Part shown: positions 1 to 64,000 of the stretch, piece by piece
Numbering within the stretch: the stretch's first letter is position 1
Layout: each line of letters opens with the position of its first letter
Origin: Eledone cirrhosa
Lineage: Eukaryota
Direction of reading: 5' to 3'
Assembly (NCBI GenBank): GCA_964016885.1
Contig: OZ024751.1
Coordinates: 47,244,001-47,308,000, forward strand
Length of the DNA: 64,000 nucleotides
Position numbers and translations under genes: made by a program
Notes under the pieces: generated by a model
The model's input: the letters and a program-made list of their open reading frames with translations, nothing else
The model's database searches: none
Told to the model about the DNA's origin: nothing

Positions 1-562
1 AGTTCATACATCTGAAAAAAAAAATGAGTATCAACAACAACAGCAGCAGCAATCGGGGTGGGGTGGGAGGAATAGCCTTGTGATGGGGCAATGCTAGAGG
101 CAAGCTTTGTAATGTGAATCACTTAATACAAGCGGAACTGGGATAAGATCCATCCTGATAAAATCCTGGACTTTAACCCCGTTTTTGTTACAAAACCACC
201 TAAAACTGACCTCTAATTCTATGATACAAAACTATTTAGTTGACAATGTATATACACACAGGTATACTTCACTTTGTCATTTTAGAAGTTACAGCAATTT
301 TTCTTCATATTACATGGCAAAAATAAACCTTGTGTTATGTTCATTTATTCAACTTTGTCGGTCTGCCAAAAAATCATTAAAAAAAAAAACCAATAAAAAC
401 ATATAAAATCATAGGAGGAAGTTATAGTTTACTTGAAGCATTGCATATGGTATATAAAATCATATTTAATTAGTGTGTACTGTATGTACATTAAAGTACA
501 TTGGGGAATGCCTCTTAGCAGTTATAATTTATGTAAGAACATTTGTTAAGCTATGTTCTGAA

Positions 563-2168
563 TATCATCATCACCGTTTTACGTCCGTTCTTCCACGCTA
601 GCATGGGTTAGACGGGTTGTCCTGTTGTGGGCAGTGTCTGGTCGGCTGACCATGCCTTGCTCATACAGGAACTGATCTGGCTTGATTTCTACAGCTGGAT
701 GCCCTTCCTAACACCAACCTCATTTACAGTGAGTGCTGGGTGCTTTTTCGTGGCGCCTACACGTCCACTTTACAGTGTGGGCTGGGTGCTTTTTTGCCGT
801 GGCACCTCCACGACCACCTTGCGGTGGGAGGAGTGGGGGCATATTGTTTATATGCTTCAGCATGTACCCATGGGAGGTCGGGTACCCTGTATTACTGCGT
901 GACGCCAGAAGTCACGGTCGTGTGTCATTGTCTTTGAGAGGTGTAGTTGGGTAAGGTCGGCTTTTATCACCTCATCCCAAGTCATCTTGGGTCTCCCCAC
1001 TCCGCGGTTTCCATCAACTTCTAGTGCTCTGCACCTTTTTATGCAGCTGTCATCCTTCATACGCATCACATGTCCATACCAGCGTAACCGCCTCTCCTGC
1101 ACGCAGCATTTGATTCCTCTTATGCTCAGTCTCTCTCTCAATTCCTTTATGCTTTGTCGTTCACGTATATTACTGTTACACATCCATCGGAGCATGCAGG
1201 CTTCGTTTCTCTCTAATCTACGTAAGTCTTCCACCTTCAGCGCCCAGGTCTCACTACCATGCAACATCGCTGTTTGGATACACGCACCATACAGTCTGCC
1301 TTTCATTCTGAGGGAGAAGCCTTTTGCAGCTAGCAGTGGTAGTAGTTCCCTAAACTTCTTCCATCCCGTTCTTACCCTAGTTATTGTACTTTCTGAGCAC
1401 CCACCTCCGTTGCTAATTCGGTCACCTAGGTAGCAGAAGCTGTCTACTGTTTCTACAGGGCCCTCCCAGAGATTGGTGGTACTTGTTTCCTGTGGCTGTT
1501 TGCTTGCTGTTTCAGCACAGCTGCTGCATGTGAATCCTACATTCTTAATTAAGCTTCCTGAGATCCCGCTACATCTCTTGTGTACCCATTGTTTGCATTT
1601 GGGGCAGAGAATGGAGTTCCTACCTACACCTTTCCTATATACTGAGCAAGGCCATTTCCCTGAGGGGATCTGGGTTCTGTTTTCTCGTCTACATACAAGG
1701 ACCTTAGTCTTTGTCATGTTGACTTTGAGGCCCTTTCTCTCTAGTCCCTGCTTCCAGGTTTGGAATTTATTCTCTAGTTCTACCATAGATTCAGCTATGA
1801 GTGCGAGGTCATCAGCATACAGGAGTTCCCATGGGCATCCGGTCTTAAACTCCTCCGTTATTGCCTGCAGGACTATGATGAACAGGAGAGGGCTAAGAAC
1901 AGAGCCCTGGTGGACCCCAACCTGTATGCTAAATTCCTCGCTATACTCATTGCTAATCCTAACTTTGCTGACTGCTCCCCTATACATGGCTTGTACCGCT
2001 TTCACAAGCCATTCATCTACTCCTAGTTTTCTAAGAGCCCACCAGATTACCGCACGTGGAACTCTGTCAAAGGCTTTCTCAAGGTCGACAAATGCCAAGT
2101 AGAGTGGCTTACTTTTAGCTAGGTACTTTTCCTGTAATTGCCTCACAAGGAAGAGGGCATTAATAGCG
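563..2168 (-). mobile_element. 5'-truncated RTE-clade LINE (subfamily A): RT plus PHD-like finger, 3' UTR, (ATG)n tail
   Basis: Uninterrupted 429-codon ORF 857..2146 with LAFVDLEKAFDRVPR, GVHQGSVLSPLLF, YADD, a Cys/His finger (WPCSVY..LCPKCKQWVHKRC..TCSSC) and RTE-type C-terminus ([26 protein letters not shown]); 3' UTR ends GGACGTAAAACGGTGATGATG. Confidence 0.92.
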
Positions 2169-3520
2169 TCTTAATAACAAGAAAATTAGTTTTATTGTCA
2201 AATCTCTCAAAATTCTTGATTATTTTCAAAATGATTTGAAAAATATAAGCAGTGTCTTTCATTAGAAATGTGGTAACAAATGGATTAATGTTCTGTGAGC
2301 TAAAGTAAAGCCCTGTGTGTGTACCATTAACCATCATCATCATCATGAATTTTTCTGCAACTAGTGCAGCCAGTTTTTTGGGTGCCATTCTAGAAGTTAG
2401 GCAATACTTTATGTCACGGTACACTAAAATATACCTCTTCTGTTGTATTTCTAATCCAGATCATCACCAACCTAGCAATAACACTGCTAACAACTAGTAT
2501 AATATAATCTTTAAGTTTAGCCTACAATAGTGACAATTGGCAGAATTGGTAGAGCATTGGATAGGGTCGATAAAATAAAATACCAGTCAAGTACTGGGGT
2601 TGATTCAATCAACTCTGCCCTTCACCAAAATTTGCTGGCCTTGTGCCTAAATTAGCAATCACTAATTTACTGACTCAAATGATGAATGATAGTTCTTACA
2701 ATTAATTATGCATTTGTCTAAACTGAGGGAAAAAAATGAAAGAAAAAATATTGTATATACATGTAGATAAGTTGCAGGTTTTTACTAAAAAAATCAGGTG
2801 CAAAACATCTGCATGTGACTGACTTATCTACTAACCTGGTTGTTGGCCTGAAATATTCATCAATTAAACAAACATATTATAAACAAAAAAGGCAATGTGG
2901 CTTGTGTACAAGTGTGTATAATACAGTACTAATAATATATTAGGAATATTAACATATTTTCATTTGAATAATCTGTACTGTAACTCTTATTGTTACGGTA
3001 TTTCTAATGAAAGACACTACCGACAGATAGGTAGGTAGGTCAGTAGGTAGGTAGGTCAGTAGGTAGGTAGGTCAGTAGGTAATATGGATTCAGGGCCCCT
3101 TAACCCCTGAAGGAGGCGTCATAGTGAAATATGGTGTCTCTGAGGCATTTTAAAACTTGGCAGAGCTCACCTCCTCTCCAGGTTTGAATACAGCAGATTT
3201 CTTCTAGAGAAGGATAGAGAGTGGGAGAAAGGAAGTGAGAAAGAGATATAGAGGAAGAATCAGCCCCAGTATGAGACTGGTACTTTTTTTTATCAACCTT
3301 GAATGGATGAAAGCAAAGTTGACCTTGGTGGAATTTGAACTCAGAGAGCCGAAACGAATACCACAAAGCATTCTACCCGATGTTCTAATGACTATCAAAT
3401 CACTGCCCTATCTCATAACATGACAACCCATCAAACCCATGCAGTCATGGAAAATGGATGTTAAACAGTGATGATGATGATGAAATATATATTATATATA
3501 CTCTATTTTTCTTTTTTCAG

Positions 3521-3554
3521 GAATCTGGTGAAAATGGTGCGGAAGGCCTTTCAG
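3521..3554 (+). CDS. ZZEF1: ZZEF1 exon w1 (first traced in window)
   Basis: ttttcag|..|gtaaat; [11 protein letters not shown], phase 1 fits next exon; short and poorly conserved. Confidence 0.55.
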
Positions 3555-6500
3555 GTAAATATTGTTTCCTATTATAATAACCCTCAACCTCTTCCTCTGG
3601 TTGGTGAAACATCACAAATACAACATGGTTCTACAAACACTCGTTTTTAGAGGCTATCCCTCCAATTTCTCTTTTTATCATACACACTCCCCCTCTCTCT
3701 CTCCCCCACACACTTTCCTTTCATCTCTCTCCCCCTACTCCTCTCTCTCTCTCTGAACATCTGACTATATATGAAGTTTGCATGCTGCTGCTGCTTGATT
3801 GTGGAACATGAGCAACTGAAGATGGCAGTTCTGCATCGATTTGGTGAGATGATGAAATCTGAAGTGGTGAATGTTTTGTTTGTACCAGGTAAAAAAATAG
3901 ACTAGTATTTCAGGCCAAGATCTCTGTTGGCACAGAAATGTGAGAAAAGTGACCTTGTTGGATGTAAGATAAGGAGAGGTATGACTTCATTAGAAGTGGT
4001 ATGTATATAACTTCCTAGTTCACACAAGCAGAAGCCATTATAGTAGCAGTGGAAGGATGAGACACAGAGAGGAGTTAGTGTCTCTGTTGTCATTTGATTG
4101 CTAAAGAATAGAGGAAGATTGGGTTATGATTTTTAATAGGCTAAGTGAGAGCAACTATATAATAGTGGCCTTGTTGGTTCTTCTTGGTAATATTTTTGAA
4201 AGGTGGCTGCCCTAAAAGATTATTAGAACTTTAAGCTTAACATTTTTGTAAGACGTTTGTGAGTTTTGGGGGACTTGTGTTGAGGGTGCAGAGTTTTGTA
4301 AGATTGTCTGTGATGAATTTTCGAACTTGTGGTATGTTGAGGATGGACTGTTTGTAAGATTGTCTGTGGTGTGTTGAGGATGGACTGTTTGTAAGATTGT
4401 CTGTGGTGTGTTGAGGGTGGACTGGTTGTAATATTGTCTGTGGTGTGTTGAGGGTGGACTGGTTGTAAGGTTGTCTATGGTGGGTTTTGGGACTTGTGGT
4501 GTGTTGAGGGTGGACTGGTTGTAAGGTTGTCTGTGGTGTGTTGAGGGTGGACTGGTTGTAAGGTTGTCTATGGTGGGTTTTGGGACTTGTGGTGTGTTGA
4601 GGGTGGACTGGTTGTAAGGTTGTCTGTAGTGTGTTGAGGGTGGACTGGTTGTAAGGTTGTCTATGGTGGGTTTTGGGACTTGTGGTGTGTTGAGGGTAGA
4701 CTGGTTGTAAGGTTGTTTGTGGTGTGTTGAGGGTGGACTGGTTGTAAGGTTGTCTGTGGTGTGTTGAGGGTGGACTGGTTGTAAGGTTGTCTGTGGTGTG
4801 TTGAGGGTGGACTGGTTGTAAGATTGTCTATGGTGGGTTTTGGGACTTGTGGTGTGTTGAGGGTGGACTGGTTGTAAGGTTGTCTATGGTGGGTTTTGGG
4901 ACTTGTGGTGTGTTGAGGGTGGACTGGTTGTAAGGTTGTCTGTGGTGTGAAGAGATTGTAAGATTGTCTATGGAGGGTTGAGTGTTTGTAAGATTGTCTA
5001 GGATGGGTTTTGAGACTTGAGGTGTGTTGAGGGTGAAGTGATTGAAAGATTGTCTGTGATGGGTTTTGGGACTTCAGGTGTGTTGAAGGTGGAGTAATTG
5101 TAAGATTGACTGTGGTGTGTTGAGGGTAGAGTGATCATAAGACTGTCTATAATTGAGATTGAAACCCAATTCTGTAAGAGAAGATCCTATGTTTGACATA
5201 TGCTGCTTTTATTACAGGCTCTAAAGAAAACTGTCTCCTACAACTTACAGAACAACTCTTTGACTTGTCATCCCTACGAAGTATGGCCTGTAAACTGGAG
5301 TAAGTTTCCCTTTTGTGTTTTTTACATTTTTTTAATATCTTTATATATTTTTTATATATCGTATTTATATATATTTCTATTGTATATTTCTATTATATTT
5401 TTATTTTATGACTGTACATAAGCGGGATGACTGACCCCTTGGCCTGTCTGGGAGGTAAGTAGCCCTGCTTCAGTACAGACTTGGTCAATGTAGACCTGTA
5501 CAACCCTTGCTATCAAGGAAAACAGACGTTAAATGGTGATGATGATGATGATATATTTTTATTTTATATTTATTTTTGTTTTATATTCCATACTTGTTTC
5601 AGTGTTATTTTAGCCCTAGGTCAGCCATGATTGAGCAGTACTATGATCAAAGGTATTCCAAATATAACCATTACATTAAAAAAAAAAAAAGTATAATGTA
5701 TTGTGTGCTAAAACAATGGAGAAATACCGTAAGTTATTATCATCATCATCATTATTTAGTGTCCACTTTCCCTGCTAGCAAGGGTTGGATAGGTCTATAT
5801 AGAGCAAGTCAGTACTGAAGTGGGGCTACTCACCTCCCAAACAGACCAAATATAATTATATTCTATGAAAGGAAAAAGGAATAAATGTCACCATTTCACA
5901 GTTTATTAATTTATTTAAAGATTTTTTTCTAAAAAAAGCCAAACATTTTGTCTGTCAAACAGTAGAGGCGCATGGCCTAGTGGTAAGGGCGATTCCTTGG
6001 GTGGATTGCATGATGTGTTATTGTGCAAAATACTTCATTTCACATTGCTCCAGTATACTCAGCTGGAAATGTGTACCAGCAATAGCTGGGAGTTTAATCA
6101 TGAGATGGACTGGTGTCCTGTCCAGGGGGAAGTCTTGTACACTCAGTTGCTTCATGCCATGAAACTGGGACAAACACCAGCCTAACAAGACTTTAGACTT
6201 AGACTGTTTTGTCAAACAGTATTTCTGTTTAGTATTTTAGCAAATGGGACTTTTTTTTTTTCTAAATTGGACTTGGAAATATTGTTTATGATATCTTGAT
6301 AAAAAAAACCTGTTTTCTTTCTTTTTAAATTTATTCTTCTTGTTGCAGTGAGGAGGTACTTCAAGACATTATCAGTATGTACCAAAATTATATTTTACGA
6401 TGGATAGAAGAACGGGTGTCACGCAAAGAGGTCAGTTGTTATTTAGACATAGATCAACCATGTCCCCCTCATCAAATGGTCAGTTATTGTTTAGACATGG

Positions 6501-9500
6501 ATAAACCCCCTCATCAATCATATCATGTTACAATCATGACCATACCATCTTTTATTTCCAATCAGACAGACACGATCTTAAATTGTGTGCTATACACAGT
6601 ACAGATATAACTGAGACTGTGTAAATGTGTATATAGATTTACACATTGAGTAAATGTGTATATAAATTTAGTCATTGAGAATACGGACATATAAATCATC
6701 ATCGCTTAACATCTATTTTTTCCACATTTGCATGGGTTTGATGGGTTCTCATGTTATGAGACAAGTTAGGACAAGTGACCATGTCTTGGTCGTACAGATT
6801 TCTATTTCAGCTTAGTCTCTATGGCTGGATGCACCCCCTCCCTGTGTATATAAATTTATATATTGAGTATATATAAATGTAAATGTGTATATAAATTTAC
6901 ACATTAATTATATAGACCTGTAAATGTGTATATAAATTTACACATTCATTAAATAGATGTAAATGTGTATATAGATTTATATATTCAGTATATAGACTGT
7001 AAATATGTATATAGAATTATGCATTCATTATATAGATGTAAATGTGTATATAGATTTATATGTTCAGTATATAGACTGTAAATATGTATATAGAATTATA
7101 CATTCATTATATAGATGTAAATGTGTATATAGATTTATATGTTCAGTATATAGACTGTAAATATGTATATAGAATTATACATTCATTATATAGATGTAAA
7201 TGTGTATCTAGATTTACACATTCAGTATATAGACTGTAAATGTGTATATAGATTTATATATTCAGTATATAGATCTAAATATGTATATAAATTTATATAC
7301 TCATTATATAGACTATAAAGAGAACTTTTATTTAAGAGTATCTCACTTATCTTATTTCTTTTCTCTCTCTTTCTTTTTTTCTTCTTTTTCCCTTCCTCCA
7401 CCACTTGGAATCCTCTTTATTAAAGACCACTGTAACCATGAGAGAATTCTGTGATATGTTAACCAGTAAAGGAGCTTCAGAGAAAGAAGCAGCATTAGTA
7501 TGTATTAATGTTATTGTTGTTGTTGTTATTATTATTGCTCCCTTCCTCCCTCCTTTCCTCCTTAACCCTATTAACTTCTGTTGCAGGCCTTCCAGACATT
7601 TGATACTGATGGTATTGGGACAGCAGAGCTGCAAGACATTGAACAAGAAGTGGAGTCTTCATCAGATCAATCAAAAGGTGTTTTCACTGAGCCAGAGAGA
7701 AGCATTCGTAAACTAAAGACGACAGCACTCATCCACGGTAAATTGTTATTTAACACATTCAAAAACTAAAGACGACAACTCTCATCCACAGTAAATTGTT
7801 ATTTAACACTTTGGTGACATATATTCTAATGAAAGAAGACACTGCCTGCCTATGATTTTCAAATAATTTTGGAAACAATCAAGAGTCTGGGACGAAGTGA
7901 GGGGATGACTTGCGTTTAATCATTGTTTCAGCATTTCATTTTCATATTCTGATGAAATACACAGTCTATGTCTTTTAATTGATTTTTCTTGTATGGAGAC
8001 ACATGGCTTAGTGGTTAGAGCATTGGCCTTGCAATCGAAAGGTTGTGAGTTCAATTCTCAGACCGGGTGATGTGTTGTTTCACATTGCTCCAGTTTACTC
8101 AGCTGTAGAAATGAGATGATAGGGACTGGGGCCCATATCATTCCACTGCAAAGTGGTCGTGGAGGTGCCACGGCAAAAAAAAGCACCCAGCACTCACTGT
8201 AAATGAGGTTGGTGTTAGGAAGGGCATCCAGCTGTAGAAATCAAGCCAAAATCAGTTCCCGTCCCACCCTTGCAAGCAGGGAAAAGCGGACGTAAAATGA
8301 AATGAATGAATGATCAAGAATTTGGAGTGATTTCGTAAATAACCTACTTCTCCATTATTAAGCTGGACTTTGGAACATAATTTAACAAAAAATTTTAACA
8401 TTTTAAAAGAAGTATATTACAGCATTGAAGCTGCCTGACCTAATGGTTAGGATGGTTGATGTATGATCGTAATGTTGTTGGTTCAATTCCTGGGCAGGCT
8501 GCTGCATTGTGTTCTTGAGTGAAACACTTTATTTCACTTTGCTCCAGTACACTGAACTGAGAGTGATTACCAGCAGTAGCCGAGGAGTTAATCCTGCGAT
8601 AGATCAGTGTCTTGTCCAGGGAGAATCTTGTACTCTCAGTTGCTTAGCAGAAAGGAAGCTGAGGATAAGCACTTGACTGATGAGTTTTCGACTTAGAACA
8701 GACTTTAACTTTAATATTACAGCAGATTTTTTAAGGGCGGTGGATTAGCAGTATCGGTAGAGCATCGGGCAATATGCTTTATGGCGTGGAGATACAGCCC
8801 TTCACGATCTGAGTTCAAATCCTGCCGAGGATAACTTTGCCTTTCATCCTTACGGGGGTCGATAAAATAAAGTACCAGTAATGCACTGGGATCGATTTAA
8901 TCAACTTTCCCCTCCCCCAAAATTGTTGGCCTTGTGCCTAAATTTCAAACCAATATTACAGCAGATTTTACATTTAGTTATGAATACTTTAAAATGGGTT
9001 GTTTTATGTCATAGAATGAGAGGAAATCCTAGGTGGAGATTAGTATTAACAAGATTTAACAAAAAACACTTTTTCTTGTTTGGTAAATTTGCAGATGTTG
9101 GACATGTCTTCCTGGAAGAACCAGTCAAAGATAATTATAGTTTGAAAATTTTAAAGGTTTGTTACATTGATTTATTATTTGATATTTTGATGTGTTGTTT
9201 CCTTGAGCAAGACACTTTATTTCACATTGCTCCAGTTTACTCAGCTGTAGAAATGAGATGATAGGGTCTGGGGTCCCTATCATTCCACTGCAAAGTGGTC
9301 GTGGAGGTGCCACGGCAAAAAAGCACCCAGCACTCACTGTAAATGAGGTTGGTGTTAGGAAGGGCATCCAGCTGTAGAAATCAAGCCAGAATCAGTTTCC
9401 GTCCCACCCTTGCAAGCAGGGAAAAGCGGACGTAAAATGATGATGATGATGATGATTTACTTAAGAAACATTCTCATAGATACTTGTTAACTGTAGAGAA

Positions 9501-11478
9501 GTGTGTGACCTAGTGGTAAATGTGTTGGCATTATAACCATAATATCATGGGTTTGGTTCCCAGACTGGGCTGAGTGTTGTGTTCTTGAGCAAAACACTTC
9601 ATTTCATGCTACTCCAGTATACTCAACTGTGAGAACCTGTAATTCCTGGGGGTTTAACCCTGCAATGGACTTACATCCTGTACAGTGGGGAGACTTGTAC
9701 TCACAGTTGCTTAACTCCACAGAAACTGGGATAAACACCGTCTCGATGAACCTCTGGGTTTAAGACAGACTTTAGACTTTCTTTAGAAAAGACAGCACAA
9801 CTTTACTGGCTACACTTTCTCTATAAACAGGTTGTGAATTGAGAGAGATTTTACTGTCATTTTTAGCACATCAAGTGACCATATAGAGGCTTTCTGAGGT
9901 GTCTGTTATATTGAAAACTAAGATTCTGTTTTTCTTGATTATTTTTTTTCAGTTTCTCATCCAGAACCGAGCTCCAAGTTCCTCATTGAGCCTCCCCATA
10001 TTAAAAGGTGTCACAAATGTTATGGATCTCCGTTTAGCTTTGGTAAAGTCATCATTTAAGTTCATGGATGTTTTAGGTAAGTGAAAAAAAAAAAAAAATG
10101 TAAACTTGGAAGTATTTTCATCATTCCTTCCAGATTCATTGGTATCAATCAGGATAATGTCATAGATTTTATACAACTATGATTTACACACAAAATTTTC
10201 CAATTTGTCAACATAATCATAATCTACACATTCAAAAGTACATCTTTGCAAAATTTCATAGCAGAGGAACCAATTGTTAAACTCTGCCTCTATCGGTGGG
10301 GCACTGCACCTGTGGGAGTTGTTGCAAGTCATCACAGTATTTCTGCTAATAGAAAAAAAAAACCCCACCAAATAAACATGATATATTATACCTCCCCCTA
10401 ACCCACAAAAAAACATTTTTTTTTCTGTATCTATATTAGAAATTATTATTAATATAATTTTTTAATGGTTTTGAAGCATCTGAAGAATTACTAAGAAATG
10501 GAGAAGAAGTCCAGCAAGTACAACGCTGTATCTGCTCCGTTGAGGTCTCCACAAACACATCAAACAGTGATCGGTGAGTTTAACCATCAATTACTATATA
10601 AGCATGTAACATTTAGATATCTAACCCTTTAGCATTTACATTACTCTACTCTATATTTACTATTCTATTTTCATGGTAAAGGCTTTATCTCACATAATAT
10701 CAAATTGATGAGATTTTGATATTATTTATTTTGAGAACAATACCTTAACGTCAGTATGAGTGGCCGGTTACAGCCGGTTTGAACAGAAAAAGGTGAAAGA
10801 ATTCTGGCTGGATATGGCCGGTTTAAATGCTAAAGGGTTAATGAAGTATTTCATCTTTAAGTCCGTGGTTTAGTGGTTAGAGAATCAGATTCACAATCTT
10901 AAGGTTGCGAGTTCGATTCTCAGACCGGGTGATGCATTATATCCTTGAGCAAGTCACTTTATTTCATGTTGCTCCTTCTACCAGGAGTTGCAACCAGTAG
11001 ATAGTATCAGCAATGGAAACACCAATGGGAACATTGTTTCCTTGGTCCACCTCACTCGGTCCACCTCACTCGGTAAACGAATGAGGTCTAGGATCTTGTC
11101 AATCATTCCTTATGTATATAGACAGGGAATTATTAGAATTGTAAGATTGTAGGGTTCAGTGTTTCAGTATTTGTTCTGATATATTGTGCTGTGAGTTCAA
11201 CAAGAATAAGACATGATTCTCTTCTGTTTTCAGTCTGTTGAATGGAAATACTTCTTCATATTGGCAATCAGATGGAACATGCCGGTCTCATTGGATCAGG
11301 TAAACAATTTCACCCCCTTTTTTATTCTGTATTTGTTTTTCTTGATGACATAATCAGTAGCACATCAAACAGAATAATCATCATCACCATCACCATCGCC
11401 ACCACCACTATCACCACCACCACCATCACCACCATCATCATCACCACCATCATCATCATCACCACCATCATCACCACC

Positions 11479-11509
<31 letters not shown>

Positions 11510-14500
11510 CTATCATCAGCATTATGATCATCACCATCGTCATCATCATCACTGTCATCATCACCACCATCACCATCATCATCGTCATCATCATCATCAT
11601 CATCATCGCCACCATCACCACCATCGTCATCATCATCACCATCGCCACTATCATCACCATCGTCATCATCGTCATCACCATTTAATGTCTATTTTCCATG
11701 TTTGCAGGGGCTAGACGACTTTTGTGTGCTGAGGCTAGAGTGGTCAAGTGACGAGGTCCTACTGGGGAGAGTGGAGAGTGAGTGTGGTGGGGTGGATGTT
11801 GAAGGAAGATCCATCTTTGATCAGCTGCAGGGGAGGGTAGATGAGGTGAGGTTGGGGTGTTGAAGGAGGATCCATCTTTGATCAGCTGCAGGGGAGGGTA
11901 GATGAGGTGAGGTTGGGGTGTTGAAGGAGGATCCATCTTTGATCTTCTGGGGGTGAGGATGAATGAGGTGAGGTTGGGGTGTTGAAGGAAGATCCATCTT
12001 TGATCTTCTGGGGGTGAGGTTGGGGTGTTGAAGGAAGATCCATCTTTGATCTATTGGGGGTGAGGATGAATGAGGTGAGGTTGGGGTGTTGAAGGAAGAT
12101 CCATCTTTGATCTTCTGGGGGTGAGGATGAATGAGGTGAGGTTGGGGTGTTGAAGGAAGATCCATCTTTGATCTATTGGGGGTGAGGATGAATGAGGTGA
12201 GGTTGGGGTGTTGAAGGAAGATCCATCTTTGATCTACTGGGGGTGAGGATGAATGAGGTGAGGTTGGGGTGTTGAAGGAAGATCCATCTTTGATCTTCTG
12301 GGGGTGAGGATGAATGAGGTGAGGTTGGGGTGTTGAAGGAAGATCCATCTTTGATTTATTGGGGGTGAGGATGAATGAGGTGAGGTTGGGGTGTTGAAGG
12401 AAGATCCATCTTTGATCTTCTGGGGGTGAGGATGAATGAGGTGAGGTTGGGGTATTGAAGGAAGATCCATCTTTGATCTTCTGGGGGTGAGGATGAATGA
12501 GGTGAGGTTGGGGTGTTGAAGGAAGATCCATCTTTGATCTATTGGGGGTGAGGATGAATGAGGTGAGGTTGGGGTGTTGAAGGAAGATCCATCTTTGATC
12601 TTCTGGGGGTGAGGATGAATGAGGTGAGGTTGGGGTGTTGAAGGAAGATCCATCTTTGATCTATTGGGGGTGAGGATGAATGAGGTGAGGTTGGGGTGTT
12701 GAAGGAAGATCCATCTTTGATCTATTGGGGGTGAGGATGAATGAGGTGAGGTTGGGGTGTTGAAGGAAGATCCATCTTTGATCTATTGGGGGTGAGGATG
12801 AATGAGGTGAGGTTGGGGTGTTGAAGGAAGATCCATCTTTGATCTAGTGGGGGTGAGGATGAATGAGGTGAGGTTGGGGTGTTGAAGGAAGATCCATCTT
12901 TGATCTACTGGGGGTGAGGATGAATGAGGTGAGGTTGGGGTGTTGAAGGAAGATCCATCTTTGATCTACTGAGGGTGAGGGTGGATGAGGTGAGGTGGGG
13001 ATTTGTGTTGATATGTTTCTGCATATTTCTATTTTCCAGATTAAGAATCAAGAACAATGTCGTAATCAAACATCTTTCCATGAATGTCTCATCCCTAGAC
13101 CAGAGCTATATGCCACAGCTGGTCTCTATCTCGGTGGGGAAGTCAACAAGTCTCCTCAAAGAAATCAAAGATATGAGGATTCCAAAGTTAGTATCTCATA
13201 CACATCATCTCCATTCATCATCTGTCTTTCTCTCTCCCTCAATTTCTCCTACCTGCTGGTATTCACATCATCATCATCATCATCATCGCCTCTCTCTCTC
13301 ACCTGCTGGTATACACATCATCATCGTCACCTCTCTCTCTCCTAACTGCTGTTCTTTCTGTCACCCTACATGTCAACTGCCATCTCTGTCTACCTTCATG
13401 GGGTGGTGTGTGTCTGTGTATATATGTTGTTTTATACTTGGTATTGTGTGTCTGTCTCTCTCTATCTCTGCCTTCTTGTAGTGGTGGTTGTGTGTTTGTG
13501 TGTGTGTGTTTATATGTGTTGTTTTATACTTGGTATTGTGTGTCTGTCTCTCTCTATCTCTGCCTTCTTGTAGTGGTGGTCGTGTGTTTGTGTGTGTGTG
13601 TTTATGTGTTATTTTATATTTGGTATTGTGTGTACATTGAACAAAAATAAAAAAATAATATTTGTTTTCGAAATTGTATATTTTCAGCCATGTAAATGGT
13701 GATTACATTTTGATTGAGAATCTCACCACATATTTCCCAAGTAAGATCAATTGAATTTATTATTGATTTAGTTTTGTTTTTCTTACGATCACAACTTGTA
13801 TGTGGTAGTGTTGGTGCTATAATAAATAGTACCCAGTCCACTCTGTAAAGTGGTAGTGTTGGTGTCATGTTAAAAATCACCCAGTCCACCCTGTAAATTG
13901 GCAGTACATTTGACATGATAAAAAGCATCCAGTTCACCCTGTACAGTGGTAGTGTCGGTACCATGATAAAAAGCACCCAGGCTGGGGTGGGGTTTTATAT
14001 GTCACTTACATACATTCTTGTACACTACAGAATGTGCTGTGTTTTATTATGGTACCAGCACTAGGGAAGTTGTTATGTCTTTGACACAACTAAAGGGTTT
14101 TCTTGATTCTTTGTTTGGCAAGTTTTCTATGATTGGCTGCCTTTCCTATCATGAACCACTTTACAGAGTGTACTGGGTGTATTTTATCATACCCCCAACA
14201 CTAGAGAGGTAGTCGTGTCTTTGATACAACTCAAGAATTCTCTCAAATGATATTGAAACCATATCTTCTCAAATTTTACAAAATATAAACTTTTATGGAT
14301 TTTTCTTCTTTATCACCAGTTATCCAGATCAACATTAAACGTTGCCATAGTGATGGATGTGATACCAGGGTACATGGAGTCAAAGCTGTCGGGTACCGGT
14401 AAGGGTTGTCTATTTATTTCTATCATTTACATATCATTTGTATGGTCATGTAGTTAAGAAGTTCACTTAGCTACCACTTGGTTCTGGGGTCAATTCTACT

Positions 14501-16185
14501 GTGCCACACTTTAACAAACATTTCTACCATAGCTTCAAGTTGACCAATATCTTGAGTAAAATTTGATTTGGTAGATAGAAACTGTGTGGAAGTCCAATAT
14601 ATATATATATATATATAATCACCATTAAACGTCTATTTTCCATGCTAGCATGGGTTAGACGAGTTGTCCCATTGTAAGACAAGTCAAAACAGTGTCTTGC
14701 TCATATAGAACTGTTTCTTGCTTGGTTTCTATTTATATGTATATATCAAATGTGAAAACCTAACTCCATTACCCACACTAGCAGAAAAACCACCCATTGG
14801 GTGGTTTTCTGCTAGCATGTGTAGTGTGTATATTGATATTATACGCAGGTATATATACATGTAGATATGATACATCAAATAAAATCGTAATTGACAATAT
14901 ATAATACATAGAAATAGAATGAAGACTGCGTTACACTGTCTTATTTAATCAGTAACGTAATCCATGATACATTAAAAAATACGATATTATATATAAACTG
15001 CATTAGGAGAAAATTAGTGACAGAAAATTAGTATGTTTATTTAAGCGATGGCCAACCGGAAGTGTTGACATTTCAGAAATTTTAAAGAAGTGAATCTTTA
15101 AATAAACAAAATATATTTAATCAAGAGCCACAAAATTTAGTAGATAAATTATGTAATATTCATTCATTATTTATTCAAAGTAATCCAACTTATTTTACTA
15201 ATGGGATAAAAAATTATAAACCGTACGCAGTCCCGTGCTCCTTACTTTATTATAGTTTAGATTTTATTTTCAGATTACGTGCTAAAGATCCTGGATTAAG
15301 TGTAGCAGATGCTTCTGCTGTTTGGTTTATTCAACTTCTTTCAATGTGGATCACATCAGTGCTGCCTAACGATAAGACGTTGAAGCGAAAGATTCTTTTG
15401 AGAACCAGGTTAGTAATTTCCTGTTGCAGACTCTGTTTTAAAGTCTAAATTCTGTCTTGTGCCCAGAACCTCATCAGACCCGTGCTTATACTGGTTTCTG
15501 TGGCTTGAAGTAACTGAGAGTACATGACTTTCCCCTGGACAAGATGCCAGTCCATCGCAAAGTTAAAGTCTCTCTTGAGCGCAGAGCCTCATCAAGCTAG
15601 TGCTTATCCTGGTTTCCATGGCATGAAGCGACTGAGAGTACAAGAATCCCCATTGGACAGGATGCCAGTTCATTGCAGGGTTAAAACCCCCAGCTATTGT
15701 TGGTACACATATTACAACTGTTCATTGTGGTAGAAAGATCTTGAAAGCTATGACATGTTGTATGTAGTTGCTCAGATTATGCCTTGAAGCATGATTGAAT
15801 GCAGACATGGGTGAAATCAAATTGGATCCTACCATCTTAAGAGTGGAAGTACACATTAGATAATATGGTCTCGGATGTCTCCTGCTTGATACAAGAAAGT
15901 CTAGATGGTTATGGTATGGATGTCTTTGATCATAGGTCTGCTGAATCAGGGTTGACCTAGGGTTAAACAACAAAAATAAAGAAGAATTTTGTCTTTAACC
16001 ATTTTGATACTAACTTGTCTTTCTCTTGTTCTTATTTCCAGGAGTGCCCTCACACACATGCAACCATTATCATTATCGCAAGCCAGCAATGAGAGACCAT
16101 ATTTTCTCAGTAAAAATGTCTTGAAAGAAGTTGATAGTTTCCTCACCGATGTCATCTTGTGAGTAGTATTGGTACTGACTATTTC

Positions 16186-16220
<35 letters not shown>

Positions 16221-16224
16221 CCTT

Positions 16225-16256
<32 letters not shown>

Positions 16257-19200
16257 CAGAGTAATATGGCTCACTACTTAACCAAATTAAATGAATATTT
16301 TAATTTTACTTAGCTTTGCCTTTCATCCTTACAGGATTGATAAAATAAAGTACCAGTAATGCACTGGGGTAGATTTAATCGACTTTCTCCTCCCCCAGAA
16401 TTGTTGGCCATGTGTCTAAATCAGAAACCATTATTTTCTTATATAATTGTTTCTATGTTTGGCACAAGGCCGGCAATTACCCAGTGCATTACTGGTACTT
16501 TATTTTATTGACCCCGTAAAATAAAGTACCGGTAATGCACATATAATGGCGGTGGATTAGCAGTATCGGTAGAGGGTCGGACGCCATGCTTTGCAGCATA
16601 GAGTTACAGCCCTTTATGATCTGAGTTCAAATCCTGCCAAGGTTAACATTGTCTTTCATCCTTACAGGGTCGATAAAATAAAGTACTAGTAATTGCACTG
16701 GGGGTAATTGCTGGCCTTGTGCCATAAAGTAGAAACCTCTATTTTCTTATATACTAATATTTAAGTTATTTTTTATTGTTATCTGTTTTGCACCCATTAG
16801 TGACAGTACTGGTTGTGTCGTACCTGCTGATCTCGATATCCTCCTCAGTTTTAATATGGCTCGTGGAAGTGTCAAAGGACTCATCAATACAGTGAAAGTG
16901 TTACAAAGTAAGCCTAAATGGAACCCCGCCACCTCCATATTGTACTCTCTTGTGCTGTCTTGTGATGTCCGTAGTGTTTCCTTTTTGTAAACCCTTTGTA
17001 GTTAATAAAGAAATCATTATCCCAGCATTTTGTTGAAAGATGGGTGAGAGAAGCAAGAATGGCCCGAGTGAATGGGCCTACTCTGAGTATATATCTGTAA
17101 ATTAAAGGTGGAAAACTGGGAGAGGGCACTTGCCTTGGTGGTCAGGGTCATTGTGGCCTTTTACTGGGCTTTCTCCACAAATGTCCCTCCGAAGTCTCCT
17201 CCCCTATTGGGGAATTTTTCATTGTTATTTTTTGTTACACCCTCTGTTTTTGTTTTTTACACGCAGAAATGCCCATTTGTACCGTCCTGTATTGTCCTGC
17301 ACTGTCCTTAATGTCTACTTTATGTAAACCCTTGTGGTTAATAAAGAAATCATTATTATAGCGTCAGACGCCATGCTTTGCAGCATGGAGTTATGGCCCT
17401 TTACGTTCTGATTTCACATCCTGCCGAGGTTAGCTTTGCCTTTCATCTTTGCGGGGTCGATAAAATAATGTACCAGTAATACACTGGGATTCATTTAATC
17501 GACATTCCCTTCCCTTCAAATTTCTGGCCTTGTGCCTAAAGTAGAAACAATTATTATTATTATTTTTAGTGTAGTTAACAATGAAATTATTATTATTGTT
17601 ATTAATATTATTATTATGGTGGATTTGGCAGAATCGGTAGAGCGTCGGACAACGTTTTGCAGCATAGAGTTACAGCCCTTTACGTTCTGAGTTCAAATCC
17701 TGCCATGGTTAACTTTGTCTTTCATCCTTACAGGGTTGATAAAATAAAGTACTAGTAATTGAACTGGGGTAATTGCTGGCCTTGTGCCACAAGTAGAATC
17801 AATTATATTTGAAATAAATGTAATTTAATTAATAAATTAAATAGAAGTTATTTAACCCTTTAGCATTTACATTACTTTATATTTACTATTGTATTTTCAT
17901 GGTAAAGGCTTTATCTCATATAATCTTGAGTCTGTGAGAGTTTGATGGTGTTATTGTTTATATTAAGAATGGTATCTTAACATCAGTGTGAGCTACTGGT
18001 TACAGCCGGTTTAAAAAAGGGGAAAGAATTGTGGCCGGATGCAGCCGGTTTAAATGCTAAAGAGTTAATTAAATAAAAATATATGTTGTGTTCTGTTTTG
18101 TTGTAGATTTTCCTGATTTGTGTTTATCATGCAGTGAACTGATGAACAAAACAATCAAATCAAAACACACAGCTTGGGAAAAACAAGGTAAGATGTGGTA
18201 ACAGAACTTAACTTTGTTGAAATTATCATCATCATTGCCATCACCACTACCACCATCACCAGCATCATCACCAATATTATCACGATCAACATCACCACCA
18301 TCACCATCATTACTGTCACCATCAACATCTCTGTTACCAGCACCACCATCACCATCAACATCCCAACCCCCACTGCTTTCGAGATCACTGCCACCACCAC
18401 CACCATCATCACCAACATCATCACCACTACCATCATCACCAACAACATCACCACTACCACCACCATCATCACCACTACCACCATCACCACCACCACCACA
18501 GTCATCATCACCCCAATCACCACTATCACCACCATAGTCATCGTCACCACCCCCACCGCCACAGTCATCATCACCACCATCACCAATAAGGATCAGCCTT
18601 TAGTGAGCAGACTTATAATTAAAATCAGTCCAACCATGACCAGACCAATCAACATTTTTCTATAATATAAGACACTACATTTGAGGGAGATTTGGTTGTT
18701 ATTTCAGCAAGCTGAGTGTCCATGTAGAGGCTCCCTCCTCCTCCTTATTGGTTTGCCTATCACACCTCATTTGTTTGCCTATCACACCTCATTGGTTTGC
18801 CTATCACACCTCATTTGTTTGCCTATTACACCTCATTTGTTTGCCTATTACACCTCATTTGTTTGCCTATTACACCTCATTGGTTTGCCTATTACACCTC
18901 ATTTGTTTGCCTATTACACCTCATTGGTTTGCCTATTACACCTCATTGGTTTGCCTATCACACCTCATTGGTTTGCCTATTACACCTCATTTGTTTGCCT
19001 ATTACACTTCATTTGTTTGCCTATTACACCTCATTGGTTTGCCTATTACACCTCATTTGTTTGCCTATTACACCTCATTTGTTTGCCTATTACACCTCAT
19101 TGGTTTGCCTATTACACCTCATTTGTTTGCCTATTACACCTCATTGGTTTGCCTATTACACCTCATTTGTTTGCCTATTACACCTCATTTGTTTGCCTAT

Positions 19201-21029
19201 TACACCTCATTGGTTTGCCTATTACACCTCATTTGTTTGCCTATTACACCTCATTGGTTTGCCTATTACACCTTATTGGTTTGCCTATTACACCTCATTT
19301 GTTTGCCTATCACACCTCATTGGTTTGCCTATTACACCTCATTGGTTTGCCTATTACACCTCATTTGTTTGCCTATTACACCTCATTGGTTTGCCTATTA
19401 CACCTCATTGGTTTGCCTATCACACCTCATTTGTTTGCCTATTACACCTCATTTGTTTGCCTATCACACCTCATTGGTTTGCCTATCACACCTCATTGGT
19501 TTGCCTATCACACCTCATTTGTTTGCCTATCACACCTCATTGGTTTGCCTATTACACCTCATTGGTTTGCCTATTACACCTCATTTGTTTGCCTATCACA
19601 CCTCATTTGTTTGCCTATCACACCTCATTTGTTTGCCTATCACACCTCATTTGTTTGCCTATTACACCTCATTTGTTTGCCTATTACACCTCACTGGTTT
19701 GTTATGTCTGTTGATGACTCTGTATTGTATTTTCCAGCCAATTCCTTCTATCTACCACTATTAGGCTGTGAAGGAGGACAGTTAGAAGACAAATCAAAGA
19801 AGAACAATGGTAGCAGCAGCAGCAACAACAACAATAACAACAGCAACAATAATAACAACAACAATACTACCAATCTACGGAATATCCAAGGTTAACCCTT
19901 TCACATTTACATAACTCTATATATTTACTATTGTATTTTTGCAGTAAAGGCTTTACCTCACATAATTATCTCACATAATATCTTACATAACATTTACATT
20001 ACTCTATATATACTATTGTTTTCGTAGTAAAGGCTTTATCTTACATATCTCACATAATATCTCGCATAACATTTACATTACTCTATATATACTATTATAT
20101 TTCTACGGTAAAGGCTTTATCTCACATAACATTTACATTACTCTATATTTACTATTATATTTCCATGGTAAAGGCTTTACCTCACATAATTATCTCACAT
20201 AATATCTCACATAATATTTACATTACTCTATATATACTATTGTATTTTTGCAGTAAAGGCTTTATCTTATATAATTATCTTACATAATATCTCACATAAC
20301 ATTTACATTACTCTATATATATTATATACTATTGTATTTTTGCAGTAAAGGCTTTATCTTATATAATTATCTTACATAATATCTCACATAACATTTACAT
20401 TACTCTATATATATTATATACTATTGTATTTTTGCAGTAAAGGCTTTATCTTATATAATTATCTTACATAATATCTCACAGAACATTTACATTACTCTAT
20501 ATATATTATATACTATTGTATTTTTGCAGTAAAGGCTTTATCTTATATAATTATCTTACATAATATCTCATAACATTTACATTACTCTATATATATTATA
20601 TACTATTGTATTTTTGCAGTAAAGGCTTTATCTTATATAATTATCTTACATAATATCGAATCAATGAGATTTTGATGTTATTTATTTTGAGAACAAACCC
20701 TTAATGTCAGTATGAGTGGCCGGTTACAGCTGGTTTGAACAGAAAGAGGTGAGAGACTTCTGGCCGGATATGTCTGGTTTAAATGCTAAAGGGTTAAGTT
20801 GTTTCTGTATTACCAATGTACATCGTAATTTATCAAAACAGCCTCCATTTCTTTTTACTCTCTTTCTCTCCTTCTCTATCATCCTCTCTCCCTCTCTCTT
20901 CCTCTATCATCCTTTCTCTCTCTCTCCTTCTCTATCATCCTCTCTCTCTCCTCATCTATCATCCTCTCTCTCACGCTCCTCTATCATTCTTTCTCTCTCT
21001 CCTCTATCATCTTTTCTCCCTGTCTCTAT

Positions 21030-21060
<31 letters not shown>

Positions 21061-21717
21061 CTTCTCTATCATCCTCTCTCTCTCTCCTTCTCTATCATCC
21101 TCTCTCTCTCTCCTTCTCTATCATCCTCTCTCTCTCTCCTTCTCTATCATCCTCTCTCTCCCTCCTCCTCTATCATGCTCTCTCTTCCTCCTCCTCTATC
21201 ATCCTCTCTCTCCCTCCTCCTCTATCATCCTCTCTCTCTCTCCTTCTCTATCATCCTCTCTCTCTCTCCTTCTCTATCATCCTCTCTCTCTCTCCTTCTC
21301 TATCATCCTCTCTTTCTCTCTCCTCTATCATCCTCTCTCTCCTTCCTCTATCATCCTCTCTCTCTCCTCTATCATCCTCTCTCTCCTTCCTCTATCATCC
21401 TCTCTCTCTCCTCTATCATCCTCTCTCTCTCTCCTTCTCTATCATCCTCTCTCTCTCTCCTTCTCTATCATCCTCTCTTTCTCTCTCCTCTATCATCCTC
21501 TCTTTCTCTCTCCTCTATCATCCTCTCTCTCCTTCCTCTATCATCCTCTCTCTCCTTCCTCTATCATCCTCTCTCTCTCCTCTATCATCCTCTCTCTCCC
21601 TCCTCCTCTATCATCCTCTCTCTCTCTCCCTCCTCTATCATCCTCTCTCTCCCTCCTCTATCATCCTCTCTCTCCCTCCTCCTCTATCATACTCTCTCTC
21701 TCTCTCTTCTCTTTTAT

Positions 21718-21755
<38 letters not shown>

Positions 21756-24700
21756 AGTTTACCTCCAAGAAGGCAGGAAAAGTGCGGACCTTTTCTTCAA
21801 GGCTCCAGACTTTGTTACCTTAACAAAGTTGACGATTAAAGTAAGTCAAACCTATTTCATCATATTACCACCACCACCACCACCACTACCACCACCATCA
21901 CCACCACAACCGCCACCATCATCATCATCACCATCATCATCACCATCACCGCCATCATCATCACCATCACCACCACAACCACCACTACCACCATCGTCAT
22001 CACTGTTTATTGTCTTATTATTCCTCCTCTTCCCCTCATAATGTTTAAAATTCTCCCCCCCCCCCCCCCCCCCCCTCAACATCACCATTTCCATGTTGTC
22101 CTTCACCTTGTTTTTCTTGTTTTTATCTTCAGGTTGTGAGTGGTTCCCGTGGTTGCAGACAAGGACTGGTCTTTGTCTATGGAGATAAGTATGTAACTAA
22201 AATTATCTCCCATTTCTGTCTTCATTCTTCACTTCTTTCTTTCCTCCTTCTTAGTGGGGTTTTTTTCTTCATTCTTTCTCTTCGTGTTCTTTTTGTTTTA
22301 TTCTTTCTTTTCCTTTTTTTTGCTCTCTTCATTTCCTTCTTTCTTGCTGTATAGTATGAGTTGTGTGTGTTGTGTTGTGTTGTGTGAATTATGTGAGGGT
22401 TGTGTGTGTTCTCTGTGTTGTGCTGTGTGTTGTGTGAATTTTGTGTGTGTTGTATGTATTGTGTTGTGTGAGTGTTGTGTGTGTTGTATGTATTGTGTTG
22501 TGTGAGTGTTGTGTGTGTTGTATGTGTTGTGTGAGTTGTATGTATTGTGTTGTGTGTGTTGTATGTGTTGTGTGTGTTGTATGTATTGTGTTGTGTGAGT
22601 TTTGTGTGTGTTGTATGTATTGTGTTGTATGTGTTGTGTGTGTTGTATGTATTGTGTGAGTTTTGTGTGTGTTGTATGTATTGTATGTGTTGTGTGAGTG
22701 TTGTATGTATTGTGTTGTGTGAGTGTTGTATGTGTTGTGTGTGTTGTATATATTGTGTGAGTTTTGTGTGTGTTGTGTGTGTTGTATGTATTGTGTGAGT
22801 TTTGTGTGTGTTGTATGTATTGTATGTGTTGTGTGAGTGTTGTATGTGTTGTGCTGTGAGTGTTGTATGTGTTGTGTGTATGTTGTATGTGTTGTGTGAG
22901 TTTTGTGTGTGTTGTATGTATTGTATGTGTTGTGTGAGTGTTGTATGTATTGTGCTGTATGTGTTGTGTGAGTGTTGTATGTGTTGTGCTGTATGTGTTG
23001 TGTGAGTGTTGTGAGTGTTGTGTATGTTGTATGTGTTGTGTGAGTTTTGTGTGTTGTATTATTATTGTTATTATTTATTTCCAGAAATGATTTCTGCCAA
23101 GAGGACCATGTCACTAAATACTGTAGCTATGATGAATGGACTCAACAAGATATTCAGTCACATTTGGCGTATGTCTCACTTTATTTACCCTCGTCATTGT
23201 TGTTATTTTATGTTTATTTCTGTAGCATGTAGATTTTAACCCTCACATTACTGGGACTTTCTCCCTTTCCTCATCACATACTTTTAATTCACTTTCACAA
23301 TCTAAGCTGCTTAGAGGATTGGATTAGCAATCGTAAGGTTGTGAGTTCTATTCCTGGACTGGGTGATATGTTATGTCCTTGAGCAAGACGCTTTATTTCA
23401 TGTTGTTCATTCTGCCAGGAGGTGTGCTTGGTAGGTAATATCAGCAACTAAAAGACCAATGGAGACATTGTTTCCTTGGTCCGATTTGTTGAGTTCCACT
23501 CCACTTGATAAACGAATGAGAATCAATATAGTTTTGGATACTTTATATATATGGAGGCACATGGCTTAGTGGTTAGAGCATTGGCCTTGCAATCGAAAGG
23601 TTGTGAGTTCAATTCTCAGACTGGGTGATGTGTTGTTTCCTTGAGCAAGACACTTTATTTCACATTGCTCCAGTTTACTCAGCTGTAGAAATGAGATGAT
23701 AGGGACTGGGGTCCCTATCATTCCACTGCAAAGTGGTCGTGCAGGTGCCACGGCAGAAAAACACCCACCACTCACTGTAAATGAGGTTGGTGTTAGGAAG
23801 GGCATCCAGCTGTAGAAATCAAGCCAGCATCAGTTTCCATCCCACCCTTGCAAGCAGGGAGAAGCGGACGTAAAATGAAATGATGATGATGATATATATA
23901 TATATATATATCATCATCATCATCGTTTAACGTCTATCTTCCATGCTAGCATGGGTTTAGACGGGAATTGTCCCACTTGAGGCAAGATTGGTCGGGAGAC
24001 CATGTCTCGCTCGTATAGGACTGTCTGGCAGGTTTTCTACGGCTTTTGACGTAATGGTTAAACACTGTTGCCCAGTATACAAGAATTGCAGGGTTCAATT
24101 CCCCACAGGCATTTTTCCATCCCGAGTGGTATTTTGCTGGATTTCTTCAACTATTATTTAAAATTATCAAGTATTATTATAGTTATCTGTATTGTGGCGA
24201 CTATAACTTTACCTTTCTCTGTTTCTAGTAAGGAGTCGTCTGTCCCCTATACAGAAGATGATCCTGTGGCTGCCTTTCACTTTGAAGAATCCTGGTACGT
24301 GACTCTTTTACTTTATTAACATAGAAGAAAAAGCAAAGGGATTTTTTCTGTGTGGGTTGTTGGGATTGATTTTAGGGGATTGATAGGGATATAATTGTTT
24401 GATGTTGTTTTATCCTTTCATGACTGTTTTTCTAATGAAATACACTCTAGTTCAATTAATTAGTTAAGAATTTTCAAGGTTTTTACTAAAATCATTAATT
24501 ATTTCATTACTATGATGAGCCCTGTGTGTATATATGTATGTGTATGTATGTTTATATGTATGCACACCTATGTATGTTTATATGTATGTGTGTATATGTG
24601 TTTGTATGAACGTATGCATATGTATATAATAATAATAATATAATAATGAAATTATTGTGTACAGTGCTCAGGTGCACTACAACTCATCAAAGGTGCATGT

Positions 24701-27396
24701 ATAGTACATAGAATAATGTACAAATGTCAGGAAAATGAACAGTGTATGAGTCATGATATAATAACAATAACAATAATGAAATATTGTGTACAGTGCCCAG
24801 GTGCACCACAACTCATCAAAAAAGTGCATGTACAGTACATAGGGCAATGCACAAACATCAGTAAAATGAACAGTGCACGAGTCATGATACACACATGTGT
24901 GCATGTGTATGGAAGGGGTACATCAGGTGTAGTTTTGGCGTATTTCGGGAAGCATGAGTGTCTTAAAGGATGCAGTGTCTCGGCAGCTAACAATTGACGC
25001 AGGCAGTTTGTTCCATGCTTCAGCAACTCTGAGCGTGAAAAAATGTCTGCGAAAGTCATGGGAGCTGTGCTGTTTTCTTATATTGTAGGCATGTCCACGT
25101 GTGTTAGACACATGGAGATCAAAGAGGCGCTCAGGGTTGCAGTTGGCGAGATGGTTAAAAACTTTGTGGGTATTCACCAAGTCCATTGCCAGACGTCGGA
25201 GCTTCAATGAATCCATGCCCAGGGAAGCAAGGCGTTCAGAGTATGGTAGGTGTCTGATGGAGGGTATGCGCTTGGTTGCACGTCTCTGAACAGTTTCCAG
25301 GAGGTCAATGTTCCGAGCAAGATAGGGGTTCCAGACTGATGATGCGAATTCCAAGTGTGGTCGCACCATAGCTGTATACAGTTTTAAATAGATGGCTGGA
25401 GAGCGGCTAACAAAGGTCTTGCTGAGTGATGCCAAGACACCCTTGGCCTTCTTGACAATCTTAGAGACATGCTTTGTCCAACGCAAATCGTTGCTGACAG
25501 TAATGCCCAGGTCACGTTCACAAGAGGACTTTTTGATGTCAGTGTTGTGGAGGGAGTATGTGGACGCTGGATTTTTCCTTCCAAAATGCATGGTGGTACA
25601 CTTGTCCACAGCCAGCTTCAGTTGCCAGTCTGTGATCCATTGCTGCATTGTGTCCAGGTCTGACTGTAGGAAAGAGTTGTAAATTTCAGGATCAGTCCTT
25701 TTGATTTCAAGGTACAGCTTGATGTCATCTGCATATTTTAGTACCGTGGCATTCTGTAAGTTGGCATCTATGTCATTAATATATGCCACAAACAAAAGAA
25801 GACCAAGAACAGATCCCTGTGGTACACCAGATGACATCTCATATGGTGAAGAATGCTGTCCTAGAACCGTGACTACTTCCTTTCGGCTGAGAATGAAGGA
25901 TTTCAGCCAGTCGAAAAGATCATCCCTCACACCCTTTGCAGAGAGTTTTGCCATAAGTCTTTTGTGTGGCACAGAATTAAAAGCCTTAGCAAAGTCAAGG
26001 TAAACAACATCCACCCATGAGCCGCTGTCAGTGATCCGGGTGATGTCCTCAAGGAACTCGATAAGCTGATCACAGCATGTATGCACATATATGTAATGGT
26101 GTGTGAGTATGTGTTTGTATACACATATGCACATACGTATGTGTGCGTATAAGACAATCTAATTAGATCTTTATAATGAATGTTTAAATGAATCTGTTTG
26201 TTTCAAATATTGTTTTGTCTTCCCTCCCAGGGACGAGTTGGAAATCCCAGTTCTTTGGTACCCAGAAGGAAAGGTTAGTTGATTTGTTTGTTTGTTTATA
26301 TTTGAACTGGCCATATCCGACCAGAATTATCCAAACCGGCCATAATTGGCCACTCATACTGACATTAAGATATTCTTCTCAAAATGAATAATACCAAAAT
26401 ATCATAGATTTAATATTATGTGAGGTAAAGACTTTACCAATAAAATATAATAGTAAATATAGAGTAATGTAAATGCTAAAGGGTTAATGATAATGCCCTT
26501 GTGTTTTTGTAACGATTCAGCAGAAAATATCTGAAAGCTGGTCATATTCTTAACTAGACTGAAGAACCCTTTCTACCTTATTACAGAGTGTACTTAGTGT
26601 ATTTTATCATAGTCCCAGCACTAGAGAGATTATCATATTTTTAACTAGACTGTTGAATCCTTTCTACTTTATTACTGAGTGTATTTTATCATATCACCAG
26701 CACAGTTGTCAAGTTCTTGACCAGCGAGAAGAGTCCTTTCTACCTAATATACTGCATATGTTATGTAATGATATAATGTAATATATTTTACCAATATACC
26801 AGACTGAAGAGTCCTCTCTACTATATATAATGTATATATTATATAATATATTTTACCAGTATACCAGGCAGGGAAGTCCTCTCTACCTCATATACTGTGT
26901 ATGTTATCTAATACTTTAATGTAATATATTTTACCAGTATGTGATGGTGAAGTTTTTGGAACCTCGAAGTGATTCCAATGGGAAACTGGGTATCAAGTCC
27001 ATTCAGTTTTCTGGATTTCATAAGAAGATTGCTTTCTTGAGAATGTTACCTGTAAGTACTTCATATTTCCTCCTATTGCACTTGTATCTATGATTTGGCA
27101 TTCTTCAAATTAATTATTTAATTTTTATAGTTGGAGCCAAAATAATGATGCTCCCATTTCATTTATGTATATATATCTCTGGGTGTGTATCTGTGTGTGT
27201 GTGTATATATATATTTTTTTTTTTTTTTACAATTCCATCCCACCCGTCCCTTCAATCTATCTAATTTCTCATTCTTTCTTCTGATGAAGGACTAGCATCC
27301 GAAACATTAAGACCCTCTTCCTGCTATTTCAAGCATTAACCTAATCTATTCCTTCCATATACTGTACTGATTGTGTTGTTATTTCTGTTTACCTTT

Positions 27397-27429
<33 letters not shown>

Positions 27430-30400
27430 CACATAAGAAATGGAGAATAAGTGGTGCGACGAATAAGATTTATTAGACATATTACAATCCCACACCAATT
27501 ATATATACATATATTTACTTCATTGTATTAATTAATGAAAAAAAAACATTTTTCTGACACAAAGTCACACTTGATTATGAGTGACTCCTGAAATATATAT
27601 ACACTCACACTCACACGTATATTTGTGCATGTTTCTGTGGAATACTCAGCTGTTTATAGCCATTCATGAGATCAGTGCTCAGTATTCAACATTAAGGTAA
27701 CAGTGTGTGTGTATGTGTCTATCTGTGTGTGTGTGTGTATGTTTACCTGTGTGTCTGTGTGTGTGAGTCTATGTGAGTGTGTGGTTACTGATGTTCACTT
27801 CTATGTCCGTGATCTTCTCCAGTAAATCAAGGAATCAGTGTCCACCCCAAACTACCCTGTCTTCTTTTGTTCTCATCACTTAGCCACAACACTTGCCCAA
27901 TCTGAAGAAGGAACTGATGGATGTCGATGAAATACAAACCCTCATTCTCAACTTTTTGATAGATTTGGCACAAGTGCAGGTACTGTGTGTGTATATATAT
28001 TTATATATTTATATATTACACTTTCTCTCACCTGACAGCTGAGCTCTTGCCATTTAAACAGCTAGTTCCATAACTAGTTTTTGAAATGGCAAGAGCTCAG
28101 CTGTCGGGTCCCGACTCTTTATAATATAGTCTTACGCTACTATCCCAAGTATCAAGTACTCTGTTGAGTAATGGTCTAACCAGTTTTAAACTGGTTCTAT
28201 CCTGATTTATATATATATACATCGAGTGCTCATATTGAATTAAATACCTCTCCTTGTTCGTCATGTTTTACTAGCTCTATACGGACGTTTAAATTAAGTA
28301 AATAATTTTTTTTTTGTTTCTGTCCCTGCTCACTCTACTCTTTCTTTCTGTTTCTTCTTTAATTTCTCATTCTATTTTCTGATGAAGGACTAGTGTCCGA
28401 AACATTAAGACTTTTCCTATTATATTAAGCATGAAACTAATATATATCCTCATTGTACTTCATCTATTGTGATTTATCCATTTACTTTTCACACACACAC
28501 TTATATGTATATAAAATTGTTTTCCACAGTTCAGCACCAAAAAAGTAAACCGTATTGATGTGTTAGATGTTGATGATATTCCAGTCCAAGATATTTGGAG
28601 TCTTTTCCGTATCTATATAAAACGGTAAGCCACATGTTTATTATTCCAGCTTTGCCACTTTCATCCTCCATTATGGGGTTGATAAAATAAAGTACCAGTA
28701 ATGTATTATAGTCGGTTTATTCGTCTTCCCACCTTCCTCAAAATTGTTGACCTTGTACCTAAATCAGAAACTATTATTCAAAAGGGTGGTGGATTGGCAG
28801 TAATTGGTAGAGCGTCAGACACCATGCTTTGCAGCATAGAGTTATGTCCCTTTACATTCTGAGTTAAAATCCTGTGAGGTTAACATTGACTTTCATCCTT
28901 ATGGAGGTTGATAAAATAAAGTACCAGTAATGCACTGGGGTAATTGCTGGCCTTGTGCCAAAAGTAGAAACAATTACGCAATAGTTTCTTTATCTTCTTC
29001 CAAAGTCTGTTGATTTAAATAAAGTGTGTTTTGCTCTTGAATACTGTAGGCCCTTACTCCACCATATCCTTCCACCTGTCCCAGGGACCCTGAAAACAAT
29101 CATTGGGGGCTGCCGTTTCCCCTCTCACTAAGCCATGCCTTTAATGGAATTTAGGAGCAAGATAAAACACATTTCACAAACCCTTTTTTTTTTGACATTT
29201 TTAATGTTTCTGACAATAATTGTATTTTTTCTTTTTTTTTTTTTCCAATTTTTTTTAGGGACAACTTTGCAAAAGCTGGGTCCTTGATTCAACTCCTTCA
29301 TTGTCTTTTACCTGTGATGACATCACTGAATGAAGATCAAAAGGTTTGTTCATTTGCAGTAAACACTTCTTCAGTCTTACTCTTCTTTCTTTTTAGGAAT
29401 CATTTGTGTGTATGTGAGTACATGTGTGTATGTGTGTATGTGTGTGCGTATGTGTGTGCGTGTAGGGGGTAGAATGAGCTTGATTGTTGTTGCTGTCTGA
29501 GGAGGGGTAGAGAGAGAGAGAGAGAGAATTGAAGCCACAACTGTTGGCGGCTGTTGATAAAATAACTGTATTTTATATTGTGTATATTTTCAGGTTGCTA
29601 TTGTAGAAATGTTCCATTATTTATGCCAGACATTGGATAATCAATCTAACAATCACACTCCCATGTACAAAATGATCCAACAACTGATTTATGATGGTGA
29701 TTATTATTATTATTTCATTTATTTTGCTTTATGTTCATACGAGTTATCTCCAAGTCACAACCAATGACCTCAAGAGACAACCAGGTCTGCCATGTTCAAG
29801 AAAGAACACATACACACATACATGTATCTTTAGGTGTTTAGACCTGTGATGTATTTATATTGACAGAATCTTCCTTAGTATATGGGCAGTTCCCATTAGT
29901 ACTATCGTATATGGGCAGTTCCCTATTATTATTATTATTATTATTACTACTATTGGAGGGCGGTGGATTTACAGTATCGGTAGAGGGTCGGACACCATGC
30001 TTTGCAGTATAGAGTTACGGCCCTTTATGATCTGAGTTTAAATCCCACCGAGGTTATCTTTGCTTTTCATCCTTATAGGATCGATAAAATAAAGCACCAG
30101 TAACATATTGGGGTCAATTTAATTGACTTTCCCCTCTCCCAAAATTGCTGGCCTATATAAGAAACAATTATTAATACTATTATTAATATCAATCTTTTGC
30201 CTTTCATCCTTACGGGGTAGATAAAATAAAGTACCAGTAATGCACTGGGTAATTGTTGGCCTTGTGCCAAAAGTAGAAACAATTATTGTTATCAATACTA
30301 TTATCATTATTCTCTCTCCCTTTCATATTTGTTCAGTCATCCACTCTCACTTTCCATCACACATTCACTCCATCACACACTCACACCTCCCTTTCACTCC

Positions 30401-30598
30401 CTCTCACTCACACCTCCCATTCAGTCACTCTTTCTCACTCACTCCTTCACTCACACTCACACTCTGTGTACTCTGTTTTAAGGTGCTGCAGTGTTTTTCC
30501 CTGATAAAGAATCCCGTGGCAGTAAACTCCTTGGTTTAATGGATGATGTTGAGGTCAGTGGTACTATTTTATTGTAACTTATTAATAATAATCTCTCC

Positions 30599-30638
<40 letters not shown>

Positions 30639-33421
30639 ATTTGCCTGTCTGTCTATTTGTCTACCTATCTATTTGTCTGCTGCCTGGTGGAGTGTGTGTG
30701 TTTGCAGAGCTGCCAACCTCTAAAATCCCAAACAGGAAGTACCATGAAAAGAATGCCCCAAAACGGGGAGAAATGAGGCAAAATGGGGAGATTTTTACAT
30801 AATGAAAGCTGTACCCATTTTCACAAGAGAAGACATCTCTCATCCACCCCAAGGTGGGTGGGAGATCTTCCAGTCGGACAGGGAGAGTTGACAGGTCTGG
30901 TGTGTGTGAGGTTAAAAGATATCAACAAAACAGCACCACGTTTGAAATAATAATAATAATAATGATTTCTTTATTAGCCACACAGGGCTCACATTAAGGA
31001 AACATTAAAGAAAGCACAAGACGATATAGATACAGTGTGGGTTTTTCTTTGTGTAAAATAAAATTTATAAAAGAGACTAAGAATATAAACATTAATAATT
31101 ACAACATATATGTATATACAATTGTGTTATTTATTCACAGAAGCTAATAGAGAAGCCATCAGTCCAACTGGTCTTTCAGTCCCTTTGTCAGTTCTATACT
31201 ACAGCTGATCCCATGAGTTTGCTATATTTACCCAGTGGTAATCTAGACAAAGCCGAGGTATGTACAATGTTTAACTGTTATATATATATATATATATACT
31301 CTAGTCTTGGTGCAACTATAAAATGCACCTGGTACACTCTGTAAAGTGGCTGGTGATAGGAATTGTATCCAGCATCCAACCATAGAAAGCTAGCTAAACA
31401 AAGATTTGAGAGAACTCTCCATTTGTGTTGAAGACATGAACAGCTACCCACGTGCTGTTTCTTGTGGTATGACACACACCCAGTACACTCTGTAAACTAT
31501 GAGAACATATACTCAGAAGGTAGAAGAAGCTTTTCACTTTCTTCTTGCTAAAAAAGAGGATGTAGTGGGTTTCATTCTGGCTACTTACATCATCATCATC
31601 GTTTAATGTCCATCTTCCATGCTATCCTATCCAACCTATGCCAGCATGGAAAAGTCAACATAAAAACAAGGATGAGGATTACACATTAGGTAATTCCTGA
31701 ACTAGCTTTAACCTGTTGACTGGTGCATATATTTTACTCAGCTACAGTTGATGTGCCAGGTTTCTTTTTCAGTAAAATGATTATTTTTTTAAACAAACAT
31801 TTATTAACAACACATATCTGAATGACAAATGTCACATCAATAAACTAGTAACCCCATCTATCTTTGAAGTTATGAACTGTTGGAAACGAGTTTATAACTT
31901 TGAAGTTATGAACTGTTGGAAATGAGTTCAAACATGTTAGGATGAGTTATCTCATCCATGGCACTGGAATGCATACATGTTAGGACGAGTTATCTCATCT
32001 ACAGAACTGAAGAGGTTAAGTCTAAGTATCCATCTTGGAAATGTTGACCTTTCTCAATAAATTTTTTTCTTCTTGACCTTTCAGAATTTTGACAGCCAGA
32101 AGACGTTGGCGTTGCTGGAGAATCTGATTTCTGTGATATACCGTGACTTTTGTGATGTTGTCAACCAAAATTCCACCAATGACCAGTTATTGCCTCTTCA
32201 CAGTCTCTTTAGTTCACTACAGGCCACTGTCACCTACTGGTGTTGGCAACATTTAAATTCAAATGAAGACAACAACAAAGCTATTGCAAAACATATTTTT
32301 CTAAGATGTAAGACGACTGTTAGACCTATGTTTGTAGTTATTGTTGTGGTTGTGGTTATAATTATTGTTATAGTTATTGTTGTTGTTATAATTATTGTTG
32401 TAGTTATTGTTGTACTTATTGTTGTACTTATTGTTGTACTTACTGTTGTACTTATTGTTGTGGTTATATAATATATTATATATATATATGTACATACAAT
32501 TATATATATATATGGAGGCACTTGGCCTTGCAATTGAAAGGTTGTGAGTTCAATTCTCAGACCGGGTGATGTGTTGTTTCCTTGAGCAAGACACTTTATT
32601 TTACATTGCTCCAGTTTACTCAGCTGTAGAAATGAGATGATAGAGACAGGGGTCCATATCATTCCACTGCAAAGTGGTCGTGGAGGTGCCACGGCAAAAA
32701 AGCACCCAGCACTCACTGTAAATGAGGTTGGTGTTAGGAAGGGCATCCAGCTGTAGAAATCAAGCCAGAATCAGTTCCTGTCCCACCCTTGCAAGCAGGG
32801 AAAAGCGGACGTAAAATGAAATGATGATGAATGATGATATATGTACATACAATTATATATATATATGTACATACAATTATATATATATATGTACATACAA
32901 TTATATATATATGTATATATATATGTACATACAATTATATATATATATATATATATATGTACATACAATTATATATATATATATGTACATACAATTATAT
33001 ATATATATATATGGAGGCACATGGCTTAGTGGTTAGAGCATTGGCCTTGCAATCGAAAGGTTGTGAGTTCAATTCTCAGACCGGGTGATGTGTTGTTTCC
33101 TTGAGCAAGACACTTTATTTCACATTGCTCCAGTTTACTCAGCTGTAGAAATGAGATGATAGGACTGGGGTGCCTATCATTCCACTGCAAACTGGTCGTG
33201 GAGGTGCCATGGCAAAAAAGCACCCAGCACTCACTGTAAATGAGGTTGGTGTTAGGAAGGGCATCCAGCTGTAGAAATCAAGCCAGCATCAGTTCCCGTC
33301 CTACCCTTGCAAGCAGGGAAAAGCGGACGTAAAATGAAATGATGATGATGATGATGATGTACATACAATTATATATATATATATATATGTACATACAGTT
33401 ATATATATATATGTACATAAA

Positions 33422-33452
<31 letters not shown>

Positions 33453-35328
33453 AGAGTCAGGAACTAGCAATTGAAACAGCAGGAGCTCAGCCGTCGGGTC
33501 CTGACTCTTTATAATATAGCTAAACTCTGTTACCTAATCCATATTTCCTAATTTATTGTTTTTTGTTTTTTGTTTTTTTTACCAGTTTCTCTATCTATTG
33601 CTCAGAAGGTAGAAGAGGCATTTCAATTCCTTCTTGCCAAAAAAGATGATGTGGTAAGTTTCATTCTGGCTACTTATTATTTTTATTTCAAATTTTTCTG
33701 AATTAACTATGCAATGTTAACAAAATATGGAGTATCCCCTGTTTGTCTGGACACAACATGACCCCATAGTTACTAACTTTGTTTTCCGAATCAGGAGGTC
33801 CTGGGTTTTAATGAGGTGTAATCATGTAGGAGGGTGGCTAAAATTGTGTAGCTATGAGCCATATGTATGTATGGTCTTGTCACTCATGATGGAGTCGAAG
33901 GAGTGCTGTAGTGGCATATGGCATTTCTTGGGCATTTTAAGCTTGGCAGAGCCCATCTCTCTCCATAACAACAACAAAACAACAATTACAACAACAACAT
34001 TTACAATAACAACAATATTATTTACAATAATTACAGTAACAACTATAACAATAGTAACAATAAAACAGTAACAATAACAACAGCACTATATTAAATTTCT
34101 AACTTGTAAGTCTTGTGATACCATATGTAACCTTGATATATATATTGTATTTAAAACTAAATATCTTTAAATCTTGGATATCATTGTGATTTCATTCTAT
34201 TTTTTCTTCTCAAACAGATTGAAGTTTTACCAAAACTGGATAAACTTTTTCCTTCATTACCATTTCGACAATTGGTGAGTAGTAAATTAATAATAAACAT
34301 GATCTACTTGTTGTGGCTGTCTGATTTCATATTTACTGTTTGTAGTTGTGTCAAGGACATGACAGCCTCCCTCGTACTGGTGATCTACACAATAAAAGCA
34401 CACAGTTCATGCTGTAGTGTGGTTGATGTTAGGAAGGGCATCTAGCTTCAGAAAGCTTGCCAATCAAAGGGTCAGAAAGACCCTTTAATTTTGTCAAGGA
34501 TCTGACAACCACTCTAGTGCTGGTGATCTATACAATAAAAGCACCCAGTTCATGCTGTAAAGTGGTTGATGTTAGGAAGGGCATCCAACCATAGAAAGCT
34601 TGCCAAATAAGAGTTTAGGAGGTCCCTCCAGTTTATGTCAAAAGACATGACTTCTTCTCTGCACTCCCTGGCTTGCCTGTGGGATCAGTAGCCCAACTTC
34701 AATACTGACTTGGTCTGTGTAGACCCTGGCTAAATGATGATGATTTTGGTTATCATCATTATTGTTATTATCATTAGGGCGGTGGATTGGCAGTATCGGT
34801 AGAACGTTGGACACCATGCTTTGTGGCATAGTTATGTCCCTTTACAATCAGAGTTCAAATCCTGCCAAGGTTATCTTATATATCCTTGTATATATCTACT
34901 TTCATTATTTTGTCTCTGTTCTCTTACCATATGTTTCATTGATTGTGTTTGTGTTTATTTCAGTTAATTTTACTAAGTTCCACCATAGAGGTACTGGACC
35001 CAGAGTCACGTTGTTTACTGTTGCAACATTTCAAACCAATTCTACTTCAACTGCGACAGTTATCTATAGAGCTAGAGGAGCTTTTCCCTGATGTAAGTTG
35101 CCAATCTAAATAAATCTCTTAGAAATGGTAAGGCTGGACTACGTGTGTCGTATTATTTAGTTTTGCTCCCTTTCCTCATGATTTAAGCTGTATGAAACAA
35201 GACTATTCTAGTAGAATTCTTTTCTAATTGAATTAAATTTCATACCTTCTCTACTGGATGCATTGAGTACCTTACTTTACTGTGATCTTCCATTCCTAAA
35301 TACACAGAAACACACATATACACACAGG

Positions 35329-35377
<49 letters not shown>

Positions 35378-36633
35378 ACATATACACACAGGCAGACACA
35401 TACACAGACACACACACACACATATAAACACAAACACACACACACACAGGCACACCCACACACACCTACACCCAGGCACTCACTTCTAGATTAGTAATTA
35501 TTGTTGATTAATATTTTCAGCTTTCTCACAATTTCTGGGTGAATGAGAATAAAGATGATGTAATTCTGAAGGTGTGGCAAGTGGAATCACCGACTTGTTA
35601 TGACAGTAAAGAACAGATATCTCAGGTATAGACATTCCTCATTCTTATCCTTTTTTTATGTTTTCGTTTTTAATTCTTAACCCTTTAGCTTTTAAACTGG
35701 CCACATCCGGCCAGAATTCTTCTCACCTCTTTCTGTTCAAACCGGCTGTAACCAGCTGCTCATACTGATATTATTCTCAAAATAAATAACGTCAAAATCA
35801 CGTAGATTCAATATTATGTAAGATAAAGCATTTACCACAAAAATACAATAGTATATATAAAGTAATGTAAATACTAAAGGGTTAATGTATATAGATTGGG
35901 TCGACAGGACTTTTCAGTTGTGTTGAGGTCATGGCAACCTTATTAGCTTTGGTATTATGATAAAACACACAACACACCCAGTACCTTTTGTAAAGGTGAC
36001 TGTAGTGTGCAGTGTATATGGAATAAATAGAATTGAAGTCACTGTTGCAACATATGGAATATTATAATTGGAGGCACATGGCTTAGTGGTTAGAGCATTG
36101 GCCTTGCAATCGAAGGGTTGTGAGTTCAATTCTCAGACCGGGTGATGTGTTGTTTCCTTGAGCAAGACACTTTATTTCACATTGCTCCAGTTTACTCAGC
36201 TGTAGAAATGAGATGATAGGGACTGGGGGTCCATATCATTCCACTGCAAAGTGGTCGTGGAGGTGCCACGGCAAAAAAGCACCCAGCACTCACTGTAAAT
36301 GAGGTTGGTGTTAGGAAGGGCATCCAGCTGTAGAAATCAAGCCAGAATCAGTTCCCGTCCCACCCTTGCAAGCAGGGAAAAAGCGGACGTAAAATGAAAT
36401 GATGATGATGATGATGATTTCAATATTGATCAGCGTGGGAGAAGATTATTTGAGACTTGAGAGTAAATCCTATCCAGGTTGATCTCAGATTAATTCAATT
36501 TAATTAGAAAATTATTTTTCATCTTTGCAGGTTTTCCTTTGTCCAGGTGCCTCAAAAATGGTTGTGAACTTTGACAGCTGTTGTGAAACTGAAAGCAGGT
36601 ATTTACAAATACATGAATGCATATATGCAAATG

Positions 36634-36682
<49 letters not shown>

Positions 36683-39600
36683 TCATATGTACATATATAC
36701 ATAACATTCATATGAAAATATGTACCTAATGTGTGTATGTATATATGTACATACATATGGTATGTATATATATACATAACATTCATATGTAAATATGTAC
36801 ATAACATGTACACAAATATGTATATAACATGTACATAACATGTTATATACATATGTGAAGGTTAGGTGGCTTAGTGGTCAGAGAGTTGGACTTGCACTCA
36901 TGAGGTTGTGAGTTCAATTCAAGGACCAGATGATGCATTGTGTCTTTGAGCAAGACACTTTATTTCACGTTGCTTCAATTTACTCAGCTGTAGAAATGAG
37001 TTGTGATGGCTCTGGCACCAAGCTGTATTGGCCATTGCCTTTCCCTTGGATGACATCCGTGGTAGGCATGGGCAAATGCTGGTCTTCCACAAAAACACCT
37101 TGTCTGGGTTTGTGCTCTTGAAGGGAAACGTTTTAGGTGCAAATCCCATGGTCATTGGTGACCAAATGGGGTATACATAACTGTGTAGGTGTCATGACAA
37201 AAGGCACCCAGTACTCACTATAAATGAGGTTGGTGTTAGGAAGGGCATCCAGCTGTAGAAACCAAGCCAAAATCAGTTCTGTATGAGCAAAACTTGGTCC
37301 CCTGACCCAGCATTGCCCATAACAGGACAACTCGTCTAACCCATACTAGTCTGGAAAATGGACGTTAAACAGTGATGGTGATGATGATGATGATAACTGC
37401 TGGATCAGTTCAATAACCAGTTAGTTTCTTGAAATATTTTGTCCACTCGGCTGAGTCTGATTGATGTATTTATTGTTACAGGTTCGATTATCTCCAGTTC
37501 AAAGACAGTGCCGGCAAATCTTTCCGTTTCCACTACAAAGTAGGTATGGCAGACTGGCCTTCGACCTTCACCTTTGATGGATCATCACTGTACTTCAACT
37601 GTAAATCTGAAACTCGCAAAACAGATTGGGAATATAAGTTTCAAGTAAGTGATATAATATTGTATATCTACCATAGTATGCAGAAAAATGTATGTATGGT
37701 CCCGTAACTCCTGATAGAGTCGTAGGGGCGCTGTATTAACATACACCGTTTCTTGGGCATTTTAAGCCTGGCGGAGCTCATCCCTCTCCAGGTCTGAGTA
37801 TAGCAGATTTCTTCCAGAGAAAGATAGAAAGTGAGAGAGAGGAAATGAGGAAGATAGAAAGGGATATAGAGGAAGAATCAACCCCAGTACTAGACTGGTA
37901 CTTTTTTTATCGACCTTGAAAGGATGCAAGGCAAAATTGACCTTGGAATGTATACAGTAGTATATAAAATATTGTATGTATACCATAGTAATGTATGTAT
38001 ATTGTAGTATAGGATTATGAACACCATAGTATATAGAATGTTGTATATATACCATAGTATATAGAGTAATGTATGTATATGGTAGTGTAAAGAGTAATGT
38101 ATGTATATGGCAGTATATACTCATGTATAACCCTTTAGCATTTAAACTGGCCATATCTGGCCAGATTACTCTCATCTCTTTCTGTTCATAGCAGCTGTAA
38201 CCAGCCACTCATACTGATGTTAAGGTATGGTTCTCAAAATAAATAATATCGATATCTCATAGATTCGATATTATATGAGATAATTATGTGGGGTAAAGCC
38301 TTTACCACGAAAATACAATAGTAAATATAGAGTAATGTAAATGCTAATGGGTTAACTCACACTTTCAAAAATACAAATATATATTTCAAAAATATAAATA
38401 TATATTTCAAAAATATAAATATATATTACAAAAATATAAATATATATTACAAAAATATAAATATATATTATAAAAATATAAATATATATTATAAAAATAT
38501 AAATATATATTTCAAAAATATAAATATATATTACAAAACTATAAATATATATTACAAAATTATAAATATATATTAGAAAAATATAAATATATATTTCAAG
38601 AATATAAATATATATTACAAAAATATAAATATATATTACAAAAATATAAATATATATTACAAAAATACAAATATATATTACAAGAATATAAATAAATATT
38701 ACAAAAATATAAATATATATTACAAAAATATAAATATATATTACAAAAATATAAATATATATTACAAAACTATAAATATATATTACAAAATTATAAATAT
38801 ATATTAGAAAAATATAAATATATATTTCAAGAATATAAATATATATTACAAAAATATAAATATATATTACAAAAATATAAATATATATTATAAAAATATA
38901 AATATATATTATAAAAATATAAATATATATTACAAAAATATAAATATATATTATAAAAATATAAATATATATTTCAAAAATATAAATATATATTACAAAA
39001 ATATAAATATATATTATAAAAATATAAATATATATTATAAAAATATAAATATATATTTCAAAAATATAAATATATATTACAAAACTATAAATATATATTA
39101 CAAAATTATAAATATATATTAGAAAAATATAAATATATATTTCAAGAATATAAATATATATTACAAAAATATAAATATATATTACAAAAATATAAATATA
39201 TATTACAAAAATACAAATATATATTACAAGAATATAAATATATATTACAAAAATATATGTTGTTTACTCGAGAGAAGGCTACGTTGGTATGGACACGTGA
39301 TGCGCATGAAAGTCGATAGCTGTATAACAAAGTGCAGGGCAATAAAGATAGACGGTAGTCACGGAATAGGCAGACCTAGAAAAACCTGGGACGAGCTGAT
39401 AAACTCCGACATCACACACTTACACCTCTCCAAGACAATGTCACTGGACCGAGACCTTTGGCGGTACTCAGTAACAGAGAAGACCCGCCTTACCTAAATA
39501 CATAGTAAAACCTACTCCAGCCAGTAGGCATCTCTAACAAAATACACCCCGTCCCACCACCCCCACCCCCACCCCATCCACGCCACCCCGTTCTATGTAA

Positions 39601-42600
39601 AGTTATGTTGGTGCCAGAAAATCCAGGCCGAAACAAATGAGATCGTGTAGGTGTCACGACAAAAAAACACACAGTCCACGCTGTAATGTGGCCGTGTAGG
39701 CAACACGGTAAAAACCTCCCAGACCCACACTGTAAATGTGGTTGGTGTTAGGAAGGGCATCCAACTGTAGAAAACCTGCCAGACAGTCCTATGCGAGCAA
39801 GACAATCACTCTTGCCTCAAGTGGGACTACCCCCGTCCAAACCCATGCAAGCGTGGAACACGGACGTTAAACGTTGATGATGATGATGATAAATATATAT
39901 TACAAAAATATAAATATATATTACAAAAATATAAATATATATTACAAAAATATAAATATATATTACAAAAATATAAATATATATTACAAAAATGCAAATA
40001 TATATTTCAAGAATGCATTCTGTTTTTTTTTCTGTTAGGTGACTGCTCGGGGAAGTGCTGATACCATTTTGACCTGGCCTTACGACATGTTACTTCTATT
40101 GACCAAGTTTTTAGGCCAGTTGTGTGGGTCAACCATGTCAGCCAACCCAGGTAAGAAACATCACATTTTACTTCATTACAATCACTTTGAAGTTTGTGAT
40201 ATCTTTCTAACATTCCTTCTCGTTTTCTATCTCGTTAATCTGCATCACTTATATTATTTATTTGAGTAAGGGCGGTGGATTGGCAGTATCGGTTGAGGGC
40301 CGTACGCCATGCTTTCCAGCATAGTTACGTCCCTTTACGATCTGAGTTCAAATCCCGCCGAGGTTGACTTTGCCTTTCATCCTTACGGGGTCGATAAAAT
40401 AAAGTACCAGTAATGCACTGGGTAATTGCTGGCCTTGTGCCTAAAGTAGAAACAATTATTTATTTGAGTAAGGGTGGCGGATTGGCAGAATCAGTAGAGT
40501 GTCAGACGCCATACTTTGCAGCATAGAGTTATGGTCCTTTACGTTCTGAGCTCAAATTCCGCCGAGGTTAACTTTGCCTTTCACATCCTTACGGGGTCGA
40601 TAAAATAAAGCACCAGAACCGTACTGGGGTCGATTTAATTGCCCCCCCCCCCCCAATTACTGGCCTTGTGCCTATACTAGAAATCATTATTATTGTTTTG
40701 TTTTTTTCAGTGACAGGTAAAACTCCTATAATTTTACTATTTGATGAAAGCTCGGAAGATCTGTGTGACAGTGCTCTATGGACAACGATATTTCGTGGAG
40801 GTTATGTGACACCTGTCATTCAAAGGTCGCTGTCTGGCAACTATGTAAGCTGGTTATTATATACATACACATACACAATGTGCTCACACATACACATGTG
40901 CTCACACATACACACACACGTGCTCACACATACATACACACACACACGTGTTCACATATACATACACAATGTGCTCAGACATACACACATATGTGCTCAC
41001 ACATACACATGTGCTCACATATACAGTAGGGACTTCATAGTAAATACACTGATATCTAATTAAGGTGGGAACTTAAAGGACCTAATTAAGGTGGGGTCTT
41101 CAAGGTAAATAAACTTATCCAACCTAATTAAGGTGGGCACTTCAAGGTAAATAAACTTATCCAACCTAATGAAGATGGTGAATTGGTAGAAGCTTTAGAG
41201 TGTCAGATAAAACACCTTATAGTATTTATTCCAGCTCCTTGTATTCTGAGTTCAAATTTTACCCAGGTTAGCTTTACTTTTAATTCTTCAGGTATAAATA
41301 AAATACCAGGGAGATTAGTTTTGCTTTTCATCATTCTGGCATCCTTAACTGGATTGGTCAATTTATTAGGGTGTTGGATGAGATACCTTGTAGTATTTGT
41401 TCTGACTGATATGTATTCTGAGTTCAGATCCTTCTGTTGCCTGCTTTACCACCACAACATCAACATCAACAACATGGCTCTTGGATGCCTTTAGTAGAGT
41501 CAACTTTGTTGCAAGCATTAGTGCTAGGTCTTTAGTTTGAGGATACCTTACTCCCTTCCACCAGTCACAGAGACCCTGAAAAGGGCCATAGGCACTACCC
41601 CTCTCTCTTGACTAAGTAATGAAAAAAAAAAAAAAATTTACATGTTGTATATAACTAATAAAATGGTTCCTGCAGCAGTTTTGAAAATTGTCTTCAAGAA
41701 ATAGGTTCTTTCCTTCATTTCAATACTGTCTATTTTAACTGGTATTGAGTGCTACAGTGTCCCTATGGATTCTGATGATTTGTAAAAGAATTAACCCTTT
41801 ACTCCATCTCTGTAAATATTTCCAGTCGACCGATTCCAACCCAGATGTGCTCCAGTTGATAAATAACATGAATTCAGATCAACCTGGAATTGGACAGCAA
41901 CTACTACAACGGTAGGTTTTCTACTTCTTATAGTCAGTGTTACGTTTCAATCATCAGCATTCTCATCATCGGCATCACTGCCACCATTCAACCATCATCA
42001 TTATCATCATCATTACTGCCACCATTCAACCATCATCATTATCATCATCATTACTGCCACCATTCAACCATCATCATCATTATCATCATTACTGCCACCA
42101 TTCAACCATCATCATCATTATCATCGTCATTACTGCCACCAGCACCATCTCCATTACCTCTACCATCACCACTACCACTATCATCACCTTTACTACCACC
42201 AACATTCACCATCATCATTGTCATCATCATTATCATCGTCATTACTGCCACCATTCAACCATCATCATTATCATCATCATTACTGCCACCAGCACTATCA
42301 CCATCACCACTACCATTGCGGCTACCACTATCATCACCTTTACTACCACCAACATCAACCATCACTATCATCACCACCAGCATCATCATCATCATCACCA
42401 GTATCATCATCATCATCATCATCATCACCACCATCACCACCATTATCTCCACCATCACCACTACCACTATCATCGCCTTTATTACCACCATCAGCATCAA
42501 CACCAACCATCACGCCCACCACCATCATCATCACCATCGCCATCATCATTCTCATCATCAACAGCATCATAATTACCATCACTTTCATCACCACCACCAC

Positions 42601-45600
42601 CATCATCATCATCGCCAGCACTACCATCATCATCACCACCACCACCACCACGATCGTCACCAGCACCATCATCACCAGCACCATCATCATCACCGCCATC
42701 ATCATCATTACTATCAACATCATCACCACCACCACCATCATCACCAGCGCCATCATCATCACTGCCATCACCATCACCACCATCACCATTATCATCACTG
42801 CCACTACTATCACCATCACACAAGATGGAAGATTGCAATGGTATGCATGTGTGTTGTGGGTGAGTTGTCAGTGTCATCGGAAATGCTTATTTTGTTTATT
42901 ATGTATTGTAACAGGTGTCGGGAACATTGCAAACCCCATCAAATTGGTGGCAGTGAGTTTGACCAGACAATAACTGCTGTATTTTCTGCCTTACTCTGGC
43001 ATCATCAGGATTTGAGGGAAGAACTGGAGAGTTTCAGTAAGTTTCATTCTAAATATCTCTTTCTCACTCACTGTAAATAAATACACTGATGGTAAGAATA
43101 AAGTTGAAATATACTTTTGTTACCATTTTACTAATGAAAGACACTGCATATGTGTTTCAAATGATTTGGAAAATAGTCAAGAATTTAGTGGGATTTAGTA
43201 ATATAACTTTCTTATTACTAAGTTTTGGAGCATAACTTAAAGGTTTTTACATAATATTATCACTGTTTTTATTATGTCAGTAAAAAGGCCACTGATGTGC
43301 AACAAAACGTTTTGACATTTCATACTAAATAACACTATTAAGAATACTTTCATTTATTTCTCAAGTTTGTCTTCTTAGAGCTCAGATTTGATAACATTAT
43401 GATGGAAAGTTTTTAGATAAATATAAACTCTTTAAAATAAATAGCTATTTATCAAGGCTGATTTTAGGAAGTTTGGTGTCAAAATGGTTAATTGGGGTTG
43501 TTTTGGTGCTAAGCAACAACATAATAAAAGAAAAGACAAGATATGTATCAGTTTTCTTTCCATCTTCTATTACAGGTGAGAACCAGGGCAATACATTTAT
43601 TTCAGACAAAATTTACACTACTTACAAACTGGCAGAATCTAAACGAAAGAAATTGGTAAGTGCCTTCATTACTGTTGGTAATACCTGTGTGCGTGTGTTT
43701 ATATATCTCCTTATAATATATAACCAGCAATTTCTCTGTCTGTCTGTCCGACGCGTAGAGAGAGAGTGAGAGTGAAAGAAAGAGACAGACTACAAGAGGG
43801 GGATAGCGGGAGGGAGAGAGAGAGACGCTGGAAGAGGGGAAGGAAAGCTATGTCTTGCTGTCTGCATTACGATACATATATATATACACAGACACTGAGC
43901 GCGTCATAATGACGTAATGCAGACAGCCAGACATACAGACAGATATTATAAGGGCGCAACGTTATATCTATGTATCTATCTAAAAAGAAAGACTAAGAAT
44001 TATATAGAGAGAACGCTAAATCGCCTAATGCGGTCCCTAGGGCATTGAAAATTTGAAATAATTTTTGCTCAAAACACTCGCAGGACCATAAGTATTACAT
44101 GTCTAAAGTTTGAAAACAAGCGGTTGGATGGTTCTCAAGTTTTAGTGAGCTGACAGACAGACAGACATTCTCTGTTTTAGATATATAGACTAGCAGAAAA
44201 CTGCCCACCAAGTGGTTTTCTGCTAGTCTATATATATAAAACTGAGGATGTGTGTGTCTGTGAGTTTAAATCCCTAAAAGTCGAGAAGTACCTAACCGAT
44301 TTTTTTTTCAAACTTTACATGTGTATTACTTATGTTTCAGGGAGTGTTATGCACATAAAAAATTCAACTTTTTGATCCCCTAGGGCCTGCATTAGGTGAA
44401 AAACTGTGTTTTTCAGCTTTTTAGGGGTTTTTTTTGAGGCGTTAAGTCAGACCGATTTCCTTGAAATTGTAACTATGTATTAATCAGTCTCTTCTTCATA
44501 CCGTGAGCAAAGAAAATCCGTGAAAAACTTCATTTTTTTCAGCTTTTTAGGGCTTTTTTGAGGTGTTACGACTAGCCGATTTTCCAGAAATTTCAAGGCA
44601 TATTATGCACATAAAAAAAATTCATTTTCTTGATCCCCTAGGGCCCGCATTAGGTGAAAACCTGCATTTTTCCTGCTTCATTGAGGAAAATCTTAAAGAT
44701 TATCCAGCCATCAGAGTATTCGGTTTATTTTCTTTACATATTCTCCAGGCATGCAGTTTTTTCACGATTAGGTCTGTTGGTGGCCCGCGTTCCAAAATAC
44801 CTTATCCCGTGCAACGCCGGGTACCACTGCTAGTATATATATAAAAAACAAGATGTGTAAGTTAGCAGGTTAAATGACAATCATCATTGCCATGTTCATG
44901 ATTATTTTTCTTTCATTAAAAGATGAAAGACAGACAGAAGATAGCTGTAGAAGCAGACAAAACCCCTTGGTCTTCAGCTGGTGTTCAAAACCCAGGTAAG
45001 TAGTTATATATTGTTTTTATTAGTTGCTGGCCCAGATCCTCCCCTGCTTCATATTGGACCTGACATCATGGACGTTTTCAGCTCCTTCATTTACCTGGGC
45101 TCAACAGTGGAGACCAGACCCCAGAGATCAACTTCAGATACGATCTGGCCGGCAGGGTCATGCATTCCTATGGAAGCCCCTTTGGCACTGTTGCTCTATC
45201 TCCCGGAAGACGAAGCTCTGTATCTACAGTGTATTGTACTCATTCCTTTATCTATGTCTAGGATACTTCCACATTAGTTATCAGTTACTTATGATGTTTG
45301 CTGTTTCCACTTGAATAAGACTGTATATGATAGATACACTAACTTAGGGACTGAACTAACTCCCAGCAGTTAAACTGCCACAGTGTCAGAAATTCCAAGT
45401 GGAAGGTAGCTGCAGTAGAGGAAGACTGAGGTAAACCTGGGTAGAAGTGTTGAGAGAGGATCTGAAAAAACTAAACTTCACAGAGATGATGATGATAATG
45501 AAGTCACATAAGTTGTGAGAAGGTGTGCTGGGAAAGACCTGACCAATCCATCCAAGTGTGGAAAAATGGACATAAAAAGGATGATGATGACAATGTTGAT

Positions 45601-46711
45601 GATGATGATGATGACAATTATGATGTTGATGATGATTTCACATTTGTGTAATGTTTATATTAATTATTCTATCTCTCATATCTTACTTTTCTTATCTTTG
45701 TCTTCCCTCCAGTTCAAGCCTGCCAGCAAAAGGCCCTGTTTTTATTGAAGTTCACAGGACTCAATAAATATCAACTGAAGGGGGTAAGTGGGTCTATATT
45801 TTGTTACATATGTCACCTTATGTCTCTTCCCTTTATTTTGGTTTCTTACACCAGACATGGCTATGGGGTTAAGAAGTTTGCTTCACAACAACCATATGGT
45901 TTAAGGTTATATTCTCCTGTGTTAAATCTTGGATAAGTAAGTAAGTGTCTTCTACTAAGGCCTTGGACTATAGTAGCTATTGGGTGGGCTATTGTGAGGG
46001 TATTTGGTAGATGGAAACTGTAAGGAAGTCTGCTGTATATATATCTCCTTGTAATATATAACCAGCAATTTCTCTCTGTCTGTCCGACAGTGGAAACACG
46101 TGCGCGCGTGGTTGCTATCTCTCTCTCTCTCCAGCTATCCCTCTCTTTTAGTCTGTCTGTTTCTCTCACTCTCACTCTTTCTCTTTGTAACACACTAACA
46201 TTCCTCCCTTCTATCGCTGTGACGAATGGGGAGGAGGAGGAGGAAGAGAGAGTCACTTCGTCACTTCACCTCTGCCTTTCTTTCGCTCCCCTCTCACTCC
46301 CTGTCGTCGACCACTGATTCCAACAACCAGCGTTCTAGGCCAGCACGTGACACCTGCGTTCCCAGCCATGGCACGCGCGACCTTGGAGTAGTTACCATGG
46401 AGATCTAGCCAGACACAGCTGAGTTCTGTGAATTTACAGACGACAACTTTAAGACTGGCTTTTGTGTTTTAACCAACTCACTGGGGCTGAGCATATAATA
46501 TATATATATATGTGTGTGTATGCGTGTGTGTGTGTGTGTTATATGTGTGTGTATGCGTGTGTGTGTGTGTATTATATGTGTGTGTTATATGTGTGTGCGT
46601 GTGTGTGTTATATATGTGTGTGTGTGTTATATGTGTGTGTGTATGTGTGTGCGTGTGTGTGTTTTATATATGGGTGTGTGTTATATGTGTGTGTGTGTAT
46701 ATATAATATAT

Positions 46712-46743
<32 letters not shown>

Positions 46744-47576
46744 AATATTATATATATAAATAATATATATAAATTTTATATATATATATTATATATGTAT
46801 ATTATATGTGTCTCTCTATATATATACATATATATAGGTTTAAGTGTGTATGTATGTGTTAGCGTGTGTGCGTATGTATGAGTGTGTGTTAGCGTATGTG
46901 TCTGTATGCGTGTGTGTCTGTCTGTGCGTGTGTCTGTGTGTATCTGTGTAAGTGTTTGTGTGTGTGTGTGTACAGGAATTCATAAGTTTCCTAAAATATG
47001 TCTGTATGCTTAATTTTTCTTAAAAATTATAAACTGGTTCTTCCTGTCAGAGATAATAATCTGATTTGAGAATAATGCATCTCAAAATATGAACATGGGT
47101 GTATATATATATATGTATGTGTGTTTGTGTGTTTGTGTGTGTTAAATATATATCGACTAGCAGAAAACCACCCGGTTTTTTTCAAACTTTACATGTGTAT
47201 TACTTATGTTTCAGGGAGTGTTACGCACATACAATTCAACTTTTTGATCCCCTAGGGCCTGTATTAGGTGAAAAACTTCAATTTTTCAGCTTTTTAGGGC
47301 TTTTTTGAGGTGTTACGTCTAGCCGATTTTCCAGAAATTTCAAGGCATATTATGCACATAAAAAAAATTCATTTTCTTGATCCCCTAGGGCCTGCATTAG
47401 GTAAAAACCTGCATTTTTCCTGCTTCATTGAGGAAAATCTTAAAGATTATCCAGCCATCAGAGTATTCGGTTTATTTTCTTTATATATTGTCCAGGCATG
47501 CAGTTTTTCCACGATTAGGTCTGTTGGTGGCCTGCATTCCAAAATACCTTCTCCCATGCAACGCCGGGTACCACTG

Positions 47577-47614
<38 letters not shown>

Positions 47615-50600
47615 TTTGTATTATATAAAAGATGTGGATTCATGTCTCGTGTACGTCAATACTCATTCTTTTTTCCATTCAGAGAGTTTTTTAAAATCCC
47701 AACTAACAGACTAATTCTATGTAGTCAAATATGGTGTAAACATGTTACTAACTAATTTTCAAATTCGTAAGCTGTTAGTAAACAAAGCCTGCTTTGTGCC
47801 TCCCTATATATATATGTTTCTTTATAAACCCTTCACAGAATGTCTCCAGCTCCGATGAATCATTCAAGTTAGTAATGGAATTCATAGAAAACGATAAATG
47901 GTCGATAGAGAAGTAAGTAAGATTATCATCATCATCATCAATGTCACCATTACAGTCATCATCATCATCATCATCATCAATGTCATCATTGTGTTGTTAC
48001 TATTGTTGGTGGTGTTGTTGTAACTGTTACTGCTCTTGTGGTTGTTGTTACAGCTCGTGTTGTTGTTGTTATCAATGATATAAAGGAATTTTCTGTCTAT
48101 TGTAATTAGGGTCCAGAAAATGTTGAAGGAACGGTCAGAATACGCCCAGGTCCTGGGAGACATCTATAACTTTATCTGTGAATTTATTACTAAGATGAGT
48201 GACAAAGGTGACATCTTACAGGTGAGTGTATGTTACATGTTTACACCTGACTGACTGTTAAAGGGGGTGAAATATAGACATACACACACATATACATAGA
48301 GACACATGCACAAACATGTAGACATACATAGACACACACGCACATATACATAGAGACACATGCACAAACATGTAGACATACATAGACACACACACACATG
48401 CATATAGGCATAGATACATATATAGAGACAGACACACACATACATATAGACATTCACATGCAGATATATAGACACACACATACATATAGACACACACATG
48501 CCGATATAGACATAGATACATATATATAGACACACACACACACATATAGACACACACACATGCAGATATAGACATAGACACATACACATACATATAGACA
48601 TACACATGCAGATATAGACATATATATATATATATATAGACAGACACATACACACACATACATATAGACATAGATACATATATATAGACAGACACACACA
48701 CACACACATATACATATAGACACACACACACATACATATAGACACACATGCAGATATAGACGCACATGCAGGCAGATAGTGTGGGATTCTGTATTGGACC
48801 CTGAAACCACCTGGAGGTCATAGACTCTACTAACCAGTCTGCTAGGACACATCCAACCCTTACTAGTAGGTAAAACAGTCATTAAACCGACCATATCCAG
48901 CCAGAATTCTCTCACCTCTTTCTATTCAAACCAGGCCATAACCAACCATTCATACCAATGTTAAGGTATTGTTCTCAAAATAAATATCAAAATCTCGTAG
49001 ATTCGATATTATGCGAGATAATTACGTGAGGTAAAGCCTTTACTGCAAAAATACAATAGTAAATATAGAGTAATGTAAAGCTATAGGGTTAAATGATGTA
49101 GATGATGATGATGTGTTAACTTACCATTGATTCTGTTTTATGTGCTTATGTCTTTAACCCTTTAGCATTTACATTACTCTATATATACTATTGTATTTTC
49201 ATGGTAAAGGCTTTACCTCATAATATCTCACATAATATCTCATAACATTTACATTACTCTATATATACTATTATATTTTCATGGTAAAGGCTTTACTTCA
49301 CATAATATCTCACATAATATCTCGCATAACATTCACATTACTCTATATATACTATTATATTTTCATGGTAAAGGCTTTACCTCACATAAAATCTCGCATA
49401 ACATTTAAATTACTCTATATATACTCTTATATTTTCATGGTAAAGGCTTTACCTCACATAATATCTCACATAACATTTACATTACTCTATATATACTATT
49501 GTATTTTCATGGTAAAGGCTTTACTTCGCATAATTATCTCACATAATATCGAATCTATGAGATTTTGAAAGTATTTATTTTGAGAACAATACCTTAACAT
49601 CAGTTTGAGCGACCAGTTACAGCCAGTTTCAACAGAAAGAGGTAGAGAATTCCGGCTAGTTTTGGCCGGTTTGAACATTAAAGGGTTAACTGATTTGGAA
49701 AACTATAAAGTTTGTTTGTTATTTTCTTGCTTATTTTTGTTTTAATATTTTCTTTTGGCAGATTCCAATAATTGTGTTCCTACAAGAGTTATTGTCTCAC
49801 CAGACGACATCACTACACTGTTGCCAAGCTCTGGATGGCTGTGGCTTAGAACTAGAGAACAACATCAGATGCGCCTTCTACAAACTTGTTGAGAAACTTT
49901 TAGAGGCTTTCCATGTCTGCAAGAAACAGAAATTATCTCGGTGAGTGTTGAACTCTTACTCTCATATATCTAAAAGTCTAAAGTCTGTCTTAAGCCAGAA
50001 GGCTCATTTGGCCGGTGCCTATCCCGGTTTCATGGCGTGAAGCGACTGAGAGTACGAGACTCCCCCCCTGGACAGGACGCCAGTCCATCGCAGGGTTAAA
50101 CCTCCAGCTATTGCTGGTACTCATTTTCAGCTGAGTATACTGGAGCAACGTGAAATGAAGTGTTTTGCCCAAGAACACAACACGCAGTCCAGGAATTGAG
50201 CCCACGACATTATGATCGTAATTCCAACACTCTTACCACTAGGCCACGTGCCTCCACTACTCACATACATACACACACATATATATACATATACACATAC
50301 ATATACACATACATACTACACATGCAGATATAGACACAGACATACATAGGTGCCACGGCAAAAGAAGCACCCAGCACTCACTGTAAATGAGGTTGGTGTT
50401 AGGAAGGGCATCCAGCTGTAGAAATCAAGCCAGAATCAGTTCCCGTATGAGCAAGACAAGGTCAGCCGACTGGACACTGCCCACAACAGGACAACCCGTC
50501 TAACCCATGCTAGCGTGGAAGAACGGATGTAAAACGGTGATGATGATGATGATATATATACGACACATGCAGATAAAGACACAGACACATATATATATAT

Positions 50601-53600
50601 ATATTGACACTCACGCACCCAAATATAGACATTAACACACATATATATAGACACACACACACATACACATGCAGATATAGACACACACGCACACACATGC
50701 AAATATAGATATGGATGCATATACATATAGACAGACAAACACACACACACAAATAAACATTGACTCACATATATAGGCAGACTCACACATGCACACACAT
50801 ATAGACATACACACAGACACACACTCATAGACAGACACATACTCACAGACACACAGAGACATGCATACAGATACAGACATGCACACACACACACGCACAC
50901 AGAGACATTCCATGCATATATAGACACACACACACATAGACAGCTACACTCAGAGACATGCATACATTTATAGACACACATACATACATACACACAGACA
51001 GCCACACACAAAGACACATACACACATTAAAAAGATCATCGACAAACAGGGTCAACTAATTAACAGTTTTTAATTATATTTCAGAGTAAAGACGCAAGCC
51101 TTCAATTGTTACCAAGCTTTCTTACTGCACATCTTAGACATCCACTGGCAGGTAAGGTTGGAAGTACTATATCTTAACTATCATCATCATCATTTCATTT
51201 TACATCCGCTTTTTCCCTGGTTGCAAGGGTGGGACGGGAACTGATTCTGGCTTGATTTCTACAGCTGGATGCCCTTCCTAACACCAACCTCATTTACAGT
51301 GAGTGCTGGGTGCTATTTTGCCGTGGCACCTCCACGACCACTTTACAGTGGAATGATAGGGACCCCAGTCCCTATCATCTCATTTCTACAGCTGAGTAAA
51401 CTGGAGCAATGTGAAATAAAGTGTCTTGCTCAAGGAAACAACACATCATCCGGTCTGAGAATTGAACTCACAACCTTTCGATTGCAAGGCCGATGCTCTA
51501 ACCACTAAGCCATGTGCCTATATATGATGATGATGAGATATCATCATCATCATCATCATTAACAAAAACAACAACAATCTCTAACAAAGGCACAAGGCCA
51601 GCAATTTTGTAGATTGTGAGTGGGGTGGCTGGAGTAGAAAGTCGGTTAAGTCAACAGCAGTAATGAACTGGGGATAGGAAGGGCATCCAACCAATATATT
51701 ATTAATACCAAATTACGAGTACAAAATACAAATTTGATGATGACAACAACATGAAGTCAGTTTTGTGGTTTGTCCTTTGATATTTTTTTGCCTTTTTTGT
51801 TTCTTTCTAATGTTTCCAACTTTCATTTCTGTTTTTATTTTCAGATGAATGATCTAGTCTTCCTAACAAAGATTGATTTAACAACTTTCCTTTTCAAAAT
51901 GGCAAAAGGTATGTCTTTTATTTCTAATTCTGTCTATATATATATATGAGCAAGACATTGTCATCTGACCTCGACTTGCCTCAAATAGGACAACATGTCT
52001 AACCCATGCTAGCTTGGAAAATGGACGTTAAACGGTGATGATATATATATATATTGAAAAAAAAAATTTGTAAAAATGTTAAGTTACCACCACCATCATC
52101 ATCACTGTTTAGTGTCCATTTTTCCATGCTAGTATGGGTTAGACAAGTTGCCCTGTTGTGAGAAATGCCACCAGGTCAGGTGAGCATGCTTTACTTATAC
52201 AGAACTACTTTTGGCCTGGTTTCTACAGTCAAAAGCAGTTCTGTATGAGCAAGGCATGGTCACCTAACCTGGCATTTCTCACAGTATATTAATAATTGTA
52301 AATACTGATGTTTCATTTCAGATAATATGATCACGAAAAACTGTCAGATTGACTACATTGATGAGACAGAGGAGCTGGAGGAATATAAGAGACATATGCA
52401 ACTACTGAAGATTGACAGACAAGATGTCTTGCATATGTATGAGTCTAAAAAAGGTCCAGAGAAAAAGGTAAACTCCCTTTTCAGGGTACAAAAGAGACAG
52501 TGGTGGTGGTGGTGGTTTTATTTTGAATATGATCATTATTAGGCACCAACATAGTTGGGTGGTTGAGATGTTCATTTTGTAACTAAATGGTTTCGGTTTC
52601 CATCCTACTGTGTGGCACCTTGGGCAAGTATCTTTTACTGTGGTCTCGAGCTGACCTGAGCTTAGCGCTGTCCAGATCGGCTTGGCTTGGCTTGGCTTGG
52701 CTTGGCTTGGCTTAGCTGTTCAGCTCAGCTCAGATCTGGGATAGGATCAGGGATCCGTTATAGGATTAAGAATCTGCAATCAGATTGGGGATCCACGATT
52801 GAATCAGATCCGGTATTGGATCAGGGTTCCAAGATCAGATCAGGGAACCAGGATCGAATCAAGGATCCAGGATTGGATTAGGAATCTGGGATCAAATCTG
52901 ATTAGATTGGATGAGCACAGCTCTATCTAGCTCAGCTTGGCTTGGCTTAGCTTAGCTCTCTGCACACTATCAATATTGTCCAAGAGAAAGATCAAAAACT
53001 GATACAACTTGGCGCCATTGTTAATAATTTTAATTGATTGTCTTTCTTTATCTCTATTTCAGGATTTGGTAGTTTTTATCTCGAAGTTTTCGTTGCTTCT
53101 GGAAATGCAGTTTGAGTGCAACAGCTGTCAGAAGATTGTGCACAGCCACTATAAATGTCTCCAGTGTTCTGCATTGGATTTCTGTGCCTCGTGTATAACT
53201 GGAGGTTAGTATTGTTTTGTGAGAAAAGGGCAGGGCTGCAGATTGTCTGAGTTTGATAGATAATGACTGAGAATTGTTGAGTGGGTGAGGGGTGAGAGCT
53301 GTTGGGAGTGTGAGGTTGAGAGCTGATGGATGGGTGAAGGTTGAGAATTGTTGGGAGAGTAAGGGGTGAGCTGTTTGGGAGGGTGAGGGGTGAGAGCTTT
53401 TGGAAGGTTGAAGGATGAGAATTGGTTTATTAAATAAATATAAACACTTTAAAATAAACAACTTTGTATCATAAAACCAGGGTAGGTAGTCAGTGGTTTT
53501 GGTATCAGAAGTGTTAATTTGGCTGTATTTTGTTTTTGTTTTATCTAGGTTGTTTCAAGAATGATAAAGAAAATGAAAACCATAATGAAGACCACGACAT

Positions 53601-54628
53601 CATATACATAGCGTAAGTTGTTTATATCAGAGATTCTATAGTTTTTTTAATTGATCGACATGATCAAGGTTTATTTTAGGGAAGCATATGCCATGACTCA
53701 CTGTTTGATATTTGTTATGCATATTTTACTTATTTCTTAGTTTGAAGTTTTTTAGCTGACATTTACTGTGTACACACATAGTGTTTGACACAAAATGTCA
53801 ATTTACTGCCCACAGAAAATTACATTTAGAACTACACAAATTTAGATTTAGAACTATATAGAATTAGATTTCAAACTGCACTAATTTGATATAGAACTAC
53901 ACAAAATGAGATTTTAAACTGCATAAAATTAGATTTATAACCATACTAAATTAGATTTATAACTATACTAAATTAGATTTATAATTATACTAAATTAGAT
54001 TTATAACTACACTAAATTACATTTATAACAGGGGACAATTGTATAGTAAAATAATCCCTGGTAATGACTTTGCTTGAAGTTGATTTCTTTTTCTTTCTTT
54101 ATTCAATGTACAGTTATCACTGTGATGTTTGTAATGGATATATAATGGGTACAAGAGTTCAGTGTGAGGAGTGCACTTATCAGGTCTGTTTTGGATGTTA
54201 CAAGCTTGGACAAGTTCCTTCACAGTAAGTTAAGTCCATTGTTTTGTTCCTCTTTGAATTGTAATGCACTTTTATGAAATGAGTGATATTGCTACATGGT
54301 AATAAGATATGGCTAGTGAAAGTGGAGGATCTGTGTGAAAAATGTGTGTATGTTTGTACCATGATAAAATGCACCCAGTACATTCTGTAAAGTGTGAGAA
54401 CATACTTAAGAACATATATGACATAGCTTTTTGGCTATCTTTTTAATTTAGTTTTGTTCCTATTTTGATTATCTTCCATGATAAATTTAGTCATTAAAGA
54501 TTTGTCATTAAATTAGTAATTATATTTTAAAAAATTGTAATTAACAGTTGTATTTTTCATTTAATATTTTAGCCATAAAACTAACCACAAAGTGAAAACC
54601 ATTCCTCGACTCAAATGTAAGTCACACT

Positions 54629-54705
<77 letters not shown>

Positions 54706-57700
54706 ATTCTGATCTCTTAAAAAGTGGGGTACACATACAGAGTATTCCCCAAAAATTAGATATCATTTGAGACGTAAATATCCCAGAAACTACCACTATC
54801 TATTGTGAATTAGTGTTATAATGTTAAATTTTAAGGAATAAATCTTTTGTTGCTCAGCATTAACCCTTTCATGACCATATTTTTAATGAAATACACTCTA
54901 TTTCAATTAATTGATGAAGAATTTTGCAGGATTTACCAAAATTATTAATTATTTAATTTCTAAGATAGCAACTTAATGTAACGTTCTTATATAAAATTAT
55001 GTTGGATGATTTTTGTTTAAATTGGGTGCTTTTACTTCATAGAACCTTTGTCTGGGTTGGTAACTAAAAGGTTAAGCCTGCTCAATCTTGTTGTCCTAGA
55101 CTTTGTAGTTTCTGGGATATTTACCTCTCAAATGATAACTAATTTTTTAAAAATATCCTATAGTATATATATATCAAATGGTTTATTTGTATATTTTTGC
55201 AGCAAAGTCTATTGTGATAGAGACCTACATACAACAACATGCTTGGCTGCTGTATAGTTGCCTGGCTTTACAGTTAAATCGAATGACACACCAACCTGCT
55301 GGTAGTTGTGGCCTCAGATACCATGAGATGGCTGTCAACCTCAACAACATCTGTATAAACATGGTACTCAATGATCTCTTGAATGGATTCACTGAGAGTG
55401 AGTAAACATTATTGAATTATATACATATCTATTTACCTACCTGCCTCTCTATCTACCCATCTATTTACCTACATATCTATCTACCTACTTGCCTCTCTAT
55501 CTACCCATCTATTTACCTACATATCTATTTACCTACCTGCCTCTCTATCTACCTATCTATTTACCTACATATCTATTTACCTACCTGCCTCTCTATCTAC
55601 CCATCTATTTACCTACATATCTATCTACCTACCTGCCTCTCTATCTACCCATCTATTTACCTACATATCTATCTACCTACCTGCCTCTCTATCTACCCAT
55701 CTATTTACCTACATATCTATCTACCTACCTGCCTCTCTATCTACCCATCTATTTACCTACATATCTATCTACCTACCTGCCTCTCTATCTACCCATCTAT
55801 CTACCTACATATCTATCTACCTACATATCTATCTACCTACCTGCCTCTCTATCTACCTACATATCTATCTACCTACCTGCCTCTCTATCTACCCATCTAT
55901 TTACCTACCTATCTACCTACCTACCCATCTACCAACCTACATATTCTTCCTTCTACCTACTATCTATCTATCTACCTACCTATCCAGCTATCTATCATCC
56001 AATATTTACACCATGTTGTCTCTTCCATTAACATATAAGCCAGTCTCACCAACCAATATTTCCTATTTACACCATGTTGCCTCTGTATTTATCTGTCTTC
56101 CAGATGAACTGAACTTCCTAAAGGAACCCCTACAAATGGAGACGTGTGATGATCAGTTTTTCACCAGCCACATCCAGTTTAAACTCCTCTCCTTACTTGG
56201 TACATTGTTTTCAGGAGACTCAAAATCAACGGTAATTTCTATTTATATATATACCATCATCATTTAACATCATCATCATCACCATTGTTGTCGTTGCTGC
56301 TGCTACCATCATCATCATCATTATCATTTATATTATTTAACAAACGGCTGTGGATTGGCAGTATCAGTAGAGAGTCGGACGCCATGCTTTCCAGCATAGA
56401 TACGTCCTCCCTTTACGGTCTGAGTTCAAATCCCGCCGAGGTTAACTTTGCCTTTCATCCTTACGGGGTCGATAAAATAAAGTACCAGTAATGTACTGGG
56501 TAATTGATGGCCTTGTGCCAAAAGTAGAAACAATTATTTAACAAACATTGTTTCCATCTCAATGATTTATATTTGATAATTTTCTACCTGTGGTTTACAT
56601 CATGTATATTATTTAACCCTTTAGCATTTACATTACTCTATATATACTATTGTATTTTCATGGTAAAGGCTTTATCTCACATAATATCTCACATAGCATT
56701 TACATTACTCTATATTTACTATTGTATTTTCATGGTAAAGGCTTTATCTCACATAATATCTCACATAACATTTACATTACTCTATATTTACTATTGTATT
56801 TTCATGGTAAAGGCTTTATCTCACATAATATCTCATAACATTTACATTACTCTATATTTACTATTGTATTTTCATGGTAAAGGCTTTATATCACATAATA
56901 TCTCACATAACATTTACATTACTCTATATTTACTATTGTATTTTCATGGTAAAGGCTTTATCTCATAATATCTCACATAACATTTACATTACTCTATATT
57001 TACTATTGTATTTTCATGGTAAAGGCTTTATCTCACATAATATCTCACATAACATTTACATTACTCTATATTTACTATTGTATTTTCATGGTAAAGGCTT
57101 TATCTCACATAATATCTCACATAACATTTACATTACTCTATATTTACTATTGTATTTTCATGGTAAAGGCTTTATCTCACATAATATCTCACATAACATT
57201 TACATTACTCTATATTTACTATTGTATTTTCATGGTAAAGGCTTTATCTCACATAATATCTCATAACATTTACATTACTCTATATTTACTATTGTATTTT
57301 CATGGTAAAGGCTTTATCTCATATAATATCTCACATAACATTTACATTACTCTATATTTACTATTGTATTTTCATGGTAAAGGCTTTATCTCACATAATA
57401 TCTCACATAACATTTACATTACTCTATATTTACTATTGTATTTTCATGGTAAAGGCTTTATCTTACATAATATCTCACATAACATTTTCATTACTCTATA
57501 TTTACTATTGTATTTTCATGGTAAAGGGTTTATCTTACATAATATCTCACATAACATTTACATTACTCTATATATACTATTATATTTTCATGGTAAAGGC
57601 TTTATCTCACATAATATCTCACATAACATTTACATTACTCTATATTTACTATTGTATTTTCACGGTAAACACTTTATTTCACATAATATCGAATCTACGA

Positions 57701-60700
57701 GATTTTTATAATATTTATTTTGAGAACAATACCTTAACATAAGTATGAACGTATGAGCAGCCGGTTACAGCCGGTTTGAACAGAAAGAGGTGAGAGAATT
57801 CTAGCCGGATACGGCCAGTTTAAATGCTAAAGGGTTAACACAATTACCATTGTCTTTCCTTTACCAGATATCTGCCAACAGATGTGAAAATATGAGTATT
57901 GAAACCTTTACCCATTTCTTGAATACCATGCTGAAGATATCATTGTATGTACTTACTTCTTCTTACCTTCTTTCTTCTCTATTATTTTTACTGACTTCAG
58001 TTGTGTCTGTCTGTCTTTCTGTCTCTCTCTCTCTCTCTCTCGCTCTCTCTCTCTGTATATATTATATAGGTGTTGACAGAAAAACACACACACACGCACA
58101 AACATATATATATACACACATCTACAATTCTCTCGCTCTCTCTTTATATATACATATATATATATATATACACACATCTACAATTCTCTCGCTCTCTCTT
58201 TATATATACATATATATATATATATATATACATATACACATACATCTACAATTCCCTCTCTTTATATATATATATCATCAGCATCATCATCTTCGTTTAA
58301 CGTCCATATTCCACGCTCGCATGGGTTTGGACGGGTGTTTTCCCACTTGAGACAAGAGTGGTTGTCTTGCTCGCATAGGACTGTCTGGCGGGTTTTCTAC
58401 GGCTGGATGCCCTTCCTAACACCAACCACATTTACAGTGTGGAACTTGGAGGTTTTTACCGTGTTACCTACATATATATATAGTTGGAGGCTTAGTAAAA
58501 CCGAATCTTTGGCGGTGTGCTAGCAAATTTGACCTACGATATGAAGGAGTTAGCAAAGCACTCGACAAGGTAGGTCCTCAGAGTAATAACATACGTTTAA
58601 ATAGCTTGACAAATTGAACATTGTGATAGGCAAAATCTAACACACAATACCAAAGTAACGAAAGAACTAACAGGTTGAAAAAATACACCTGGACAAATCA
58701 AACATTATACGTTTAAAGTGTTTCTATGAATCCGAAATCAAATATCAGACTTACTTAACTGGCAAGCTCGTGGTATTCATGATCGAACAGAGGATTCATT
58801 TTATCAACAAGAATTTCGTTCTACCAAAGAATGGGGCGAAACACTGAATGGTGCCGCTAACAGCAGCGAATTCGAACATTCAGTTGTCACGTGTTATTTC
58901 CAACAAGGCAAATAACCCCCGGTTTTTTGGCGGGTGGTCATTCAAAGTGTTAGACAAATGTGTGTGTCTGTGTTCACTGAATAATATATATTATGTAGTT
59001 GTTGACCCTCTAGTATATATATGTATTAATCTGGTGTTACTCAACTGGGATATAGTTTTGATTCTCTCTTTACTATATTACTATTACAGCATTGACAACA
59101 ATTATGACAGCACCACCCGGTTTATGGCAACAGGATTGCTGACTCGTCTCCTCTGTAGAAGCTCCCTCAAAGTATGTCATCTAATTTCTTTATCTTCTTC
59201 TTTGTTCTTTTTCCTTCATTTGCTCTAGCTCTTTAGTTGAGACCTCACCAAAGTCAACTTAACCCTTCATGTTTCCAGCATTGATAAAATAAAGTACCAG
59301 TCAAATGCTGGAGTCGATTTAATCTTCTGGGTGCTCTAGGTGCCTTATGTCGCGGATAGAGTAATTTCCCCTTTATACATAAGACAGTGTCAAGGGGAAG
59401 CAATTCATAAAAAAATTAATTCAGTGTGCTAAAAGTTAATTGATTTTTACCCCACCTGCTCATAAATTGCTGACTTTGTACTTAAATCAGAAATTATTAT
59501 TTTTCATGTTGTCACCATTAATCAATGTTTCAAAATTTTTTGGGTTTCCACAACAGTTGTTCAGGAATGATTTATATTTAATTTTACATGGTGTTTCTCT
59601 GTTTTTCTTATTCTATTTTTTCCTTTTTTTCTCTCTCTTTCTCATCTAATTAGTGTGCTGACGAGACTATAGAGTCATTAGCTGCTGATCAGTGTAACTT
59701 CCCCAATGCTTCGACAAAAATTGGTGCAAAAATGATCAATTTCCTTCTTAACCAAGGTGCCTGCAATGTTGAATAGTGAGTGTAAACCTTTTAATATCAA
59801 ACCCCTTGAAATGGAGGCCCCTATGTCTATGATATAACCATTTTAATTCCAAACCCCTTGAAATGGCAGCCCCTATGTTTATGATAGCCCTTTTAATAGT
59901 AAACCCCTTGAAATGGCGGCCCTATGTCTATGATATAACCCTTTCAATTCCAAACCTCTTGAAATGGCAGCCCCTATGTCTATGATATAGCCCTTTTAAT
60001 ACTAAACCCCTTGAAACAGCAGCCCCATGTATCTATGATATAACCCTTTTAATACCAAACCGCCTGAAATGGAGGCTCCTGTGTCTATGATATAACCATT
60101 TTAATACTAAACCCCTTGAAATGGCGGCCCCTGTGTCTATGATATGACCCTTTTAATACCAAACCCTTGAAACAGCAGCCCCTGTGTCTATGATATAAAA
60201 CTGTATACAATGATCTATTTTTAGAAGTGTTGAGTGGATATGTATTTATGAAAAATTAACCTAGAGTCAGGCAGAAAATTGGTAGTCATTAGAATGTTGG
60301 ATGGAATGGTTTGTGGTACTTGTTTTGGCACTTTGTACTCTGAGTTCAAACCCTAGTGAAGTCATCTTTGTCTTTCATCATTTTGAAGCCAATAACTAAA
60401 GTAGAAATTTCTGGTTGGGGGTGGAAGGGTGTGGCTCAATGGCATTCTGCCCACATGACCAAGAGTGAACAGATAGGCTTAAATTTAGCCTAATTGCTGA
60501 GGTTTCATTCTAGAGTGGATCGAAAAGTTGCTGTTCAGAGACATGTAGTAATGATGAAGACTGTCGCACTATTTTATATAGATATATATATATATAGCTT
60601 ATTTATAGAGGCACATGGCTTAGTGGTTAGAGCATTGGCCTTGCAATCAAAAGGTTGTGAGTTCAATTCTCAGACCGGGTGATGTGTTGTTTCCTTGAGC

Positions 60701-61772
60701 AAGACACTTTATTTCACATTGCTCCAGTTTACTCAGCTGTAGAAATGAGATGATAGGGACTGGGGTCCCTATCATTCCACTGCAAAGTGGTCGTGGAGGT
60801 GCCACAGCAAAAAAGCACCCAGCACTCACTGTAAATGAGGTTGGTGTTAGGAAGGGCATCCAGCTGTAGAAATCAAGCCAGAATCAGTTCCCGTCCCACC
60901 CTTGCAAGCAGGGAAAAAGCGGACGTAAAATGAAATGATGATAAAAGACAATCCAAGTGAATTTCAACTGTCCCATGTTTTCTATTGCAGTGGAAACACA
61001 CAACAAGCGTGTACAATAGCTTGCATGTTAGAGAAGTTAAACAAGACAGAACAATGGAACCTAGTGGTGGTTAACTGTCTTTATGAATGTATCTCACCTC
61101 TCCTCGATAAACTTGCCACAAATCCGGTATGTAATGTTTTTTACTGTAGCTTTATGTTGTTTGTATTATTATTATACTTATTATTATTATTATAGGACAG
61201 TGGATTGGCAGTATTGGTAGAGCGTCGGACACTATGCTTTGCAGCACAGAGTTATGGCCCTTTACGTTCTGAGTTCAAATTCCGCCAAGGTTAACTTAGC
61301 CTTTCATCTTTACAGGGTTGATAAAATAAAGTACCAGTAATGCACTGGGCATTTGCTGGCCTTGTGCCAAAAGTAGAAACAATTATTATAATAATGTGTG
61401 TATTAGTATATTATTATGTGTGTATTATTAATGAGACTATTATTAAAGTACCAGTAATGCACTGGGCATTTGCTGGCCTTGTGCCAAAAGTAGAAACAAT
61501 TATTATAATAATGTGTGTATTAGTATATTATTATGTGTGTATTATTAATGAGACTATTATTAAAGTACCAGTAATGCACTGGGCATTTGCTGGCCTTGTG
61601 CCAAAAGTAGAAACAATTATTATAATAATGTGTGTATTAGTATATTATTATGTGTGTATTATTAATGAGACTGTTATTTATGTTGTTTGTAGTTTAAACT
61701 ATGTTTTGTTACTTCCAGGAAGGTACCCCACTGGTTTTATTCTGTATGTTTGTGCTAACAGGATTCCCTCAC
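3521..61772 (+). CDS. ZZEF1: ZZ-type zinc finger and EF-hand domain-containing protein 1 (ZZEF1 orthologue); 60 coding exons in window, incomplete at the 3' end and probably the 5' end
   Basis: Hand-spliced GT-AG exons with consistent phases and no stops (5943 nt). Motifs collinear with vertebrate ZZEF1 as recalled: [15 protein letters not shown] (EF-hand), [39 protein letters not shown] (APC10/DOC), [32 protein letters not shown] (CUB-like) and two tandem ZZ fingers. Confidence 0.93.
4270..5145. repeat. GT-rich minisatellite with 37-bp and 56-bp units
   Basis: TGTGGTGTGTTGAGGGTGGACTGGTTGTAAGGTTGTC with or without TATGGTGGGTTTTGGGACT. Confidence 0.9.
5218..5299 (+). CDS. ZZEF1: ZZEF1 exon w2
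   Basis: tacag/gtaagt; [27 protein letters not shown]. Confidence 0.8.
6349..6430 (+). CDS. ZZEF1: ZZEF1 exon w3
   Basis: tgcag/gtcagt; [28 protein letters not shown]. Confidence 0.88.
6845..7318. repeat. AT-rich minisatellite, about 40-bp monomer / 79-bp dimer
   Basis: Repeats of ATATAGA(C)TGTAAAT.TGTATATAGA.TTAT. Confidence 0.85.
7426..7497 (+). CDS. ZZEF1: ZZEF1 exon w4
   Basis: taaag/gtatgt; [24 protein letters not shown]. Confidence 0.85.
7587..7737 (+). CDS. ZZEF1: ZZEF1 exon w5 (EF-hand)
   Basis: tgcag/gtaaat; [20 protein letters not shown]...KLKTTALIH. Confidence 0.9.
7995..8314 (+). mobile_element. tRNA-derived CORE-like SINE with RTE tail (family A), small internal deletion
   Basis: A box TGGCTTAGTGG, B box GAGTTCAATTC, 3' part shared with the RTE 3' UTR, (AATG)n tail. 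Confidence 0.85.
9095..9156 (+). CDS. ZZEF1: ZZEF1 exon w6
   Basis: tgcag/gtttgt; [21 protein letters not shown]. Confidence 0.85.
9189..9456 (+). mobile_element. SINE family A, 5'-truncated
   Basis: CCTTGAGCAAGACAC..CAGCTGTAGAAATG core plus RTE tail and (ATG)n. Confidence 0.85.
9953..10076 (+). CDS. ZZEF1: ZZEF1 exon w7
   Basis: ttcag/gtaagt; [41 protein letters not shown]. Confidence 0.9.
10477..10573 (+). CDS. ZZEF1: ZZEF1 exon w8
   Basis: tgaag/gtgagt; [32 protein letters not shown]. Confidence 0.82.
10625..10837 (+). mobile_element. piggyBac-like MITE, single-unit form; others at 17856-18064 (+), 35681-35881 (-), 38131-38351 (-), partial about 26302-26483 (-) and 48883-49088 (-)
   Basis: TIRs CCCTTTAGCATTTA / TAAATGCTAAAGGG flanked by TTAA or near-TTAA. 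Confidence 0.85.
11234..11299 (+). CDS. ZZEF1: ZZEF1 exon w9 (DOC/APC10)
   Basis: ttcag/gtaaac; [22 protein letters not shown]. Confidence 0.93.
11377..11682. repeat. (CAT/CAC)n trinucleotide tract; similar tracts at 18222-18585, 21858-22002, 41960-42820
   Basis: Direct reading. Confidence 0.95.
11790..13000. repeat. 61-bp G-rich minisatellite, about 20 copies
   Basis: GGGGGTGAGGATGAATGAGGTGAGGTTGGGGTGTTGAAGGAAGATCCATCTTTGATCT.(C/T)T. Confidence 0.95.
13040..13186 (+). CDS. ZZEF1: ZZEF1 exon w10 (DOC/APC10)
   Basis: tccag/gttagt; [35 protein letters not shown]...DMRIP. Confidence 0.93.
13688..13740 (+). CDS. ZZEF1: ZZEF1 exon w11
   Basis: ttcag/gtaaga; [18 protein letters not shown]. Confidence 0.88.
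14320..14398 (+). CDS. ZZEF1: ZZEF1 exon w12 (DOC/APC10 end)
   Basis: accag/gtaagg; [26 protein letters not shown]. Confidence 0.93.
14778..15261 (-). mobile_element. Non-autonomous Helitron (484 bp)
   Basis: On the minus strand A|TCTAAACTATAATAAAG ... subterminal hairpin ACCACCCAATGGGTGGT ... CTGCTAG|T; inserted in a host AT with no TSD. Confidence 0.7.
15274..15408 (+). CDS. ZZEF1: ZZEF1 exon w13
   Basis: ttcag/gttagt; [29 protein letters not shown]...ILLRT. Confidence 0.9.
16042..16158 (+). CDS. ZZEF1: ZZEF1 exon w14
   Basis: tccag/gtgagt; [39 protein letters not shown]. Confidence 0.92.
16801..16907 (+). CDS. ZZEF1: ZZEF1 exon w15
   Basis: attag/gtaagc; [36 protein letters not shown]. 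Confidence 0.9.
16920..17359 (+). mobile_element. Two tandem 3'-end remnants of an L1/Tx1-like LINE
   Basis: [25 protein letters not shown] at 17023..17100, then a UTR ending GTTAATAAAGAAATCATTATTA. The same end occurs at about 17000-17020 and inverted at about 30950-31025. Clade is inferred. Confidence 0.5.
18107..18187 (+). CDS. ZZEF1: ZZEF1 exon w16
   Basis: tgtag/gtaaga; [27 protein letters not shown]. Confidence 0.85.
18747..19700. repeat. 22-bp minisatellite, about 43 copies
   Basis: ATT(G/T)GTTTGCCTAT(T/C)ACACCTC. Confidence 0.95.
19738..19890 (+). CDS. ZZEF1: ZZEF1 exon w17 (poly-Asn; donor ambiguous, 19809 or 19890)
   Basis: tccag/gttaac; [30 protein letters not shown]6SN7TTNLRNIQ. 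Confidence 0.7.
19896..20793 (+). mobile_element. piggyBac-like MITE with internal tandem array (about 10 units)
   Basis: TTAA|CCCTTT...AAATGCTAAAGGG|TTAA; internal 60-90-bp repeats. Confidence 0.85.
20860..21752. repeat. (CT)n/CTATCATC pyrimidine-rich repeat ending at the exon w18 acceptor
   Basis: Direct reading. Confidence 0.95.
21758..21840 (+). CDS. ZZEF1: ZZEF1 exon w18
   Basis: tacag/gtaagt; [28 protein letters not shown]. Confidence 0.88.
22133..22188 (+). CDS. ZZEF1: ZZEF1 exon w19
   Basis: ttcag/gtatgt; [18 protein letters not shown]. Confidence 0.9.
22355..23058. repeat. TG-rich low-complexity repeat; similar CA/TG tracts at 46500-46970, 48270-48770, 50550-51025
   Basis: Direct reading. 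Confidence 0.95.
23085..23168 (+). CDS. ZZEF1: ZZEF1 exon w20
   Basis: tccag/gtatgt; [28 protein letters not shown]. Confidence 0.9.
23553..23893 (+). mobile_element. SINE family A, full length
   Basis: GGAGGCACATGGCTTAGTGG head, core, RTE-like tail, (ATG)n. Confidence 0.88.
24229..24294 (+). CDS. ZZEF1: ZZEF1 exon w21
   Basis: tctag/gtacgt; [22 protein letters not shown]. Confidence 0.88.
24627..26076 (-). mobile_element. 5'-truncated CR1-type LINE (RT domain, duplicated 3' UTR unit, (ATT)n tail)
   Basis: ORF with [67 protein letters not shown]; no stops over about 385 codons; 3' UTR unit repeated at about 24645-24760 and 24775-24890. Confidence 0.9.
26231..26273 (+). CDS. ZZEF1: ZZEF1 exon w22
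   Basis: cccag/gttagt; [15 protein letters not shown]. Confidence 0.88.
26938..27051 (+). CDS. ZZEF1: ZZEF1 exon w23
   Basis: accag/gtaagt; [38 protein letters not shown]. Confidence 0.9.
27277..27313 (+). ncRNA. Minimal type I hammerhead-ribozyme-like motif (Penelope-type), probably degenerate
   Basis: TCTT-CTGATGA-A-GGA ctagca TCC-GAAAC-ATT-AAGA. Confidence 0.55.
27884..27979 (+). CDS. ZZEF1: ZZEF1 exon w24
   Basis: cttag/gtactg; [32 protein letters not shown]. Confidence 0.8.
28375..28411 (+). ncRNA. Minimal type I hammerhead-ribozyme-like motif, second copy
   Basis: TTTT-CTGATGA-A-GGAC tagt GTCC-GAAAC-ATT-AAGA. Confidence 0.58.
28530..28624 (+). CDS. ZZEF1: ZZEF1 exon w25
   Basis: cacag/gtaagc; [31 protein letters not shown]. 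Confidence 0.85.
29259..29343 (+). CDS. ZZEF1: ZZEF1 exon w26
   Basis: tttag/gtttgt; [29 protein letters not shown]. Confidence 0.85.
29594..29696 (+). CDS. ZZEF1: ZZEF1 exon w27
   Basis: ttcag/gtgatt; [34 protein letters not shown]. Confidence 0.87.
30483..30553 (+). CDS. ZZEF1: ZZEF1 exon w28
   Basis: ttaag/gtcagt; [24 protein letters not shown]. Confidence 0.9.
31141..31257 (+). CDS. ZZEF1: ZZEF1 exon w29
   Basis: cacag/gtatgt; [39 protein letters not shown]. Confidence 0.9.
31512..31587 (+). pseudogene. Diverged duplicate of the 3' part of exon w31 plus donor (pseudo-exon or cassette exon)
   Basis: [17 protein letters not shown]|gtgggt versus [17 protein letters not shown]|gtaagt at 33603-33659. 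Confidence 0.8.
32085..32307 (+). CDS. ZZEF1: ZZEF1 exon w30
   Basis: ttcag/gtaaga; [17 protein letters not shown]...[14 protein letters not shown]...HIFLR. Confidence 0.9.
32514..33358 (+). mobile_element. Two tandem SINE family A copies (32514-32838, 33013-33358) separated by amplified flank repeat
   Basis: Both copies bounded by GTACATACAATTATATATATATAT units. Confidence 0.88.
33443..33518. mobile_element. Tiny MITE with 20-bp TIRs; related copy at 28030-28128
   Basis: TATATTATAAAGAGTCAGGA ... TCCTGACTCTTTATAATATA. Confidence 0.65.
33586..33653 (+). CDS. ZZEF1: ZZEF1 exon w31
   Basis: accag/gtaagt; [23 protein letters not shown]. Confidence 0.88.
34218..34274 (+). CDS. ZZEF1: ZZEF1 exon w32
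   Basis: aacag/gtgagt; [19 protein letters not shown]. Confidence 0.85.
34964..35092 (+). CDS. ZZEF1: ZZEF1 exon w33
   Basis: ttcag/gtaagt; [43 protein letters not shown]. Confidence 0.87.
35521..35625 (+). CDS. ZZEF1: ZZEF1 exon w34 (CUB-like start)
   Basis: ttcag/gtatag; [35 protein letters not shown]. Confidence 0.88.
36070..36418 (+). mobile_element. SINE family A, full length
   Basis: Same head, core and tail as other copies. Confidence 0.88.
36531..36598 (+). CDS. ZZEF1: ZZEF1 exon w35 (CUB-like)
   Basis: tgcag/gtattt; [22 protein letters not shown]. Confidence 0.9.
36861..37393 (+). mobile_element. Longer CORE-like SINE variant with RTE 3' UTR tail
   Basis: tRNA head plus core, about 190-bp distinct middle, then the RTE-A-like 3' UTR and (ATG)n. 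Confidence 0.75.
37482..37644 (+). CDS. ZZEF1: ZZEF1 exon w36 (CUB-like)
   Basis: tacag/gtaagt; [27 protein letters not shown]...DWEYKFQ. Confidence 0.92.
38364..40010. repeat. 21-bp AT-rich minisatellite interrupted by an RTE fragment
   Basis: TACAAAAATATAAATATATAT units on both sides of 39257-39890. Confidence 0.95.
39257..39890 (+). mobile_element. 5'-truncated RTE LINE subfamily B fragment inserted in a 21-bp minisatellite
   Basis: Near-identical reverse complement of about 62886..63493; 28-bp insertion at 39492..39519; (ATG)n tail. Confidence 0.9.
40039..40150 (+). CDS. ZZEF1: ZZEF1 exon w37
   Basis: gttag/gtaaga; [37 protein letters not shown]. Confidence 0.9.
40270..40692 (+). mobile_element. 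Two tandem copies of a second tRNA-derived SINE (family C); others at about 8735-8956, 16548-16737, 17360-17806, 28785-28976, 29958-30290, 56345-56538, 61196-61392
   Basis: GGCGGTGGATTGGCAGTATCGGT head, B box GAGTTCAAATCCCGCC, central GCCTTTCATCCTTACGGGGTCGATAAAATAAAGTACCAG (resembles the Meta/MESC-type SINE domain, from recall), (ATT)n tail. Confidence 0.8.
40711..40844 (+). CDS. ZZEF1: ZZEF1 exon w38
   Basis: ttcag/gtaagc; [32 protein letters not shown]...RSLSGNY; in-frame alternative acceptor 6 nt downstream. Confidence 0.87.
41826..41911 (+). CDS. ZZEF1: ZZEF1 exon w39
   Basis: tccag/gtaggt; [28 protein letters not shown]. Confidence 0.85.
42915..43036 (+). CDS. ZZEF1: ZZEF1 exon w40
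   Basis: aacag/gtaagt; [41 protein letters not shown]. Confidence 0.9.
43576..43655 (+). CDS. ZZEF1: ZZEF1 exon w41
   Basis: tacag/gtaagt; [27 protein letters not shown]. Confidence 0.87.
43706..44833 (+). mobile_element. Composite non-autonomous Helitron-like element
   Basis: A|TCTCCTTATAATATATAACCAGC 5' end; 3' hairpin CCCGTGCAACGCCGGG then CTAG|T. Confidence 0.7.
44923..44995 (+). CDS. ZZEF1: ZZEF1 exon w42
   Basis: aaaag/gtaagt; [24 protein letters not shown]. Confidence 0.8.
45713..45783 (+). CDS. ZZEF1: ZZEF1 exon w43
   Basis: tccag/gtaagt; [24 protein letters not shown]. Confidence 0.87.
46044..47580 (+). mobile_element. Second composite Helitron-like element with the same termini
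   Basis: A|TCTCCTTGTAATATATAACCAGC; the last roughly 400 bp match 44300-44833 with an internal deletion; ends CTAA|T. Confidence 0.65.
47839..47912 (+). CDS. ZZEF1: ZZEF1 exon w44
   Basis: cacag/gtaagt; [24 protein letters not shown]. Confidence 0.85.
48110..48221 (+). CDS. ZZEF1: ZZEF1 exon w45
   Basis: attag/gtgagt; [38 protein letters not shown]. Confidence 0.87.
49158..49685 (+). mobile_element. piggyBac-like MITE with internal array (about 5 units)
   Basis: TTAA TSDs, TIRs, roughly 72-bp units. Confidence 0.85.
49762..49940 (+). CDS. ZZEF1: ZZEF1 exon w46
   Basis: ggcag/gtgagt; [14 protein letters not shown]...[24 protein letters not shown]...KLS. Confidence 0.9.
49974..50255 (-). 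mobile_element. CORE-like SINE with different tail ending (GACTTTA)n (family B); older plus-strand copies at about 5965-6205, 8430-8712, 9500-9785, minus-strand 3' fragments at 15438-15705
   Basis: Head GGAGGCACGTGGCCTAGTGG..GGCTCAATTCC, same core, tail ..ATGAGCCTTCTGGCTTAAGACAGACTTTAGACTTT. Confidence 0.8.
51085..51151 (+). CDS. ZZEF1: ZZEF1 exon w47
   Basis: ttcag/gtaagg; [23 protein letters not shown]. Confidence 0.9.
51179..51520 (-). mobile_element. SINE family A, full length, antisense to gene
   Basis: Reverse complement of the family A sequence. Confidence 0.88.
51845..51908 (+). CDS. ZZEF1: ZZEF1 exon w48
   Basis: ttcag/gtatgt; [21 protein letters not shown]. Confidence 0.88.
52322..52467 (+). 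CDS. ZZEF1: ZZEF1 exon w49
   Basis: ttcag/gtaaac; [27 protein letters not shown]...GPEKK. Confidence 0.88.
53063..53204 (+). CDS. ZZEF1: ZZEF1 exon w50 (ZZ finger 1)
   Basis: ttcag/gttagt; ..[31 protein letters not shown]. Confidence 0.93.
53549..53612 (+). CDS. ZZEF1: ZZEF1 exon w51 (ZZ1 His ligands)
   Basis: tctag/gtaagt; [21 protein letters not shown]. Confidence 0.9.
54114..54224 (+). CDS. ZZEF1: ZZEF1 exon w52 (ZZ finger 2)
   Basis: tacag/gtaagt; [37 protein letters not shown]. Confidence 0.93.
54573..54616 (+). CDS. ZZEF1: ZZEF1 exon w53 (ZZ2 His ligands)
   Basis: tttag/gtaagt; [15 protein letters not shown]. Confidence 0.88.
54864..55071. mobile_element. Second TTAA-flanked MITE family; related fragments at about 2170-2288, 7805-7985, 24412-24515, 43120-43260
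   Basis: TTAA|CCCTTTC...AAAAGG|TTAA; shared motif ATATTT.TAATGAAA.ACAC. Confidence 0.55.
55203..55397 (+). CDS. ZZEF1: ZZEF1 exon w54
   Basis: tgcag/gtgagt; [25 protein letters not shown]...NGFTE. Confidence 0.9.
55420..55990. repeat. 48-bp (CTAC/CTAT)-derived minisatellite
   Basis: CTACCTACCTGCCTCTCTATCTACCCATCTATTTACCTACATATCTAT. Confidence 0.9.
56104..56231 (+). CDS. ZZEF1: ZZEF1 exon w55
   Basis: tccag/gtaatt; [43 protein letters not shown]. Confidence 0.85.
56617..57834 (+). mobile_element. piggyBac-like MITE with internal 72-bp array (about 15 units)
   Basis: TTAA|CCCTTTAGCATTTA...TAAATGCTAAAGGG|TTAA. Confidence 0.88.
57868..57944 (+). CDS. ZZEF1: ZZEF1 exon w56
   Basis: accag/gtatgt; [25 protein letters not shown]. 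Confidence 0.83.
59090..59171 (+). CDS. ZZEF1: ZZEF1 exon w57
   Basis: tacag/gtatgt; [28 protein letters not shown]. Confidence 0.85.
59654..59775 (+). CDS. ZZEF1: ZZEF1 exon w58
   Basis: attag/gtgagt; [40 protein letters not shown]. Confidence 0.85.
59785..60197. repeat. About 52-bp minisatellite, about 8 copies
   Basis: AAACCCCTTGAAATGGCAGCCCCTATGTCTATGATATAACCCTTTTAAT. Confidence 0.9.
60608..60942 (+). mobile_element. SINE family A, full length
   Basis: Same head, core and tail. Confidence 0.88.
60991..61126 (+). CDS. ZZEF1: ZZEF1 exon w59
   Basis: tgcag/gtatgt; [46 protein letters not shown]. Confidence 0.87.
61328..61676. repeat. 117-bp tandem triplication of a SINE family C 3' end plus flank
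   Basis: Near-identical units starting at 61328, 61445 and 61562. Confidence 0.92.
61719..61772 (+). CDS. ZZEF1: ZZEF1 exon w60 (last traced; gene continues)
   Basis: tccag/gtaagt; [18 protein letters not shown]. Confidence 0.87.
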
Positions 61773-62218
61773 GTAAGTCCTCATCAACCTCACCATTCGC
61801 CTATTCTTCATCAGTTTATGTCCACTTTCCAGGAACAGATTGGTAGGGTTTGAGTTAGTTTTTATTTAGACACCTCTCATTTTAAAGACCATGGGATTTG
61901 CACCTGGAAAATTCCTCTTCGAGGCCCTAGCCTAGCCAAGCTGTTTTTCATAGTCTATACATTTACATTAACCATATAAAATCATACACACACTCACAAC
62001 AATCTCCAGATGTTAAACTCTTATCTATATATTCATGTATCTCTCTGCCTCTCTCTCTGTCTCTCTTTCTTTCTCTCTCTCTCTCTCTCTCTCTGTGTGT
62101 GCGTAAAAAGTAAACAGAAATAAAGCAAACGACAGTACAGTGAAGAAATATATTAGTTTAACACTTGAAATAACAGGAAAAGAAGAAACGAGTCTTGATG
62201 TTTCAGACACTAGCCTTT

Positions 62219-62249
<31 letters not shown>

Positions 62250-62471
62250 ACGCACACACATATATATATATATATATATAATATATAAGATCAAAAGATG
62301 GTTAAAAGAGTTCCAAGTATTTTATTATGCGCATTTCAAAACAAATATCATGCAATGACATTTGCGTTTTCGTCAGATAAAATAGGGAGACATGACTACT
62401 TATCCGATATCTGCATTGCTTTATTGTACTACAATAAAACTCACCTCCTACATTATATATATATATATATA

Positions 62472-62816
62472 GCAGGCACATGGCTTAGTGGTTAGAGCAT
62501 TGGCCTTGCAATCGAAAGGTTGTGAGTTCAATTCTCAGACCGGGTGATGTGTTGTTTCCTTGAGCAAGACACTTTATTTCACATTGCTCCAGTTTACTCA
62601 GCTGTAGAAATGAGATGATAGGGACTGGGGTCCATATCATTCCACTGCAAAGTGGTCGTGGAGGTGCCACGGCAAAAAAGCACCCAGCACTCACTGTAAA
62701 TGAGGTTGGTGTTAGGAAGGGCATCCAGCTGTAGAAATCAAGCCAGAATCAGTTCCCGTCCCACCCTTGCAAGCAGGGAAAAAGCGGACGTAAAATGAAA
62801 TGATGATAATGATGAT
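62472..62816 (+). mobile_element. SINE family A, full length
   Basis: Same head, core and tail. Confidence 0.88.
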
Positions 62817-62885
62817 ATATATATATATATATACTACCAATATTAGATTAAAGATGCCATATGTGAGAATACCAGAAGCATATAT

Positions 62886-64000
62886 ATCATCATCATCATC
62901 ATCATCAACGTTTAACGTCCGTGTTCCACGCTTGCATGGGTTTGGACGGGGGTAGTCCCACTTGAGGCAAGAGTGATTGTCTTGCTCGCATAGGACTGTC
63001 TGGCAGGTTTTCTACAGTTGGATGCCCTTCCTAACACCAACCACATTTACAGTGTGGGTCTGGGAGGTTTTTACCGTGTTGCCTACACGGCCACATTACA
63101 GCGTGGACTGTGTGTTTTTTTGTCGTGACACCTACACGATCTCATTTGTTTCGGCCTGGATGGCGCGGCACCAACATAACTTTACATAGAACGGGGTGGT
63201 GTGGATGGGGTGGGGGTGGTGGCGGGACGGGGTGTATTTTGTTAGAGATGCCTACTGGCAAGGCGGGTCTTCTCTGTTACTGAGTACCGCCAAAGGTCAC
63301 GGTCCAGTGACATTGTCTTGGAGAGGTGTAAGTGTGTGAGGTCGGAGTTTATCAGCTCATCCCATGTTTTTCTAGGTCTGCCTATTCCGTGGCTACCGTC
63401 TATCTTTATTGCCCTGCACTTTGTAATACAGCTATCGACTTTCATGCGCATCACGTGTCCATACCAACGCAGCCTTCTCTCGAGTAAACAACATCTGATC
63501 CCTCTTATCTCTAATTTTTTCCTTAGTTCGTTTATGCTTTGCCGTTCACGTATATTACTGTTACACATCCAGCGGAGCATGCAAGCTTCGTTCCTCTCTA
63601 GTCTGCGTATATCCTCTGCACACAATGCCCAGGTCTCACTACCATGCAACATTGCTGTTCGTATGCAGGCATCGTACAACCTGCCTTTCATTTTTAGGGA
63701 GAACCCTTTAGCAGCTAATAGTGGTATAAGCTCTCTGAACTTTTTCCAACCAGTTCTGACTCTAGCTACAGTACTTTCAGAGCACCCTCCCCCACTGCTG
63801 ATTTTATCGCCCAGGTAACGGAAGCTGTCCACTATTTCTATAGAACCCTCTGCGCAATTGAAAGAGCTAGTATTTTGTGGGCACTTGCTGCTACTTATTG
63901 CACCAGAACACCGGCCACATGTAAAGTCTATGTTCTTAGTTAGCTTACCTGTGATCCCACTACATCTTTTATGCACCCATACTTTGCATTTAGGACATAA
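62886..64000 (-). mobile_element. RTE-clade LINE (subfamily B), 3' part; continues beyond window
   Basis: ORF 63242..63976 paralogous to the 857..2146 ORF ([34 protein letters not shown]); 3' UTR and (ATG)n tail. Confidence 0.92.

What the first reader, a model, noticed from the sequence alone, without database searches (positions are those of the whole stretch)
27262..28490. Two sense-strand minimal hammerhead-ribozyme-like motifs bracket a ZZEF1 exon
Seen: a roughly 140-bp direct repeat at about 27262-27400 and 28360-28490. Each copy has the hammerhead core CUGAUGA, a short stem II (GGA/UCC; GGAC/GUCC), GAAAC, then a 4-bp stem I (UCUU or UUUU with AAGA). They lie 1.1 kb apart on the pre-mRNA strand, one each side of exon w24. 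Established: minimal type I hammerheads with a loopless palindromic stem III (GAAAC-GUH) mark Penelope-like element termini and metazoan retrozymes, and they cleave as dimers. Inference: these are Penelope/retrozyme relics. Both read GAAAC-AUU instead of GAAAC-GUU, consistent with CpG decay or selection against self-cleavage inside a host pre-mRNA. An active pair could dimerise and cut either side of the exon.
Basis: partly seen in the sequence, partly recalled or inferred. Interest (0 to 1): 0.72.

Follow-up and report, generated by a model that had tools for sequence, protein, structure and literature searches.

The report
Decayed Penelope hammerheads around ZZEF1 exon
These are the cut-short tails of two separate insertions of very common Penelope-like jumping genes in an octopus-type genome; they carry the known miniature self-cutting RNA motif, but both are mutated where the two would have to pair, so they likely do not cut the host gene and likely flank the exon by chance.

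Summary
Two minimal hammerhead motifs lie 1,098 nt apart, sense to ZZEF1, around a 96-nt exon. They are not one element or a retrozyme. They are 5'-truncated 3' ends of two Penelope-like retrotransposon (PLE) families of different age. Longer copies lead into an RT + GIY-YIG ORF, and some have the tail on both sides (pseudo-LTRs). The genome holds 13,008 intact cores, with covarying stems across families. This is the PLE min-HHR of Cervera and De la Pena 2014. Both copies carry CpA in the helix III palindrome, so the native pair is predicted not to form the dimer. The change looks like regional CpG decay: 14 of 16 scored CpGs are decayed in four ZZEF1 copies, and both antisense copies carry the same change. 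Genome-wide this CpG is the least decayed of three. A weak, non-significant trend runs the other way (intact cores in 1 of 8 sense versus 4 of 6 antisense kinase-intron copies, p=0.09). About 10-15 such tight brackets are expected per genome by chance. No RNA data were available. The scan has noted the same kind of thing in other genomes. Verdict: ordinary.

The parts
27221..27400 (+). Copy 1: 5'-truncated 3' tail (pseudo-LTR end) of PLE family A, younger; followed by (TA)n to about 27429
   Evidence: The other 39 of the 40 scored genomic matches are 95-97% identical; 3,566 candidates. Fixed 3' end, variable 5' ends. Non-CpG divergence from the family majority 2.8%.
27277..27312 (+). Minimal type I hammerhead, copy 1: stem I 27277-80/27309-12, CUGAUGA 27281-87, bulged A 27288, stem II 27289-91/27298-300, GAAA 27301-04, helix III half C-A-U 27305-07 (family C-G-U), predicted cleavage site after U27308
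   Evidence: Sequence; numbering after PMC4209133; fold test.
27884..27979 (+). ZZEF1 coding exon, 96 nt, phase 0/0
   Evidence: tblastn of P0121 residues 640-671, 81%; AG/GT boundaries; cluster named ZZEF1.
28305..28492 (+). Copy 2: 5'-truncated 3' tail of PLE family B, older; followed by (CA)n/(TA)n and ending about 37 nt before the next 3' splice site
   Evidence: Best relatives 85-92% identical, 2,762 candidates; family alignment, and EN-domain match upstream in 1 of 30 loci, L119.
28375..28410 (+). Minimal type I hammerhead, copy 2: stem I 28375-78/28407-10 (one U-G), core 28379-85, bulged A 28386, stem II 28387-90/28395-98, GAAA 28399-402, helix III half C-A-U 28403-05
   Evidence: Sequence; fold test.
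62103..62220 (-). Third, antisense, more decayed tail copy in a later ZZEF1 intron; same CpA in helix III (internal control)
   Evidence: blastn; lies between exons at about 61850 and 67445; CpG states.

Best explanation
The two motifs are the truncated 3' tails of two different high-copy Penelope-like retrotransposon families, likely inserted independently into microsatellites of neighbouring ZZEF1 introns, and they are predicted to be inert because both have lost the CpG of the helix III palindrome, likely through CpG decay in a methylated gene body. In a full element the tail lies on both sides of the RT + GIY-YIG ORF (shown). There two ACGU halves would pair into a dimeric hammerhead and process the element's own RNA (proposed in PMC4209133, low activity in vitro, not tested here). 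Target-primed reverse transcription from the 3' end with early termination would leave thousands of short tails like these (inferred from the fixed 3' and variable 5' ends). The bracket around the exon is likely chance.
For: Linkage: walking upstream from family A reaches a GIY-YIG endonuclease about 500 nt before the motif and an RT before that. 23 of 30 loci chosen by the endonuclease alone carry the tail downstream on the same strand (one is the query's own locus). 3 of 11 longer stretches have a second upstream copy, e.g. L092 with tail - 625-aa frame - tail, 3,455 nt apart. Pfam RVT_1 E 6e-4 and GIY-YIG E 0.013, both below cut-off; 474 relatives at E<=0.001, many of the 120 listed with RVT_1 and some with GIY-YIG domains. 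Independence: the copies are 76.5% alike, while copy 1 has 95-97% relatives and copy 2 only 85-92%. Abundance: 13,008 intact cores; 15 copies in 1.0 Mb around kinase exons; 5 of 115 loci have an unrelated same-strand neighbour; 10-15 brackets this tight are expected if the genome has about 250,000 exons (assumed). CpG decay: ZZEF1 body CpG o/e 0.375 against 0.90 at endonuclease-selected loci. 14 of 16 scored CpGs are decayed in the four ZZEF1 copies, and 2 of 2 antisense copies carry the same CpA. In 73 copies not selected on the motif, decay is 19 of 39 sites at o/e<0.5 and 15 of 144 at o/e>=0.75 (rho -0.33, p 0.006). Genome-wide the helix III CpG is decayed in 506 of 3,573 (14%), against 654 of 3,067 (21%) for the neutral loop CpG and 850 of 3,917 (22%) for C11.1-G12. 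Octopus methylation sits on gene bodies (PMC9476566, passages). Inertness: helix III keeps 2 of 4 pairs; dimer fold +4.4 against -9.9 kcal/mol.
Against: In kinase-gene stretches, intact cores were 1 of 8 sense and 4 of 6 scorable antisense copies (one cut-off copy dropped; Fisher p=0.09; with the non-discovery ZZEF1 copies 1 of 9 vs 5 of 9, p=0.13). That is the direction selection would give. Only 218 of 3,573 otherwise perfect 33-mers carry this CpA, and in motif-unselected low-CpG loci the site is decayed in only 2 of 10 copies, so two of two is above the family average. Methylation is inferred from CpG depletion, not measured. Energies come from a secondary-structure model that ignores tertiary contacts and proteins. 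Flank stretches up to 15 kb from a kinase exon were assumed intronic.
Confidence: 0.86

Rival explanations
1. Same origin, but the helix III changes were favoured by selection: two intact sense copies 1.1 kb apart would have dimerised and cut the ZZEF1 pre-mRNA, so only alleles with broken palindromes were fixed.
For: Both copies keep the catalytic core and C11.1-G12 but lose the pairing site. Intact cores were 1 of 8 sense vs 4 of 6 antisense in kinase stretches, p=0.09. This CpA is rare genome-wide, 218 of 3,573.
Against: Both antisense ZZEF1 copies carry the same CpA. Neutral CpGs in the same copies are as decayed (14 of 16). The site is the least decayed of three genome-wide. With host strand inferred from base skew (73% accurate), low-CpG loci give intact 6 sense: 8 antisense and broken 15: 19, p=1.0. 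Sense copies are not depleted, 8 vs 7. Copy 2 is much older, so an intact pair may never have coexisted. Even tandem min-HHRs cleave weakly in vitro (PMC4209133).
Confidence: 0.1
2. The pair is a working or co-opted dimeric ribozyme that cuts on both sides of the 96-nt in-frame exon and drives skipping, transcript decay or circle formation.
For: Geometry only: same strand, 1.1 kb apart, compatible stem I strands, in-frame exon.
Against: Two C-A mismatches in a 4-bp helix III and an unfavourable dimer fold. No sign of constraint (copy 2 is 85-92% to its relatives, with CpGs decayed). The exon is present in the octopus ZZEF1 protein P0121.
Confidence: 0.02
3. The two copies are units of a retrozyme, or the two pseudo-LTRs of one element that captured or surrounds the exon.
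For: Direct orientation and a shared hammerhead.
Against: The copies belong to different families (76.5% alike). The sequence between them is host exon, intron and unrelated repeats, with no PLE ORF. Retrozymes are 150-450-bp tandem repeats with canonical type I motifs (PMC7229834, passages).
Confidence: 0.02

Closest known systems
Minimal hammerheads (min-HHR) in pseudo-LTRs of metazoan Penelope-like elements (Cervera and De la Pena 2014, PMC4209133; parts 1-2 of 4 read: abstract, results, discussion, start of methods)
   Same: Type I order, unpaired nucleotide between 9 and 10.1, G10.1-C11.1 pair, loopless palindromic 15.2-16.2 in the family, short helix I, thousands of mostly solitary copies from truncated PLEs, covarying families.
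   Different: Helix II is 4 bp (7-8 bp in Schistosoma). The host is a cephalopod, which my searches did not find described for canonical PLE min-HHRs. These two copies have lost the palindrome.
C-terminal-EN PLEs of the Neptune/Nematis type (Craig et al. 2021, PMC8557442; passages read)
   Same: [quoted passage not shown]
   Different: Clade not placed on a tree here. All parent copies read were broken or truncated.
Metazoan non-LTR retrozymes (Cervera and de la Pena 2020, PMC7229834; passages read)
   Same: Type I hammerheads, dispersed in animal genomes.
   Different: No tandem units, minimal not canonical motif, physically part of an ORF-bearing element.
[quoted passage not shown]
   Same: Hammerhead sense within an intron.
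   Different: Those are few and conserved; these are decaying members of families with thousands of copies.

Membership tests
PLE minimal hammerhead | CUGANGA and GAAA core boxes in type I order | tested here: met
PLE minimal hammerhead | Unpaired nucleotide between 9 and 10.1; G10.1-C11.1 pair | tested here: met
   A at 27288/28386; G-C in 26 of 26 distinct rows (fixed by the search pattern in 24 of them, so partly circular).
PLE minimal hammerhead | Covarying helices I and II across families | tested here: met
   (31 rows, 26 distinct): stem II A-U 17 / G-C 9 / none broken; inner stem I pairs U-A 14 / C-G 10 and U-A 15 / A-U 6; outer two stem I pairs hold in only about half the rows. The changes reflect a few family splits, not many independent events.
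PLE minimal hammerhead | Palindromic 15.2-16.2 (loopless helix III) | tested here: not met
   Met by the family (3,067 CG vs 218 CA and 288 TG), not met by either window copy. They are decayed members.
PLE minimal hammerhead | Self-cleavage as a dimer | not testable with these tools
   Only a folding estimate.
EN+ Penelope-like element | Single ORF with RT and C-terminal GIY-YIG linked to the tail | tested here: met
   Family A. Family B: endonuclease match upstream in 1 of 30 loci; RT not shown.
EN+ Penelope-like element | Pseudo-LTRs (partial tandem) flanking the ORF | tested here: met
   L061, L092, L098: 3 of 11 long stretches.
Neptune/Nematis-type PLE | CX2-5CxxC linker and CCHH in the endonuclease | tested here: met
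   Read in the L092 and L041 translations; definition from PMC8557442.
Neptune clade proper | Placement in the RT phylogeny | not tested
Metazoan non-LTR retrozyme | Tandem 150-450-bp non-coding units with canonical type I HHR | tested here: not met
   Solitary truncated tails of ORF-bearing elements.
Metazoan non-LTR retrozyme | Expressed as circular RNA | not testable with these tools
   No RNA holder listed.

The most novel reading that the evidence does not exclude
Minimal hammerheads left by independent PLE insertions can pair across families and cut host pre-mRNA, so intact sense-strand copies, above all close pairs around exons, are purged or inactivated by selection. This locus would be a scar of that process, and the 13,008 intact cores of this genome would give the first population-scale evidence that PLE min-HHRs cleave in vivo.
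Probability: 0.1. Interest if true: 0.6.

Novelty: new member of a known kind. Interest (0 to 1): 0.15.

Why it matters
The locus itself matters little: it adds octopus PLE families to a described class. What has some value is the statistical handle. Whether PLE minimal hammerheads cleave in vivo is open (PMC4209133 found low activity in vitro). A genome with 13,008 intact cores in several covarying families allows a sense-versus-antisense intronic test once gene annotation is at hand. If intact sense pairs are depleted, transposon ribozymes would be an unrecognised source of damage to transcripts.

Tried and rejected
Rfam scan of 24000-32000 to E 10: no hammerhead family. RNA evidence: no RNA holder listed. 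The three runs laid were contigs of one sample that cover intron and exon alike, and they say nothing on splicing or cleavage. A word-index protein search with one ZZEF1 exon found nothing because of the length limit; the HMMER search did. Strand inference from base skew is only 73% accurate on 3 kb and shows no effect; it is weak evidence either way. Rejected: retrozyme, single element around the exon, Naiad (endonuclease is C-terminal and the HHR canonical). Literature searches found no paper on cephalopod PLE min-HHRs or on selection against intronic sense min-HHRs. The library lacks most subscription papers, and I did not open any supplements, which may list mollusc PLE motifs.
Full report
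Observation. The two motifs are at 27281-27304 and 28379-28402, 1,098 nt apart on the + strand. They sit inside a repeat that is 92% identical over 52 nt and 76.5% over 162 columns. Each has a 4-bp stem I, CUGAUGA, an unpaired A, stem II (3 bp in copy 1, 4 bp in copy 2), GAAA, then C-A-U-U. The bare core pattern alone is not above chance in the window (8 against 4.0 +/- 2.1), and Rfam has no matching hammerhead. The host is ZZEF1. An exon query found P0121, whose cluster is named ZZEF1 of Octopus bimaculoides and O. sinensis. Its exons map to the + strand from 6.3 kb to beyond the window end, and Pfam finds a weak EF-hand match and two ZZ matches. The bracketed exon is 27884-27979, 96 nt, phase 0/0.

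What the repeat is. Copy 1 has 3,566 genomic candidates, and the 39 other scored matches are 95-97% identical. The family has a fixed 3' end followed by (TA)n or (CA)n and ragged 5' ends. Two steps upstream lead into a GIY-YIG endonuclease ending about 500 nt before the motif, preceded by an RT. Of 30 loci picked by the endonuclease alone, 23 carry the tail downstream on the same strand (one is the query's own locus). Of 11 longer stretches, 3 have a second upstream tail. L092 shows tail, a 625-aa frame, tail, 3,455 nt apart. The frame gives weak RVT_1 and GIY-YIG matches below cut-off, and 474 relatives. It has the CX2-5CxxC linker and CCHH arrangement that PMC8557442 gives for Neptune/Nematis (passages). 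No tree was built. Copy 2 belongs to an older sister family: best relatives are 85-92% identical, with an endonuclease match upstream in 1 of 30 loci. The two copies are therefore independent insertions, not the ends of one element.

The ribozyme motif. A degenerate core pattern has 13,008 matches genome-wide against 1 in the reversed control, in at least three families. On 31 aligned rows (29 of the first 30 matches, one dropped for length, plus the two window copies), stem II covaries A-U 17 / G-C 9 with none broken. The inner two stem I pairs also covary, while the outer two hold in about half the rows. These counts reflect a few family splits. The features match the PLE min-HHR of PMC4209133 (parts 1-2 of 4 read): bulged base before G10.1, G10.1-C11.1, palindromic 15.2-16.2, mostly solitary copies, no monomer activity and low dimer activity in vitro.

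Can this pair cut? With ACAU in both, helix III keeps 2 of 4 pairs. The dimeric fold scores +4.4 kcal/mol, against -9.9 for two natural intact copies. This is a model estimate, but it points to an inert pair.

Decay or selection? Exact genome-wide counts of a 33-nt pattern give 3,067 with CG, 218 with CA and 288 with TG at helix III (14% decayed). The neutral loop CpG is decayed in 654 of 3,067 (21%) and C11.1-G12 in 850 of 3,917 (22%). Decay is correlated within copies (odds ratio about 1.5) and with low local CpG: 19 of 39 sites at o/e<0.5 and 15 of 144 at o/e>=0.75 in 73 copies not selected on the motif. ZZEF1 has o/e 0.375, like kinase gene stretches (median 0.37) and unlike endonuclease-selected loci (0.90). 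That fits gene-body methylation as reported for octopus (PMC9476566, passages). The four scorable ZZEF1 copies have 14 of 16 CpGs decayed, and both antisense ones carry the same CpA.

Results against this reading. The CpA is uncommon in the family as a whole, and the site is decayed in only 2 of 10 motif-unselected low-CpG copies. In 1.0 Mb around kinase exons (100 stretches, assumed intronic) there were 8 sense and 7 antisense copies. Intact cores were 1 of 8 and 4 of 6 scorable (one cut by a stretch end), Fisher p=0.09. The one intact sense core lies 1.6 kb upstream of a tyrosine kinase exon. A second test on 48 copies in low-CpG loci, with host strand inferred at 73% accuracy, gave intact 6 sense: 8 antisense and broken 15: 19, p=1.0. 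Selection is not needed, not shown, and not excluded.

Is the bracket chance? Densities were 15 copies per Mb in kinase stretches and 9 in 264 kb around the window. Five of 115 loci had an unrelated same-strand neighbour. At such densities, introns of these sizes both hold a sense copy with probability 4-6e-5 per exon, or 10-15 cases per genome if it has about 250,000 exons (an assumed figure). The case is rare per window and expected per genome.

Comparison and verdict. It works like, and is a decayed member of, the PLE pseudo-LTR minimal hammerheads. It is not a retrozyme (PMC7229834, passages) and not a conserved intronic ribozyme. No RNA run was listed, so splicing and cleavage in vivo are untested. 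Searches found no description of cephalopod PLE min-HHRs; PMC6962438 only counts 235 Rfam hammerheads in giant squid (passage). Earlier notes of this scan report the same kind of finding in other genomes; they are unchecked and were not used as support. New member of a known kind, interest 0.15.

Noticed in passing
window 28030-28220: A roughly 200-nt (TA)n-flanked dispersed repeat that begins with a long hairpin (38-nt arms, 89% complementary) 50 nt after the exon's donor; 17-22 relatives in the fetched loci, some with perfect arms. A possible double-stranded RNA editing substrate; family not identified.
   Followed up: partly
genome-wide counts: The helix III CpG is less decayed (14%) than the loop CpG (21%) and C11.1-G12 (22%); sequence context or variation among source elements could explain it.
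   Followed up: partly
L092 about 5010-4980 and 1545-1520 (minus strand): A pyrimidine run followed by CAG-GT about 180 nt upstream of the motif, close to where the upstream pLTR copy begins; looks like a splice site, as expected for the intron of PLE pLTRs.
   Followed up: no
L132, window coordinate about 67120-67225, minus strand: A third PLE tail family (stem II GGGC/GCCC, GUC triplet) with an intact core, antisense in a ZZEF1 intron (criteria).
   Followed up: partly
window 27430-27490 and 28240-28305: Fragments of two further dispersed repeats; the second also occurs in two kinase-gene stretches.
   Followed up: no
window 28664-28980 and 29976-30285: Copies of a very common short dispersed repeat in the following introns (families D4, D5, D9, D10).
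   Followed up: no
window 860-2170, 24926-26158, 63245-64000 (minus strand): LINE-like open frames: RVT_1 in the first two, PHD finger in the first and third.
   Followed up: no
window 18666-19892: Intronic tandem array that reads as a 409-codon open frame of about 22-residue repeats.
   Followed up: no
window 26533-26940: Short diverged tandem copies of 63-78 nt just upstream of the preceding exon (D3, D11).
   Followed up: no
G000 C1:79372018/79372536 and C1:149488494/149488677: Intact cores in close inverted pairs, as expected for PLE inverted insertions.
   Followed up: no
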